Counted from the first letter of the stretch, positions 1-64,000 are shown. The stretch: 64,000 nucleotides of DNA from Alphaproteobacteria bacterium (GCA_965220745.1 CBDCQT010000013.1:320001-384000); one strand, 5' to 3'. Made by a program: numbers and translations. Notes: a model not told the origin generated them from the sequence alone.

Positions 1-23
1 GCGTTCATCTCTCTTAACTCCGT

Positions 24-911
24 CTAGCCGCGATGGGCGTCCAGAAAACCCAGCAGGGTCTCGAAATAGGGCTCCGGCTCCTCGTACATCGGCAGGTGCG
101 ACGAGTTCGGGAACACCTTGATCTGGGAATTGGGCAGCGCCGCGTGAATCTTCATCGAACACGCGGGCGTCAGCTCGTCGTGCTGGCCGCAGAGCACCAG
201 CGCCGGCTGGTGGATGCGGTGCAGCTCCGGCAGCCAGTTCTTGTCCTTGATGCTGCCGGTGTAGCAGAACTCGTTGGGCCCCTGGATCGCCTCGTAGGGC
301 CCCATGTTCCAGTCGCCCAGCGAGCGCATCACCGGCGCCGGCCACGTGTCGAGCCGGCAGACGTGGCGGTAGTTGAGGATGGTGATCGCGGCCTGATAGG
401 TGGGGTGGGCGATGGTGCCTTCCGCCTCGTGGCGCTGCATCATCGCCTCGGTCTCATGGCCAAGCGCGTGGCGAAGCCGGTGCAGCTCGCTCACGAGATG
501 CGGGATGTCACCGGCGCCATTGGCGAGCGTGATCGTCTTGAAGCTCTCGGGATAAGCGAGCGCCCATTCCTGGCCGAGCCAGGTGCCCCAGGATTGCCCG
601 TAGTAGTGCACGGGGCCGAGCCCAAGCGCGGTGCGCACGGTCTCCGTCTCCTCGACGTAGCGCTCGATGGTCCAGAGCGCGGCGTCATCCGGCCGGTCGG
701 ACTTGCCGGTGCCGAGCTGGTCGAAGGCCACCACCCGGTAGCCCTTGTCCGCGAGCCAGGAGTGCGCGTCCCGCACGTAGTCGCAGGGGAGCCCCGGCCC
801 GCCGTTGACGCAGAACAGCACCTCGTCGCCGGAGCCGAAGCTGTAGGCCACGACGTTGTAACCGTCGACGGTGACGTTGATGGTCTCGTCCGGCGCGCGA
901 TCGTCCATCAT
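24..911 (-). CDS. Proline iminopeptidase-family alpha/beta hydrolase (proline-specific peptidase / L-amino-acid amidase-like)
   Basis: NGGPG oxyanion motif, YDQ-like FDQLGTGKSD, GQSWG nucleophile elbow, G.HDE acid and SSH His; start moved to the ATG at 911 (or 908), which follows a GGGAGGGGG RBS. Confidence 0.85.
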   Translation of the reverse strand: MMDDRAPDETINVTVDGYNVVAYSFGSGDEVLFCVNGGPGLPCDYVRDAHSWLADKGYRVVAFDQLGTGKSDRPDDAALWTIERYVEETETVRTALGLGPVHYYGQSWGTWLGQEWALAYPESFKTITLANGAGDIPHLVSELHRLRHALGHETEAMMQRHEAEGTIAHPTYQAAITILNYRHVCRLDTWPAPVMRSLGDWNMGPYEAIQGPNEFCYTGSIKDKNWLPELHRIHQPALVLCGQHDELTPACSMKIHAALPNSQIKVFPNSSHLPMYEEPEPYFETLLGFLDAHRG

Positions 912-1105
912 GGCCTGCGTCCCCCTCCCACGTGGCGCGGCGGAGTGTTCCACATTTGCTGAACGCCTCCAAGCCGGGCCGGCGGCAAGCGAGCGGCTCG
1001 TGCTAGGATGGTTGCACGACCGCCCGGCGCCGCAAGAACAAGCAACAATGGCGCCCGCAATCGCCGCGCCCCGGCGGCGGCGACGGAGGAGGGAAGGAGA
1101 GCGAG

Positions 1106-2380
1106 ATGGCGCGCATTCTCATCACCGATGTGACGATCTTCGACGGCTCCGGCCGCGAGCCCTTCGCGGGCGAGGTCCTGGTGCAGGGCAACCGCATCGC
1201 CAAGGTGGCGGCCGGCGGCTTCCCCAGCGGCACGGCGGCCGACCGGGTGATCGACGGCGGCGGCGCCACGCTGATGCCGGGCCTGGTCAACTGCCACGGC
1301 CACCCGACCTACCCCAACATGGGCGCGGACTTCTACTCGACCGGCGAGCTCCCGGTGGAGGAGCACGTCTACCGCACCATGCACAACGTGAAGGCGATGC
1401 TGGATGCGGGCTTCACCGCCTCGGTCAACGGCTCCTCGGCCAAGACCCGGCTCGACATCGCGACCCGCAACGAGATCGACGCGGGCGGCATCCCCGGCCC
1501 CCGGATGCGCGCGGCCACGCCCGAGATCACCGTCACCGGCGGCCTCGGCGACCTGCGCCAGTACCACATGCACCACGAGGGCTTCGCGGTGGTCTGCGAC
1601 GGGCCCGAGGAGATCCGCAAGTTCTCCCGCCTGATGATCCGCGAGGGCGCGGACAGCCTCAAGCTGATGATCTCCGGCGACTTCTTCGTCCACGACACCG
1701 CCACCGGCGACATGACCGTGATGCAGGAGGACGAGATCGTCGCCTGCACCAGCATCGCCCACATCCACAAGCGCCGCGTCATCGCGCACGCGCGCACGGC
1801 GGAGGCGGTCAAGCGCTGCGTGAAGCACGGGATCGACCTGATTTACCACGCCAACTTCTGCGACGAGGAGGCGCTGGACCTGCTGGAGGCGAACAAGGAC
1901 CGCTTCTTCGTCAACCCCGCCATCGGCCTCACCTACACCACCCTCTACGAGATGGCGGACTACGGGATGCCGCAGGAGAAGGCCGAGGAATGGGGCTTCA
2001 AGCGCGAGCTCGACGGCGCCATCGCGGTGACGAAGGAGCTGCACCGGCGCGGCGTGCGCGTGCTGCCCTTCGGCGACTACGGCTTCGAGTGGAACCCAGT
2101 GGGCCGCGACGCCCGCGACCTGGAGCTCTGGCAGGAACTGATGGGCTTCTCGTCCATCGACCTGCTCACCATGGCGACCCGCTACGGCGGCGAGTGTTTT
2201 GGGGACGCCGTGGGCCTGGTGGCGGAGGGCTACCTCGCCGACCTGATCATGGTGGACGGCGACCCGCTCGCCGATGTCCGAATCCTGCAGGACACCGACC
2301 GGATCGCGATGATCATGAAGGACGGCGCCGTCTACAAAGAGCCGCGCGAACGCCAGCGCCAGCAGGCCGCCGCCGAGTAG
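1106..2380 (+). CDS. Metal-dependent amidohydrolase (Xaa-Pro dipeptidase-like amidohydrolase superfamily)
   Basis: IDGGGATLMPGLVNCHGH (HxH), carbamylated-Lys motif SLKLM, IAHAR, IYHAN, FGDYG, G.LADLIMVDGDPL; strong GGAG RBS. Confidence 0.88.
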   Translation: MARILITDVTIFDGSGREPFAGEVLVQGNRIAKVAAGGFPSGTAADRVIDGGGATLMPGLVNCHGHPTYPNMGADFYSTGELPVEEHVYRTMHNVKAMLDAGFTASVNGSSAKTRLDIATRNEIDAGGIPGPRMRAATPEITVTGGLGDLRQYHMHHEGFAVVCDGPEEIRKFSRLMIREGADSLKLMISGDFFVHDTATGDMTVMQEDEIVACTSIAHIHKRRVIAHARTAEAVKRCVKHGIDLIYHANFCDEEALDLLEANKDRFFVNPAIGLTYTTLYEMADYGMPQEKAEEWGFKRELDGAIAVTKELHRRGVRVLPFGDYGFEWNPVGRDARDLELWQELMGFSSIDLLTMATRYGGECFGDAVGLVAEGYLADLIMVDGDPLADVRILQDTDRIAMIMKDGAVYKEPRERQRQQAAAE

Positions 2381-2445
2381 GTGCACGCCTTCGCGGCTCG
2401 ATTCCCTTACGGCGGGCGGCGGCCTCGCTGCCGCTCAACGTCGGT

Positions 2446-2474
2446 CTTGATGCACGCCCCGGTTGCTTCTATAT
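2446..2474 (+). promoter_or_regulatory. Sigma70-type promoter for the 2530 gene
   Basis: CTTGAT (2446-2451), 17-nt spacer, CTATAT (2469-2474); matches the alphaproteobacterial CTTGAC-N17-CTATAT consensus. Confidence 0.55.
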
Positions 2475-2529
2475 CCGGCCCGCACGCCCGACGAGGGCGG
2501 GGATTTGGAGACGTTATTGAGCGAGAGAG

Positions 2530-3084
2530 ATGAGCGAAGCCAAGAGCACCAAGAAGGCATCGAAAGCCAAGACCGAGTCGGCGCCCAAGGCCAAGAGCGA
2601 GAGCGCCGACACCAAGACCAAGGCGAAGGACGACACGGCGAGTACGTCCGACGCCTCCTCCGATACCAAGTCGTCGGAGGGCGCCAAGGACTCCGGCAAG
2701 GACTCGGCAACGGACGCCGGCAAGTCCGCGCGTGACTCGGCCGGCGGCAAGGCCGACGTGCACTACGGCTATTTCTCCAGCGTGAGGACGCCGGCCTACC
2801 GCAGCGGTTGGGACGAGATCTGGGGCGGCAAGAACGGCGGGAACGACGCGGACGAAGACGAGGCGCCGCGCCAGCGCCGGGCGGCGCGCGCAAGCCGGCC
2901 CGCGAAGGCGCGCAAGCGGCGCGACCCGATCACCGTCACCCTCGACCTCGACACGCTGCCGCCCGAGCTGAAGGACGGCCTGGTGGAGATCGCCAGCGCC
3001 GAGCTCAAGAAGTCCCGCGTGAGCTACGCGCGGCGCGACAAGGCCGGCGCCATCGACTGGCGCATCACCTGCCGCGTGGACTGA
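2530..3084 (+). CDS. Hypothetical protein with a low-complexity K/A/S/T/D-rich N-terminus
   Basis: Host-like codon usage, GAGAG RBS, upstream promoter; no recognised domain. Confidence 0.75.
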   Translation: MSEAKSTKKASKAKTESAPKAKSESADTKTKAKDDTASTSDASSDTKSSEGAKDSGKDSATDAGKSARDSAGGKADVHYGYFSSVRTPAYRSGWDEIWGGKNGGNDADEDEAPRQRRAARASRPAKARKRRDPITVTLDLDTLPPELKDGLVEIASAELKKSRVSYARRDKAGAIDWRITCRVD

Positions 3085-3125
3085 GCGCGCAACCCGAGAT
3101 CGCAGGATTTACGGCAAGGGGAGGA

Positions 3126-3240
3126 CCGGGCCGATAGGCCCGGACGGCGCGACTGCGCCGCGCGCGAAGCGCGGAGCGTCGCGCGTCCACGCGCGCGGAG
3201 CGCACGATCGAGCGGAGCGAGCGCCCGGCGACTGAGGGAA
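3126..3240. repeat. GC-rich palindromic (REP-like) intergenic element
   Basis: CCGGGCC-GATA-GGCCCGG hairpin (3126-3143); nested hairpin 3142-3188 capped by GCGAAGC (3164-3170). Confidence 0.45.
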
Positions 3241-3321
3241 ATGAATAAGTAATCGATATTCGTTGCAAACGGGGGCATGTCGGTCCATCTGTAGGGAGAC
3301 GGCCGACGGAGGGCTCGGGCG

Positions 3322-3732
3322 ATGCTGAGGATTGTCGTTTTCTGCGCCTTGCTGGTCGTTGGCGCCATGCCGCTTCATGCGGACGTCATCCAGGTGGACA
3401 GTGCCGGACTTGAGCGGCTGCGGGCAGAGGGAGTCGCCGTCGTCGACGTCCGGAGGCCGGAGGAGTGGCGCAAGACCGGCGTCATCGAAGGCAGCCACTT
3501 GATGACCTTCTTCGACAAGAAGGGACGCTACGACCTGGACCAGTGGCTGCCGGCCCTCGCCGCGATCGCAGAATCCGACCAGCCCGTTGCGTTCATCTGC
3601 CGTAGTGGAAAGCGCAGCGGCAGGGTCGCCCGCCTGCTGGACGAGCAGTTCGGATACCGGCACGTCTACACTGCGCGCGATGGCATCCTGGGATGGCTCG
3701 AGGAGGGGCGGTCCACGATGGATCGCCAATAG
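3322..3732 (+). CDS. Exported rhodanese-like domain protein
   Basis: Signal-peptide-like N-terminus; VVDVRRPEEW..TGVIEGS and FICRSGKRS active-site loop; DGILGW. Confidence 0.85.
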   Translation: MLRIVVFCALLVVGAMPLHADVIQVDSAGLERLRAEGVAVVDVRRPEEWRKTGVIEGSHLMTFFDKKGRYDLDQWLPALAAIAESDQPVAFICRSGKRSGRVARLLDEQFGYRHVYTARDGILGWLEEGRSTMDRQ

Positions 3733-3800
3733 CGGCCGCCGCCCGAGGGCTGCCAAATCCGCGGACCGCTGGGCATTTCTGGTAGCCACATGGAAAAAAG

Positions 3801-3816
3801 CCGCTATATGTAGCGG
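3801..3816. promoter_or_regulatory. Palindromic operator/-10 region upstream of the HU gene
   Basis: CCGCTA-TATG-TAGCGG perfect inverted repeat containing CTATAT. Confidence 0.4.
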
Positions 3817-3867
3817 TTTAGTCACATTCGAGTCGCCAGAGGATAAAGACAGAGGGGACCTCCGACC

Positions 3868-4155
3868 ATGAGCAGAGCCGCATTCATCGAGAACGTCGCC
3901 AAGAAGGGCAAGATGAGCAAGGCCGAGGCCAAGCGCACCGTGGACCTGGTGCTGGGCGAGATCGAGGCCGGAATCAAGAAGTCGAAGAAGGAAGGCCGCT
4001 ACACCATCGGCAACTTCGGCACCTTCAGCATCGTCAAGCGCAAGGGGCGCAAGGGCCGCAACCCGCAGACCGGCGAGGCGATCCGGATCAGGGCCTCCAA
4101 GGCCCTCCGCTTCCGCCCCTCCGCCCAGCTCCGGAGAGCCGCCGGCGCGAAGTAA
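3868..4155 (+). CDS. HU-family DNA-binding protein
   Basis: NFGTFSIVKRKGRKGRNPQTGEAIRI..S...FRPS signature; 95 aa, basic. Confidence 0.93.
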   Translation: MSRAAFIENVAKKGKMSKAEAKRTVDLVLGEIEAGIKKSKKEGRYTIGNFGTFSIVKRKGRKGRNPQTGEAIRIRASKALRFRPSAQLRRAAGAK

Positions 4156-4441
4156 TTCTCAGCCCAAGCGTATCGTATTTGGGTGTAACGGTGGCGCCGC
4201 TGACCATGCTACGCTGAGGCAACAAACGCAGTTAGACCCTTGTTTTGGCACGTTGAGTAGTGGCGTAGCCTCGAAGACGCCGGCGCTTCCAAGATTAGCG
4301 CCCGCGAACACAATGTCTTGTAAGATGGCGCCCATTTCAATCAGAAGTGCGACCAACATTACGCCGTAGAAATGCTGCATTTAGTGACTGTCACCTTCGC
4401 GTAATCCGGAAAGGACTGATGAAGCTTAGAGGTGATGTCCA

Positions 4442-5203
4442 TTACATCTTCTGGTAGCTCTTTCCTGACAGGCGCTCAAATTCCCTTAGAAGATTGTACA
4501 TTTTGTCGAAAGAGGGTTCATCTCCGAATGCCTTGTAGGCAAATGCGCAGGAGCATATTCCCCGATAGAAATAGTTAAAAATTTCTTCTCGGTGTCCATC
4601 GTAAATCGGAGTTCCCTTCATGCCGCGCACATGGAATCGAGCTGGACTTCCTCCATACATATCCATTATGTGAGGAGATGCGGCGTGAACATATCCAGAA
4701 TAGGCTCTGCTCATTGTCCTCAATAGTTCTGCTCCACTGCTTGGGTCAGTCGGAGAAAACTCACTACGGGCCAAGTATGCATGAATTTTCCGGCGAGGCA
4801 CTACATCGCGCTTTTGAGACGACTCTATTGCCGTGTCAGCGTCAAATTCTTCTGCGAAAAATGCGTCCAAGAATCGACAATGTAAAGGTGAGTTATCGTC
4901 ACCTCGTATCATGCCGATCACTAAAAATAGAATGTCCTCTTGAAGTTCGTCTAGCATTCTCTGTAATGAGGCCTGCTCTTGCACAAAACCAGCATTGAAG
5001 AGTAGGCGTGTTGCATGGAGAGTACTTACCATGCGTGCCAGTTTTTGAACGATTGCTTGATGGATTGACCGTTCCACATGACGAAAAGCCTGAATTCTCC
5101 TAATCTGCACAAATTGCGGCTGCGGTACTCGCGCTGCCAGTTGGTCAACAGTCCGCTCCAGGTGCTTCAAGACTTGTTCATAAAGGGCATCCATCGTTAT
5201 CAA
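4442..5203 (-). CDS. Hypothetical helical protein in an AT-richer islet (possible HEPN-like/DUF5677-like)
   Basis: 253-aa ORF in DNA visibly lower in GC than its flanks; QRMLDE and YSGYVH motifs; true start may be the ATG at 5194. Confidence 0.7.
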   Translation of the reverse strand: MITMDALYEQVLKHLERTVDQLAARVPQPQFVQIRRIQAFRHVERSIHQAIVQKLARMVSTLHATRLLFNAGFVQEQASLQRMLDELQEDILFLVIGMIRGDDNSPLHCRFLDAFFAEEFDADTAIESSQKRDVVPRRKIHAYLARSEFSPTDPSSGAELLRTMSRAYSGYVHAASPHIMDMYGGSPARFHVRGMKGTPIYDGHREEIFNYFYRGICSCAFAYKAFGDEPSFDKMYNLLREFERLSGKSYQKM

Positions 5204-5327
5204 GCCTTTTTTCGGCGTTCAATGTTTTGCGGGTGCGGATAGCGCATGTTCTAGCGCGTCTTCAAGACGTTTTGTCTTGGCGAGAGAATGTCGGAGGAAT
5301 AGCGTCTCAGAACAAGTAGGGTCGAAG

Positions 5328-6020
5328 TCACGGCATTTCCAGCGGCTCCACACACTTCTCATCGTCGTTCGCGGGTTTGTTGACCAGCGTGCTTACGGGG
5401 TGAGCGGTCATGACCGCGGCCGGGTAGGGGGCGAGGGGGACCGCTTCGCCGCCAAGCCAGGGGTCGTAAGCGTCGGGCGGCAGGATCACGGGCATGCGGG
5501 GGTGGATTGGGGCCAGGGTGGCGTTGGCCTCGGTGGTGAGGATGGTGCAGGTCTCCAGCACGTCGCCGGGCGCGAGCTCGGATAGCGAGCCGGTGAGCGC
5601 GAGGCCCGCCGGCACGATCCAGCTCTCCCACAGCCCGGCGAAGACGAAGCCGCCGCCGTCCTTCATCCCGATCAGGTAGGGCTGCTTGGCCTTGCCCTCG
5701 CGCTTCCACTCGTAGAATCCGTCGGCCGGGATCAGGCAGCGGCGCGCCTCGAAGGCGGCGCGGAACGAGGGTTTCTCGTGCGCGGTCTCGGAGCGCGCGT
5801 TGATCAGCTTGTAGCCGATGCTGGGCTCCCTGGCCCACGCGGGAATCAGCCCCCAGCGCAGCATGGAGAGGCGGCGGCCGCCGTCGCTTACGCGCACCGT
5901 CGCGATGCTCTGCCCCGGTGCCACGTTGTAGCGCGGCTGCAGGTTCTGGGGTGTGCCGATGAGGCCGAGGCGTTCGTGAAGCTCGCGCCAGGAGAGGCGC
6001 TGGGTGAAGCGTCCGCACAT
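5328..6020 (-). CDS. SOS response-associated peptidase (SRAP; YedK/HMCES family abasic-site protein)
   Basis: Starts MCGRF (catalytic Cys2); RYNVAP, LRWGLIPAW, INARSET, RCLIPADGFYEW, RMPVIL; the longer N-terminus in the ORF track is spurious. Confidence 0.93.
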   Translation of the reverse strand: MCGRFTQRLSWRELHERLGLIGTPQNLQPRYNVAPGQSIATVRVSDGGRRLSMLRWGLIPAWAREPSIGYKLINARSETAHEKPSFRAAFEARRCLIPADGFYEWKREGKAKQPYLIGMKDGGGFVFAGLWESWIVPAGLALTGSLSELAPGDVLETCTILTTEANATLAPIHPRMPVILPPDAYDPWLGGEAVPLAPYPAAVMTAHPVSTLVNKPANDDEKCVEPLEMP

Positions 6021-6049
6021 GGTGGTCGAGCGGCCGGGCGGCGCGCGGC

Positions 6050-6805
6050 CTACCAGGCGGTCCAGCCCAGGTCGATCATGAGGTGGGCGCCGTGTACCGC
6101 ATCGGCCTCTGACGACACGAGGTAGGCCACGGCGCCCGAGACATCGTCGGCCTCCATCCAGTAGCGGCCCATCGGCGCGATGGCCTCCATCCGCTCCTCC
6201 CTGCCGGGCTGGGCGCGGATCGCCGCGTTCATGTCGGTTCTCGTGGCGCCGGGCCCCACCGCGTTGACGTTGATCCCGTGCGGCCCGAGTTCCAGGCCGA
6301 GCGCCTTGGTCAGCAGCATCTGGCCGCCCTTCGATGCGCAATAAGCCGCGCCGGCGCTCGAGCCGACGACGCCGAGCGTGGACGTGATGTTGACGATCTT
6401 GCCCGCGCCCTTCGCCTTCATCACTGGTGCCACCGCCTTGGCCATGAAGAAGCTGCCCTTGAGGTTGATGTCGATCTGGGCGTCCCAGAGCGCCTCGGTG
6501 GTCTCCTCCATGGGCAGCGGGTGGTAGACGCCGGCGTTGTTGATGAGGATGTCGATGGTGCCGAAGGCGTCGGCCACCTCCGCTGCCAGCCGCTCGCAGT
6601 CCGACACCTGAGAGACATCCGCCTGGAACGGCGCGGCGCGACCGCCGGCGTCTGCGATCCCCTGCACCACGGCTTCCGCCTTGTCGCGCGCCGTGTGCGC
6701 GACCACCGCGATCACCGCGCCATCCGCAGCCAGTCGGCGCGCGATGCTTGCGCCGATCCCGCGCGAGCCTCCGGTGACGATCGCGACCTTGCCCTCAAGC
6801 CTCAT
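6050..6805 (-). CDS. Short-chain dehydrogenase/reductase (FabG-like SDR)
   Basis: TGGSRGIG, INNAG, YCASK (YxxxK), NAVGPG; start at MRLEGK. Confidence 0.92.
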   Translation of the reverse strand: MRLEGKVAIVTGGSRGIGASIARRLAADGAVIAVVAHTARDKAEAVVQGIADAGGRAAPFQADVSQVSDCERLAAEVADAFGTIDILINNAGVYHPLPMEETTEALWDAQIDINLKGSFFMAKAVAPVMKAKGAGKIVNITSTLGVVGSSAGAAYCASKGGQMLLTKALGLELGPHGINVNAVGPGATRTDMNAAIRAQPGREERMEAIAPMGRYWMEADDVSGAVAYLVSSEADAVHGAHLMIDLGWTAW

Positions 6806-6890
6806 GCCCTGCCTCCGCTCGTTCGAGGCGGGCACGATAGCACGCGAGGTCGGCTCCGCTCCCCGTGCGGCGCGTCCCCCACGCGACCGA

Positions 6891-7361
6891 CTACTGCGCC
6901 TCCTCCATCTTCATCTCGCCGTGATCCATGTCGCTGTCGTGGTCCTTCATCTTCATCTCCCCGTGCTCGTGCCCGGATTCGCCGGAGGCCCGGCCGAAAT
7001 CCAGCTTCTTGACCACGCGGTCCCGCGTCGGGCCGCTGACGTCGAGGGTGAGCGCCCACTCGCCCAGCATCTCCAGCTCCAGCGTGGCGGTGTAGTGGCC
7101 CGGCATCGCGCCTGCCGCCGCCTTCACGGGCCGCACGTTGTGCGCCAGCGGCATCGACGGCATGTCGGCCTTGACCACGACCTCGGCGCCCGCCACGGGT
7201 TCGCCGCTCTTCTTGCCCTTGAGCATGATCATGCAGTCGTAGGTCAGCTTCTCCGCCGTCGCCGTGCAGCTCACGTCGGCCGCCACGCGCTCGCCCGCCA
7301 AGGCGACGCTGCCCGCGATCAGCATCGCCGACAGAGTCAGACCTGCGATGAAGATACGCAT
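6891..7361 (-). CDS. Exported YtkA/FixH-like protein with a His/Met-rich tail (putative copper-binding)
   Basis: Signal peptide; G.PVAGAEV...ADMPSMP.AH, PGHY...LEM.GEW; C-terminal HEHGEMKMKDHDSDMDHGEMKM. Confidence 0.7.
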   Translation of the reverse strand: MRIFIAGLTLSAMLIAGSVALAGERVAADVSCTATAEKLTYDCMIMLKGKKSGEPVAGAEVVVKADMPSMPLAHNVRPVKAAAGAMPGHYTATLELEMLGEWALTLDVSGPTRDRVVKKLDFGRASGESGHEHGEMKMKDHDSDMDHGEMKMEEAQ

Positions 7362-7364
7362 CGT

Positions 7365-8081
7365 TCACTCTCCCCTCGTTAGACCCAGATAGGCGCTGAC
7401 CAGCAGCTCGTGTTCGGCAAGCTCGGCTGCCTTGCCGTCCAGTATGATACGCCCGCTTTCCAGCACGTAGCCCCTGTCCGCGATCGCGAGCGCCTGGCGC
7501 ACGTTCTGCTCGACCAGAAGGATCGTGACGCCTGCGTCCCTGAGCCGGGGGATCAGGGCGAAGACATCCAGCGCGGCGATCGGGGCGAGGCCGAGGGAGG
7601 GCTCGTCGAGTATCAGGAGCTTCGGGCGCGCCATCAGCCCGCGGGCCAGCGCCAGCATCTGGGCCTGGCCGCCGCTGAGCGCCGCGCCCGGCTCGTCGAG
7701 GCGGTCCCGCAGCATGGGGAAGGACTCCAGCACGCGCTCGATGTCCGCCTCGGTCTTGGCGCGGCCTGCCACGTTATGGGCTCCCAGCCGCAGGTTCTGC
7801 GCGACGGTCAGCCCGCCGAAGATCAGACGACCCTCCGGCACCTGCACGATGCCGCGGCGCATGATGCGGTGCGGCGGCATGCGGGTGATCGCCTGGCCGA
7901 GAAAGCGAATATGTCCGCTGGACGGCCGCTCGATGCCGCACACCGCATGCATCGTCGAGCTCTTGCCGGCGCCGTTGGCGCCGATCAGGGCGACGATCTC
8001 GCCTTCCGCAACCTCCAGAGACACGCCCTGGACGGCGCGTACCTTGCCGTAGCTCAGGTGCAGGTCGCGGATCTCAAGCAT
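7365..8081 (-). CDS. Branched-chain amino-acid-type ABC transporter ATPase (LivF-like), set 2
   Basis: GANGAGKS, VPEGR, LSGGQAQM, LDEPSLGLAP, VEQN. Confidence 0.92.
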   Translation of the reverse strand: MLEIRDLHLSYGKVRAVQGVSLEVAEGEIVALIGANGAGKSSTMHAVCGIERPSSGHIRFLGQAITRMPPHRIMRRGIVQVPEGRLIFGGLTVAQNLRLGAHNVAGRAKTEADIERVLESFPMLRDRLDEPGAALSGGQAQMLALARGLMARPKLLILDEPSLGLAPIAALDVFALIPRLRDAGVTILLVEQNVRQALAIADRGYVLESGRIILDGKAAELAEHELLVSAYLGLTRGE

Positions 8082-8829
8082 CGGCTGCGTCCCGCCCAAG
8101 ATAGGCTTCGAGCACCTCGGGGTGCTCCAGGACCCGGCCCGGTTCGCCGTCCGCGATCTTGCGACCGAAATTGAGAACGCAGAGGCGCTGGCAGAGCGTC
8201 GAGATCAGGTCGAGCTTGTGCTCGATGACGATGCAGGTGCGGCCAGGCACCGCGAAATCGCGGATGAGGGCGGCCATCTCCGCGGTCTCGGCCGGGGTCA
8301 TGCCGCCCGCCGGCTCGTCGAGCAGCAGCAGCGCCGGGGAGCGCACGAGCGCCCGGGCCAGTTCGAGCCGGCGCTGATCGGGGAGCGGCAGGCTGCCGGC
8401 CAGCACGTTCCGCCGGTCCGCGAGGCCCACCGCGTCGAGCAGGCGATCGACCTCCGCCTTCCGCGCTCGCTCGGCCGAGGACCGGTTCGACAGCAACGCC
8501 ATCGGCCCGACATCGGGCAGGCTGTGCTGCGCCACCCAGACGTTCTCGCGCACGCTCATGCGCTGGAAGATGCGGAGGTTCTGGAAGGTTCGCGCGATAC
8601 CTTGGCGAACGATCCGGGCCGGCGTGCTCCTGGTTATGTCCGCGTCACGCAGGAGGACGCGGCCGGTATCGGCCTGGTGAACGCCGGTGATCACGTTGAA
8701 CAGCGTCGTCTTGCCCGAGCCGTTTGGGCCGATGAGGCCCACCACCTCGCCGTCCGCGACCGCGAGATCGAGCGCCTCCAGGGCGGCGACGCCCCCGAAG
8801 GACCGGCTCAGGCCCTCAACTCTCAGCAC
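8074..8829 (-). CDS. ABC ATPase (LivG-like), set 2
   Basis: GPNGSGKT, ARTFQN, LDEPAGG, IEH, V.EAYLG. Confidence 0.92.
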   Translation of the reverse strand: MLRVEGLSRSFGGVAALEALDLAVADGEVVGLIGPNGSGKTTLFNVITGVHQADTGRVLLRDADITRSTPARIVRQGIARTFQNLRIFQRMSVRENVWVAQHSLPDVGPMALLSNRSSAERARKAEVDRLLDAVGLADRRNVLAGSLPLPDQRRLELARALVRSPALLLLDEPAGGMTPAETAEMAALIRDFAVPGRTCIVIEHKLDLISTLCQRLCVLNFGRKIADGEPGRVLEHPEVLEAYLGRDAADA

Positions 8830-9727
8830 GGATCAACCCTCGCCAGCGCCCACGCAGCCAGTGCATGGCGGCTTCGTCCAGCAGACCGCGCGGGCGCACG
8901 ATGAGCAGAACGGCAACCAGGCCGCCGAAGACGATCATGCGGTAGCCGGAGATCGCGCGGATCGATTCCAGGAGGCCGATATCGATGGCGACGCCGATCA
9001 GCGGTCCGAACGCCGTGCCCAGCCCGCCGATCAGGCCGTAAGCCAGCGCGTGCACGCCCAGCATCACGTTGAAGATCTTGGGCTCGACATAGGTCGCGAG
9101 GTGCGCATAGAGGGCGCCGCCGATGCCTGCGACGATGCCGGCCATGACGACGGCAAGGATCTTGTACTTGGTGACGTTGAGTCCTTGCATCTCCGTCAGC
9201 ATCGGGTCCTCGCCGATCATCCGGAAGATGGCGCCGAGGCGGGAGCGCTCGAGGATCAGAAAGCCGATGAGCACCACCGCCAGCAGCCCGTAGATGATCA
9301 GCATGTACTCGAAGGCCGAGACGTTGCTGTCGTAGATGGCGCGAATGTCGCGGAAGCCGTCGGAGCCGTCGGGGCCGACCAGCTCGCCGTCGATCTCCAC
9401 CTGGTAGGTGAATATCTCGAAGATCAGCCGCACCATCTCGGCGAAGGCGAGCGTTGCCACCGAGAAGTAGAGCCCCCTGAGCCGCACCGTCGGGATTGCC
9501 ACCACCAGCGCCGCCGCCCCGGCCACCAGCGCGCCCCACAGCAGGCCGAGCCAGATCGGCCAGCCCCACATTGCGGTCGCGATGCCGGAGCCGTAGGCGC
9601 TGACGGCGAAGAAGGCCTGCTGACCGAACGAGATTTCGCCGACCACGAGCAGCAGATAGGCCGAGAGCGCGATGAACGAGATCATGCCGATGTTGGAGAG
9701 GATCGTGATGAGATAGATGTCGTCCAT
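8816..9727 (-). CDS. ABC permease (LivM-like), set 2
   Basis: GEISFGQQAFF, RLRGLYF..ATLAFAE, GGLGT..GP, RPRGL. Confidence 0.9.
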   Translation of the reverse strand: MDDIYLITILSNIGMISFIALSAYLLLVVGEISFGQQAFFAVSAYGSGIATAMWGWPIWLGLLWGALVAGAAALVVAIPTVRLRGLYFSVATLAFAEMVRLIFEIFTYQVEIDGELVGPDGSDGFRDIRAIYDSNVSAFEYMLIIYGLLAVVLIGFLILERSRLGAIFRMIGEDPMLTEMQGLNVTKYKILAVVMAGIVAGIGGALYAHLATYVEPKIFNVMLGVHALAYGLIGGLGTAFGPLIGVAIDIGLLESIRAISGYRMIVFGGLVAVLLIVRPRGLLDEAAMHWLRGRWRGLIRAES

Positions 9728-9730
9728 GGT

Positions 9731-10630
9731 TCAGACGCGCCGCGTCGCCGCCAGCTCACGCTCGACGGCAAGCTGGCCCATGAGTCCGCCGGGCCGGAAA
9801 ACCAGGAACAGGAAGAGCAGAAAATAGGCGGAGAGGTCGCGGTACTCGGTGCCGAGATACCAGATGCTCTGGGCCTCGACGACGCCGAGCAGCAGCCCGC
9901 CGAGGATGGCGCCCGGGATCGAGCCCATGCCACCCAGCATCATGGCGATCAGCCCCTTGAACGTCGCCCAGAGCCCGAACAGCGGCGTGATCTGGCCGTC
10001 GGCGCTGACGATGAGATAGGCGGCGACGCCGCCGAAGGCCGACGCGATGGCGAAGGCCAGGAACATCACCGCGCCGACGTTGATGCCCATGAAGAGCGCC
10101 GCGCGCGGGTTCTCGGAGACGGCGCGGAGAGCCAGGCCAAATCGCGTGTACTGCAGCAGCCAGTGGAGCAGCACGGTCATGACCGCCGCAACGGCGAACA
10201 TCACGATGTTCTCCACCTTGAAGAAGAACGGGCCCAGGTCGATCGGATCGGCGGTGACCATGGGCGGGAAGAAGTAGGTCCGGTCGGGGAAGACCACGGT
10301 CACGATCTCTTCGAGCTGCATCCAGATGACGAAGCTCGAGACCATCGATGCCACCGCCGCGCCCCGGCGAATGGCCCTGAAGCACAGGCGCTCGACGTAG
10401 ATTCCGACGATCACCGCGCCCACCACGGTGGCCGCGGCAATCGCCACGGCATTGGCCTTGAATTCGAGATAGACCAGCGTGCCGACGAACGCGCCGACCA
10501 TGATCGACGGCCCGTAGGAGAGGTTGAGCCGGCGCATGACGCCGAAGATCAGGGTGAATCCTATGGCGAGCAGCGCATAGGACGAGCCCAGCATGATGCC
10601 GTCGAGGCAGTTCTGGATGAAATCAACCAC
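9731..10630 (-). CDS. ABC permease (LivH-like), set 2
   Basis: YALLAIGFTLIFG, TRFGLALRAVSEN, GGMGSIPGA, FRPGGL. Confidence 0.9.
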   Translation of the reverse strand: MVDFIQNCLDGIMLGSSYALLAIGFTLIFGVMRRLNLSYGPSIMVGAFVGTLVYLEFKANAVAIAAATVVGAVIVGIYVERLCFRAIRRGAAVASMVSSFVIWMQLEEIVTVVFPDRTYFFPPMVTADPIDLGPFFFKVENIVMFAVAAVMTVLLHWLLQYTRFGLALRAVSENPRAALFMGINVGAVMFLAFAIASAFGGVAAYLIVSADGQITPLFGLWATFKGLIAMMLGGMGSIPGAILGGLLLGVVEAQSIWYLGTEYRDLSAYFLLFLFLVFRPGGLMGQLAVERELAATRRV

Positions 10631-10672
10631 CGACCTGTTCCCGCGTCGCTGTCGGAGGGTCGGCCATCGACC

Positions 10673-11449
10673 TCAACCGCTCGGGAGCGTCGTCCTGTCA
10701 GGCCGGCCCTGATCCGCTGCAGGTTGATTGCGCTGCGGGCCCTTTCCCAGGTAGGCGCGCTGGATCACCTCGTGCTCGGAGAGCTGGCCGGGCTTGCCGC
10801 TGAAGGACACCTGCCCCTGTTCCAGCAGGAAGAAGTGATCGGCCACCTGCAGCGCCATGTGCGCATTCTGCTCGACCAGGAAGATCGTGGTGCCGTCCGC
10901 GTTGAGATCACTGATGATCCGGAAGATCTCCTCGACGACGAGAGGCGCGAGGCCGAGTGACGGCTCGTCCATCATCAGGAGCTTCGGCCGCGCCATCAGG
11001 GCACGCGCAACGGCCAGCATCTGCTGCTCGCCGCCGGAGAGCGTGCCCGCCATCTGCTTCGAGCGCTCCTGCAGCCTGGGAAAGCGCTCGAACACGTGGT
11101 CGATGTCCTGCTGCACCTGCGACTTGCGCTTGCCGAGCCTGAGATAAGCGCCGGCGACGAGGTTCTCGTGCACGTTCATGTCGGGAAAGACGAGCCGGTT
11201 CTCCGGCACCAGCGCGATCCCCCGCCGCACGACCCCGCTCGGCGTCATGCCGGTAATGTTCCGGTCGAGGAAGCTGATGGTGCCCCGTCTCGGCTTCAGA
11301 ATACCGGCGATGGTCATCATCAGCGTGGTCTTGCCGGCGCCGTTCGGGCCCAGCAGGCAGGTGATGCCGCCCTCCTCGACCGAGAGATCCACACCGCGCA
11401 GGGCTTCGATGTTGCCGTAGGCGGCCGCGATGCCGTCGATCTCAAGCAT
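10673..11449 (-). CDS. ABC ATPase (LivF-like), set 1
   Basis: GPNGAGKT, LSGGEQQM, MDEPSLGLAP; start at MLEIDG, overlapping the upstream stop. Confidence 0.92.
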   Translation of the reverse strand: MLEIDGIAAAYGNIEALRGVDLSVEEGGITCLLGPNGAGKTTLMMTIAGILKPRRGTISFLDRNITGMTPSGVVRRGIALVPENRLVFPDMNVHENLVAGAYLRLGKRKSQVQQDIDHVFERFPRLQERSKQMAGTLSGGEQQMLAVARALMARPKLLMMDEPSLGLAPLVVEEIFRIISDLNADGTTIFLVEQNAHMALQVADHFFLLEQGQVSFSGKPGQLSEHEVIQRAYLGKGPQRNQPAADQGRPDRTTLPSG

Positions 11450-12209
11450 GCGCCGTCTCCACGCCGCCGCCGAGGTAGGCCTGCTGTACTGCCGGATCCT
11501 CCTGGATCGCGGCCGGCAGGCCTTCCGCAATCTTGCGCCCGAAGTTGAGCACCGCGATGCGGTCGGTCACGCCCATGACCAGCTCCATGACGTGCTCGAC
11601 CAGCACGATTGTCATGCCCGCCTGCTGAAGCGCGCGTAAGCGCCCGTCGAGCGCGTGCACCTCCTCCAGGTTCATGCCGGCGGCGGGCTCGTCGAGCAGC
11701 AGGAGCCGGGGCTTGGTGGCGAGCGCGCGGGCCAGCTCGAGCCGGCGTTGTTCACCGAAGGCCAGGTTGGCGGCGAGCTCGTTCCGCTTGCCGGCCAGTC
11801 CGGCGAATTCGAGCTGCTCGTCCACCGCATCGCGGGTGGCGCCGGAGCCGAAGAACCATCGCTTCGCGAAATTTTCGCTTCGGCGGTCCTCCACCGAGTT
11901 CTGCGCCACCCACAGGTTCTGCCAGACCGTGAGGTGGCCGAACAGGCGGATGTTCTGGAACGTGCGTGCGACGCCTGCCGCCAGCACCCGGTGCGGTGCG
12001 GAGCCGGTGATATCGCGCCCCTCGAAGGCGACTCGTCCGGCGGTGACCGACACGACACCGCAGATCAGGTTGACCGTGGTGCTCTTGCCCGAGCCGTTGG
12101 GGCCGATCAGGCCGAAGATTTCGCCCTCTTCCACCGCGAGGTCGAGCTCGTCGACGGCATGGACTCCGCCAAAGTGCTTGGTGAGAGATGTGAGCTCCAA
12201 TATCGGCAT
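11442..12209 (-). CDS. ABC ATPase (LivG-like), set 1
   Basis: GPNGSGKS, ARTFQN, LDEPAAG, VEH, AYLG. Confidence 0.92.
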   Translation of the reverse strand: MPILELTSLTKHFGGVHAVDELDLAVEEGEIFGLIGPNGSGKSTTVNLICGVVSVTAGRVAFEGRDITGSAPHRVLAAGVARTFQNIRLFGHLTVWQNLWVAQNSVEDRRSENFAKRWFFGSGATRDAVDEQLEFAGLAGKRNELAANLAFGEQRRLELARALATKPRLLLLDEPAAGMNLEEVHALDGRLRALQQAGMTIVLVEHVMELVMGVTDRIAVLNFGRKIAEGLPAAIQEDPAVQQAYLGGGVETAHA

Positions 12210-12213
12210 CGCG

Positions 12214-13116
12214 CTAGTTGCGGGTGTCGCGGGTGAACAGCCCGCGGACGAGTTTCACGGAGCGCTCGTCGATCAGCCCGCGCGGCTGGATGTTCATGGC
12301 GAGCACGATCAGCGCCCCGAACAGCAGGTTTCGCCAATCGCCCATGAAACGCAGGCCCTCGACGAGAAATCCCTGGATGAAGATCACCGCCACGAGGGTG
12401 CCGAAGACATTGCGGAGCCCGCCCAGGATCGGATAAGCGATGGCGAAGGTCGCCAACATGACGCCGAAGTTGAGGTGCTCGATGTGCGTCGTGTAGTGGG
12501 CGTAGATCGCGCCGCCGATGCCGGCGATGAAGCCGCCTGCGGCAAACGCGCCGACCTTCACCGCCGTCAGGTTGATACCGACGCTCTGCGCCGCTAGCTC
12601 ATCCTCACCCACCGCCCTGAGCACGGTGCCGGCGCGTGAGCGGTCCGTCCACCACAGCGCCAGCATGACGAGTGCCACGATCACCCAGATGAAGATCGCG
12701 ACATCCAGGGTGCTCCAGCCGTTCTCGGGGAAGAAGCGGATCTGCTTGAATCCCTCGCCGCCCTGCGGGCCGACGACGATGCCCTTCTTCTCGATCTGGT
12801 AGTCGAAATTGAACCAGAAGAGCCGGATGAATTCGCCGAAGGCGATCGTCGCAACCACCAGCATCAGGCCTTTGATCCTCAGTGCCGGGAACCCGACGAT
12901 GCCGGCCACGATGCCGGCAAGCGTGGCTGAGACCAGAAGCGCCGGAATGATGTGCCAGCCCGCCAGCACCGTGAGCATCGCCGAGACGTAGGCGCCGATG
13001 GAGAAGAACCCCGCCTGCGCCAACGTGACCTGGCCGGTCTGCAGAACGACGTAGGCGGAGAGCCCGAGAAGCGTGTGGACGCCGATGATCTGGAGGAGCC
13101 CGAAGAAGAAGTCCAT
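12214..13116 (-). CDS. ABC permease (LivM-like), set 1
   Basis: GQVTLAQAGFF, LRIKG...ATIAFGE, LRAVGEDE.AA, QPRGL. Confidence 0.9.
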   Translation of the reverse strand: MDFFFGLLQIIGVHTLLGLSAYVVLQTGQVTLAQAGFFSIGAYVSAMLTVLAGWHIIPALLVSATLAGIVAGIVGFPALRIKGLMLVVATIAFGEFIRLFWFNFDYQIEKKGIVVGPQGGEGFKQIRFFPENGWSTLDVAIFIWVIVALVMLALWWTDRSRAGTVLRAVGEDELAAQSVGINLTAVKVGAFAAGGFIAGIGGAIYAHYTTHIEHLNFGVMLATFAIAYPILGGLRNVFGTLVAVIFIQGFLVEGLRFMGDWRNLLFGALIVLAMNIQPRGLIDERSVKLVRGLFTRDTRN

Positions 13117-13131
13117 CGCCTTCTCCCCCGC

Positions 13132-14013
13132 TCAGTCGCGCGCCACCGAGCGCGAGAAGATGCCGCCGGGCCGGAACACCAGGAACACGAACAGCAGCAG
13201 CATCACGTACATGTCCCGTTCGGTGACCCCCCTGAACGCCAGGAAGAAGTTCTCGAAGGCGCCGACCGCAAGGCCGGCAATGATCGCACCCGGGATGCTG
13301 CCCAGGCCGCCGATGACGCAGACGATGAGCCCCTTGACCGTGATCGGCACGACCAGCAGGGGTGAGAGCACGCCGACCGAGGCGCCGATCATGGCGCCCG
13401 CGAGCCCGCCCAGAAGGCCGGTAATGACGAAGGTGAGCGCGTTCGTGCGGTCCAGGCTGATGCCGGCGAGCTGGGCTGCGACCGGCTGCTGCGCCACCGC
13501 GCGGGTCGCGATGCCGAGGCGCGTGCGGTAGAGCATGAACATGAGCACGACCATGGCGATCAGCGAGAGCACGAAGATGAAGATCAGATCGCCGCGCAGG
13601 CCGAAATCGCCCCATTCGATATAGATGTCCGCGAAGAGCGCCGGGTAAGGCTGGGGCATTCCGTCGGTCGCGTGGACCACGATCTCGTCGATCAGGATCA
13701 GCATGCCGACGGTCGCCATCAGCGTCGCCAGCGGACTTGCGAGCGGAATGAAGCGGAAGTTGGCGAGGTAGATAAGGAACGCGATCCCGCCCGAGGCGAT
13801 CGCAGCGATGAGGAAGGTGACCAAGGCTGGCAGCGGCACGTAGGCGGCCACGGCGATGCTGACATAGGCGCCGGCGATGGAAGCTGCGCCATAGGCCAGA
13901 TTGATCTTGTGCATCACCCCGAAAATCAGGGTGAAGCCGATGCCGATAAGCGCGTAGATGGAACCGAACAGCAGGCCGTCGGTGATCGACTGAAAGAAGT
14001 CGAGCCAGTCCAC
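13132..14013 (-). CDS. ABC permease (LivH-like), set 1
   Basis: YALIGIGFTLIFG, TRLGIATRAVAQ, GGLGSIPGA, FRPGG. Confidence 0.9.
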   Translation of the reverse strand: MDWLDFFQSITDGLLFGSIYALIGIGFTLIFGVMHKINLAYGAASIAGAYVSIAVAAYVPLPALVTFLIAAIASGGIAFLIYLANFRFIPLASPLATLMATVGMLILIDEIVVHATDGMPQPYPALFADIYIEWGDFGLRGDLIFIFVLSLIAMVVLMFMLYRTRLGIATRAVAQQPVAAQLAGISLDRTNALTFVITGLLGGLAGAMIGASVGVLSPLLVVPITVKGLIVCVIGGLGSIPGAIIAGLAVGAFENFFLAFRGVTERDMYVMLLLFVFLVFRPGGIFSRSVARD

Positions 14014-14048
14014 CCGATCATCCCCCGCTCAAGAGGCGTCGGCGAAAA

Positions 14049-14090
14049 CGGGACGGGTGTGCACCTGAGTGTGTGGCGCACACCCGCCCG
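14049..14090 (-). terminator. Stem-loop downstream of the binding-protein gene (mRNA stabiliser or partial terminator)
   Basis: CGGGTGTGC (14054-62) pairs with GCACACCCG (14078-86). Confidence 0.5.
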
Positions 14091-14097
14091 AAAACGC

Positions 14098-15309
14098 TTA
14101 CTGCGACGGGTCGTGGAGAATGGCCCACTCGCCGGCCTGGGCGTGCACGTAGAGGTAAGGCTTGACCGCCTCGCCCTCGTCCGTGCGCTGGATCTTGCCG
14201 AGGAGCCCGTCGGTCTCCTTCAGGTTGGCCAGACCGTCGCGGATCTTGCGCCTGTCGGCGTCCACCGAATCGCCGTCGGCCGCGATCCCCTGGGCTTCCA
14301 TGACCTCCTTGAGGATCATCACGATTTCCCAGGCGGCAGCGCTGTGCAGATCGGCGCTCCCTTCGTGCTTCGCCGCTGCGTCGGCCGCAGCCTTGGCGGC
14401 CTCCGTGACCGGCGCGAAGCTGGTCGGGATGATGATGCCTTCGGCCTGCTCGGCGCAGCCCTGCAGCGTCTCCATGCTCGACGAGCTGGTGAGCCCGACC
14501 AGCAAGCTGGGCTTGACCCGCTGGCGCTTCATCTCCTTCAGCACGCCGCAGGTGGTGAAGGGATGCGCCGAGATCGCCACGATGTCGGCCTTCGCCTTCT
14601 TCATCTGGCGCACCTGGGTGGTGAAATTGGTGTCGTTCAGGAGCCACTTGGATTCACCGAGAACCTCGTAGCCGGCCTCGGGCGAACGCTCCTTCATCAC
14701 CTTGTGCCAAGTGAAGCGGGAATGGGCGAAATCCTCCTCAACGCCGCCATAGACGGTCTTGAGGTCCGGGTGCTCCGTCGCGATCCACTGGAACAGCGCC
14801 CTGTACATCTCGCTCTCGTTGGGAACGTTGCGGAACGCCCACTGGGAAATCTTCGCCAGCCCGCCCTTGATGGCGGTATCGGTGAAGACCGGGATTTGCA
14901 GCCCGGAATCGCCCTCGTCGCCGACCGTCTTCTGCAGGATGCCGAACAGCGGTTCGGCAACGTTCGAGCAGGTCGGGCCGATGGCGACAACCGCATCGCT
15001 GCCGGCGATACGGCGGAGCACCGAAATGCCCTCTTCCGCGTTACAGCGGTCGTCGTAGAACGAAAGCTCCATCATCGCCATGGAGCCGTCGGCCAGCTTG
15101 ACGCCGCCTGCTGCATTCACGGCTTCGATCGCGCCGCTCAACACCGCTTCCGTGTTGATGCCGAACGAGCGAACGACGCCGGACTTGGCGCCGAAGCCGG
15201 CGATCTGCACCGTCTTTTCTGCCGAGAACGCCTCGCTGTGCGCCCCGAAGCTTGCACCCACGGCAAGCGCGGCAACGGCGCCGAGCCTGACTAGCTTGCT
15301 ATCCCACAT
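14098..15309 (-). CDS. Liv-type (periplasmic binding protein class I) ABC substrate-binding protein
   Basis: Signal peptide after MWDSK with a GGAGGGAG RBS; VNAAGG, YDD.C, IGPTCS, FRN; heads the Liv operon. Confidence 0.9.
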   Translation of the reverse strand: MWDSKLVRLGAVAALAVGASFGAHSEAFSAEKTVQIAGFGAKSGVVRSFGINTEAVLSGAIEAVNAAGGVKLADGSMAMMELSFYDDRCNAEEGISVLRRIAGSDAVVAIGPTCSNVAEPLFGILQKTVGDEGDSGLQIPVFTDTAIKGGLAKISQWAFRNVPNESEMYRALFQWIATEHPDLKTVYGGVEEDFAHSRFTWHKVMKERSPEAGYEVLGESKWLLNDTNFTTQVRQMKKAKADIVAISAHPFTTCGVLKEMKRQRVKPSLLVGLTSSSSMETLQGCAEQAEGIIIPTSFAPVTEAAKAAADAAAKHEGSADLHSAAAWEIVMILKEVMEAQGIAADGDSVDADRRKIRDGLANLKETDGLLGKIQRTDEGEAVKPYLYVHAQAGEWAILHDPSQ

Positions 15310-15406
15310 CTGCCTCTCCCTCCTTCGATGAAACTCGAATCTGATCCGACCGACTCCGTGCGGTTCGGAGTTCACGCCTTGGACCGCCACGAACAATCGG
15401 TCCGCC

Positions 15407-15421
15407 GCAGCCGCCGTGCCA
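15407..15421 (-). promoter_or_regulatory. Putative sigma54 (-24/-12) promoter of the Liv operon
   Basis: Minus strand reads TGGCACGGCGGCTGC (GG-N10-GC), ~100 nt upstream of the SBP start. Confidence 0.45.
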
Positions 15422-15553
15422 CCAACTCAATCCTATACCCGCCTCGTTGTCGGAGTCAGCGAATACTTTCCGGGTGGCGTATTCTTTTCCGGCGACGGCC
15501 ACTGAAATGGGGGTGAGGGCCCGACAGAACGCCCCGCGGAGCGTCGGCTGGGA

Positions 15554-15982
15554 CTAGGACTGGCGCATCCTCGACGGCATGCCTTCGTCGTGGGTGAGGT
15601 CCGGGTGCAGGAGACACCAGGGCTGCGCGCTCGCCACGTAGATCTCCCGGCTCGGCTCGTATGAGCTCGGGTCGTCCAGGCTTCCCGCATAGAGAGCCCG
15701 AATCCCCGTGTGACTGTTGTTGGTCAGAAACAGCGGCGAGCCGCACGCGGGGCAGAATGCGCGGCCCATGAGATTTCCACTGTCGGCGGTTCTTTCGAAC
15801 CAGCTCGGCTCGCCGCTGAGCAGGGTGAACTCGCTCTCCTTCACCACCACCACCGGCATGTAGGCACCGCCGGTCGCCTGCTGGCAGTCACGGCAATGGC
15901 AGTTGCCCATGTAGCGCGGGGCCCCCGCACACTCGTAACGAATGGCACCGCATGCGCAGCTGCCGCCGAAAGGAACATCCAT
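15554..15982 (-). CDS. GFA (glutathione-dependent formaldehyde-activating enzyme) family protein
   Basis: GSCACGAIRY, CHCRDCQ, RAFCPACGSPL Zn-binding motifs. Confidence 0.92.
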   Translation of the reverse strand: MDVPFGGSCACGAIRYECAGAPRYMGNCHCRDCQQATGGAYMPVVVVKESEFTLLSGEPSWFERTADSGNLMGRAFCPACGSPLFLTNNSHTGIRALYAGSLDDPSSYEPSREIYVASAQPWCLLHPDLTHDEGMPSRMRQS

Positions 15983-16089
15983 GGCCGAGTCTCCTCGTAC
16001 TCTGCTGCCGGACTATAACCGCCCCAGAGCCGCATGGTAGAGAGGGCCGGAACTTTGGCTTCAGGCCGCAGGTCGAACCGGGAGAAACC

Positions 16090-17085
16090 ATGAGCAACAA
16101 AGCCGCCGTCATCCACGAAAAGGGCACGCCCGACGTTTTCCGCTGGGAGGAGTGGCCGGTCGGCGAGCCGGCACCGGGCGAGGCCCTGATCCGCCACGGT
16201 GCCATCGGGGTGAACTACATCGACACCTACAATCGGCGCGGCATGCCGCATCCGTGGCCGGTGCCGCCGCTCCCGGTCGTCCTGGGGATCGAAGGCGCTG
16301 GCACGGTCGAAGCGGTGGGCGAGGGCGTGACCGAGTGCGCGGTCGGCGACCGGGTCACCTATGCCAGCCCGCCGCACGGCGCCTATGCGCAGCGCCGGGT
16401 GATGCCGGCCAGGCGGCTGGTCAGGCTGCCCGACGGCATCTCCGATGAGGACGCCGCCGGCATCACGCTCAAGGGCCTCACCGCCCAGTATCTGCTGCGC
16501 CGAACCTGCCGCGTTCAGCCTGGCGACCCGGTGCTGGTCCACGCGGCGGCAGGCGGCATGGGGCTGATCCTGTGCCAGTGGGCCAAGCACCTGGGTGCCA
16601 CCGTGATCGGCACGGTCTCGACCGACGAGAAAGCGGAGCTCGCCAAGGCCCACGGTGCCGATCACGTCGCCGTCTATTCGCGCGAGGACTTCGTGCCGCT
16701 GGTCATGGAGGTGACCGAAGGCAAAGGCTGCCCAGTGGTCTATGAGAGCATCGGCAAGGACACCTTCACCCGCTCGCTGGACTGCTTGCGCCCGCTCGGC
16801 ATCTTGGCGTGCTACGGCCATGCCTCGGGCGCGCCCGACCCGGTCGATGTCGTGGAGCTGGGCGCGCGCGGCTCGCTGTTCGTCACCCGCCCGGCGCTCA
16901 TGCACTACATGGAAGAACGCGAAGACCTGGTCGCTGCGGCGCAGGAGCTGTTCGACGTGGTTTCGTCGGGGGCGGTGACGATCACCGTCCGCAACCGCTA
17001 TCCCCTGCGCGAGGTCGCCGAGGTCCACCGCGCCATCGAGGAGCGGCGCACCACGGGCTCGACGGTCCTCCTGCCGTTCGCGTAA
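16090..17085 (+). CDS. qor: NADPH:quinone oxidoreductase (zeta-crystallin/MDR family)
   Basis: GVNYIDTY.R.G, LGIEGAG, LKGLTAQYL, HAAAGGMG, TTGSTVL; start at MSNKAA with a GGAG RBS. Confidence 0.9.
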   Translation: MSNKAAVIHEKGTPDVFRWEEWPVGEPAPGEALIRHGAIGVNYIDTYNRRGMPHPWPVPPLPVVLGIEGAGTVEAVGEGVTECAVGDRVTYASPPHGAYAQRRVMPARRLVRLPDGISDEDAAGITLKGLTAQYLLRRTCRVQPGDPVLVHAAAGGMGLILCQWAKHLGATVIGTVSTDEKAELAKAHGADHVAVYSREDFVPLVMEVTEGKGCPVVYESIGKDTFTRSLDCLRPLGILACYGHASGAPDPVDVVELGARGSLFVTRPALMHYMEEREDLVAAAQELFDVVSSGAVTITVRNRYPLREVAEVHRAIEERRTTGSTVLLPFA

Positions 17086-17161
17086 CGCATTCCCGTGTCG
17101 ACGCCCTGCTCGACACCAGGTGTCCCGGCCGGTCGTCCCTGATCGCCGCCGGCGGCGAGTC

Positions 17162-17626
17162 ATGGCGATCTGCGAACTGAGCGAACTGAACGGCCTGCTG
17201 GCGGCCGATGCGCGCCTCATGGGGCTCGATCTCGGGACCAAGACCATCGGCGTCGCGGTCTCCGACGTGAGCCGCACGATCTCGACGGCGAGGATGACGC
17301 TTCGCCGGACCAAGCTCTCCCGCGATATCGAGACCCTGCGAGCGCTCATAGAGGACGAAGGGATCGGCGGCATTGTCGTGGGGCTTCCGGTCAACATGGA
17401 CGGCAGCGAAGGGCCGCGCGCACAGTCCGCCCGCGACACGGCCGCCCGGCTGGTCGAGGCGCTGGCGCTGCCGGTCGCCTTCTGGGACGAGCGCTGGTCC
17501 ACCGTCGCCGCCGAGCGCGCGATGCTCGACGCCGATCTCTCGCGCCGCAAGCGGGCGCGCAAGGTCGATCAGGTGGCGGCTGCCTACATTCTGCAGGGCG
17601 CGCTCGACCGCCTGCAAGCGGGGTAG
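17162..17626 (+). CDS. ruvX: Holliday junction resolvase-like protein / pre-16S rRNA nuclease (YqgF)
   Basis: LMGLDLGTKTIGVAVSD, VVGLPVNMDGSEG, WDERWST, D..AA.YILQG. Confidence 0.93.
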   Translation: MAICELSELNGLLAADARLMGLDLGTKTIGVAVSDVSRTISTARMTLRRTKLSRDIETLRALIEDEGIGGIVVGLPVNMDGSEGPRAQSARDTAARLVEALALPVAFWDERWSTVAAERAMLDADLSRRKRARKVDQVAAAYILQGALDRLQAG

Positions 17627-17980
17627 CGGCACGATCCGGGCCGGGAGATTCGCTCGGGTCGAGGTGCGCCCGCGGGGGCGTTCAGGCCCCGGACCATGAT
17701 CCGGTGCACGGCGCGCAGCGGGTGCGCCAGTATCGCGCCATGGAACGGAGAGGAATCAGGGTCGAAACAGGCGGAGTTCGCGTGGGCGGACACTCGTTGC
17801 CTGGACATCTGCTACCTACAGTCCACGTCACCGCCGTCGACGCACGCGAGGACGGCGGCCCATCCTACTTTGGAATGTCCGTTATCCCTCCCATCCCGCC
17901 TAATCCCGGCGTGTCCCGCATCAAATTTTTGCGTCCGTCCCGCGCGAAGTGCCCCCGCGCGCCGCAATCCGCCGTCGCCA

Positions 17981-18925
17981 TCATTCGCGGAACTCGCGGA
18001 TCGCGCCGCGCTGCACCACCAGGCTTGCCGCGAGGACGATGGCGAGGCCGGGCACGGTCATCAGCGGCGGCGCGGGCTTGCCCAGCGCGAGGTCGAGCAG
18101 GAGCACGATTGCCGGCAGCGCGTAGCTGTAGGCCTGCACCCGGGTCGCGCCGATGCGGAGCGTTGTGTACTGGGTGATGAAGAAGGAAATGATGGTCGGA
18201 AAGATCGCGAGATAGACGATGCCGCCCAGCACCACCACCTCGACCCCGGACCAGTCGGTGCGCCAAAGCTTGACGTTGCTCGCCGCCACCAGCCAGAGCG
18301 CCGCCGCTACCAGGGTCCAGAAGGTCAGCACCAGGACCGGCTCGCCCCGATGCAGGCGCTTGATCATCGGGCCGTAGATGCCGAAGCCGATGCATCCGGC
18401 GAGGAAGATCCCGTCGCCGATGTTGACCTCGAGCCCGATCAGGCGCGCGGGGTCACCGCGGAAGATGATCCAGAGGGCGCCGATCATGCCGAGGAAAAGC
18501 GCGGCCAGACGATGGACGCCGAGCCGCTCGCCCACCAGCACCGCGCCGAAAATCGCGGAAAGGCCGGGCACGATGGTGAAGATCGCACTGGTGTTGAGGC
18601 CGCTCGTTGACCGCAACGCCTCGAACATGCACCAGAAGAAAAAGGCCAAGGGCGCGCCGAGCGCGAAATAGCGCAGGCACGACTTGGCGTCCGGCAGCTT
18701 CAGTCCTTCGCGCCAGGCCACGATCGGCGCCATGAGCAGCGCCGCGAGCACGAAGCGGATGCACATCATCACCGCGGGGTCGAGGCCGTGGGTGATGTGC
18801 TCGCCGAGCGGAAAGGACGCGGAGATGACGACGGTCATCAGGAAGGCGAGCACGTGCGCGTGCGCCTGGCCCGTGCGCGCCGGCCCGCTCGGGCTTGGCT
18901 CCGCCTGGGGAGTGTCCTGTCCCAT
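17981..18925 (-). CDS. DMT/EamA family transporter
   Basis: About 10 hydrophobic segments in two repeats; RF.LA and LVGERL motifs. Confidence 0.88.
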   Translation of the reverse strand: MGQDTPQAEPSPSGPARTGQAHAHVLAFLMTVVISASFPLGEHITHGLDPAVMMCIRFVLAALLMAPIVAWREGLKLPDAKSCLRYFALGAPLAFFFWCMFEALRSTSGLNTSAIFTIVPGLSAIFGAVLVGERLGVHRLAALFLGMIGALWIIFRGDPARLIGLEVNIGDGIFLAGCIGFGIYGPMIKRLHRGEPVLVLTFWTLVAAALWLVAASNVKLWRTDWSGVEVVVLGGIVYLAIFPTIISFFITQYTTLRIGATRVQAYSYALPAIVLLLDLALGKPAPPLMTVPGLAIVLAASLVVQRGAIREFRE

Positions 18926-19012
18926 GCCTCACACTATCGCCTGCATCACGGTGGGAAACAGCCCCGCTCCGGCGGAGCGGAGCGTCAGGCGGTCGAGCGC
19001 TCGCGCAGCGCG

Positions 19013-21094
19013 TTATGCATTCGCGCGCTCTCGGAGCGCGACAATGGCACCGAGCAGGACGAGGCCGTAGATGATGTTGCGCACGGCCTCGGGCAGCACC
19101 GTGCCCGACAGCATGATGCCGAGGCCGGTGAAGAGGATCGCGCCGCCCAGGATGCCCAGATAGTGGCCGCGGCCTCCGGTGATCAGCGTGCCGCCCAGCA
19201 CCACCACGGCGATGGACGAGAGCAGGTAGGGGTCACCCATGCCGTAGAACGCCTGGGCACTGAAGCCCGCGAGGAAGACCCCGACCAGAGCGGAGCAGAA
19301 GCCGCTCAGCACGTAGGCGCCGACGATGGGGAAGCCGGTGCGCACGCCGGAGAGGCGGCTCACCCGCTCGCTGTTACCCACGGCGAAGATACGCCGGCCC
19401 GGTGCGCTCCTGTTCAAGTAGAAGGTCGCGACGACGACGAAGGCGATGAGGAACCAACCGATGGGCGCGATGCCGGCGATGCGCCCGGTCACGAACCAGG
19501 CCAGCGCCGGCGGCGCCTTGCCGATGGGCGCGCCCGAGCTGAACAGCAGCGACACGCCCTCCAGGATGCCGTTCATGGCGAGCGTCACGATGATCGGCGA
19601 GAGCCCGAAGAGGACGATGGTCATGCCGTTGAGGAAGCCGATGGCGATGCCGATCGCGAGCGACACCGGAATCACCCACACCGCCGGCGCGTCGAGGCCG
19701 TTGCAGAGTGTGGTGACCACAATGGCCGGGAAGGTCATGGTCCAGGGGACCGAGAGGTCGAGCCCGCCGGTGATGATGACCGTGCCCTGCCCGAGGCCGA
19801 GGATCGCCAGGAAGGCGGTCAGGATCAGCATGGCGTTGAGGTAGGCGAGTGGCGAGAAGTCTCCGCCGAAGATGCCGATCGTCGCGCCCAGGATCACGAT
19901 GTAGATGAGGTAGGCGGGCACGGCGAAGCGCAGCACCGCTCGATGCCGGTCGAGCCAGGGGACGGCGACGGTGCCGGCGCCGCCCGCCGGCGGGTCCAGC
20001 CCGCCGAGGCGGATCGGCTCGCCCACGACGCGCAGCTTGGAGGGGAGCGAGGACTCCTTGAGCGCCCGCAGCGTCGCCCGCCAGAAGCGCGTGATCTCCA
20101 CCACCGGGGAATCACGGCCGAGGGAGAAGCCGAGCACGGCGAGGAGCAGGATCACGCCCTCGACGATCGGCGTGTAATAGGTGCGCACGCCGAGCACGAG
20201 GAAGATGTTGACCACGACGGTGAGCGTCAGGGCGCCGAAGATGGTGCCGACGGCGCCGCCCCGGCCGCCGCCGATCAGCGTGCCGCCCAGCACCACAGCC
20301 GCGAAGATCTGCAGCAGCATCTTGGCGCCGATCAGCGGGTCGCCGCCGCCCATGTTGGCGGTGATGAAGAGGCCGGCGGCGCCGTAGCACATGCCGGCGA
20401 AGGTGAAGGTGAGGAAACGCGTGCGGCGTACGTCGACCCCGTTGGCCTCGGCCGATCCCGCATCGCTGCCGATAGCGTAGATGCCGGTGCCGATGCGCGT
20501 GTTCTTGAGCAGCAGCCAGAACAGGATGGCGACCGCAAGGACGACGACCGGCGCGGGCAGGCCCTCGGTGATGACATCGCCGGTGAAGACCAGGCTGAAG
20601 TCCCACGGCATTTCGCCGCCGGGGAACTTGAGCACCAGCAGCGCCGCACCCTGGGCGATGAACATGGTGGCGAGCGTCACCACGATCGACTGCAGGCGCA
20701 CGTAGGCGACGAGGAAGCCGTTAAGTGCGCCGATGGCGGCGCCCAGGCCAAGCGCGATGACCAGCGCAACCAGGGTGAAGAGGCCGGTCCCCATGTCGGC
20801 GGCAGGGCCGAGCTGGGTAACCAGGACCACGTTGACCAGCGAGATCACCGCGCCCGCCGAGAGGTCGAGCCCGCCGGCGAGGATGACGATGGTCTCGCCG
20901 AGCGCAGCGAGTGCGAGGGTCGCGGCGCTCGCGCTGATGCTGCTGATGTCGAAATACGCGATGCCCTGGCCGGTGATGAGCTGTAGCGCGATCATGGTCG
21001 CGGCAAACACGGCGATGGCAATGATTGTGCCGCGCTGGCGCGACCAGCTGAACGGCGGCAGGTAGGATGCGCGTAGCGCGCCCGGCGGCGTCAT
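19013..21094 (-). CDS. Fused double-domain sugar (CUT2/RbsC-like) ABC permease, 693 aa
   Basis: Two copies of the GGLDLS / G..I.A.G....S...GV / VLGGTLI.GGRG motifs in one frame; ATGA overlap with the ATPase stop at 21091. Confidence 0.85.
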   Translation of the reverse strand: MTPPGALRASYLPPFSWSRQRGTIIAIAVFAATMIALQLITGQGIAYFDISSISASAATLALAALGETIVILAGGLDLSAGAVISLVNVVLVTQLGPAADMGTGLFTLVALVIALGLGAAIGALNGFLVAYVRLQSIVVTLATMFIAQGAALLVLKFPGGEMPWDFSLVFTGDVITEGLPAPVVVLAVAILFWLLLKNTRIGTGIYAIGSDAGSAEANGVDVRRTRFLTFTFAGMCYGAAGLFITANMGGGDPLIGAKMLLQIFAAVVLGGTLIGGGRGGAVGTIFGALTLTVVVNIFLVLGVRTYYTPIVEGVILLLAVLGFSLGRDSPVVEITRFWRATLRALKESSLPSKLRVVGEPIRLGGLDPPAGGAGTVAVPWLDRHRAVLRFAVPAYLIYIVILGATIGIFGGDFSPLAYLNAMLILTAFLAILGLGQGTVIITGGLDLSVPWTMTFPAIVVTTLCNGLDAPAVWVIPVSLAIGIAIGFLNGMTIVLFGLSPIIVTLAMNGILEGVSLLFSSGAPIGKAPPALAWFVTGRIAGIAPIGWFLIAFVVVATFYLNRSAPGRRIFAVGNSERVSRLSGVRTGFPIVGAYVLSGFCSALVGVFLAGFSAQAFYGMGDPYLLSSIAVVVLGGTLITGGRGHYLGILGGAILFTGLGIMLSGTVLPEAVRNIIYGLVLLGAIVALRERANA

Positions 21095-22614
21095 CGCGAG
21101 CCCTCGCCGAGTGCTGCGCGCATGATGCTGGCCTCGGTGATCTCGGCCCCGGTGAGCGAGGCTGCCTTGCGACCGCGGTAGATCACCATCACGGAATCGC
21201 AGAGGTTCACCAGCTCCGGCACGTCGGTGGAGTAGTAGAGCACCGCGCCGCCCGCATCGGCGTAGGCCCGCACGAGGGCGTAGATCTCCGCCTTGGTGCC
21301 GACATCGACGCCGCGTGTGGGGTCGTACATGAGCAGCACGCGGCTCTCGGCCAGCAGCCACTTGGCGATGGCGATCTTCTGCTGGTTGCCGCCGCTGAAG
21401 ACGTTGCACGCGCTGTAGAGGGCGCGTCGGTCGACCTGCACCATGTCGAGCGCGCGGCCCACCGCTTGCGCTTCCTGCTCCAGGTTCACGAGGCCGAAGC
21501 GCACGCAGCGGTCGATGATGGGGAGCGAGATGTTCTCCCGCCCCGTCAGCGCGAGAAAGAGCGCTTCGGTCTTGCGGTCTTCCGGCACGAAGCTGATGCC
21601 GATGCGGCTGTTCACGGCGTCCTTCGGCGTGCGCAAGGTCACCCGCTGATCACCGATGCGGATGTCGCCGGCGCTGAGCCCCACCATGCCGAAGAGCGCG
21701 AGAAAGAGGTCGCGCTGGCCCATGCCTTCCAGCCCGCCGACGCCGAGAATCTCGCCAGACCAGAGATCGAAGGAGAAGTCCTGGACGCCGCCCTCGATGG
21801 CCAGGCCGTCGCCGGCCAGGATCGGCGTCTCTCCGCGCCGAGCCGGCTGCGCCGGCCTGGGCGGAAACGTCGCCGCAAGCGAGCGCCCGATCACCAGCTC
21901 GATCACGCGGTCGTCGGAGATTTCATCCGCCCTGAAGCTCCCCACCATGCGGCCGTTGCGCAGGATGGTCAGGCTGTCGCAAAAATCCCGCACCTCCTGC
22001 ATTCGGTGAGAGATGAAGACGATGGTCGTCCCTTCCGCGCGCAGCCGGTCGAAGAGCGCGCCCAGCCACTGCACGTCGTTGCCGGAGAGGGACGAGGTGG
22101 GCTCGTCGAGCAGCAGCAACTGAGGCTTGCGAGAGACGGCGCGGGCGATCTCGATTTTCTGCTGCGTCGGAAGCGCCAGCGTCCGCACCTCGGCGTGGAG
22201 GTCGATGTCGTCGAGGCCGAGGTCGGCGAGGGCGCGCCGCACGCGCTGCTCGGACTCGCGCCGCTTGATGTTGCCGCTCGGGCCTGTCGGCTCGTAGGGC
22301 AGCAGCATGTTCTGCACGACCGTGAGGTCGCCGATCAGCGAAATCTCCTGGTAGGCGGTCTGGATTCCGAGCCGATGGGAATCCCTTGGCGTATGAATGT
22401 GTGCGGGGCTGTCGAACAAGGCGATCTCGCCGGCGTCCGGCCGGCTGAGGCCGCTCAGGATCTTGACCAGCGTCGACTTGCCCGCACCGTTCTCGCCAAG
22501 GAGCGCATGGACTTCGCCGCGCGGAATGGCGAGCGAGACGTCGTCGAGCGCGACGGTCGCGCCGAAAGCCTTGCTCAGGCCATGGGTCTCTACCGCCGGC
22601 GCCTGCTCATCCAT
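21091..22614 (-). CDS. Sugar ABC transporter ATPase (RbsA-like, two NBDs)
   Basis: GENGAGKST, LDEPTSSL, ISHR, VPEDRK, SGGNQQK, DPTRGVDVG. Confidence 0.93.
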   Translation of the reverse strand: MDEQAPAVETHGLSKAFGATVALDDVSLAIPRGEVHALLGENGAGKSTLVKILSGLSRPDAGEIALFDSPAHIHTPRDSHRLGIQTAYQEISLIGDLTVVQNMLLPYEPTGPSGNIKRRESEQRVRRALADLGLDDIDLHAEVRTLALPTQQKIEIARAVSRKPQLLLLDEPTSSLSGNDVQWLGALFDRLRAEGTTIVFISHRMQEVRDFCDSLTILRNGRMVGSFRADEISDDRVIELVIGRSLAATFPPRPAQPARRGETPILAGDGLAIEGGVQDFSFDLWSGEILGVGGLEGMGQRDLFLALFGMVGLSAGDIRIGDQRVTLRTPKDAVNSRIGISFVPEDRKTEALFLALTGRENISLPIIDRCVRFGLVNLEQEAQAVGRALDMVQVDRRALYSACNVFSGGNQQKIAIAKWLLAESRVLLMYDPTRGVDVGTKAEIYALVRAYADAGGAVLYYSTDVPELVNLCDSVMVIYRGRKAASLTGAEITEASIMRAALGEGSR

Positions 22615-22741
22615 TGCCGGCTTCCGCGCGCCGCCGCCCGGTCATACCGAGGCACGAGGCGCAGCGACGAGCGCTGCGCCCCTCACGCCTCCGATCCGGC
22701 CGAGACCGGTCCGGCCCGCCAGCGCTGCCTTGGGGTTGCGA

Positions 22742-23863
22742 TCAGCTACCGTCGGGCACCTTGCCCTCGAGCGCGGAATAGACGTCGAGCTCCGGAACCT
22801 GCGAATGCCAGACGTCGATGAAGTAGTTCGACGGTGCGACGGAAAGCGGCACCGCATTGCAGGACCACTCCTTGGAGGTGAGCTCGGCCTTGTCTCCCGT
22901 GTCGCAGAGCTCCGTCTGCCCCGGCGTGACCAGGGGCATCGGGATTTCGGCGAAGCGCGGGATCTCGGCGCCGTCGAACTTTGCCATCCCGAGCTTGAAG
23001 GCATACGGCGCGGCCCAGGGCGGCGAGCCCATGGAGGCGCTGCGCAGCCCGTAAGCGCCCTCGGTCGTCCCCGGCGCGAGCTGGGCCACGCGGTGGCCGT
23101 TGGTGCCGTTGCCGGCGCAGGGCTTGAGCGAATCGCCGCGGCCTGCGTCCACCTGCATCTGGGTGAAGACGTAGCAGCCGGTCTGAGTCCACAGGCCGTC
23201 GATCTTGTCCCAGCCGTGGGTGGCCACGATCTCGGTCAGCTTCTGCTTCGCCGTGGCGTTGTTCCACATGCTCGGCGTGTCGGCGATGATCGTGATGTCC
23301 GGGAACTCGGCGAATACCGCTTTGGCCGCGGAGTTCCGCCGCAGGTCGACCATGTTGCCGGGGATGCCGCCCATGAAGACGATGTTGCCCTTGCCGCCAA
23401 GCTCCTCGGCCAGCCACTCGGCCGGGCCTGCGCCGGCCCAGTCCTGATTGATGCCGACGTGATGGGCGCAAGGCTCGGTAACCTGGGCGTCGAAGGTGAT
23501 AAAGACCACGCCCCGGCGGCAGGCGTTGCGAATGGCGCGGTTGAGCGCGGTCGGCGAGATCGCCCAGGAGACGATGACCTGCGCGCCGGCCTGCACCATG
23601 GCGTTGATCTGCTGGATCTGGGTCTGCGCATTGCCGCGCGCGGACTGGATTTCAATGTCCACCCGGTCCTTGTAGTCCTTGGTCCCGGCTATCGAGCTCA
23701 GCAGGTTGGTGGACGCATCCATCCAGGTGTTGCCCTCGAAACCCAGGCTCACATAGACCTTGATCTTGTCTTGTGCGGTGGCGGTTGCGACCGGCACCAT
23801 GCCACCCGCGAGAAACGCCAGCGCCGCAGCACCGAGCGCCGCATTGCGCAGAATTGTCTTCAT
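22742..23863 (-). CDS. Sugar-type (CUT2) ABC substrate-binding protein
   Basis: Signal peptide after MKTILR with a GGAGG RBS; QIQQIN.MV, AEWLAE.LGGKGNIV...GIPG. Confidence 0.88.
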   Translation of the reverse strand: MKTILRNAALGAAALAFLAGGMVPVATATAQDKIKVYVSLGFEGNTWMDASTNLLSSIAGTKDYKDRVDIEIQSARGNAQTQIQQINAMVQAGAQVIVSWAISPTALNRAIRNACRRGVVFITFDAQVTEPCAHHVGINQDWAGAGPAEWLAEELGGKGNIVFMGGIPGNMVDLRRNSAAKAVFAEFPDITIIADTPSMWNNATAKQKLTEIVATHGWDKIDGLWTQTGCYVFTQMQVDAGRGDSLKPCAGNGTNGHRVAQLAPGTTEGAYGLRSASMGSPPWAAPYAFKLGMAKFDGAEIPRFAEIPMPLVTPGQTELCDTGDKAELTSKEWSCNAVPLSVAPSNYFIDVWHSQVPELDVYSALEGKVPDGS

Positions 23864-24028
23864 TTCCGTAACCTCCTGTTTGTTTCGCCGGCCGCGCGCG
23901 CACTCTTGTTGTTGACCGTTGGCGGACACGCCTCCCTTTCCGGCACCGCAATCATAGGCGGTGCATTCTCATCGGGACAAGCGGGAGGGAATTGGCCTGG
24001 CCGAACCAGGCGGCTTTTCGTGCGCGGG

Positions 24029-24547
24029 TTAGAACGGCTGCGTGAGCATCGGGAAGCTTTGATCGCAGTTCGTGAGATCGACCCGCTTGAGGCGGATGCG
24101 CAGCCGCTCGTCCTCATGCACGATGGTGTGGGAGTAGCGGCCGCCGAAGACGCGCTGCGGATTGCCGGGGCGGTCCTCGACCATCACGAACTTCGAGCGG
24201 ACCAGCCAGGCGCCCTCCGAAGTCACCTCGTCGAGCCGGGTACCCGAGATCACGCGCACGCAGTTGGATGGCGGGCTCTGGCAGTGGATGCGGGGATGAT
24301 TGAGGCGCTGGACGCGGACCCGCATCGTGTGCTTGTCGTCGTAGAAGAGCGAGACGTGGTCCAGCCAGCTCTCCTGCTCCGGCGTGGCGGGCACCCAGTA
24401 GGCGGCGTCCTCCGTGTAGAGATCGCACCACTCGTCGAAGCGCCGCTCGTCCAGCAGCTCCGCCTCGTGCTCGATGAAGCGCCGCAGCTCCTCGAGCCGC
24501 ACGGCGTTCGAGCCCGCGACGGCGCGCATGTCAGCGGTGACGCTCAT
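24029..24547 (-). CDS. Aromatic ring-hydroxylating oxygenase beta subunit
   Basis: FIEHEAELLDERRF.EW..LY..DA.YWVP, RIRLKRVDLTNCD; ATGA overlap with the alpha-subunit stop. Confidence 0.92.
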   Translation of the reverse strand: MSVTADMRAVAGSNAVRLEELRRFIEHEAELLDERRFDEWCDLYTEDAAYWVPATPEQESWLDHVSLFYDDKHTMRVRVQRLNHPRIHCQSPPSNCVRVISGTRLDEVTSEGAWLVRSKFVMVEDRPGNPQRVFGGRYSHTIVHEDERLRIRLKRVDLTNCDQSFPMLTQPF

Positions 24548-25827
24548 GCGCCCATCAGGTCGCGCCACGCCTCGTGCTGGGCGCGCTGGCCGACCTCGCT
24601 GGAGCGGGGGCCAAAGAACACCCCATCGCCCTCGTCGATCTCGGCGCCGAGACCGCGGGCGACCAGCACCCAGTCGGTGCCCTGGGTCCTGAGCCCCTCC
24701 TGGCAGCGCTCGAAGGCCTCCATGTCGTCGGACTGGATGAACGAGGCGGCGGCATGCGTCATGTTCACGAAGCGCACGAGGTCGTCGGAGATGCTCTCGG
24801 GCGCACCCTTGAGCCGCACCGGCCAGACCTCGACCTCGGTGAAGTCCACCGCCACCGGCCGGATCACCCGCACCGAAGTCTGCGCCAGCAGAATGTCGGA
24901 GCTGGGGAAGAAGGTCATGCTGTGACGGCGGTTCTTGAGGATGTCTGCCGTGCGCTCCTCGCCGTAGCGATCCACCAGGATGGCGCGGTAATCGTCCCAG
25001 TGCCCGCCCGACTGCTCCTTGTCGAAGAGCGAGGCCTCGGAGCTGTGCCGGTTGTTAAGGCCGCGCACACCGGTCTGAGCCACGATGGCCTCGCCGTTGG
25101 GGGCGAAGAACGCCGCATCGCCACCTTCGTCGCCGGCGCGGCGCTTGAACTGCCGGCCGTCGGGGCCGACGGTCGACGCGTGGCAGGCGGCGGGGTGGTA
25201 CATGTCCGCCAGGTTCTCGAGCTGGAGCTTCCAGTTGCCGCGATAGTGATAGCGGTGGCAGCCGGCGGAGAGCGCCACCTCGCCCTCCGGCGAGCGGTCG
25301 ACCAGCTCGTCGATGCCGCGCCGGGCTTCAGCCAGATAGTCCAGCAGGGGCTCGGCGTCCGCGTTGAACGAGGCGAACACGAAGCCGCGATAGCTCTCCA
25401 CCCGCGGCAGCCGCGCCATGCCGAACTGCGCGTCCTTGAGTGGCTCCTCGGGGAAGTCCTTGCGCATGGGCACGCCGGCGAGCGCGCCGTTCGGCCGGAA
25501 ACTCCAGCCGTGATACATGCAGGTGAAGACCTTGGCGTTGCCGCGCTCGCGGTTGAGCACCTTGGCGCCGCGATGGCCGCAGCGGTTGAACAGCACGCAG
25601 ATGCCGTCGTCCTTGTGGCGGCTCAGCACCACCGGCTGGCGGGCGAGGTGGGTGCAGTAGTAGTCGCCGGGGTTCGGCACCAGGCTCTCGTGGCCGACGT
25701 AGAGCCAGACCCGGCGGAAGATCTTCTCCATCTCGATCTCGAAGATCGCCGGGTCGATGTACATGGCGCGGTGCACCCGGTCGGGCCGCACCATCTCCCG
25801 CAACTCGTCGCTGGTATAGCCGGCCAT
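24544..25827 (-). CDS. Aromatic ring-hydroxylating oxygenase alpha subunit (Rieske + mononuclear Fe)
   Basis: NRCGHRG...CMYHGW Rieske motif; NWK...EN..DMYH....H; DDME.FERCQ.G. Confidence 0.93.
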   Translation of the reverse strand: MAGYTSDELREMVRPDRVHRAMYIDPAIFEIEMEKIFRRVWLYVGHESLVPNPGDYYCTHLARQPVVLSRHKDDGICVLFNRCGHRGAKVLNRERGNAKVFTCMYHGWSFRPNGALAGVPMRKDFPEEPLKDAQFGMARLPRVESYRGFVFASFNADAEPLLDYLAEARRGIDELVDRSPEGEVALSAGCHRYHYRGNWKLQLENLADMYHPAACHASTVGPDGRQFKRRAGDEGGDAAFFAPNGEAIVAQTGVRGLNNRHSSEASLFDKEQSGGHWDDYRAILVDRYGEERTADILKNRRHSMTFFPSSDILLAQTSVRVIRPVAVDFTEVEVWPVRLKGAPESISDDLVRFVNMTHAAASFIQSDDMEAFERCQEGLRTQGTDWVLVARGLGAEIDEGDGVFFGPRSSEVGQRAQHEAWRDLMGA

Positions 25828-25875
25828 CGCTCCCTCCGCCCCGTGCCGACACGGGAGCATCTTAGCCCGGATTCC

Positions 25876-27534
25876 TCAGTCGTCGAGCAGCGGACCTCTT
25901 GCTTGGCGTGCTTCGGCGAAGTTGTCGGCGAGGTGGTGGGCGGCGCGGTAGGCGAGGGCGCAGATGGTGCTCGTCGGATTGATGGCCGCGCCGGTCGCCA
26001 TCACGCTGCCGTCGGTGATGTAGAGATTGGGGCAGTCCCAGGCCTGGTGCCACCTGGTGACGACAGAGGTTTCGGGATCGTCCCCCATGCGCGCGGTGCC
26101 GAGCAGGTGCCAGGCTGGCGGCGCGTAGACGCCGTTCGCGTCGCGGAAGGGATTGACCTTGATGTCCCAGGCGTCCATCGCGCCCGCCAGCTCCGCGGCT
26201 CGGTCGATGCCGAAGCGCGCGAGCCGGGCGTCGTTCTCGCACATGCCGTAGGCGATGCGGGGCGCCGGCAGCCCGGAGGAATCGGCCACGGTGTCGGAGA
26301 GGGTGACGCGGTTGTCCGGCCGGGGCAGGTCGTCGCCCACGATGAGGATACCGATGCCGTGCCCGAAGTGCCGGGCGAACCACGCGTGGTGATCCGCGCC
26401 CCACGGCGCCATGTTGCCAGAGTGCGAGCCCAGCGCCTGATAGCCCGCACCGTTCTGCCGCACGATGTGCAGCGTGAAGCCGTTGACGAAGCCGCGTGCC
26501 GTGTCGCTCTCTGCGAACTCCTCGCAGATCGCGATGGCGGAAATCAGGCCCTTGTGCGCCTCGGTCGGTGCGTCGACCCAGCACTCCACCATACCGAGGG
26601 TGTGGTGCATCAGATTGCGGCCGACCTGATCGGAGCGGTTGGCGAGTCCGTTCGGATGCGCCGCGCTCTCCGACAGTAGCAGCAGGCGCGGCGTGCCGAC
26701 GCCGTTGGCGGCGAGGATCACGACATCCGCCGTCTGGACATGGCGCACGCCTGTGTTGCGCTCGACGTAGACGACGCCGGTGGCGCGGCCCGACGCATCC
26801 GTCTCGATGCGCTCCACGCGGCTGTCGGTGCGCAGCTCGACGCCCGCCGCAAGGGCCTTCGGCCAGTGGGTCACGGCCATGTCGTTGAGCGAGCCGCGCG
26901 GGCAGCCGCTCTGGCAGGCGCCGCAGTTGTTGCAGGCGAGGCGGCCGTCGTATCCCTCCGCGAGGATGGCGCAGGGCATGGGCCACCAGTGCCAGCCGAG
27001 CTTGTCGAAGCCACGCGTCACGACCTCGCCCATGGCGCCGCGCGGGCCGGGCCGGGTTTGGAAGGGGCCGCGCGGCGGCATCGCCGGATCGCCCGGCCAG
27101 CCGGAGACGCCGCAGGCCTCGTCCGCCATCTCGAAATAGGGCGCGAGGTCCTCGTAGGCGATGGGCCAGTCCGGCGCGAGGCCGTGCTCGGCGCCCTTAC
27201 GAAAGTCCGAGGGGCGATAGCGCGGCCATGTGGCCGTGTAGATGCCCGTGGAGCCGCCGACGCCGTTCCACATCAGCGTCGTCTCGTCGGTACTGTCCAC
27301 CGGGTAGTCGTGCGGGTGCGCGCGCACGTTGACGGCGATCGACCAGTCGGTGGCGCGACGCCATTCCCAGTCGCGCCCGTGATGAGGACGCTCGGCCGGC
27401 GGGAACCAGGAGCCCTGCTCCAGGCAGACCACCTTGATGCCCTTCCTGGCCAGCACGGCGGCGGGAATCACGCCGCCGGGGCCGGAGCCGACGATGACGA
27501 CGTCGGCGTGGTCGTGGGTGGTGCGCTCTGCCAT
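25876..27534 (-). CDS. GMC-family oxidoreductase (FAD-dependent dehydrogenase large subunit)
   Basis: VGSGPGG, VGGST, CNNCGACQSGCP Fe-S motif, VGRNLM.H, HLLGTARMG, NPTSTI.ALA. Confidence 0.92.
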   Translation of the reverse strand: MAERTTHDHADVVIVGSGPGGVIPAAVLARKGIKVVCLEQGSWFPPAERPHHGRDWEWRRATDWSIAVNVRAHPHDYPVDSTDETTLMWNGVGGSTGIYTATWPRYRPSDFRKGAEHGLAPDWPIAYEDLAPYFEMADEACGVSGWPGDPAMPPRGPFQTRPGPRGAMGEVVTRGFDKLGWHWWPMPCAILAEGYDGRLACNNCGACQSGCPRGSLNDMAVTHWPKALAAGVELRTDSRVERIETDASGRATGVVYVERNTGVRHVQTADVVILAANGVGTPRLLLLSESAAHPNGLANRSDQVGRNLMHHTLGMVECWVDAPTEAHKGLISAIAICEEFAESDTARGFVNGFTLHIVRQNGAGYQALGSHSGNMAPWGADHHAWFARHFGHGIGILIVGDDLPRPDNRVTLSDTVADSSGLPAPRIAYGMCENDARLARFGIDRAAELAGAMDAWDIKVNPFRDANGVYAPPAWHLLGTARMGDDPETSVVTRWHQAWDCPNLYITDGSVMATGAAINPTSTICALAYRAAHHLADNFAEARQARGPLLDD

Positions 27535-27546
27535 GAGCCGCCCGCC

Positions 27547-28626
<1,080 letters not shown>

Positions 28627-28635
28627 GACCCGCCC

Positions 28636-29250
28636 CTATGTCCCGTCGTCCGCCGGGCCGGCGCCTGCCCGGCCGGCCGGCTTGCTCCCCGCGCCCTTGG
28701 CGATGGCGCCGCGGCCGGTCGCCACCGCGTCGTCCTGGGTAATCGTTTCCGGTGCGAGCGGTTCGGCCGGCAACGGCGTGAGGTCGAGGCGCGTCACATC
28801 GTCCGTCCCCACATAGTGGCCGCGCCGGTGCGCGGGCGCCTGATGCGGGTCGCTCTCGTCGAAGGCCGCCATGACGTAGCCCGCTGGCTGAGGCGCGTCG
28901 TTGTAGACATGGCCGAGGGAGCGGACGGCGCGCACCACGGCGGGGCTCTCGTAATAGGCGAGGTAGGCGATCATCCGAAGCGTCTCGAATTGCTCTGGGT
29001 GATCCGCCTCGAAGCGCCGCACGACGTCTTGCCGTTCCGTTGCTCCCAACGGCCCGAGCGGACCGCCGCAGGCCTCGATGGTCTGTGCCAGATCGTCCAG
29101 CGCAGCCTCGCCCGACCGCGCCACCAGCCGGTCAGCCACCACGCCGTGAGTGCCGACATCGCTCGCGGCCGGGAAGCGCCCGTCGCCCGGAAGCAGCACG
29201 TCCACCAGCTCTCGCAGCATGGCCGCCATCGCGGCGGGATCGGTCGCCAT
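28636..29250 (-). CDS. Gluconate 2-dehydrogenase subunit 3-like small partner of the GMC enzyme
   Basis: LVDVLLPGDG.FPAASD, F..LR...YLAYY..P.V motif; real start MATDP lies just after the permease stop, so the 429-aa ORF-track version is over-extended. Confidence 0.6.
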   Translation of the reverse strand: MATDPAAMAAMLRELVDVLLPGDGRFPAASDVGTHGVVADRLVARSGEAALDDLAQTIEACGGPLGPLGATERQDVVRRFEADHPEQFETLRMIAYLAYYESPAVVRAVRSLGHVYNDAPQPAGYVMAAFDESDPHQAPAHRRGHYVGTDDVTRLDLTPLPAEPLAPETITQDDAVATGRGAIAKGAGSKPAGRAGAGPADDGT

Positions 29251-29252
29251 CG

Positions 29253-30119
29253 CTACCTCGTGCTCCCTGCGGTCAGGCCGCGGATGAGCCAGCGTTGGAA
29301 GAACATCGCCAACAGGTAGACCGGCACGATGCCGATCAGCGACGCTACCGACATCTGCCCGTAGCGCAGTTGCCGGTCGCCCTGATAGAGCGAGAGGCCC
29401 ACCGGCAGGGTCTGCGTGCTCTCGCTGCGCGTGAGGAAGGAGGCCAGGAGGAACTCGTTGTAGGCCAGGATCAGGCAGATGATCCCGGTGCTGATGATCC
29501 CCGGCATGAGCAGCGGCACAGTGATGCGAAACAGCACGGAGCCGTAGCCCGCGCCGTCGATCCGCGCGGCGTCCTCCAGCTCCTCCGGCAGGCGGCGCAC
29601 GAAGCTCGAGAGCAGCCAGAACGCGACCGGCAGGTTCATCACGCCGTAGACCAGCGCCATGCCGAAGAGCGTGTTCACCAGCCCGATCGAGCGCAGCAGG
29701 AAGAAGAGCGGGAAGAGCGCAACGATTGGCGGCGCCACATAGGTGGCGAGGATGAACGCCGGCAGGAACTTGCCGCCGACGCGGTAGCGCACGATGGCGT
29801 GGGTCGCGGGCACCGCGATGACCAGCGTCACCAGCGCGCCCAAAGCGGCGGCGACAATCGAGTTGCGCAGGTAAGTGCCGACCGCGACGGAGTTCCATGC
29901 GTCCGGGTAGTTCTGCCAGAACCACTCCTCCGGTACGAAGCCGCCGCTCGCGATATCCGGCTGCGTCTTAAACGACACCATGAGCATGAAGATCATGGGG
30001 AAGATGAAGAACAGCACGACCGCCGCAGTCCCCGCCCAGCGGGCGAGGGTCCAGAGATCGACCGGCGCGTCTGCGAGCCAGGTGCCGCCGTCGAACTTTC
30101 TGACTCGGGTGGCCGTCAC
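29253..30119 (-). CDS. Carbohydrate ABC permease (MalG-like)
   Basis: EAA loop LPEELEDAARIDGA, YNEFL, TLPV, FQR; GTGA overlap with the upstream stop. Confidence 0.9.
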   Translation of the reverse strand: MTATRVRKFDGGTWLADAPVDLWTLARWAGTAAVVLFFIFPMIFMLMVSFKTQPDIASGGFVPEEWFWQNYPDAWNSVAVGTYLRNSIVAAALGALVTLVIAVPATHAIVRYRVGGKFLPAFILATYVAPPIVALFPLFFLLRSIGLVNTLFGMALVYGVMNLPVAFWLLSSFVRRLPEELEDAARIDGAGYGSVLFRITVPLLMPGIISTGIICLILAYNEFLLASFLTRSESTQTLPVGLSLYQGDRQLRYGQMSVASLIGIVPVYLLAMFFQRWLIRGLTAGSTR

Positions 30120-31072
30120 GACAGCCTCTTCTCCGCGATGTCGTGGGCGGTGGTGAAGGGGATGGTGACGAGGCCCACCACCACCGCGAACACGAGGGTC
30201 TGCGCCGCCGCGGCGCCGATGTCGAATTGCTGGATCGCGACCCGGTAGATGTAGAAGCTCGATACCGTCGTCGCCTGGCCGGGCCCGCCGCCGGTCAGCA
30301 CGAAGACGAGGTCGAAGACCTTGAAGGCGATGACCAGCTTGAGCACCGCGATGGCGATTAGCGCCGGTGCCAGCATCGGCAGCGTGATGGACCAGAACAT
30401 CGCAGGGCCTGAGGCACCGTCGAGCTTCGCCGCCTCGTAGATGTCCTCCGGCAGGGTCTGCAGCGCGGCATAGGTCATCAGCGCGATGAAGGGCGTCCAC
30501 TGCCACACGTCCGCCAGACACACGAACGGGAACGCCATGGTGGGCGAGCCCAAGAAACTCACCGGCTGGCTGAAGAGAGCCATGTCCATCAGGAAGCTGT
30601 TGAGCCAGCCGCCCTTGGGCATGAGCAGGAGCTGCCACATGACGGCGACGGTGATAGGCGGAGTCATCAGCGGCAGGAGAATGAGCGTGCGCAGGATCTG
30701 CCGCCCCTTCACCGCGCGGTCGATGAGAAGGGCCACGCAAACGCCGAGGATGACCGACGCCAGCGTCGTCATCAGCGCGAAGACGATGGAGCGGAGGAGG
30801 GACGTGGTGAACTTCGCCTGGCCGATGGAGTCCGTGTAATGCTCGACGCCGACCCATCCTCGGAACAGCGTGCCGAGGTTGGAATCGGAAAAGGAGAGAA
30901 AGATCAGGTAGATGAACGGATAGACGGCGAACACGATCAAGCCGCCGATGAGCGGCATTACCACCGCCCAGCCGATCAGCCGGCGCCGGTCGATCCCGCC
31001 CGTGCCGGGCCAGCGCCGGCTTGTCGGCGGCCCTTGGCGCGTACGCTGCGGCGCGGTGTCGAGGTCAGCCAT
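30116..31072 (-). CDS. Carbohydrate ABC permease (MalF-like)
   Basis: DVWQWTPF, LPEDIYEAAKLDGA, FKVFD.V..LTGGGPG. Confidence 0.92.
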   Translation of the reverse strand: MADLDTAPQRTRQGPPTSRRWPGTGGIDRRRLIGWAVVMPLIGGLIVFAVYPFIYLIFLSFSDSNLGTLFRGWVGVEHYTDSIGQAKFTTSLLRSIVFALMTTLASVILGVCVALLIDRAVKGRQILRTLILLPLMTPPITVAVMWQLLLMPKGGWLNSFLMDMALFSQPVSFLGSPTMAFPFVCLADVWQWTPFIALMTYAALQTLPEDIYEAAKLDGASGPAMFWSITLPMLAPALIAIAVLKLVIAFKVFDLVFVLTGGGPGQATTVSSFYIYRVAIQQFDIGAAAAQTLVFAVVVGLVTIPFTTAHDIAEKRLS

Positions 31073-31140
31073 AACGGGAGGACAGGGCGGCCGCAGTCAG
31101 GGTAGTCCCTGAGCGTGCGGCCGCCCGTCCCATGGCTGTA

Positions 31141-32472
31141 CTAACCGAGGATATCCTCCCAGGAGGCCTGGGCATCGGCCATGGCCTGCTCGGCGGTCTT
31201 GTCGCCGGCCATCATCAGTCCAAGCTCGTCCGTGAGCGACTGCATGAGCTTGGGCGATTCCGGCTTCATCGGCCACGGGAAGGCATCGTCGATGGCCTGC
31301 TCCACGGCGTCCGCCTGCAGCGGCGCGAAGTCGCGATAGGCGGGCATCGCCGAGCGCCGGGTCGGGTCCACGCCGGTCGTGTTGTCGGTGAGCACGCGCA
31401 CGTGGAAGTCCTTGCTCGACGACATGCGCACGAACTCCCAGGCCATCTCGGGGTTGTGCGATCCGGACGAGACGCCGAAGGCCCAGCCCGCGTTCATCGC
31501 CGGCCGGTTGACCGTATTGCTGCCGGCGACCGGCATGGGCGACACGCCCCATTTGTCGACGATCTGGCTCTGATTAGCGTCCTGCGCCCAGGTGCCGAGG
31601 TCGGTCCAGAACTCGATCATGGCGGCGCCGCCGCTCAGGAACACCGGGATCGAGTTGCCGAACTCGGTCTCCAGCGGCGTCGGCACCGCAGAGGGACCGG
31701 CATCGAGCATCGTTTGCGCGGCGCCGATCGCGGCGTCGCTGGTCAATGCCGGCGCGCCATTGGCGTCGAGGAAGTCGCCGCCGTAGCCGCCCAGCCGGTT
31801 CGCGTAGGTGGAGCACAGGATGATCGGGAACTGCTTGCACATCAGCAGCGCGCCATAGACGCCGTTGGCCGACTCAGCATCCGTTACCGCCTTGGCGACC
31901 GCATTGTACTCGTCCCACGTCGCCGGCGGCGTCAGCCCGTTCCGGTCGAGAATTTCCTTGTTGTAGAAGAGGACGTGCGTGTCGCCGTCATAGGGCAGGC
32001 CGTAGCGGCGGCCGCCCACCTCGGTATAGGCATCGTACAGCGCGCCTAGGAAGTCGGCGGGGTCGATGTCGGCCTCTTCCGCCGCGATGCGGTCGGTGAT
32101 GTCGGCGAGCACGCCGTCCCGCACCAGCGCTTCCTTGTCGACGTACCAATACTGGAAGACGTCGATCTCGTTGGTGCCGGACATCACGTCGAGCGTCGAC
32201 TGCGCCGTGATCTGGTCGTAGGGCACCTTCACCGCTTCGACATTGGCGCCGGTGAGCTCGGTGAAGCCCTCGGAGAGCGGCTTGATAGAGCCGGCATGCG
32301 GGTTGATGATCATGAAGCGCAGGGTCTCGCCGGACCAGTCCGACGCCTGTGCGCGCCCTGCAAACGCGCCTGAGCCTGCAGCGGTCAGCGCAGCAGCGCC
32401 TGCCGCCGTACCTTTAAGGAAAGACCGCCGCGAGAGCGGTGCTCTCGACCAGCTTGTTCTGTGGTCATCCAT
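31141..32472 (-). CDS. Tat-exported carbohydrate (CUT1) ABC substrate-binding protein
   Basis: SRRSFLK twin-arginine motif; YGLPYDGD...LFYNK, PATWDEY; start at MDDHR with a GAGGAGG RBS. Confidence 0.9.
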   Translation of the reverse strand: MDDHRTSWSRAPLSRRSFLKGTAAGAAALTAAGSGAFAGRAQASDWSGETLRFMIINPHAGSIKPLSEGFTELTGANVEAVKVPYDQITAQSTLDVMSGTNEIDVFQYWYVDKEALVRDGVLADITDRIAAEEADIDPADFLGALYDAYTEVGGRRYGLPYDGDTHVLFYNKEILDRNGLTPPATWDEYNAVAKAVTDAESANGVYGALLMCKQFPIILCSTYANRLGGYGGDFLDANGAPALTSDAAIGAAQTMLDAGPSAVPTPLETEFGNSIPVFLSGGAAMIEFWTDLGTWAQDANQSQIVDKWGVSPMPVAGSNTVNRPAMNAGWAFGVSSGSHNPEMAWEFVRMSSSKDFHVRVLTDNTTGVDPTRRSAMPAYRDFAPLQADAVEQAIDDAFPWPMKPESPKLMQSLTDELGLMMAGDKTAEQAMADAQASWEDILG

Positions 32473-32711
32473 CGATTGAATCCTCCTCGTGAGCCGTGTT
32501 CGGTTGTGCTGCGATAACGCCTCGCCTTGCTTCCCAATAGGGGATGCACGCGCGCCCATCAACTCAAAACGGGATACAATGCGTTCTCGGAGGCGTCTGA
32601 ACCGATGAGTTGGTCAGTCTGCCTTGACGTTTCCGCGAAAGTTTCGTGAATATCCGTTCCGGCCGCGCAGAAGAACGCGGCGCCAGCAGCCAGCGCCGAG
32701 AGCGAAATTCG

Positions 32712-34325
32712 ATGGGCAAGGGAGACGGCGGCGAGGGAGCGGCCGCCGGGGATGGCGGTCCTGCACTTGAGGTCGAGCTGACGCTCGGCGGCGATCCCGC
32801 CGCCCTCGATCGCGGTTGGCGCGCGGCGGTTCCCGCGGATGGCGGCGGAACCGCCCAGCGGCTGCGGAGCACCTATTTCGACACTGGCGACTTCCGCCTG
32901 CGTCGGCGAGGCTTCACGCTGCGCATTCGTGAGGATGGGGAACGGCTGGTCCAGACCCTGAAGTCCGACGGGCCGTCGTCAGCCGCTGCCGTGCTTAAGC
33001 GCAACGAGTGGACTCGCATGGTCGAGAAGCCAGTGCCGAGCCTCCCCGTCGCGCCTGATCCAGCGGTGCGCAATGCGGTGGGGCCGCTCAAATCCGCCGA
33101 ACTGGCGCCGACGTTCTCCACCGACGTGATGCGCCGCACCGCCGTGGTCGAGGTTGCCGCGCCGGATCACAGCACCGCCCTTGTCGAGCTCGCGCTCGAC
33201 AGCGGAGAGATCAAGGCGCGTGACCGGCGCGACACCGTCTCCGAGCTGGAGCTGGAACTGATCAAGGGGCCGGCAAGCGCACTCTACGAGCTCGCCATAA
33301 CGCTGCAGGCCTCTGCGCCGCTCCGCATACAGACGGCGAGCAAAGCCAAGCGCGGCTACGTCCTTGCTGGCGGGGAGGGCTACGCCGGCTACAAGGCGCC
33401 GGCGCTCGCGCTTGCGCGGGGCATCTCCGTAAACGAGGCCCTGGGCAAGATTTTTCGCGTGTGTGCCAATCAGTGTGCGGCGAATCACGATGCAGTGCTG
33501 GACCGCAGTGATCCGGAAGGCGTGCACCAGTTTCGTGTCGCGTTGCGCCGGATGCGCTCGGCTCTCGTGGTCTTCAAGACGGTTCTTCCGCCAGAACACA
33601 CTGCCTGGCTGAACAGGGAAGCCAGCCGTCTCATCGACGTGCTCGGCCCGGCACGCGATTGGGACGTGTTCATCACCGAGACGCTTGCGACCGTCCGGGC
33701 CGCCCGGCCGGACGACGAGACACTGGAGCGCCTCGCCGAAGCGGCCGAGACGGAGCGTGCCCGTGCCTACGGGCAGGCAGAGGCGCTGCGCGCGCCCGAC
33801 TACACGGAATTCCTGCTTCGCTTCGGCCGGTGGATCGAGACGGCGGGTTGGCGGGACGGGGCGAACCCTGCCGTGATCGATCAGCCGCTCGCACGCCTTG
33901 GAGGGCGCTTGCTCGACAAGCGCCACAAGCGCGTGTTGAAGCGCGGGCGCGACTTCGAGCAACTGTCGGACGCCGACCTGCACCGGCTCAGGATCTCGCT
34001 CAAGAAGCTGCGCTATGCAGGTGAGTTCTTCGCGACCCAGTTCCCAGACGGCAAGCCACGTCCCTACATCAGGACGTTGCGTCGGCTGCAAGACGATCTC
34101 GGCCAGCTCAACGACGCATCGGTTGCGGAACGCTGTCTGAAAGTTCTCCTCGATGCCCAGCGCGAAAGCGACCATCTCGCCGCGCTCGGAGTGGGTGCCG
34201 GGCAGGTGATCGGATGGCACGCTCGCGCCCGTGAGGAGACCCGGAGCCAAATGACCGAAGATTGGCACGCTTTCGCTGCCACCGAGCCCTATTGGCGCAC
34301 CACCGCGGCGGAATCAGGCGGCTGA
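32712..34325 (+). CDS. CYTH + CHAD domain protein (inorganic triphosphatase / polyphosphate-binding)
   Basis: EVEL, STYFDT...L, TLRIR, QTLK, ELELEL, SKAKRGY (CYTH); VHQFRVALRRMRS, LGPARDWDV, LHRLRI..KKLRY, LQDDLG.LND (CHAD). Confidence 0.9.
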   Translation: MGKGDGGEGAAAGDGGPALEVELTLGGDPAALDRGWRAAVPADGGGTAQRLRSTYFDTGDFRLRRRGFTLRIREDGERLVQTLKSDGPSSAAAVLKRNEWTRMVEKPVPSLPVAPDPAVRNAVGPLKSAELAPTFSTDVMRRTAVVEVAAPDHSTALVELALDSGEIKARDRRDTVSELELELIKGPASALYELAITLQASAPLRIQTASKAKRGYVLAGGEGYAGYKAPALALARGISVNEALGKIFRVCANQCAANHDAVLDRSDPEGVHQFRVALRRMRSALVVFKTVLPPEHTAWLNREASRLIDVLGPARDWDVFITETLATVRAARPDDETLERLAEAAETERARAYGQAEALRAPDYTEFLLRFGRWIETAGWRDGANPAVIDQPLARLGGRLLDKRHKRVLKRGRDFEQLSDADLHRLRISLKKLRYAGEFFATQFPDGKPRPYIRTLRRLQDDLGQLNDASVAERCLKVLLDAQRESDHLAALGVGAGQVIGWHARAREETRSQMTEDWHAFAATEPYWRTTAAESGG

Positions 34326-34467
34326 TCCTGTCGGAATCCGAAGCATCCGCGTCGCATCGAAGCCGATAGTCGCCAACTCCCCCATGATATGAGGAGGAGG
34401 GGAGGTGGTGCGGCCCGTCACTTCAGGGTACGCGCGCTGACTCTCGAGAAACCGAGAGAGTTCCGCC

Positions 34468-36954
34468 ATGCCCGAGATCATGAGGGACGACGGCGGCGTG
34501 GGCGCCGGCAAGCCGCTCCCGAGTCACGCCAGGGTCGTCGTCATCGGCGGCGGCGTGGTGGGTTGTTCGATCCTCTTCCACCTAGCCAAGTTCGGCTGGA
34601 AGGACGTGATCCTGCTGGAGCGGGAAGAGCTCACCGCCGGATCGTCCTGGCACGCGGCCGGGATGATCCATACGCTGTCGTCGGATCCCAACATCTCCCG
34701 CCTGCAGGGCTACACGATCAATCTCTACAAGGAGATCGAGGAGACCTCGGGCCAGTCCGTCGGTCTGCACAACACCGGCGGCTTCTACCTCGCCTCCACC
34801 AGGGATTGGTACGACTACCTGAAGCGCGAGCGCTCCAAGGCACGCTACATGGGGCTCGACCAGGAATTCATCTCGCCGAAGGAGGTCGCGGAGCGCCATC
34901 CCCTGATCGATCCGAAGCACTACTACGCGGCACTCTGGGACGAGCTCGACGGCGACGTCGACCCCTCCGGAGCGACCTACGCCTTCGCCAAGTCCGCGCG
35001 CGTCCACGGTGCGCAGTATTTCACGCGGACTCCGGTGGTGGAGACCAACCAACGGCCGGACGGCTCGTGGGACGTGGTCACGCCGCGCGGCACGGTAAAC
35101 GCCGAGCACATCGTGAACTGCGGCGGGCTCTGGGCGCGCGAGGTGGGCCAATTGGCGGGCGTCGCGCTCCCGGTCCAGCCGATGGAGCATCACTACCTCA
35201 TTACCGACACGATCCCCGTGATCGCGGAGAGGATGGGGGAAGGCGGCGCTGGCCACTTGCCGGGGGGTATCGACTACGAGGCCAACATCTATTTCCGGCA
35301 GGAGCGGCACGGCGTCCTGCTCGGCACATACGAGCCCAAGTCCACGCCGTGGAACGTCTCCGGCACGCCGCTCGACTTCGGCCAGGAGCTGCTGCCGCAT
35401 GACCTCGACCGCATCGCCGACCGGCTAGAAATGTCGTTCGAACGCATCCCGGCGCTCGGCGAGGCGGGGATCAAGGATGTCATCTGTGGACCCTTTACCT
35501 TCGGCCCCGACGGCAACCCCATGATCGGCCCGGTGCCGGGAGTACGGAACTACTGGGTCGCCGTGGGCGTCATGGCCGGCTTCTGCCAGGGCGGCGGGGT
35601 CGGTCGCAGCATGGCCGAGTGGATGATCGACGGCGAGCCTTCGATCGACGTGTGGGCGATGGATATCGCCCGCTTCGGCGAGTTCGCGACACCCGAGTGG
35701 GGCACGGTCAAGTCGGCGGAGAATTACGAGCGCCGCTTCGTGATGACCTTTCCCAACGAGACCCTGCCGAAGGGCCGCCGCCAAAAGACCACCGCGCTAC
35801 ACGACCGGCTGGTCGCCAAGGGCGCGGTGATGGACCAGGGTTTCGGGCTGGAGCACGCGCTCTGGTTCGCCGATGGGCCGGAGGATGCCCACGAAGACCC
35901 ATCCTTCCGTCGCTCCCGCGCCCACGATTACGTCGCGCTCGAAGTGAAGGCGGTTCGCGAGGCGGTGGGCTGCATCGAGATCGCCAACTATTCCAAGCAC
36001 GGCTTCGAAGGCCCCGGTGCCCGCGGCTTCCTGGATCGTGTGCTGGCCGGCCGCGTGCCTAGACCCGGCCGCATCGCGCTGACGCCAATGCTTACCGAGC
36101 AGGGCAAACTCTACGGCGATCTTACGGTCGCTTGCCTGGCGGAAGATCGCTTCATGTTGGTTGGCTCCGGCGTCATGCAGGAGGCGCATCGGCGTTGGTT
36201 CGAGCAACGCCTCGGCACCGGCGTCGAGTACCGGAACCTCTCGGACGCGTTGCACGGTATCGCGCTCTCGGGCCCGAACTCGCGCGATCTGCTCGCCCGC
36301 ATCACCCGCGACGATGTGTCAGCGGAAAGTTTCCGGTTCCGCGACATCCGCGAGAGTTTTGTCGGCGGCGTCCCGGCGATCGTGTCGCGGCTCAGCTTCT
36401 CGGGCGAGCTCGGCTACGAGATCTATGTCGCGCCGCAGTACCAGATCGCGTTGGCGGAGGCGATCGAGGAGGCCGGCGCCGATCTTGGGCTGCGCTGGTA
36501 CGGGGCGCGGACGCTGATGTCGCTTCGGTTGGAGAAGGCCTGGGGCGTCTGGACGCTCGACTATCGCCCCGACTTCACCGCGGCCGAGAGTGGGCTCGAC
36601 GCCTTCATCCAGTGGGACAAGGAGTTCGTCGGCAAGGCTGCGGCCGCGGCCGAGCGGCGCGCGGGGCCTGCTAGGCGCCTGGTGCCCTTGGTGATCGACT
36701 CCCCGTCAATCGACGGCGAACCCATCGACGTTTCCAACGACGAGGCAATTCTGCGAGACGGCACAGCGGTCGGATACGTAAGTTCCGGCGGCTACGCGCA
36801 CCATGTCGGGCAGTCTATGGCGATGGGTTATGTGCCGACGGAGATGGCGGCGACCGACGAACGCTTCGACGTCGAGATATTGGGAGAGATGTTCCCGGCG
36901 CGCGTTCAGACTACGCCGCTCTACGACCCCAACGGCGGGAGAATGCGGAGCTGA
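34468..36954 (+). CDS. GcvT-family FAD-dependent dehydrogenase (dimethylglycine/sarcosine dehydrogenase-like)
   Basis: IGGGVVG, LTAGSSWHAAG, GPFTF.PDGNP.IGP, SFSGELGYEI, SLRLEK, LYDP.G.RMRS. Confidence 0.92.
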   Translation: MPEIMRDDGGVGAGKPLPSHARVVVIGGGVVGCSILFHLAKFGWKDVILLEREELTAGSSWHAAGMIHTLSSDPNISRLQGYTINLYKEIEETSGQSVGLHNTGGFYLASTRDWYDYLKRERSKARYMGLDQEFISPKEVAERHPLIDPKHYYAALWDELDGDVDPSGATYAFAKSARVHGAQYFTRTPVVETNQRPDGSWDVVTPRGTVNAEHIVNCGGLWAREVGQLAGVALPVQPMEHHYLITDTIPVIAERMGEGGAGHLPGGIDYEANIYFRQERHGVLLGTYEPKSTPWNVSGTPLDFGQELLPHDLDRIADRLEMSFERIPALGEAGIKDVICGPFTFGPDGNPMIGPVPGVRNYWVAVGVMAGFCQGGGVGRSMAEWMIDGEPSIDVWAMDIARFGEFATPEWGTVKSAENYERRFVMTFPNETLPKGRRQKTTALHDRLVAKGAVMDQGFGLEHALWFADGPEDAHEDPSFRRSRAHDYVALEVKAVREAVGCIEIANYSKHGFEGPGARGFLDRVLAGRVPRPGRIALTPMLTEQGKLYGDLTVACLAEDRFMLVGSGVMQEAHRRWFEQRLGTGVEYRNLSDALHGIALSGPNSRDLLARITRDDVSAESFRFRDIRESFVGGVPAIVSRLSFSGELGYEIYVAPQYQIALAEAIEEAGADLGLRWYGARTLMSLRLEKAWGVWTLDYRPDFTAAESGLDAFIQWDKEFVGKAAAAAERRAGPARRLVPLVIDSPSIDGEPIDVSNDEAILRDGTAVGYVSSGGYAHHVGQSMAMGYVPTEMAATDERFDVEILGEMFPARVQTTPLYDPNGGRMRS

Positions 36955-37164
36955 ATTGGCACCATGATCGTCGTCGACTACCGCTTACTGAGTTCCTGGT
37001 GCGACGACGCGCGCTTTCCCGACGGAGCCAAGGGCGACAGGGCATCAGCAATGGGCTAGGTTTGGTCGGCCAGTTCGTTTGGGGCGGGGAGAATGGGGCC
37101 GCGTATCTCTTTCCAAGAGCGGTGCAGCGGTGCCGGCATAGAGCGACACTCGGAGGAAAAGCGG

Positions 37165-38889
37165 ATGAAAGACAGAAAAGTTCTAAGCCGTGATCCACGG
37201 CGCTATACGCTGCCGTCGGAGCGCGCATTGGGCGCCGAGACGCATTCCTATATGCCCGAGCTTTGCGACCAGGTTCGGACGGGCAAGATCAGCCGGCGCG
37301 ACTTCCTGCGTCAGGCGGCGTTGCTCGGCATGGCGACCGGCACGGTCTATGCCATGGCCGACAAGCTGGCCGGAGGCGGTGACGTGATCGGCTCTGCGAT
37401 AGCCGACGAAATGCCAAAGGCGGGCGGCACGCTCAGGGTCTCCATGCGTGTGCAGGAGATGAGCGATCCTGCGTCCTTCGACTGGGGCGAGAAGGCGAAC
37501 GTCGCGCGCTTCATCGTCGAGTATCTGACCCGGACCAAGTCGGATAACGTCACGGTTCCCTACCTCGCCAAGAGTTGGGAGGCCTCCGACGACCTCAAGA
37601 CCTGGGTCTTCCATTTGAACGAGGGCATAACCTGGTCCAACGGCGACGCCTTCACCTCAGCTGACGTGGCCCACACGGTCAACCGCTGGCTCGACCCCGC
37701 GACCGGATCGTCCAACCTCGGGCTCTTCGGCGCCATGGTCGAGGAAGTCGACGGCGTCAAGCGGGGCATCCCCGGTGCGGTCGAGGTGATCGACGACCAC
37801 ACCATCCAATTCAACCTGAAACAGGCCGCTCTGGCCATGCCGGAGAACTTCTACAACTACCCGACCGCCATCGTGCATCGGGGCTTCGGTACGGACTACG
37901 AGGCAAATCTCTCGACGAATCCCATCGGCACTGGCCCGTTCGAGTTGGCCAACTTTGCAGTCGGCGAGGTGGCAATCCTGAAGAGGGCGCGAGACTGGTG
38001 GGCCGGGCCGTTCTACCTCGATGAAATCCACTACTTCGACCACGGCGAGGACACCAACGCCTGGGTCGCAGCGCTGGCGTCGCAGCAGGTAGACACGCTT
38101 TACCGATTGCCCAACAGCGCAATCGAGACGGTACAGGCTCTGCCATTCATGGAGATCCACAAGGCGACAACGGCGCAGACCGCGGTCATGCGCTTCCGCG
38201 TTACCGAGAAGCCCTTCGACAATCTCAAGCTCCGCCAGGCGGTGGCGGCCTGCATGGACCATCAAGAGATCCTGGACAAGGCGTTCAAGGGTTACGGCCA
38301 GATCGCCGAGAATCATCATGTTTGTCAGATCCATCCCGAGTATGCGGCGCTGCCGCCGCTCAAGCGGGATATAGAGAAGGCGAAGGCGCTCTTGGCCGAG
38401 GCCGGCTATGCCGATGGGATCACGCTCGAGATCGCCAACGGCGACACTGAGGGCCCCTGGCAGACGGACGCCTGTGCGATATTCAAGAACCAGGCTGCGC
38501 CGGCGGGCATCAATATCGAGATCAACAAGATGCCGGCCAGCCAGTACTGGGAGGTCTGGGACAAGGCTCCGTGGGGCTACACCGCCTGGACGCATCGTGC
38601 GCTAGGCACCATGGTGCTGGGGCTTGCCTACCGGGCCGGCGTGCCGTGGAACGAATGCGCCTACGACAACCCGGCGTTCGATGCAGCGCTCGACGATGCA
38701 GAGGGTACGCTCGACGTGAACGAGCGCAAGAAGAAGATGGCTGTCTGCCAGAAGATCCTGCAGGACGATGCGATCATCCCGCAGCCCTTCTGGCGCTCTG
38801 TGTTCAAGGCATCGAATAAGCGGGTGAAGGGTCTGATGACCCACCCCACGCTTTACCACCAGTTCCACGAGGTTTGGCTGGACGGTTGA
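37165..38889 (+). CDS. Dpp/Opp-type (family 5) ABC substrate-binding protein, Tat-exported
   Basis: SRRDFLR motif; LAKSWEASDD..TW.F.L, W.NG..FT..DV, PIGTGPF; start at MKDRK with a GGAGG RBS. Confidence 0.9.
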   Translation: MKDRKVLSRDPRRYTLPSERALGAETHSYMPELCDQVRTGKISRRDFLRQAALLGMATGTVYAMADKLAGGGDVIGSAIADEMPKAGGTLRVSMRVQEMSDPASFDWGEKANVARFIVEYLTRTKSDNVTVPYLAKSWEASDDLKTWVFHLNEGITWSNGDAFTSADVAHTVNRWLDPATGSSNLGLFGAMVEEVDGVKRGIPGAVEVIDDHTIQFNLKQAALAMPENFYNYPTAIVHRGFGTDYEANLSTNPIGTGPFELANFAVGEVAILKRARDWWAGPFYLDEIHYFDHGEDTNAWVAALASQQVDTLYRLPNSAIETVQALPFMEIHKATTAQTAVMRFRVTEKPFDNLKLRQAVAACMDHQEILDKAFKGYGQIAENHHVCQIHPEYAALPPLKRDIEKAKALLAEAGYADGITLEIANGDTEGPWQTDACAIFKNQAAPAGINIEINKMPASQYWEVWDKAPWGYTAWTHRALGTMVLGLAYRAGVPWNECAYDNPAFDAALDDAEGTLDVNERKKKMAVCQKILQDDAIIPQPFWRSVFKASNKRVKGLMTHPTLYHQFHEVWLDG

Positions 38890-38896
38890 GCAGAGA

Positions 38897-38928
38897 GCGG
38901 CGCGGGAGGCACAAGTCTCCCGCGCCGC
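38897..38928 (+). terminator. Strong stem-loop after the SBP gene
   Basis: GCGGCGCGGGAG-N8-CTCCCGCGCCGC followed by GATTT. Confidence 0.6.
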
Positions 38929-38968
38929 GATTTCCACTTGGGCAAGTGCCCTTGGTGCGGGGCGTCTA

Positions 38969-39239
38969 CTAGCCTGGATTTCTCACCAATGTCACAGCCT
39001 GCGTCGCGCCCAGACGTTCGATCCGCCAGGAGCGGGCCGAAAAGCGTATCAGGGAATACGGTTGAGGTTCGCGACGCCGCGGGCGAGCGCCGGGGCGCGA
39101 CCCGAAGGGCGGTGCTTTCAGGCCGACAGAGTGCGTCAAGCCGTTTGCCCGATGCCCCACATCGCGCTGCACGGCTTTCCTGCTCTGTCGGCCTGAAAGC
39201 ACCGCGCAGACCATGACATTGGTGAGAAAGCCGGGCTAG
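38969..39239 (+). mobile_element. Non-autonomous palindromic element (MITE/RPE-like), copy 1
   Basis: CTAG at both ends; 26-bp terminal inverted repeat (24/26 matched); perfect 23-bp internal stem 39109-31/39183-205; homologous to 49699-49970. Confidence 0.8.
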
Positions 39240-39254
39240 ACACCGGCGTTCGGC

Positions 39255-40187
39255 ATGGTCCAGCTGATCATCCGGCGCATCGGCATGATGATCCTCATCA
39301 TGCTCGTGGTCGCTCTGTTGCTTTTCCTTATTAACGAGGGCGACCCCCGCCTCATCGCCCGCAGCGTTCTCGGCCCCTACGCGCAAGACCAGCAGCTCGA
39401 CACCTGGGTCATCGAGAACGGCTACGACCGTTCCGTCATTGTCCGCTATTTCGAATGGATCGGCCGAATATTCTCCGGCGATCTCGGAGACTCGGTCATC
39501 TACAAGAGGCCGGTCAGCGAGATCTTCTGGGACCGCCTGGGCAATACGGGCATCCTGGCGGGCGTCACCTTCGTCATCATGGTGCTGATCGCACTCACCC
39601 TCGGCGTGCTGGCGGGGATGAAGGAAGGCTCCCTGCAGGACCGGGCGATCTCGGTCTTCTCGATCATCACCACCTCGATCCCCGAATATGCGAGCGCCGT
39701 CTTCCTGGTCGGGATCTTCGTCTTCTGGCTCGGCTGGTTGCCCGGCACCTCGTCGATGACGTCCGGGTTCGACCCGGTTCAGATGATCCTGCCTGTACTT
39801 GTGCTGACCTTATATGGCTTCGGCTACATCGCGCGCATGACGCGCGCGTCGATGGCCGAGGTGATGACCACGCCTTACATACGAACGGCGGTGCTCAAGG
39901 GCCTGCCCTACCGGCACATCATCCTCAAGCACGCCTTGAGAAACGCGCTGATCGCGCCCTTCACCGTGATCATGCTGCAGATCAACTGGCTGCTGTCCGG
40001 CGTGGTCGTGACCGAGTTTGCCTTCGGCTACAAGGGGTTCGGCGCGCTGCTTCTGGAGGCGGCGCTCCGGCGCGACATCTTCGTCATCGAGGCCTGCGGC
40101 GTCGCGGCGGTCTTCGTCGCGGTCTTCACCCAGACCGTAGGCGATCTTGGCTACACCTATCTGAATCCGAGGATCAGGTTCAAGTGA
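39255..40187 (+). CDS. Dpp/Opp ABC permease (DppB-like)
   Basis: GDLGDS, SIPEY, ARMTRASM.EV, YIRTA..KG, HALRNAL, NPRI. Confidence 0.92.
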   Translation: MVQLIIRRIGMMILIMLVVALLLFLINEGDPRLIARSVLGPYAQDQQLDTWVIENGYDRSVIVRYFEWIGRIFSGDLGDSVIYKRPVSEIFWDRLGNTGILAGVTFVIMVLIALTLGVLAGMKEGSLQDRAISVFSIITTSIPEYASAVFLVGIFVFWLGWLPGTSSMTSGFDPVQMILPVLVLTLYGFGYIARMTRASMAEVMTTPYIRTAVLKGLPYRHIILKHALRNALIAPFTVIMLQINWLLSGVVVTEFAFGYKGFGALLLEAALRRDIFVIEACGVAAVFVAVFTQTVGDLGYTYLNPRIRFK

Positions 40188-41089
40188 GCGACGTGCCTCG
40201 CACGAACGACGTCAGCACGCCGCTCGCCAGGCTCGGCGCGAGCTTCGCGGCGTCGCTCAGGCCTGTCTTTCTGCTAAGGGAGAGCCCGGTCGGCATGATC
40301 GGGGCCGGAATCGTCCTCGGTTTTGTGATTCTGGCGATATTCGCGGAATTCATCGCGCCCTTCGATCCCAATGCGACGATGGTGCCTTTCGCCTACCCCG
40401 GTGCGGAGGCGCCGGAAGGGGGCATCTTCCTGCTCGGCACCGACCATCTTGGGCGCGACATTCTGTCGAGGATCATCTTCGGCGGTCAGCGGGTGCTCTT
40501 CTACGCCACGGCGGCTACGGTCGCGGCCTATGTCGTGGGCATCCTCATGGGCCTCGCCGCGGGGTACTTCCGGGGCTATCTCGACGAAATTCTGTCGTTT
40601 GTTGCCAACGTCATCCTCTCCTTCCCCATCATGGTTCTCTACGTGCTGATCATCGCCAAGGTCGGCGCGTCCGGGATCAACATCATCTTCGCGGTCGTGT
40701 TCGCATCGTCGCCCGGCATCATGCGCATCGTGCGCGGCGTGACCATGGACATCGCGACGCGTGATTACATCGCCGCAGCCCAGACCCGGGGCGAAGGCCC
40801 CTGGTACATCATGCTGATGGAGATCCTGCCCAATGCGCGTGGGCCGCTGATTGTCGATTTTTGCCTGCGCATGGGCTACACGACAATCACCATCGGTGCG
40901 CTCGGATTCCTCGGCCTCGGTCTGCCGCCGCCGGACCCCGACTGGGGCGGCATGATTACCGAGACCCGCGCCTTCGTCTCCGGCGGCTTCCCGCACATGG
41001 CGATCTTGCCGGCCTGCGCCGTCTCCCTGCTGGTGCTCGGCTTTAATCTGCTGGCGGACGGCCTGCGCGAAGTGTCGCTCAAGGACTAG
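40184..41089 (+). CDS. Dpp/Opp ABC permease (DppC-like)
   Basis: LLGTDHLGRDILSR, YIAAA..RGE, ILPN, LGFLGLG..PP.PDWG, FNLLADGL; GTGA overlap with the upstream stop. Confidence 0.92.
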   Translation: MSDVPRTNDVSTPLARLGASFAASLRPVFLLRESPVGMIGAGIVLGFVILAIFAEFIAPFDPNATMVPFAYPGAEAPEGGIFLLGTDHLGRDILSRIIFGGQRVLFYATAATVAAYVVGILMGLAAGYFRGYLDEILSFVANVILSFPIMVLYVLIIAKVGASGINIIFAVVFASSPGIMRIVRGVTMDIATRDYIAAAQTRGEGPWYIMLMEILPNARGPLIVDFCLRMGYTTITIGALGFLGLGLPPPDPDWGGMITETRAFVSGGFPHMAILPACAVSLLVLGFNLLADGLREVSLKD

Positions 41090-41099
41090 GAGAGGCAGA

Positions 41100-43211
41100 A
41101 TGTCGGATCACGCTTCCGAGCCGCCAGTCCTCGAGATCACCGGCCTCTGCCTCAGCTACTACACGCGGGCCGGCGAGGTTCCCGCCGTCTACGACTTCGA
41201 TCTTACCGTGGCCAGGGGCGAATCGGTCGGCCTCGTCGGCGAGTCCGGCTGCGGCAAGTCCACCGTGGCCAACGGCGTCATGCGCTATATGGGGCACAAC
41301 GGCGACATCGTCGGCGGTACCATCAAATTCAAGGGCCGCGACATGGCCGAGATGTCCGCGGAAGAAATCCGCCGGGTGCGCGGCAAGGACATCGCCATGA
41401 TCTACCAGGAGCCGATGGCCTCGCTCAATCCGAGCCTGACCATCGGCCAGCAGCTCATGGAAGTGCCGATAATCCACGAGGGCGTGAGCAAAGCTGAAGC
41501 CTTCCAGCGCGCCTACGACATGCTGTCGGCGGTACATATTCCGGACCCAAAGCGGCTCATGATCTCCTATCCCCACCAGGTCTCCGGCGGTCAGCAGCAG
41601 CGCGTGGTGATTGCCATGGCGCTGCTCTCACGGCCCGCGCTGCTGTTGCTGGACGAGCCGACGACGGCACTCGACGTGACGGTGGAGGCGGGCATCGTCG
41701 AGTTGATCGCCGAGCTCAGCCGCGAGACCGGCTCGTCGCTGCTCTACATCTCCCACAATCTCGGCCTGATGCTGGAGGTCTGCGACCGCATCTGCGTGAT
41801 GTACTCGGGCGAGGTGGTGGAGGAGGGGACGATCGATTCGATATTCTCCTGGCCCAAGCACCCCTATACCCAGGGCCTCTTCGGTTGCATTCCGTTGCCG
41901 CACGCAGACAAGAACGCGCGCCCGCTGGTCTCGATCAAGGGCCAGCTTCCGCTCCCGCACGAGCGGCCCGAGGGCTGCAATTTTGGGCCGCGTTGCGGGT
42001 TCTTCGAGCAGGGGCGGTGTGACAAGGGCCTGATCCCGATGGATGAGGTGCACACCGACGACGACCCGGCGCATCGGGTGCGATGTAGGCGCTGGGAGGG
42101 GATCGACGTCACCGAGGCGGTGCGTGTCGATGACGTCCGTGAGCCGATCGAGGTTGGCGAGACGGTCCTCGAGGTCGCCGACATGCGCAAGTACTACAAG
42201 GTGCGTGATCGCTCGCTTGCGGCTTTGGTTTCCGGCGGCGCCGTCCGCGAAGTCAAGGCGAACGAGAGCATCAGCTTCCGCGCGGGCGAGGGCGAGACGG
42301 TCGCCATCGTGGGTGAATCAGGTTGCGGCAAGTCCACCTTCGCCAAGGTGTTGATGGGGCTGGAGACTGCGACCGACGGCGAGGTGACGCTGGATGGGAC
42401 CGACCTTGGCGGCATTCCGGTCAACAAGCGCACGGCGGCGCAGCTCTCCTCGCTCCAGATGGTGTTCCAGAACCCGAACGATACGCTCAACCCGTCCCAC
42501 TCGGTGGGCTACCAGATCGGCCGCGTCATCAAGCGCTTCGGCATCGAGCGCGATTCCGTCAAGCGGAGGGAGCTGGTGTTCGAGCTGCTCGACACGGTGA
42601 AGCTGCCGCGCGCCTTCATGTCCCGGAAGCCGCGCCAGCTCTCAGGCGGCCAGAAGCAGCGGGTAGGTATCGCGCGCGCCTTCGCCGGCAACCCCAAGAC
42701 GGTGATCGCGGACGAGCCGATCTCGGCGCTCGACGTCTCGGTGGCCGCGGCGGTGACCGAGCTGCTGATGGACATTCAGCGCGAGCACCGCACCACGCTG
42801 CTCTTCATCAGCCACGACCTCTCGGCGGTGCGCTACCTCTCCGACCGCGTGGTGGTGATGTATCTCGGCCAGATCATGGAGCGCGGCTCAACGGAGCAAA
42901 TTTTTGCGCCCCCCTACCATCCCTACACCGAGGCGCTGCTCTCTGCAGTGCCGATCGCCGACCCCGAGGTGGAGAGGCGCCGCATCGTGCTGGAAGGCAG
43001 CCTGCCAAGCCCGCTCGATCCGCCCAAGGGGTGTCCTTTCTCGACCCGTTGTCCGCGCAAGCTCGGCGAGATTTGCGATAACGAGGCGCCGCCACTTCAG
43101 ACCAACGCCAACCGCCACGTCATCGCCTGCCACATTCCGCTCGAAGAGCTGCGCGACGTTGAGCCGGTGATTTCCATTCCCGACCGCGACGAGCTCCACG
43201 CTGCACAGTAA
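41100..43211 (+). CDS. Fused DppD/DppF ABC ATPase
   Basis: Two GESGCGKS Walker A motifs, each with a C-terminal HPYT / GC.F..RC Cys-rich domain. Confidence 0.93.
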   Translation: MSDHASEPPVLEITGLCLSYYTRAGEVPAVYDFDLTVARGESVGLVGESGCGKSTVANGVMRYMGHNGDIVGGTIKFKGRDMAEMSAEEIRRVRGKDIAMIYQEPMASLNPSLTIGQQLMEVPIIHEGVSKAEAFQRAYDMLSAVHIPDPKRLMISYPHQVSGGQQQRVVIAMALLSRPALLLLDEPTTALDVTVEAGIVELIAELSRETGSSLLYISHNLGLMLEVCDRICVMYSGEVVEEGTIDSIFSWPKHPYTQGLFGCIPLPHADKNARPLVSIKGQLPLPHERPEGCNFGPRCGFFEQGRCDKGLIPMDEVHTDDDPAHRVRCRRWEGIDVTEAVRVDDVREPIEVGETVLEVADMRKYYKVRDRSLAALVSGGAVREVKANESISFRAGEGETVAIVGESGCGKSTFAKVLMGLETATDGEVTLDGTDLGGIPVNKRTAAQLSSLQMVFQNPNDTLNPSHSVGYQIGRVIKRFGIERDSVKRRELVFELLDTVKLPRAFMSRKPRQLSGGQKQRVGIARAFAGNPKTVIADEPISALDVSVAAAVTELLMDIQREHRTTLLFISHDLSAVRYLSDRVVVMYLGQIMERGSTEQIFAPPYHPYTEALLSAVPIADPEVERRRIVLEGSLPSPLDPPKGCPFSTRCPRKLGEICDNEAPPLQTNANRHVIACHIPLEELRDVEPVISIPDRDELHAAQ

Positions 43212-43224
43212 TCCCACGAACAAC

Positions 43225-44424
43225 GTGCCGCCGCCGCCGGACGAGACGGCGCTTCGGCTGGGACGGCTCAAGCGGCTCCGCGCCGAGATGACGCGGTTCG
43301 ATTGTGCTGCGCTCGTGCTGACCGATCCGCACAATGTGCGCTACGCCACCGGCGCCCGGAACATGATACCCTTCCTTCTTCGCAACCCGGCGCGCTACGT
43401 GTTCGTGCCCCTGGAAGGCCCGGTCGTGTTGTTCGAGTTCGCGGGTTGCGAGCACATGGAACGCGACAATCCGGTGATCGACGAGATCCGCGTTTCCACG
43501 ACGGTCTCTTACGTGGCGCGCGGGCCCTTGCTGGACGAGACGGCAAGGCTCTGGGCCGAGGAGATTGCCGCGCTGATGCGCCAGCATTGCCCGGGCGAGA
43601 CGCGGATCGGCTTGGAACGCATCGATGCACGGGCCGTCGGCTATCTGGCGGATCGGGGGTTCACGATCCTCGATGCGCAGGCCCCGACAGAGAGAGCGCG
43701 TGCGATCAAGACGCCGGAGGAAATCGTCTGCTCGAAGCGCTCCATGGCGTGCGTCATGGCGGCGGAAAAGACTCTCGAAGACTCGATCCGGCCGGGAATC
43801 ACCGAGAACGCGCTGTGGGCGGAGTTCCACCGCCATGTGATTGCCAATGACGGTGACTACGTGGAGACCAGGCTGCTCAGCTCGGGCGAGAAAACCAACC
43901 CCTGGTTTCAGGAAACCGGCGACCGTGTGATCCGCGCCGGCGACCTGGTGGCGCACGATACCGATGTCGTCGGACCACACGGCTATTACGCCGATTTTTC
44001 ACGCACTTTTCTATGCGGCGACGGCCGGCCGACCCCGGAACAGCGAACGCTCTATCGCCTCGCCCATGAGCAGATCCAGCGCAATATGGCGCTGATCGCA
44101 CCGGGACGGACGTTCCGGGAAATCACGGAGGCAGCCTGGAAAATTCCGGCTCCATACTACGTCCGGCGGTACTACCTGATGATTCACGGTATCGGGGCGA
44201 CCGGCGAATACCCTTATATCGTGTACGAAGCCGACTACGATGGCGGGCGGGACTACGACGGTGTCATTGAACCCAACATGACGCTCTGCGTGGAAAGCTT
44301 CATCGGTCACGAGGAAGGGAGCGAAGGGGTAAAGCTGGAGCAACAGGTTCTGGTTACCGAGTCCGGCGTTGAGTTGATGAGTACGTTCCCCTTCGACGAA
44401 AGGTTGCTCGGCCGCGAGCTGTGA
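43225..44424 (+). CDS. M24B (Xaa-Pro peptidase fold) DddP-like protein, paralog 1
   Basis: DP.N.RYAT, ETRLL.SG..TNPWFQE, DTD, DFSR, HGIG..GEYP, CVE, KLEQQ. Confidence 0.85.
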   Translation: MPPPPDETALRLGRLKRLRAEMTRFDCAALVLTDPHNVRYATGARNMIPFLLRNPARYVFVPLEGPVVLFEFAGCEHMERDNPVIDEIRVSTTVSYVARGPLLDETARLWAEEIAALMRQHCPGETRIGLERIDARAVGYLADRGFTILDAQAPTERARAIKTPEEIVCSKRSMACVMAAEKTLEDSIRPGITENALWAEFHRHVIANDGDYVETRLLSSGEKTNPWFQETGDRVIRAGDLVAHDTDVVGPHGYYADFSRTFLCGDGRPTPEQRTLYRLAHEQIQRNMALIAPGRTFREITEAAWKIPAPYYVRRYYLMIHGIGATGEYPYIVYEADYDGGRDYDGVIEPNMTLCVESFIGHEEGSEGVKLEQQVLVTESGVELMSTFPFDERLLGREL

Positions 44425-45047
44425 CGATGGGGACGCTCTTTCCGCCGCTACCCTCCGGTCCATTCGACATCATCTATGCCGATCCGCCCTGGGACTACAA
44501 AGGGCAGCTTCAGCACGCCGGCGAGGGCAGCCAGGATACGGGAGGCGCGGTCAGGCACTATCCGACCGTGACCCTGGATGACCTCAAGACGTTGAATGTT
44601 CCTACTATTTGTGCGCAAGATTGCCTCCTGTTCATGTGGGCGACCAATCCACATCTGGACCAGGCCATTGACTTGGGAAAGGCGTGGGGCTTTGCGTGGG
44701 CAACCGTGGCCTTCGTGTGGGATAAGGTAAGGGTAAATCCCGGCTTTTATACCATGAGCCAATGCGAGTTATGCCTCGTGTTCAAGAGGGGAAAGATCCC
44801 GTCTCCGCGCGGTGCCAGAAACGTGCGCCAGCTCGTCACCGCCAAGCGGGAGGCTCACTCGCAAAAGCCGGACGAAGTGCGGCTGCGCATCGAAGAGATG
44901 TTTCCGCTTCTCCGCAAGATCGAACTGTTCGCGCGCGAGAGGGATGAGCAGTGCCTCACCGATGATCGTTGGACGAAATGGGGATTCGAAGCGCATGGCG
45001 CGGAAACATCTGGAGTGGCGGGAGAACTGGCAGGCCGAGGCTACTGA
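44421..45047 (+). CDS. MT-A70 family N6-adenine DNA methyltransferase (M.MunI-like)
   Basis: FDIIYADPPW, HYPT, LFMWAT, AWGF, FVWDK, HSQKP, IELFAR; alternative ATG at 44427. Confidence 0.92.
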   Translation: MTMGTLFPPLPSGPFDIIYADPPWDYKGQLQHAGEGSQDTGGAVRHYPTVTLDDLKTLNVPTICAQDCLLFMWATNPHLDQAIDLGKAWGFAWATVAFVWDKVRVNPGFYTMSQCELCLVFKRGKIPSPRGARNVRQLVTAKREAHSQKPDEVRLRIEEMFPLLRKIELFARERDEQCLTDDRWTKWGFEAHGAETSGVAGELAGRGY

Positions 45048-45514
45048 GAGAGGAGTAAAACCAGAGAAAGCATTCGACCTGATTATGCATCACTACTTAA
45101 TTGACTCACCAATCGCAGGCATAGAGAACCCGAAAGAGCTCAGAGCGATTTATGGAGACGAGCACAGTCGGCACGATATCGCTTCCAATTATATGTTTCG
45201 ACGTCGAGATACCAACAGGTCCAATTCGTCGAAATCAAGCGGTAATGTGCAAAGGGAAACACCCACGAGCGGGCTTGAAAATTCATGATTCCTAGAATTC
45301 TAAACTCGATAAAGTGGATTGGTAATCGGCATCAGGGTGTAATTCCGGTTTGGTGGATTTTTGCGGACGAGATTGCTTCCGATTCTCGCTATAGGCAAGA
45401 GATACTGCATTGGCTTCAGGGGATCGAGGTCCATGTCCTGTTATGGGAGAGAATCACAGATTACAAACCCGTGTCGATCATTTCGAGGAGCACATACAGC
45501 CGCTTCTTTCGTAA
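44995..45514 (+). pseudogene. Degraded MunI-like type II restriction endonuclease
   Basis: Pieces in three frames: R.NWQA...PK.LR.IY; then FVEIKR*..GNTHERA*KF.P..L....IG....IP.W.IF..EI..D....EI..W; then VDHFEEHIQPLL*; TAA at 45243, TGA at 45276, frameshifts near 45220 and 45472. Confidence 0.75.
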
Positions 45515-45821
45515 ATCGAAAAAGCGGCTAACAACGCATTGCCAGACGGGAGAAATGGGACCAATCTTGCATCAAGTGCGTGTTCTCGCGCCCAAGCTCA
45601 ACGGCGTGACATCGTGTCAGCGATGCGATCTGCATGGAGGATGTAACGCGCTGCGAGGAGGCGTCGGCCCGTCCTGTCGGAACCCTGGCAAGGATACCGT
45701 TCTCAGTTCGAGGCGTGGTTGAAATCAGTGGGAAGGAAACGTCTATGGATAGAAGCGGCCAAGTTGTGACTGCGTCGATCGGCGATCGGGGGCGTCGGCT
45801 CTCTCGGAACGGAGGCGCTAT

Positions 45822-47063
45822 ATGACACAGGCATCCGGCGGCACCGCCAACACACTGCGCCAGCATGGTGCGATGGAGCACAGCAATCCGCCCTGCGATC
45901 TCGACGAGATGCGCCGTTACCGGCTCGGGCGCGTGCGCGAGGCGCTGGCTGCGCGCGACCTCGCCGGCATCATCCTCTACGACCCGCTGAACATCCGCTA
46001 CGCCACCGATGCGTCAAACATGCAGGTGTGGTGCGCCCACAACGAGGCCCGCTACCTCTACGTGCCGGCGGAAGGGCCGGTTCGGCTGTTCGAGTTCGGC
46101 GGTGGTAGCGACCTGCTCACCGCCGGGCTCCCCACCATCGACGAGGTCCGCGGCGCGACCTATGTGCTCTATTTCATTGCCGGCGGCCGTCAGGCTGACA
46201 ACGCGCGGGCCTGGGCGGCTGAGCTGGACTCGGTGATCCGTGAGCACGCCGGCGGCAACCGGCGCATCGCCATCGACCGGGTCGGACCGGTGGGCATGAT
46301 CGAAATGCAGCGCCTCGGCTACGAAATCGTCGACGGCTTCGAGGTGATGGAGAACGCCCGGTCGATCAAGTCGGCCGGCGAGATCACCCTGATGCGCCAC
46401 TCGATTGCGGTGTGCGAGCAGGCCATCGCGCAGATGCGCGAGGCGCTCACGCCCGGCATCACCGAGAACGCGCTCTGGGCCGAGCTCCATCGCGGCAACA
46501 TCGCCGGCGGCGGCGAGTGGATCGAGTGTCGACTACTCGCATCCGGGCCACGCACGAACCCATGGTTCCGAGAATCCTCGATGCGCGTCATCGAGCGCGG
46601 CGACATCGTGGCCTTCGACACGGACCTTGTGGGACCCTACGGCTATTGCTGCGACATCTCGCGCACCTGGGTGTGCGACGCGCGCCCGAGCGATGAGCAG
46701 CGGCGCATCTACGCCGAGGCCTACGCGCAGGTGCAGGAGAACAAGGCGTTGTTGAAGCCCGGCGCGACATTCCGTGAGCTCACCGAGTTCTCGCGCCCCT
46801 TCAGCGACGAGTTCGTCGAGGGCCGCTATTCGGTGTCGATGCACGGGGTGGGGCTCTGCGACGAATACCCAGCTATCCTCTACCCGCAAGACTATGAGCC
46901 CGGAGACGACGGCGTGCTGGAGGAGGGGATGGTGATTTGCGTTGAAGGCCTCGCCGCTCCCGCCGGCGGCCGTGAGGCGGTCAAACTCGAAGAGCAGGTG
47001 CTGATCACCGCAAACGGCCATGAGCAGCTCTCGTCGTATCCGTTGGAGGAGGACTGGCTGTAG
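45822..47063 (+). CDS. M24B DddP-like protein (candidate DMSP lyase), paralog 2
   Basis: DPLNIRYATD.SNMQ.W.AHN, H..NI..GGEWIE.RLLASGPRTNPWF, FDTDL.G.YG.C.DISR, MHGVGLCDE.P, CVE, KLE.QVLIT. Confidence 0.85.
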   Translation: MTQASGGTANTLRQHGAMEHSNPPCDLDEMRRYRLGRVREALAARDLAGIILYDPLNIRYATDASNMQVWCAHNEARYLYVPAEGPVRLFEFGGGSDLLTAGLPTIDEVRGATYVLYFIAGGRQADNARAWAAELDSVIREHAGGNRRIAIDRVGPVGMIEMQRLGYEIVDGFEVMENARSIKSAGEITLMRHSIAVCEQAIAQMREALTPGITENALWAELHRGNIAGGGEWIECRLLASGPRTNPWFRESSMRVIERGDIVAFDTDLVGPYGYCCDISRTWVCDARPSDEQRRIYAEAYAQVQENKALLKPGATFRELTEFSRPFSDEFVEGRYSVSMHGVGLCDEYPAILYPQDYEPGDDGVLEEGMVICVEGLAAPAGGREAVKLEEQVLITANGHEQLSSYPLEEDWL

Positions 47064-47104
47064 CAGGGGAGGGGGCGAGCGAATTCGCGCAAGCTCGTGC
47101 GTCC

Positions 47105-47911
47105 ATGAAGCATGTTCTCGACCTCGATCGCTGGCCCATGGACGCGCTGAATGGTGTGCCGGGACGGGCGCTGGTCGCCCGTTGCCGCGATGAGCTGCGG
47201 GACACAGGCATGTTCAGCCTGCCGGGGCTCATCCGACGGGAGGCGCTTCGGACGTGTGTCACGGAGGTGGCGCACCTGTTCGATACCGCCGCCTTCATCC
47301 ACGCCCGCGATCACAACATCTACTTCGACGACGAGATCGAGGGGCTGGAAGCCGGCCACCCGGCGCTCCGCCGCTTCACCACCGTCAACCGCACGATTTG
47401 CGGCGACCAGATCCCGGCCAGCACCATCGAGCGAGTCTACGAGTGGCAGCCGCTCATCGATTTTCTGGCGGCGGCGATGGACAAGCCCCAGCTATACCCG
47501 ATGGCCGATCCCCTCGGCCGGCTCAACGTCATGGCCTACCGGGAAGGGGAGCGGCTCAACTGGCACTTCGACCGGGCGGAGTTCACCATCACCGTGCTCC
47601 TGCAGGCGCCGCTCGGAGGCGGAGATTTTCAGTACCGCAGCGGGCTGCGGAGCGATACCGACCCGAACTACGACGGCATCGCCCGCTTGCTTGCCGGCGA
47701 CGACGAACGGGTGCGGACGCTGCCGCTCGCACCGGGCACGCTCAACGTCTTCAAGGGCAAGAACACGGCGCACCGGGTGACGCCGGTCGAAGGCGACCGC
47801 GCCAGGATCATCGCGGTGTTCTCGTACTACGAGACGCCGCACGTCACATTCAGCGATACTGAGCGCCTGGGCTTCTACGGCCGGACGACCCCCGCGAGGG
47901 CGGAAGCGTAG
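47105..47911 (+). CDS. Fe(II)/2-oxoglutarate oxygenase, BesD/HalD-like family (hydroxylase-type HxD)
   Basis: LNWHFD, TVLLQ.P..GG.FQ, PGTL..F.G....HRVTPV, R....FSY. Confidence 0.75.
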   Translation: MKHVLDLDRWPMDALNGVPGRALVARCRDELRDTGMFSLPGLIRREALRTCVTEVAHLFDTAAFIHARDHNIYFDDEIEGLEAGHPALRRFTTVNRTICGDQIPASTIERVYEWQPLIDFLAAAMDKPQLYPMADPLGRLNVMAYREGERLNWHFDRAEFTITVLLQAPLGGGDFQYRSGLRSDTDPNYDGIARLLAGDDERVRTLPLAPGTLNVFKGKNTAHRVTPVEGDRARIIAVFSYYETPHVTFSDTERLGFYGRTTPARAEA

Positions 47912-47949
47912 AACCGGACCCGCACACCGAGCCAAGCACCGGCAAACAG

Positions 47950-48264
47950 ATGACCGTCGCTCTCTTCTACAACCCGCATTGCCCCGACTGCGTGCGTCAG
48001 GCGGCGCTCGCGGCGCGCATGGACTGGCTGGGCCGGGTCGAGCTGCGGACGGACGACTCGCCCCTGGGCGAAGTCCCCGTCGGCGAGATCGTCGTGGTGG
48101 ACAAGCAACGCAGCAAGGTCTTCACGGGCGTCTACGCCACGCGCCAGGTGTGCCTGCAGGTTCCGCTGCTATTCCTCTATGGGCTTGCGCTCTACCTGCC
48201 GCCGTTCCGCCTCCTCTTTGGGCGAGAGAAGCAGGGCTGCAACGGCGACGCCTGCGAATTCTGA
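47950..48264 (+). CDS. Small DCC1/DUF393-like thiol-disulfide oxidoreductase
   Basis: N-terminal FYNPHCPDC (CxxC), D.LGRVE; C-terminal CNGDACEF. Confidence 0.6.
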   Translation: MTVALFYNPHCPDCVRQAALAARMDWLGRVELRTDDSPLGEVPVGEIVVVDKQRSKVFTGVYATRQVCLQVPLLFLYGLALYLPPFRLLFGREKQGCNGDACEF

Positions 48265-48280
48265 TGGGCCACGCTGCCGC

Positions 48281-49483
48281 TCAGGCAGCGCCGTTGGCTT
48301 CCGCCGCCTCCGTCATCTTCCGTGCCACCCAGCGATAGAAGCAGTGGGTGGTGCGCTCCAGGGCGGGGGAGAGCACGCCGCCCTTGTAGGCCGGTGAGGC
48401 GCGGCCGCGCTGCATGCCTTCCACGACAAAGCGGTCTTCTAGGAAAATGCCGCGCCACAGGTCCTTGTTGGCCGCTCGCAGCTCGGCGCAGCCCTCGCCC
48501 ATGGCCTCGTCGGAAAAGTAATAGAGGTCGACGTGCTCGATGGTGCGCCCGGTGCCCGCCGGCATCAGCGTGCCGACGAAGCAGTGGTCGGCATGGACGC
48601 CGAACACCGCAGTCGGAAACAGCGCGACGTATTCGGCCGTCCCGTGCCAGCGCTCCGGTAATCCCGGCATGGTCGGCAAGCCGTTTCCGTTTTCCACGAG
48701 CTGCGGCTGGTAGGCGGTGCTGCCCTGCCCGGCGTAGCCGTCCTCCTCCTCAGTAATCTGGTAGTGATCTTCGAGTCGTGAATAGCTGTTGAGGCTCGGG
48801 TGGATCCACGGCAGGTGGTAGGCCTCGCAGAAGTTCTCCACCGCGAGCTTCCAGTTGCAGGCGACGTCCAGGGTGAAGGAGGAATCGCGCGCTTCGTGGT
48901 GCAGATCGGCGTCGTCGAAGTCTTTCCAGCGCTCGGCCACCGGCGCGATGAAGCTCTCGAACGGCGGCGCATCGCCACTCAGGTTGACGAAAATGGCGTC
49001 GAACCACGTGGCCGTCCGCACCGGCTTGAGCCCGTGCTTGGCCCACTCGAAGCCCTCGCAGGTGTTCTTGTCGGTACCGCCGATCATCGGCGTGGAGCGA
49101 AGCGAGCCGTCCAGATCGTAGGTCCAGGAATGGTAGGGACAGCGGATCGCGCTGCGCCTCCGCGCGGGCTCTTCCAGCAGCACCATGCCCCGGTGACTGC
49201 ACACGTTGTGGAAGACGCGAACTTCGTTGTCGCGCCCGCGCACCATGATGAGAGGCAGGCCGGCAAATTCGAGTGGCACCGCATCGCCTGCGTCGGGCGC
49301 GCGCCTGCCAGTGCCGATGCAGGCCCACGTGCGGGCCAGCAGCACGTCCTGCTCCCAATCGGCGAACTCGTCCGAGACGTAGGCCTCGTTCGGCAGTCCG
49401 CTCGCCCACTCCTCGATGGGTCGCACCACGTTCGCGAGAGTGGTGCTCACGCCCGTGCTGCTTTCCCACCAATGGTTTGTCAT
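48281..49483 (-). CDS. Rieske non-heme iron oxygenase alpha subunit, choline monooxygenase/betaine demethylase-like
   Basis: GLPN.AY, NVCSHRG...CPYHSW, NWKL..ENFCEAYHLPWIHP.L, ED..V.EGMQRGR.SP; no beta subunit alongside. Confidence 0.88.
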   Translation of the reverse strand: MTNHWWESSTGVSTTLANVVRPIEEWASGLPNEAYVSDEFADWEQDVLLARTWACIGTGRRAPDAGDAVPLEFAGLPLIMVRGRDNEVRVFHNVCSHRGMVLLEEPARRRSAIRCPYHSWTYDLDGSLRSTPMIGGTDKNTCEGFEWAKHGLKPVRTATWFDAIFVNLSGDAPPFESFIAPVAERWKDFDDADLHHEARDSSFTLDVACNWKLAVENFCEAYHLPWIHPSLNSYSRLEDHYQITEEEDGYAGQGSTAYQPQLVENGNGLPTMPGLPERWHGTAEYVALFPTAVFGVHADHCFVGTLMPAGTGRTIEHVDLYYFSDEAMGEGCAELRAANKDLWRGIFLEDRFVVEGMQRGRASPAYKGGVLSPALERTTHCFYRWVARKMTEAAEANGAA

Positions 49484-49698
49484 CGCCGCGTTCTCCACGT
49501 GTGCCGGGGGCCGCGTCCACCCTGCAACTCAAGCTATCGCGGCGCGGGCCATCACGACTACTGCGAATCCGCATCAATTTGTCGCGATTGCGACGCTGGC
49601 GGGCGCCCTCTAACTGGGCAATGCAAGCGCTGAATGCGGTCCACCGACTGGCAATCGAGGAGCGACCTGCCGCGACACGCAGTTCGGCCTCGAATGCG

Positions 49699-49970
49699 CT
49701 AGCCCGCATTTCTCATCAGGGTCACGGCCTGCGTCGCGCCTAGGCGTTCGATCCGCCAGGAGCGGACCGAAAAGCGTATCAGGGAATACGGTTGAGGCCC
49801 GCGACGACGCGGGCGGGCGCCCGGGCACGACCCGAAGGGCGGCGCTGTCCGGCCGGCAGGGTGCGTCACGGCCCTTGCCCGATGTCCCCGCATCGCGCTG
49901 CGCGCCGTTCCTACCCTGTCGGCCGGACAGCGCCGCGCAGACCATGACCGTGGTGAGAAATGCGGGCTAG
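49699..49970 (+). mobile_element. Non-autonomous palindromic element (MITE/RPE-like), copy 2
   Basis: CTAG ends; 26-bp terminal inverted repeat; 23-bp internal stem 49839-61/49914-36; ~86% identical to copy 1 by hand alignment. Confidence 0.8.
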
Positions 49971-50046
49971 AGACAGGCCCGAGCATCAATTAGCATTTGA
50001 GGCTAACTACGCTGCGTGAAACAGAATGGCAAACTGGGAGGAAGAC

Positions 50047-51339
50047 ATGAACAGCGGAAACATCTTCAGGAACTTCAGTTCTTCGCGCCGGCAGTTCCTC
50101 AAGCAGTCGGCGGCGCTGGCTGCGGCGGTCGGCGTGGCGCCGGCGGCGCTTAGCGCAGGAGGGGGCAGCGCAAATGCCGCATCGACCGGCGCTGACTATG
50201 CCAACGAGCTTTGGGAAAAGACCAAGGCCGATCTCGCCGGCATGAGCGATATCCGCATGGACCTCAACCTGCACTCGTGGGAGGGTTACACCGAAGAGCC
50301 GGTGCTCGACCCCTTCAGCCGCCAGACCGGAGCGAACGTAAACCCGCAGATGCTGATCTCGGACCCCGCAGCCGTGAACAACCTGCGCGGCGGCGGCACC
50401 TCGACCTGGGACGTGATCAACCTCAACAACTCCTGGCAGCGCAATCAGCTGTTCCCCGAGGGTCTGATCACGCCGCTCGACAAGGACAAGTTCGCGCCGC
50501 TCTATGACATGAACGTGACGGGTTTCGAGTGGCCCTATCATTGGGCGCTCGACGACAGCGGCGAGCACCTGCTCGGCATGCTCCAGCGCTATGGCCCCGC
50601 GGGCCTGGCGGTCAGTACCGACGCCGTCGATCCGCAGACGATGGAGAGCGGCGGTTACATGGAGATGATCGAGGGCGCCAAGGGCCAGTACGGTATCCTC
50701 GACTACGAGAACTGGGTGATCATGCACACCTGCATCGCGTCGGGTTTCATCCCCTTCCGCGAGCACACCGCCGACGAAATGGCCGCCTTCGAGGAGAACA
50801 TCTTCAAGCTCTTCGAGAACGCCAAGAAGGTCTCGGACGACCAGGCGGCGCTGGCCCGCGACATGATCACCGGCGAGATCATCGGGACCTACCCCGGCTC
50901 GGTCTACACCGTCTCGGCCGCCAGGCTCGAGGGCGAGACTCAGCTCGTGAACGTCGTGCCCGCGGAAGGTCCAGAGGAAACCAAGACCGCCGAACGGCCA
51001 AACGGCCAGGGCGGCATCGTCTGGATCGAGATCACCTCGCTCGTCAACAACCCCAACCCGACGCCGCTGGCCGAAGCGTTCCTGATTTACTGTCATACGC
51101 CCGAGGCCGCCTACAAGGTGGCCGCCAAGGCGCCAGGTACGCTGAATCCGGTGGTGCAAATGGGTGCGCCAGAGGTGTTGAGCCAGTTCTCTCAGGACGA
51201 GCTAGAGGCCGTGCATTGGGGCGAGGAGGGCAGCTGGCTGGCCTCGCTGGTCGATCGCTGCATCGACTTCGACATCAACCCCGACTACGACGCAATGCAC
51301 GACCTCTACACCCAGGCGAAACGCGCGCGCGGCGCCTGA
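50047..51339 (+). CDS. PotD/PotF-like ABC substrate-binding protein, Tat-exported
   Basis: SRRQFLK, LNL.SWEGY, G.I.PLD, P...AEAFL.Y; ATG at 50047 follows GGAGG (alternative start 50026). Confidence 0.85.
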   Translation: MNSGNIFRNFSSSRRQFLKQSAALAAAVGVAPAALSAGGGSANAASTGADYANELWEKTKADLAGMSDIRMDLNLHSWEGYTEEPVLDPFSRQTGANVNPQMLISDPAAVNNLRGGGTSTWDVINLNNSWQRNQLFPEGLITPLDKDKFAPLYDMNVTGFEWPYHWALDDSGEHLLGMLQRYGPAGLAVSTDAVDPQTMESGGYMEMIEGAKGQYGILDYENWVIMHTCIASGFIPFREHTADEMAAFEENIFKLFENAKKVSDDQAALARDMITGEIIGTYPGSVYTVSAARLEGETQLVNVVPAEGPEETKTAERPNGQGGIVWIEITSLVNNPNPTPLAEAFLIYCHTPEAAYKVAAKAPGTLNPVVQMGAPEVLSQFSQDELEAVHWGEEGSWLASLVDRCIDFDINPDYDAMHDLYTQAKRARGA

Positions 51340-51409
51340 TCGCTACCTGTCGGTACGGGCGGTCCGCCGCCCGCACCGGCACCCGTGCATACCTGGAGCC
51401 CAGTGCGCG

Positions 51410-52486
51410 ATGGCCGCAGCCCCGCCCATCTTGCAACTCAGGAACATCGTCAAGAGCTTCGGCAGCCTGAATGCGGTCGATGGCGTGAGCCTCGACATCG
51501 TGGAGGGCGAGCTCTTCACCATCGTCGGCCCCTCGGGTTCCGGCAAGACGACGCTCATCCGCATGTTGGTGGGCATGGACAAGCCGACCGCCGGCGACAT
51601 TCTGCTCAGGGGCAAGCGGATCAACGACGTGCCCGCCAACAAGCGCCCGACCTGCATGGTATTCCAGTCGCTGGCGCTGTTCCCGCACATGAGCGTCGGC
51701 GAGAACGTCGAGTATTCGGCCAAGTGCAAGGGCATCGGGAGGAAGGAGCGGCGGGAGCGTGCCGCCGAGTGCCTGAAGCTCTCCCACCTGCCACAGAGCT
51801 ACTACGACAAGCCGGTCACGCAGTGCTCGGGCGGCGAGCGACAGCGGGTCGCGTTGGCCCGCGCGCTGGCCTTCAATCCCGAGATCCTGTTCTTCGACGA
51901 GCCGCTGTCCGCAATCGATTACCGCCTCCGCAAGACGCTGGAGAAGGAGCTCAAGGACATCCAGCGCGAGACGGGAAAGACCTTCGTCTACATCACCCAC
52001 AGCCTGGAGGAGGCGATGGTGATGTCCGACCGCATCGGCGTCATGCGCGAAGGCAAGCTCTCCCAGGTCGGCAGCCCGGCGACGATCTACACCCAGCCGG
52101 AGAACCGCTTCGTCACCGAGTTCATGGGCGAGGTGAACTCGCTCCCCGTGCAGCTTGCCGATGACGGGAGGCTCCACTGCGAGGCGCTCGACGCCAGCTT
52201 CGAGCCGCCCGCCGGAATGCCGCCGGGCTTCAGCCGCGGCGTGCTGATCGTACGGCCGGAGAACGTCGCGATCTCGGACGACCCTGAGCCGGCGGCGGGT
52301 GGGAACCTGATTCGGGGCGAGCTCTTCAACGAGTATCTGCTTGGCTCCCGCATCCAGTACCAGGTGAGAAGCGGCGCGATGGTCTTCCTCATCGAGGAAC
52401 TGCGCGCCGATGCCGTCGCTCGCATTCCGGGTGCCGAGGTGACGCTTTCGTGGCAGCCGGGCGATTCGATGGTCTTCCCGGAATGA
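51410..52486 (+). CDS. PotA-like ABC ATPase
   Basis: GPSGSGKT, VFQSLALFPHM, SGGERQR, DEPLSA.D, YITH. Confidence 0.92.
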   Translation: MAAAPPILQLRNIVKSFGSLNAVDGVSLDIVEGELFTIVGPSGSGKTTLIRMLVGMDKPTAGDILLRGKRINDVPANKRPTCMVFQSLALFPHMSVGENVEYSAKCKGIGRKERRERAAECLKLSHLPQSYYDKPVTQCSGGERQRVALARALAFNPEILFFDEPLSAIDYRLRKTLEKELKDIQRETGKTFVYITHSLEEAMVMSDRIGVMREGKLSQVGSPATIYTQPENRFVTEFMGEVNSLPVQLADDGRLHCEALDASFEPPAGMPPGFSRGVLIVRPENVAISDDPEPAAGGNLIRGELFNEYLLGSRIQYQVRSGAMVFLIEELRADAVARIPGAEVTLSWQPGDSMVFPE

Positions 52487-53391
52487 CCGAGGCGGCGATC
52501 GAGACCCTGGCGGAAGACCCGGAGCGCCCGCGGCGAAAGCTGCTGCCGTGGAAGGTGTCCGAAGGCTTCGTCGCGGCGCTGCCGATCATCATCCTCCTGT
52601 TCATCGGCTTCATCGGCCCGATGGCGCTGGTGCTGATCTACAGCTTCATGCCGCGCGGCAGCTTCTCCATCCCGGGTTCGCCGTCGCTGGAAAACTACGT
52701 CGATATCGTCGAGCAGGACTTCTATATCTCCTTCGCTTGGTCGCTCTTCCTCGCCTTCATCAGCGTCGTGATCTTGCTCATCGTCTGCTATCCGCTGGCG
52801 GTGGCGCTCAGACGGATCAAAGGGCGCCGGGCCCACCTGCTGACTTTGCTGATCGTGGCGCCGCTCTTCGTCGCCGAGAACATCCGGCTGCAAGGCTGGG
52901 TGCTCTTCTTCGACAAGGGCGGCTTCCTCGACGGTGCGCTGAAGGTGGTGACCGGGCTGGAGACCGGGAGCCTGGTCAACAACGTGCCGGCCATCGTCTT
53001 TGGCATTTGCTACATCTACCTGCCGTTCATGCTATTCCCGATCCTGCTGGGGCTCGGCAACGTGCCCAGGGAGGCGCGCGAAGCGGCCTACGACCTGGGC
53101 GGCTCGCGCTGGCGGGTTTTTCGGGACATCGAGCTGCCGCTTGCGATGCCGGGAATCCTGATTGGCTCGCTGCTCTGCTTCGTGATCTCGCTCGGCGCCT
53201 TCAACGAGGCCAAGTTCCTCGGCAAGGGCGTGATCGTCACCGTCGCGCAGGACATCGAGTCCGCCTTCACCTTTGGGCAGAACTGGCCGCGCGGCTCCGC
53301 GCTCTCGGTGCTGATGATCGTGCTGGCGGGGTCCGCCGTGTGGCTCGCGATGCGACGGGTGAACCTCGATCGAATGCTGGGAAGACGCTAG
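52483..53391 (+). CDS. PotB-like ABC permease
   Basis: YP.A, YIYLPFM..P, EAAYDLG, LPL.MPG, NWP.GSA; ATGA overlap with the upstream stop. Confidence 0.9.
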   Translation: MTEAAIETLAEDPERPRRKLLPWKVSEGFVAALPIIILLFIGFIGPMALVLIYSFMPRGSFSIPGSPSLENYVDIVEQDFYISFAWSLFLAFISVVILLIVCYPLAVALRRIKGRRAHLLTLLIVAPLFVAENIRLQGWVLFFDKGGFLDGALKVVTGLETGSLVNNVPAIVFGICYIYLPFMLFPILLGLGNVPREAREAAYDLGGSRWRVFRDIELPLAMPGILIGSLLCFVISLGAFNEAKFLGKGVIVTVAQDIESAFTFGQNWPRGSALSVLMIVLAGSAVWLAMRRVNLDRMLGRR

Positions 53392-53394
53392 GCC

Positions 53395-54192
53395 GTGGGC
53401 ACCATCGACAGGCTGCTCACCCGCCGACTGCTGGCCGCTTACATCGCCGTCATCCTGGTGATCATGTACATCCCGATGGTGATCGTCGGGCTGGCGTCGA
53501 TCTCCAAGTCGCGCTTCTTCCTGTTCCCGATGAAGCGAACCTCGTCGAAATGGTACGAGATGACGTGGGACTCGCTGCAGGTGCACGAGAGCTTCCTCAC
53601 GTCGCTGACGATCGCCGTCTGTGTGGCACTGATCTCGGTGATCCTGGCCTTCTTCGGCGCGCTTGCCTATGCCCGCTACGACTGGCGCGGGCGCAAACTC
53701 TTCCAGCAAGTGCTGCTGATCCCGATCTTCTTCCCCCAGGCGGTACTGGGGCTTGCGCTGCAGCTCTGGTTCAATTCCATCGGCATCCAGATGTCCTGGC
53801 AGTCGACGGTGTTTGCCCAGCTCGTCTGGATCGTGCCGATTGTGACGCTGGTGATCGCGATTCAGGCCTACGGCTACGATTCGGCGGTGGAGGAGGCGGC
53901 CTACGACCTCGGCGCCTCCCGCTGGCAGATTTTCCGAACCATCACGTTGCCCTTGCTCGGACCCGGCATCTTCGCCGGGTTCTTGTTCGCGGTGCTGCTC
54001 TCGTGGGGTAACTTCCCGCTCGCCTATTTCACCAGCGGGGCCGATGTCACTGTGCCCGAATGGCTCTACGGCAAGATGATCGGCGGCTATACGCCCATGG
54101 TGCCGGCGGTCGGGCTGATCACGGTGGTGCTGGGCGGAATCATTCTCGCGGTCGGGCTCACCATCAACGGGATGCTTCAGCGGCGCGACTGA
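53395..54192 (+). CDS. PotC-like ABC permease
   Basis: MYIP, S.KWY, EEAAYDLGAS..Q.F.TITLP, LSW; overlaps the convergent gene by 29 bp. Confidence 0.9.
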   Translation: MGTIDRLLTRRLLAAYIAVILVIMYIPMVIVGLASISKSRFFLFPMKRTSSKWYEMTWDSLQVHESFLTSLTIAVCVALISVILAFFGALAYARYDWRGRKLFQQVLLIPIFFPQAVLGLALQLWFNSIGIQMSWQSTVFAQLVWIVPIVTLVIAIQAYGYDSAVEEAAYDLGASRWQIFRTITLPLLGPGIFAGFLFAVLLSWGNFPLAYFTSGADVTVPEWLYGKMIGGYTPMVPAVGLITVVLGGIILAVGLTINGMLQRRD

Positions 54193-55321
54193 CCGCGAAT
54201 TCCGCGACTGCATCGGGATTCAACGTCACGCCGAGGCCGGGGCCGGTCGGGACCGGGATCATTCCGTCGGCGTCGATCGGCGCGAGACCCCGCACCAGGT
54301 CCTGCCGCAGGCGCGACGGGCTCGTCGAATACTCGACAAGTTCGGGCTCCGACTGCGCGGCCAGGAATTGCAGATTGGCCGCGATGGTGATGTCGGTGTT
54401 GTAGGCGTGGGGCACGATGCGCCGGCCGGTGCCGTCCAGCATCTGCGCGAGCCGCAGCGCCTCGGTGAAGCCGCCGAAGTTAGTGAGATCCGGCTGCGCG
54501 ATGTCGAAAGCGCCGGCCGCGAGGAAGGGCTTGAACTCCCTGCAAGTGGTGAGGCCCAGGTCGCCGACACCGATGGGGATGTGCGTGGCGGCGCGGAGCT
54601 GCGCGTGGTCCTCTACATTGTCGAGGGGGAAGGGCGCCTCGATCCAGGCGAAGTCCAGCGCGGCCAGCAGGTCGAGGAAGGGTTCAAGCTGCTCGAATCG
54701 GGTGTACTCCTGTGCGACATCGAGCATCAGACCGCGCTGCGGTCCCGCCAGGTCGCGCAGGTGAGTCAGGTTTCGCCGCACCCGGTCCGGCTCGTTCCAC
54801 CATGGCTCGACGCAGATCTTGAGGTGGCGGAAGCCCCGTTCCAGCAGCGGCACGACTTGCGCATCGATGCGCGCGGGCGTGTCTTCGAGGGGATAGATGG
54901 TCGCGTAGGCGGGGAGGCGGTCGTGACGAGAGCCGCCCAGCGCCTCGGAGACGGGGACATCTTTCGATTGTGCGGAGAGGTCCCAGATGGCGATATCGAG
55001 CGCGCTGATCGCATGCATCGCCGCGCCGCGCCGGCCGTGCCACTGCGTGCGCGCGTACATTTCGTCCCAGAGGCGGCTTGGGTCGTTCACCCACTGCCCG
55101 GTGACGATGTCGGCCAGCCCCTCGGACCGCTGGTTGTAGGACGGCATCTCGATCAGGGCCTTCACGAGTTCGGGCGGCGCGTCGCTCTCGCCGATGCCTA
55201 CGAGCCCGTTATCGCCATGAACGAGGACGACGACGTTCCGATAGCTGCCCTCGAAGCGGTAGTAGTCGGCTTGCGGGTCCTGCAGGCAGAGGACCTCCAC
55301 CCGTTCGATCGTCACGGTCAT
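54164..55321 (-). CDS. Mandelate racemase/muconate lactonizing enzyme (enolase superfamily)
   Basis: G.VGIGE, AISALDIAIWDL, LMLD, WIEAP, QPD....GGFTE, VPH, P.GPGLG. Confidence 0.88.
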   Translation of the reverse strand: MTVTIERVEVLCLQDPQADYYRFEGSYRNVVVLVHGDNGLVGIGESDAPPELVKALIEMPSYNQRSEGLADIVTGQWVNDPSRLWDEMYARTQWHGRRGAAMHAISALDIAIWDLSAQSKDVPVSEALGGSRHDRLPAYATIYPLEDTPARIDAQVVPLLERGFRHLKICVEPWWNEPDRVRRNLTHLRDLAGPQRGLMLDVAQEYTRFEQLEPFLDLLAALDFAWIEAPFPLDNVEDHAQLRAATHIPIGVGDLGLTTCREFKPFLAAGAFDIAQPDLTNFGGFTEALRLAQMLDGTGRRIVPHAYNTDITIAANLQFLAAQSEPELVEYSTSPSRLRQDLVRGLAPIDADGMIPVPTGPGLGVTLNPDAVAEFAVSRAAEASR

Positions 55322-56442
55322 GTCGAGAACACGCGCCGGGCGTAGACGAAGGGCTCGATCCGGCCCCAGTCCATCTCAATACCCAGCCCCGGCAGATCGC
55401 TTGGGTGGACGAAGCCGTTCGCGTCCGGGCGGATAACCTGTCGCGCGCCGAACTCGTACTTCTCGAACGGCGCCGCCTGTTCGAAATGGGTGCAGTGCGG
55501 ATGAGCAAGCATGAAGTGCAGGTTCGCCGCTTGCGTGAGCGTGTACCCCCAGCTTTGCACTTCGCACGCCTTGCCGTGAGCGCGCGTGACCTCTGCCACC
55601 TCGCCGGCGCCGGTGAACCCGCCGATACCGGTCACGTCGAAGCGGCTGCGATCCCAGGCACCCATCTCCAACGCGTACCCGATGAGTTGTGGGTGGGGAA
55701 GACTGTTACCGCCGCAGATCACGTCCAATTCGAGCGTATCCGCAAGCTTCCTGTAGCTGCTTAAGTCCGCATCAGGTAGCGGCGCTTCGAAGAACTTCCA
55801 GCCCGACGTGTCCAAGAAACGACCCATACGAAGTGCCTGGTCGAGCGAATACATCCCGTCCACGTCCAGGCTCCAGTCAACCTTCCGCCCCGCGAATTCC
55901 TCGACGAGTGTACTGACCAAACGGATGTCGTCGTCGAACACGCAAAAAGGATGAATCTTAATGGCCCGATAACCGAGCTCCAACATGTCACAGCAATAGT
56001 CTACATAATCTCGATCTGTCGGCAGTAACGGGCTCGACGCGTAGGCGCGAGTATCCTGTCGGGCGGCGCCGAGCATTCGGTATAGCGGCAGATCTTTCGA
56101 TTTGGCCTTGCCGTCATGCAGCGCGATGTCGAAGAGCGATGTCGCCGTATGCCCGAGAGGGACGTAACGCTTTCTCATATCCGCGTAGGCGGCCCTAATG
56201 TCGAACGCATCGCGTCCCAGCACGAACGGCGCCATCAGGGCCGTCGCGTGAAACGTCGCCCTGTCGAACTCGTGCTCGGTATAGGTCGTGGTTCCGGCAA
56301 TGGCCTCCACGCCGTTGGAGAGGAGCAGCCGAGCGACGATTAGCGCTTCGTACATGGGTCCGAGGTGCGATGACCACGTCACCCTTTCGCCATCGGGCCC
56401 GATCGCCAGCAACTCGATCCGTTCGACGATTACAGAGGGCAT
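55318..56442 (-). CDS. Mandelate racemase/muconate lactonizing enzyme (enolase superfamily)
   Basis: FDIALHD.KAK..LPLY.MLG, AYAS, GY.AIKIH, FEAP, GGFT, PGLG.E.DW; ATGA overlap with the downstream gene. Confidence 0.88.
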   Translation of the reverse strand: MPSVIVERIELLAIGPDGERVTWSSHLGPMYEALIVARLLLSNGVEAIAGTTTYTEHEFDRATFHATALMAPFVLGRDAFDIRAAYADMRKRYVPLGHTATSLFDIALHDGKAKSKDLPLYRMLGAARQDTRAYASSPLLPTDRDYVDYCCDMLELGYRAIKIHPFCVFDDDIRLVSTLVEEFAGRKVDWSLDVDGMYSLDQALRMGRFLDTSGWKFFEAPLPDADLSSYRKLADTLELDVICGGNSLPHPQLIGYALEMGAWDRSRFDVTGIGGFTGAGEVAEVTRAHGKACEVQSWGYTLTQAANLHFMLAHPHCTHFEQAAPFEKYEFGARQVIRPDANGFVHPSDLPGLGIEMDWGRIEPFVYARRVFST

Positions 56443-56506
56443 TTCTGCTGTCTCATCAGATGAAAAAATATGTGTAAACTAGTTCATATAAATCATATTC
56501 TGTCAC
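56443..56506 (-). promoter_or_regulatory. AT-rich internal promoter/operator region
   Basis: Very AT-rich 64-bp spacer with TCATC-A-GATGA (56453-63) and AACTAGTT (56477-84) palindromes. Confidence 0.5.
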
Positions 56507-57847
56507 TTATGCGAACGTTCCGGCCTTCATCCTCTCGGAGACCGCGACACCATCGATCTCCTGGAACGTCAGGTCGTCCCGGATGGACATGTCGGCGGCG
56601 ACTGCGGCTGCGCGGCCGTACTCGAAGCACTGTGCCGTGACTCGACAGCTCGCCAGCGCCTCATGCTCGGCGCTGAGGCAACGGCCGGCGACGATGACGT
56701 TACGGCCTTCCTTGGGCACCAGGATGCCGAACGGCACCTCGTAGTAGTCGTCGACCAGCCATTCCGTCTTCGGCTTGGCGCCGTAGTGAAGCTCGATGGG
56801 CCAGCTCGAGCGAGCGATGGCGTCGGCCCTCTTGCTCGTGCCCACCACATCGCTGTTCATGAGGCGCGCCATGCCGTCGATGGAGCGGGTCTGACGCACG
56901 CCGACTTCCGCACCGTAATCGATGAAATAGGCGTCTTCGCAGCCGGGAACGTGCTCTTTGAGAAAATCGAAAAAGGCTCGTGCTTGATAGATGGAGAACT
57001 GCTCCGCCTCGGTATGATCCACCGGATCGGTAACATCGAGCGCGCGCCCATCGAAGCCGGTAATCTTGGTCGCGTTGACCAGAACTTCGCGCGGATTGAC
57101 GGTGGGAAACAACCAAACTTTCTTGCGCACGAGTTCGTCGCGCGCTTCCAGCATCGAAATGACCTTGGGCGGCGAAATAGTATCCTCACCCCAATAATCG
57201 AGATAACGCTCGACATCGACGTTGCCGATCTTGAACATCATCGTTGGATTTTGGATGACGCCGTTGTTGCCCTTGGTCGTGTGCAAACCCATCTTGAAGA
57301 CGGCATCGGCATCGCCGCTGGCGTCGATGACCCGCTCGGCGCTCACTCTGGTGTAACCGGACTTGGTGTGGAGGACGAGGCCGGCGAGGGCGTCGTCCTC
57401 GACGATCACGTCGATCATCTGAGTGTGGTAGAGGGCATCCACGCCGGCGCCGCGCACAAGATCGGTGGCCACGCGCTTGTAAGTGGCGCAGTCGTGCGTG
57501 ACGACCCAGGTCTTGCCGTAGATCTGCGGCCGGGTGACGCCGCCCTCGGCCTCGAGCGCCGCGCGAAAACGCTCGGCGAAGCCGAAGATGACCTGCTGGG
57601 GCTGCGCCGTGCGCGGCTCGTCCACCGTCATGTAGAGTCCGCAAACGGTGCCCGACATGCCGGAGACCGCCGCGCCGCCGCAATAGCCCAGGCGCTCGAT
57701 CAGGAGCGTCTTGTGGCCCAGCTCGGCAGCGGTGGTGGACGCGGCGATCCCGGCCGGCCCGCCGCCGACGACCACCACGTCGTAGTGCCCGAAGTGCGGC
57801 ACGTCCTCGAAGGCGGCGGCGCCCAGGCGCCCGAGATACCGTTCCAT
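56507..57847 (-). CDS. FAD-dependent oxidoreductase (FAD_oxidored family)
   Basis: YDVVVVGGGPAG, LIER.G.CGG, IDASGDAD, GVRQTR.I.G, WPIE.H, YEVP...L.P....N..VAGRCLS...EALAS.RV. Confidence 0.88.
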   Translation of the reverse strand: MERYLGRLGAAAFEDVPHFGHYDVVVVGGGPAGIAASTTAAELGHKTLLIERLGYCGGAAVSGMSGTVCGLYMTVDEPRTAQPQQVIFGFAERFRAALEAEGGVTRPQIYGKTWVVTHDCATYKRVATDLVRGAGVDALYHTQMIDVIVEDDALAGLVLHTKSGYTRVSAERVIDASGDADAVFKMGLHTTKGNNGVIQNPTMMFKIGNVDVERYLDYWGEDTISPPKVISMLEARDELVRKKVWLFPTVNPREVLVNATKITGFDGRALDVTDPVDHTEAEQFSIYQARAFFDFLKEHVPGCEDAYFIDYGAEVGVRQTRSIDGMARLMNSDVVGTSKRADAIARSSWPIELHYGAKPKTEWLVDDYYEVPFGILVPKEGRNVIVAGRCLSAEHEALASCRVTAQCFEYGRAAAVAADMSIRDDLTFQEIDGVAVSERMKAGTFA

Positions 57848-58005
57848 GCGTCAGGCTCAGGAGAGGAGGCGGCGCATTTGGCGCACGGTTATCGAAAGTG
57901 CGCAACTGGATTCCAGGGCTCCACTGTCGCTGCCGGAACCCGGCGCGGCTATCCTGCACGCGCCGATAGACGACAGACGCGCGCCTTGTAGTGGAGAGCA
58001 GGAAC

Positions 58006-60054
58006 ATGACCGAAACGGCGCCGGTTTCCCACGACGCCACGGGCGATCCGCTGCTGCAGCCCTTCAGACTGAAGCACCTCACTCTCAAGAACCGCATCAT
58101 GAGCACCAGCCACGCGTGCGGGCTGGTCGAGGATGGCATTCCGAGCGAGCGCTACCAGCGCTACCACGAGGCCAAGGCGAGAGGCGGGCTGGCGCTCACC
58201 ATGTTCGGTGGCTCATCCAACGTCTCGCCGGAGTCTGCGTGGAGCCTGCCGCAGATCAACCTGTACGACGAGCGCGTCGTCGAGCATTTCCAGCGGTTCT
58301 CGCGGCGCATCCACGCCCACGGCGCCGCCTTGATGTGCCAGGTGAGCCACGTCGGCGGGCGGAGCGAGCCCTATGCTGGGGCGGCGCTTGCGCCCATTGG
58401 CCCGTCGCCCGTGCGCGAGACCCTGCACCGGGCCTTCGCCAGGGAGATGGACGAGCACGACATCGCGCGCGTCGTGGCCGACTTCGCCGAGGCGGCGGCG
58501 CGGTGCAAGGAGGGCGGGCTCGACGGCATCGAGACATTCGCCGGCGCGCACCTGATCGGCCAGTTCCTCTCGCCCGCGACCAATCGGCGCACCGACCGCT
58601 ACGGCGGTTCGGTCGAGAACCGCTGCCGCTTCGGGCTGATGGTGCACGAGGCGATCCGCGAACGCGTCGGCGACGATTTCATCGTCGGCATCCGCTTCGT
58701 GATCGACGAGGCGGGACCGCACCACCTCACGTTCGATGACGGACTGAAGATCGCCGCCATCTTCGAGGCATCCGGCACCATCGACTTCTTCAACGCGATC
58801 TACGGCCGCATCGACACGGAGTTCAAGCTCGCGGCGGACTGCATGCCGGGCATGGCCTCGCCCGAGGCGCCGTTCCTGGCCCGCGCCGGCGCCTTCAAGC
58901 AGGCGGTGGGGCTTCCGGTCTTCCACGCGACGCGCATCACCTCGCTGGAGACAGCGCGGTACGCGATCCGCGACGGGTTGCTCGACATGGTGGCGATGAC
59001 CCGCGCGCACATTGCGGACCCCGAGCTGGTGGCGAAGCTCGCGCGCGGCGAAGGGGAGCGCGTGCGGCCCTGCGTCGGCGCGACCCATTGCATGAGCCCG
59101 CTGCGCCCGACCTGCATTCACAATCCCTCCACCGGCCACGAGGCGGCATTGCCGCACGTGATCGAGCGAGCGGCGACGAAGCGGCGGGTGCTGGTCGCGG
59201 GCGGCGGGCCGGCCGGGCTGGAGGCCGCGCGAGTCTGTGCCGAGCGCGGTCACGACGTGCGGCTTTGCGAGGCAACAGGGCGGCTCGGCGGGCAGGTGGT
59301 GCTGGCGGCGAAGGCAAGCTGGCGCGGCGAACTCGCGGGGATTGTCGAGTGGCGGGTCCGCGAACTGGAACGGCTCGACATCGTGGTGCGCCTCAACTGT
59401 CCCGTCGAGCCGAGCACGATTTCCCTGGACGATGCCGACGTTGTCATTGTCGCGACGGGTGGCGTTCCCGACCTCAACTGGATCGAGGGCGCGGAGCACT
59501 GCACCAGCGTCTGGGACATCCTCTCGGGTGCGGCGAGCGTCGGCGAGGACTCGATCGTCTATGACGGAACCGGACGCCACGCGGCGCTCACGGCGGCGGA
59601 GGCGATTCGGCAAGCCGGCGGTGAGGTCGCGTTCTTCGGCCTCGATGGCCATCTCGCGATGGAGATGTCCTACGCGGAGCAGGTCATCTGGCGGCGGCGT
59701 ACTTACGAGATTGGCATCAAGCCCAGGCTTGATCGGCGCCTGGAACGCGTCGAACGCGAGGGCAACCGGTTGCGCGTGACGTTCCGCAACGAGCTTACGG
59801 ACAAGGCGGAGGAACACGAGACCGGGCGCATCGTGGTCGAGCACGGGACGCGTCCCGCCAACGCCCTCTTTCACGGCCTGACGGATCGCTCCTCCAACCG
59901 CGGCGTAGTCGATCAGAAAGTGCTGCTATCAGGGGCGCCGCAGCCGGAGGCGGCGGACGGTGGCTTCCGACTCTTCCGTATCGGTGACGCGGTCTCCAGC
60001 CGCAACATCTACGCCGCCGTGCTCGACGCCTTCCGCCTCTGCCGGACGTTGTAG
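58006..60054 (+). CDS. NADH:flavin oxidoreductase (old yellow enzyme / TMADH-like), N-methylproline demethylase StcD-like
   Basis: DPLLQPF.LKHLTLKNRI, ARGG..LTM, RE..HRAF, HLI.QF.SP.TN, RPCVGA, CIHN..TG.E, GGGPAGLEAARV, RIGDAVSSRNI.AA. Confidence 0.88.
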   Translation: MTETAPVSHDATGDPLLQPFRLKHLTLKNRIMSTSHACGLVEDGIPSERYQRYHEAKARGGLALTMFGGSSNVSPESAWSLPQINLYDERVVEHFQRFSRRIHAHGAALMCQVSHVGGRSEPYAGAALAPIGPSPVRETLHRAFAREMDEHDIARVVADFAEAAARCKEGGLDGIETFAGAHLIGQFLSPATNRRTDRYGGSVENRCRFGLMVHEAIRERVGDDFIVGIRFVIDEAGPHHLTFDDGLKIAAIFEASGTIDFFNAIYGRIDTEFKLAADCMPGMASPEAPFLARAGAFKQAVGLPVFHATRITSLETARYAIRDGLLDMVAMTRAHIADPELVAKLARGEGERVRPCVGATHCMSPLRPTCIHNPSTGHEAALPHVIERAATKRRVLVAGGGPAGLEAARVCAERGHDVRLCEATGRLGGQVVLAAKASWRGELAGIVEWRVRELERLDIVVRLNCPVEPSTISLDDADVVIVATGGVPDLNWIEGAEHCTSVWDILSGAASVGEDSIVYDGTGRHAALTAAEAIRQAGGEVAFFGLDGHLAMEMSYAEQVIWRRRTYEIGIKPRLDRRLERVEREGNRLRVTFRNELTDKAEEHETGRIVVEHGTRPANALFHGLTDRSSNRGVVDQKVLLSGAPQPEAADGGFRLFRIGDAVSSRNIYAAVLDAFRLCRTL

Positions 60055-60094
60055 AGGGTGGGGTAGGGCGCAGCCGTGCGGACCGCGCCCATTA

Positions 60095-62470
60095 CTATGA
60101 CGCGCGGGCGGCACGCCTCCCACGCACGAGTTGCGACAGGAAAACCAGGCCGAGCAACGCGAGGCCGGCGGGATAGATCAGTTCCTTGGGCGGCAGGTCG
60201 GTCTGCTCCACGTCCACGCCCGTGACGTAATCGCCCCAGTCGATACCGGCCTGCTCCGCCATCCCGCTCCAGGCGAGGTCGACCACGGCGTAGCGGCCGT
60301 CCTCCTCACGCTCCAGCCCGACGCCGAAGGTCTCCGCCGGCGTCGTTGCCTGCTCCACCGGAGTCTCCAGCACGAACAGCTTGTAACGCTCGCCGTAGTC
60401 GGTCTCCCGCGTCACGTGCAGGCGGACCTGGCGGCCTGGCTCCGGCGTGAATGTGCTGGAGACGAAGGACTGGAATGCGACCGGCTCGAAGGGTGGCGCG
60501 ATATGGTCCATGAAGAAGCCGGGACGGAACAGCATGAAACAGGCCGCGGCGAGCAGAATCGCCTCGTACCATCGCACCTTGACGAACATCCAGCCTTGGG
60601 TGAGCGAGCTGAAGGCAAGGATCGCGAGCAGCGACATGACCGCGACCAGTGCCCCGTGCCAGATGCTCTCGACACCGATCAGCAGCAGCTCCGTGTTGAA
60701 CAGGAAGACCAGCGGCAGGATGGCCGTGCGGATGTCGTACATGAAAGACTGCACGCCGGTCCTCAGCGGATCCGCCCTCGATATGGCCGAGGCCGCGAAG
60801 GCGGCAAGGCAGACGGGTGGCGTCGAATCCGCCAGCAAGCCGTAATAAAAGACATAGAGGTGGATGGCGATCAGCGGCAAAACAAGACCCGCTGCATTGC
60901 CCAGCTCCACCAGCACGCCGGCCAGCAGCGAGGCGACCACGAGGTAGTTGGCGGTGGTCGGCAGGCCCATGCCGAGAATGATGCAGAGGATCGCGGTGAG
61001 TCCGAGCAGGATGTATACGTTGCCGCCGGCGATCGCTTCGACGACGCCCACCATGGCGTTGTTGAGACCGGTCGAGGAAACCGCGCCGACGATGATGCCG
61101 GCGGCGGCGACGGCAACCGCGATGCCCACCATGTTGCGCGCGCCCGCGACCATGCCGATGTAGATTTCGGTGAAGCCGTCGCGCACTGCTTCGCCCATCG
61201 GCTGGCCGCCACCACGGGCCGAGGCGATGATCCGTCTGACGACGATAATCACCATCACCGAGAGGATCGAATAGAAGACCGCGCTGTGCGCGCTCCAGCG
61301 CTCGACCATCAGCAGATAGACCAGAATGAAGATCGGTATCAGGTGGTGGGCGCCGCTGAGAAAGGTCTTCCGAAACGGCGGAATCTCGACCCGCGGTAGG
61401 CCCTTGAGTCCGAGTTTCTTGGCCTCCAGGTGGGAGATGTAGAGCAGCGCGAGATAACTGAGCACCGCGGGGATCGCTGCCGCCGCGACCACGTCGAAAT
61501 ACGATATGCCAATAAATTCGGCGATGATGAAGGCGGCCGCTCCCATGATTGGTGGCATGAGCTGACCGTTTGTCGACGCTGCGACCTCGATGGCGCCGGC
61601 CTTGACCGCGGGCATGCCGATCCGCCGCATGACGGGGATGGTGAAGGTCCCCGTCGTGACGACATTGGCGATCGACGAGCCGGAGACCATGCCGGTCATG
61701 CCCGACGCGAGAATTGCTGCCTTGGCCGGCCCGCCGGTAAAGCGTCCCACCATGGCGAAGGAAAGCGCGAGGAAGTACTGCCCGGCGCCTGCCTTGTCGA
61801 GCAGTGCGCCGAACAGCACGAACAGGAAAACGAAGCCGACCGAGACGCTGAGCGGAATGCCGAAGATCGCCTCGCCCGTGAGCCACTGATAGCCGATCAG
61901 CCGGTTCAGGCTGAGCCCCTTGTGCGAGATGACGTCCGGCATCGACTGGCCGAAGATCGAGTAGACGAGGAAGACCGCGCAAACGATGACCAGCGGTATC
62001 CCAATGGCGCGCCGCGTCGCGTCCAACAGCAACAGGATGCCGACGCCGCCCAGGATGGCTTCGACCGGAATGCCGTTCCAGACGTAGAGGAGACCGTGGC
62101 GGGAGACGAGGCCGTCCCAACCGAAGAACAGGTAGAGGGCCGCAACGCACCCGGCCAGCGCGCAGAGGATGTCCCAGGGCGGCAGTCCGCGCTCGCTCCA
62201 GCGGCGCGTCAGCGGGTACATCAGGAAGCAGAGCAGCAGCGCGAACGACAGGTGAATGCCGCGTGCCGGCACGTCACCGATAATGGCGAAATTGAACATG
62301 AAGGGCAGAGGCGAGGCGATCCACAGCTGGTAGACCGACCACAGGAAGCAAAGCAAACTTATGAGCAGTGCCAGGCGCGGCCCCTGCCGGCGCCCCTGGT
62401 ACTCGACCTTCTCCAGGGTTTTCTGAACATCGGCGGGCGTGGCCGCCGCGCTCGGCTCACTATCTGTCAC
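60095..62470 (-). CDS. TAXI-type TRAP transporter fused permease (4TM/12TM, DUF3394 tail)
   Basis: GGPAK, SGSSIANVVTTG.FTIP, ASTNGQ..PP.MGA.AF, LGMGLPTTANY, TPPV.LA.FA. Confidence 0.93.
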   Translation of the reverse strand: MTDSEPSAAATPADVQKTLEKVEYQGRRQGPRLALLISLLCFLWSVYQLWIASPLPFMFNFAIIGDVPARGIHLSFALLLCFLMYPLTRRWSERGLPPWDILCALAGCVAALYLFFGWDGLVSRHGLLYVWNGIPVEAILGGVGILLLLDATRRAIGIPLVIVCAVFLVYSIFGQSMPDVISHKGLSLNRLIGYQWLTGEAIFGIPLSVSVGFVFLFVLFGALLDKAGAGQYFLALSFAMVGRFTGGPAKAAILASGMTGMVSGSSIANVVTTGTFTIPVMRRIGMPAVKAGAIEVAASTNGQLMPPIMGAAAFIIAEFIGISYFDVVAAAAIPAVLSYLALLYISHLEAKKLGLKGLPRVEIPPFRKTFLSGAHHLIPIFILVYLLMVERWSAHSAVFYSILSVMVIIVVRRIIASARGGGQPMGEAVRDGFTEIYIGMVAGARNMVGIAVAVAAAGIIVGAVSSTGLNNAMVGVVEAIAGGNVYILLGLTAILCIILGMGLPTTANYLVVASLLAGVLVELGNAAGLVLPLIAIHLYVFYYGLLADSTPPVCLAAFAASAISRADPLRTGVQSFMYDIRTAILPLVFLFNTELLLIGVESIWHGALVAVMSLLAILAFSSLTQGWMFVKVRWYEAILLAAACFMLFRPGFFMDHIAPPFEPVAFQSFVSSTFTPEPGRQVRLHVTRETDYGERYKLFVLETPVEQATTPAETFGVGLEREEDGRYAVVDLAWSGMAEQAGIDWGDYVTGVDVEQTDLPPKELIYPAGLALLGLVFLSQLVRGRRAARAS

Positions 62471-62533
62471 GGGCGCCCCTGTCCGGCGCGTGCGCCCCTT
62501 AGCGTTGTACGCCTCGGGACAATCCGAAAGCGA

Positions 62534-62565
62534 ACGGCCGGCACCCGTTCAGGGGTGCCGGCCGT
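62534..62565 (-). terminator. Stem-loop between the TAXI receptor and permease genes
   Basis: ACGGCCGGCACCC-N6-GGGTGCCGGCCGT perfect 13-bp stem. Confidence 0.6.
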
Positions 62566-62582
62566 CATGATCGCGGGGGCTG

Positions 62583-63581
62583 CTACCAGCCCTGTTCCGC
62601 GTAGTACTTGGCAGCACCCGCATGAAGCGGTGCGGACAGACCATTCTTGATCATGTTCGCGGGATTGAGGTTGGCGAAGGCGGGATGCAGCGACCTGAAG
62701 TCGTCCAGGTTCTCCATTACCGCGCGGGTGACCTCGTAGACGACATCTTCGGGCACGTTCTCGTGGCTGACGAAGGTCGCCATCACGCCAAAGGTCGTCA
62801 CATCGGCGGCCGTGGTCTTGTAGGTGCCGGCCGGGATGGTCGTGAAGGCGTAGTAGGGATTGTCCGCCACCAGCTTTTGCTCGACCTCGCCGTTGAGGTT
62901 GGCGATATAGGCACCGCAGCCGTCAGTCGCCACAGACACGCCGGCATTGGGCACGCCGACCGTGTAGCCGTAGGCGTCGATCTTGCCGTCGCAGAGTGCC
63001 TGCGACTGCTCGGTCGAGGTTAGCTCGGTCGCCGCCGCGAAGTCGTCGGTGGTCATGCCGTAGCCTTCCATCAACACCTCGGTCGTGCCGCGCTGGCCCG
63101 AGCCGGGGTTGCCGATGTTCATCCTCTTGCCCTTGGTATCGGTGAAGGAGCCGATGCCTGAACCTTCGGCGGCGATCAGGTGGAAGGGCTCGCCGTGCAC
63201 GGAGAAGACCGCGCGCAGACCGGGGCAGTTCGTGACCTTTTCGGAACTGCCGTTGACCGCATGGAACTGCCAGTCAGATTGGGCGACGCCAAAGTCGAGT
63301 TCGCCCTGGCAGATCTGGCCGATGTTGTAGGTGGAGCCGCCGGTCGACGGTGCCGCGCAGCGGATGCCGTGCTTGCGGCCCGACTTGCGGCCCTCGGCGG
63401 CCTCCTTGTGGACCATGCGACAGACCGAGTTGCCGACCACGAAATAAACGCCGGTCGGGCCACCGGTCCCGATGGAAATGAACTTCTTCTCCTGCGCGCT
63501 CGCCTCGTCGGCAGCGCTGAAGGTCGCGCCCATGAGGGCGACGGCGGCCAGCGCGCATGTGGTGAGTCTGAGTATCTTCAT
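62583..63581 (-). CDS. TAXI-family TRAP solute-binding protein
   Basis: ISIGTGGPTGVY, STGGS..N, QSDWQ, GNPGSGQR, LCDGKIDA, PLH.GA.KYY; start at MKILR with a GGGAGG RBS. Confidence 0.93.
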   Translation of the reverse strand: MKILRLTTCALAAVALMGATFSAADEASAQEKKFISIGTGGPTGVYFVVGNSVCRMVHKEAAEGRKSGRKHGIRCAAPSTGGSTYNIGQICQGELDFGVAQSDWQFHAVNGSSEKVTNCPGLRAVFSVHGEPFHLIAAEGSGIGSFTDTKGKRMNIGNPGSGQRGTTEVLMEGYGMTTDDFAAATELTSTEQSQALCDGKIDAYGYTVGVPNAGVSVATDGCGAYIANLNGEVEQKLVADNPYYAFTTIPAGTYKTTAADVTTFGVMATFVSHENVPEDVVYEVTRAVMENLDDFRSLHPAFANLNPANMIKNGLSAPLHAGAAKYYAEQGW

Positions 63582-63673
63582 GATCTGTCCTCCCAGTGAG
63601 TTCGATGTCCTTACATTATACGTCAAAGTTGACCAGGTACATGATGGTGGTTCGCGGGTCGAACCGATTCGGC

Positions 63674-64000
63674 TCATCCTGCTATGAAGGCGCGGAAGCG
63701 CCGCGCCACGTCGCGGGGCGATATCGTGGGCCGGCCCAGTTCGGCGAGGGAGCCGGGCGCGATTTTCGCATGGACCAGCACCGGCCTTAGGTCGTCGGCG
63801 ATAGCAGCCGACAGAGCTTGGGCGAAGCCCGCTTCGGTGTCGCAGCGGTAGGCCCTGGGATAGCTGCAGGCTTGGGCGATGGCGGCGAAATCGACGTTGG
63901 GGGCGACGGTGGCCTGCCCACCCGTCGAATCGTGCACGCCGTTGTCGAGCAGGACATGGATCAGATTAGCGGGGGCGTGGGTGCCGATGGTCGCCATCGT
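63674..64000 (-). CDS. aepY: Phosphonopyruvate decarboxylase (ThDP enzyme), C-terminal part; runs off the window
   Basis: ATIG...P.NLIHVLLDNG.HDSTGGQ.T, DF..IA.AC.Y, LGRPT..P.....RF; sulfopyruvate decarboxylase not excluded. Confidence 0.7.
   Translation of the reverse strand, partial: TMATIGTHAPANLIHVLLDNGVHDSTGGQATVAPNVDFAAIAQACSYPRAYRCDTEAGFAQALSAAIADDLRPVLVHAKIAPGSLAELGRPTISPRDVARRFRAFIAG

Follow-up and report, generated by a model that had tools for sequence, protein, structure and literature searches.

Hairpins of the ERIC type are known to show compensatory changes. Together with Correia/NEMIS of Neisseria, RUP and BOX, they belong to the hairpin MITEs, which, like the element described here, are small, non-coding and multi-copy, with terminal inverted repeats and a target-site duplication (reviewed in PMC10969869 and PMC3184786); transcripts of MITEs are typically predicted to form a very stable stem-loop (PMC10969869). 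Our element differs from these in having another parent IS family, in being G+C-rich rather than A+T-rich, and in being multi-branched rather than a single hairpin, with an architecture that is kept down to about 55% sequence identity. The RAYT-mobilised REP/REPIN repeats are likewise intergenic and palindromic and often lie in operons, and REPs measure 20–40 bp and carry GTAG or CGTC heads (PMC3733652). REPs have no structure of terminal inverted repeats and target-site duplication and depend on a Y1 HUH transposase, whereas our element has a target-site duplication and DDE-type ends.

According to ISfinder, the IS1380 family of insertion sequences (ISs) has 4–5-bp direct repeats and ends that start with CC. 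The piggyBac transposons of eukaryotes target TTAA, duplicate 4 bp, excise seamlessly and have ends beginning with CCC. IS1380 transposases form the prokaryotic outgroup in piggyBac trees (PMC10813416), and IS1247 is described as 1672 bp long with inverted repeats of 16/13 and a direct repeat of 5 (PMC3281130). Among members of the IS1380 family (IS1380, IS1247, ISPme1 and ISEcp1; PF13701, DDE_Tnp_1_4), an intact one in a congener shares with our element the terminal 14 nt, and this IS and six others in the present genome share the YTAR target and the 4-bp duplication; the element itself has no transposase gene, spans 263 bp as against about 1650 bp, has a dissimilar interior, and carries inverted repeats of 22–26 bp as against 17 bp in the cognate IS. 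With piggyBac it shares a palindromic tetranucleotide with a central TA (TTAA there, CTAG or TTAA here), the 4-bp duplication and the CCC at the start of the ends, but it is bacterial and non-autonomous. Its cognate transposase matched none of the solved piggyBac chains by sequence; phmmer, run against the PDB with this protein, returned only weak matches to retroviral-integrase cores, the best at E = 0.016. The term 'IS1380' does not occur in the accessible text of a 2024 review of prokaryotic MITEs (PMC10969869), and none of the titles and abstracts listed in literature searches concerned an IS1380-type MITE of this kind.

Two copies of the element lie in a 64,000-nucleotide stretch of an alphaproteobacterial genome (C13:320001-384000; hereafter the window). 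A sequence-only reading of the window had proposed the element as a candidate for an undescribed system; we find instead a MITE whose ends match those of an IS1380-family IS. The best explanation, to which we give a probability of about 80%, is a non-coding IS1380-type MITE that inserts at rare YTAR sites, mostly CTAG, and duplicates 4 bp. Its features are as follows, with positions counted from the first letter of the window.

38969..38972, no strand: left target-site duplication of copy A, CTAG (a single CTAG in congeners G006 and G015; contig of run X15)
38973..39235, + strand: copy A, the MITE proper, 263 bp, CCTGGATTTCTCAC...GTGAGAAAGCCGGG (adds 267 nt relative to empty sites)
38973..38994, + strand: left terminal inverted repeat, the 5' arm of the terminal stem (first 14 nt are an IS1380-type end)
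39003..39101, approximate limits, + strand: branched 5' domain, consensus helices 3–8 (single-sequence fold, consensus fold and pair counts)
39038..39067, + strand: most conserved internal motif, CGAAAAGCGTA-N8-TACGGTTGAGG, a small hairpin with an internal loop (invariant in whole-element BLAST copies)
39101..39109, + strand: mini-hairpin CCC-GAA-GGG, helix 9 (alignment, pair counts)
39109..39205, + strand: long hairpin domain, helix 10 with apical helices 12–14 (self-complementary match, C13:359109-359205)
39214..39235, + strand: right terminal inverted repeat, the 3' arm of the terminal stem (fold, IS ends, pair counts)
39236..39239, no strand: right target-site duplication of copy A, CTAG (same empty sites)
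49699..49702, no strand: left CTAG flank of copy B (sequence, alignment)
49703..49966, + strand: copy B of the MITE, 264 bp (alignment, fold)
49967..49970, no strand: right CTAG flank of copy B (sequence, alignment)

Copies, target duplication and empty sites

The two CTAG-bounded repeats are present as first described, 271 nt at 38969-39239 and 272 nt at 49699-49970, and are 86% identical in an end-to-end alignment whose sole indel, of 1 nt, does fall in a hairpin loop. Their similarity ends exactly at the bounding CTAG, beyond which the flanks are unrelated. A profile search of the whole genome (13 contigs, 4.82 Mb, 67% G+C) found 13 full-length copies, including the two in the window, as well as fragments; the flanks of these copies are unrelated outside a tetranucleotide, and two of the copies are 99% identical to each other. 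The element is short (263–264 bp) and non-coding, the ORFs that overlap it being of the spurious kind of 67% G+C DNA; a coding role is further disfavoured by the pairing pattern and by the copies differing in 1-nt indels.

BLAST with copy A detected the element in 18 of 20 congeners and did not detect it in the other two, both complete genomes of 3.5–3.6 Mb. A motif scan of one genome per species gave at least 80 loci, and among those listed nearly all were in MAGs labelled Rhodospirillales, Rhodospirillaceae, Kiloniellaceae, Pelagibius or Alphaproteobacteria, with a few labelled Hoeflea, Hyphomicrobium, Parvularculaceae or Defluviicoccus and one Saprospiraceae. The scan pattern was the conserved internal motif of 22 nt, whose invariance is thus by construction in the scanned loci (L063–L142) and partly ascertained in divergent copies; pairing was not selected for. 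Among 400 other genomes sampled evenly from the class and searched for exact ends 230–260 nt apart, one (G340) had them, a lower bound given exact matching, and this element, found by its ends alone, carries a variant internal motif, CGAAGGGCGTA. For comparisons across the family we used an alignment (A2) of 78 distinct full-length copies, made by sequence alone, of which 13 came from the genome itself, 23 from congeners and 42 from the motif scan. The terminal inverted repeats of the family correspond to a terminal stem of 22–26 bp, with positions 5–19 nearly invariant in the 78 copies; the terminus of copy A has one private change (CCTGG) relative to the family form.

Identical 4-nt flanks border 37 of the 78 copies (26 CTAG, 6 TTAA, 3 CTAA, 1 TTAG and 1 TTAC), and those of 21 further copies differ at one position; YTAR is fitted by 62 left and 58 right flanks. 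Because non-palindromic flanks are repeated directly as 4 nt, the duplication is one of 4 bp and not of TA. At the site orthologous to copy A, congeners G006 and G015 have the single CTAG that had been predicted for empty sites (...GCGTCTA-CTAG-ACACCGG...), where the two halves of the query overlap by exactly 4 nt, and a contig from run X15 connects 38968 to 39236, omitting 267 nt, with 4 letters common to both sides. From the 4-bp duplication and these empty sites it follows that the element proper measures 263 bp in copy A and 264 bp in copy B, so that each insertion adds 267–268 nt. The orthologous site of copy A is occupied in only 2 of 19 genomes with matches to the query. This genome has only 1935 CTAG sites, a very low number (observed/expected 0.13), and its rarest tetranucleotide is TTAA (757 sites).

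The multiplicity of the element, its flanks and its empty sites therefore support the earlier proposal of a non-autonomous mobile element with a CTAG target, but the TA target offered along with it is contradicted by direct CTAA/CTAA, TTAG/TTAG and TTAC/TTAC flanks and by the 4-nt overlap at the empty sites. The same observations bear on the possibility that the MITE belongs to another family. CTAG is the preferred target of IS630 elements and YTAR that of IS5, so an IS630/Tc1-mariner origin (with the TA lying within the preferred CTAG) or an IS5 origin would fit the flanks. The direct repeats of CTAA (three copies), TTAG and TTAC nevertheless rule against an IS630/Tc1-mariner-derived MITE with a 2-bp TA duplication, the halves at the empty sites overlap by 4 nt rather than 2, and the only IS found to have the same 14-nt ends encodes a PF13701 transposase. 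Membership of either family is, in our judgement, extremely improbable.

The cognate insertion sequence

In line with the sequence-only reading, no transposase of the PF01609 or PF13701 kind is present in the window: every match in the genome to PF01609 or PF13701 lies outside it. The genome has many DDE transposases, only one of which adjoins an end-like site, a PF13701 gene at C12:426715-427977. This gene marks a relic that covers PF13701 positions 4–281 and aligns only to positions 1–1004 of the IS, its left end. Close relatives of the relic (84–92% identity) are intact in G011, G015 and G006; relatives of the cognate IS at 84% identity or above occur in only 3 of the 20 congeners, as against 18 for the MITE. 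The intact IS of G011 is 1647 bp long and present in at least five copies, with ends CCCGGATTTCTCACGAG...CTCGTGAGAAATCCGGG, CTAG on both sides in four of five copies, and an ORF that matches PF13701 at E = 2.2e-149 over profile positions 4–430 of 435. It supplies a transposase gene with matching ends, which the sequence-only reading had suggested looking for: the terminal 14 nt of the MITE equal the ends of the G011 IS at 14 of 14 positions, the family form of the end, CCCGGATTTCTCAC (for example in the copy at C10:794977), being identical to them. Ends of the form CCCG... with 4-bp flanks are found in the MITE and in 11 IS copies and fit the ISfinder definition of the IS1380 family. The interiors of MITE and cognate IS gave no match better than E = 0.08, and we rejected a derivation of the MITE interior from the IS, to which it is unrelated.

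The 14-nt ends of an IS1380-family IS, taken with the 4-bp target, point to a MITE mobilised in trans rather than to a TA-targeting element, and its identity as an IS1380-type MITE is well supported. Judging from the terminal identity and the common target, the transposase of the cognate IS would be what moves the MITE. IS1380 being a bacterial relative of piggyBac, a cut-and-paste movement is likely by analogy, its cuts staggered by 4 nt and its excision seamless. Because this genome holds only the truncated relic of the cognate IS, its copies are probably stranded, unless they are cross-mobilised by six other intact IS1380-family ISs of about 1620 bp (C10:40916-42539, C10:556398, C12:178684, C12:720401, C10:340663 and C13:836234; approximate starts). 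These encode 464-aa transposases that are 35–37% identical, and they form another subgroup than the cognate IS, with ends CCCGAC... that differ from those of the MITE beyond CCCGA. Their direct flanks are CTAA/CTAA, CTAG/CTAG, CTAA/CTAA, TTAG/TTAG, CTAG/CTAG and TTAA/TTAA, which makes the 4-bp YTAR duplication a property of the IS1380 family in this host. Our results extend the bacterial MITEs on record by an IS1380-type family.

Across the 92 end-like sites of the genome, none flanks another kind of transposase with matching ends, and no IS5-family element lies beside any of them, the 33 PF01609 matches of the genome having been only partly inspected for ends. The end-like site at C13:28435 was considered as a parent IS and dismissed, as nothing connects it with the PF13701 fragment close by, which itself lies behind an N-terminal piece of an integrase. 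The surrounding region (C13:26100-28455; L031), with that integrase fragment (Arm-DNA-bind_3), the N-terminally truncated and frameshifted PF13701 fragment and, close to them, a lone MITE-like end, is a graveyard of decayed mobile elements. Separately, the left end of the G011 IS (L144:1474-1530) contains an inverted second end core (TTTCTCACGAG...CTCGTGAGAAAG). The hairpin that results, about 55 nt long and immediately internal to the terminus, may be regulatory or may act as a seed from which MITEs form.

A conserved multi-branched fold

Folded as RNA, copies A and B reach −177.9 and −191.3 kcal/mol (z = −13.3 and −12.7), and none of 200 shuffled sequences was as stable, so that the stability of both folds is far beyond chance. 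The paired substitutions reported by the sequence-only reading can be read directly from the alignment of the two copies: the terminal stem shows G-C to C-G and T-A to G-C swaps, the 23-bp stem has four double changes and a change of A-T to G.T, and the nested stem has three paired changes. Copy B also has one mismatch in each of two stems, which that reading did not mention.

Covariation held up when more copies were compared. The RNAalifold consensus of the 78 copies has 87 pairs in 14 helices, the same helices as in single-sequence folds, and 96.0% of paired cells are formed, compared with 86.7 ± 0.2% in shuffles. As many as 63 of the 87 pairs have changed on both sides, compared with 30.7 ± 3.1 in shuffled alignments (none of 500 reached 63) and with 23–33 when the partners were slid by 1–3 columns. 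Changes on both sides affect 17 of the 22 pairs of helix 1 and 15 of the 16 pairs of helix 10. Four divergent copies (L106, L123, L136 and L141), only 54–56% identical to copy A, still form 91–93% of the pairs, with 33–35 pairs changed on both sides and a length of exactly 272 nt; length is 270–273 nt in 70 of the 78 copies, the other eight having discrete insertions. These results support the earlier proposal of a conserved multi-branched fold under constraint, and provide a natural experiment in which a non-autonomous element of the DDE type keeps 87 pairs, its helix layout and its length at about 55% identity.

Mismatches are mostly private, with 76 of 127 mismatch variant types being singletons, whereas compensated variants are mostly common to several copies (27 singletons among 100 types). 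Copies at orthologous sites drift: one orthologous pair (L008/L046) differs at 7 of 272 positions with flanks 96.5–97.1% identical, and a second pair at 3 of 272 with flanks differing by 2–3%. None of the eight changes at paired sites in these two pairs is compensated; six toggle between Watson-Crick and G.T on the + strand, and one gives A.C. Two of four orthologous pairs were left out, L035 being a duplicate of L001, and L041 and L047 having failed the full-length filter. The private mismatches, the shared compensations and the drift of orthologues together indicate that the fold is kept in lineages that are still transposing and decays slowly in resident copies. We take the fold to be real and its maintenance in such active lineages to be long-lasting.

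Strand, transcription and reasons for keeping the fold

The sequence-only reading had also taken G.T wobbles to mark the + strand as the folding strand. The wobbles exist, but both strands fold equally well, with a mean MFE of −192.5 for + and −193.3 for −, and + the more stable in 39 of 78 copies. There are 58 G.U and 46 A.C variant types (p = 0.28), with 24 singletons each, and 52 pairs show any G.U as against 45 with any A.C. Counted by cells the difference is larger (274 G.U, 108 A.C), but three pairs that are frequent on + (75, 54 and 23 of 78 copies) account for 152 of the G.U cells, whereas each A.C pair occurs in at most 10 copies. For the consensus fold the energies are −137.4 (+) and −114.9 (−). 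A preference for the + strand is at most weak, a non-significant hint that would fit an RNA or a specific DNA strand over a cruciform.

Could the element be a mobile gene for a functional structured RNA, in which the + transcript is active and the inverted-repeat ends give mobility only? The depth of covariation resembles that of functional RNAs (91–93% of pairs at 54–56% identity, with length held at 270–273 nt), unpaired motifs are invariant, and the three common G.U pairs and the consensus fold energy lean toward +. Element-like pieces also occur in contigs from four metatranscriptome runs, many of them in X19 and X20, where summed word depth on the 5' part of the element reaches 181 and 536; these contigs are unstranded and show neither transcription nor organism, and uncovered stretches carry no meaning. 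Against an RNA gene, no described structured RNA family corresponds to the element: neither copy matches Rfam 15 at the gathering threshold, and the only models at E ≤ 1 are for microRNA precursors and IRESs, far below their gathering scores. A consensus scan of 38850-39350 found no sigma-70-like promoter and no intrinsic terminator. Orientation relative to neighbouring genes is unbiased over 39 loci, with 15 upstream genes co-oriented and 13 opposite, and 17 and 13 downstream (crude gene calls, ORFs of at least 90 aa with GC3 > 0.8; no call lay within 500 nt upstream of 11 loci and downstream of 9). A comparison with local GC skew (8 versus 12 of 20 full or partial copies) is uninformative on orientation, as the skew is weak and noisy in a 13-contig assembly. 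The equal per-copy MFE of the two strands, the similar numbers of G.U and A.C types, an occupancy of 2 in 19 genomes at the site of copy A, as expected of selfish DNA, and the evolution of two orthologous pairs at about the rate of their flanks all argue in the same direction. We consider a mobile ncRNA quite improbable, and function as a stand-alone RNA gene is not supported.

Alternatively, the complementarity might have no function, with template switching or repair templated by the opposite arm turning single changes in a palindrome into paired ones. Template switching is reported to be able to create and maintain hairpins (PMC8794818). The strand symmetry of the pattern agrees with such an origin, as do the loop of helix 9, which is GAA here and its exact reverse complement, TTC, in other subfamilies, an inversion that is a signature of template switching, and a diversity among 36 copies that does not differ significantly between paired (0.084) and unpaired (0.111) columns. 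Such a process, however, should not hold a multi-branched layout, the 3–7-bp helices of the 5' domain and overall length at about 45% divergence, nor keep unpaired motifs invariant, and in the orthologous pairs no double change was seen among the eight paired-site changes, a small sample. We regard a mutational by-product as unlikely, though it ranks next after the explanation that we prefer.

The surroundings of copy A raise the question of host use, in which single copies would serve as regulators at the RNA level, for example copy A as a REP-like stabiliser or attenuator in an ABC transporter operon. Copy A is flanked by an SBP_bac_5 gene (37093-38889) and a BPD_transp_1 permease gene (39255-40187) and precedes the start codon of the latter by 16 nt; in E. 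coli, REP elements classically occupy such positions between the genes of an operon. In G011, another species of the genus, copy A is identical at 271 of 271 positions, the CCTGG variant included (L035; G011:C3:1367605-1367875), despite an upstream flank that is about 86–88% identical (88% over 700 nt). The downstream flank, however, is a mosaic, about 85% identical for some 100 nt a short way beyond the element and then 97–100% over more than 1 kb, a pattern suggestive of a recent recombination or transfer event at this locus. With the downstream flank near-identical too, a recombination tract explains the identity of copy A, and we did not count it as selection. Two close congeners lack copy A, and the 39 loci show no orientation bias. 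Host use therefore seems improbable as the source of the fold, and much the same low standing goes to selection at the level of lineages for harmless, compact inserts. Neutral decay, host use and simple binding by transposase each account poorly for the conservation.

The explanation that we prefer, tentatively and at somewhat less than even odds, is that the folded form, a cruciform or a single-strand hairpin, together with the conserved unpaired motifs, is a cis requirement for mobilisation; we rank it above the mutational by-product, and that in turn above selection for compact inserts, host use and an RNA gene. The fold may juxtapose the two ends, or may bind the transposase or a host factor. 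A more specific and more doubtful version is that IS1380-type, piggyBac-related transposition needs the fold, the element being recognised or moved as a folded single strand, as a cruciform or with its own transcript. We know of no DDE transposase of this family documented as needing a folded substrate. If the fold were needed, it would explain why the architecture is kept at about 55% identity, would reveal a DDE family with a structure-dependent substrate, and would give new insight into how IS1380- and piggyBac-like transposases find their substrates.

Two other features were observed near copy A. Upstream of copy A, at 38903-38930, the stop codon of the binding-protein gene is followed by a G+C-rich hairpin, CGCGGGAG-N8-CTCCCGCG, which is also kept in congeners without the MITE. 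On the − strand at 39767-39942, antisense inside the permease ORF, is a match to the Rfam family Cis52_sRNA (Ruegeria) of 60.9 bits (gathering score 56), probably driven by conserved coding sequence and unrelated to the MITE.

The family is also a marker of genome plasticity in marine Rhodospirillales-like bacteria, being found in operons, beside stop codons (four or five of the 13 copies abut one by crude ORF calls) and as a landing pad for IS110-family elements. Two derivatives of 65 bp (C5:210193-210257 and C11:194299-194363), which retain both ends and about 20 nt inside each, indicate internal deletion, and a third, at C13:824033, is 45 bp long. REP elements are a target of IS110-family insertions. 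Here, two copies of the MITE (C13:12372-14072 and C10:219690-221482) are interrupted at the same internal point by an IS110-family element of about 1.5 kb (PF01548 and PF02371); the point belongs to the apical portion of the long hairpin and is equivalent to about 39145 of copy A. A third copy of this IS110 element (C13:159833-161334) lies in a different G+C-rich palindrome, and all three junctions read ...CGCTC, then the IS, then TCGC.... Finally, G+C-rich palindromic modules of 28–30 nt (...CGCGCGC-N-GCGCGCGTGGACGCGCGA...) occupy hairpin loops in L013 (C11:663633-663934), L073, L115, L126 and L130, and the 30-nt module is missing from L061, the G011 orthologue of L013. A loose pattern for the module matches 23 sites in the genome, many of them within another repeat, versus 7 for a reversed control, and the module may be a still smaller mobile palindrome.
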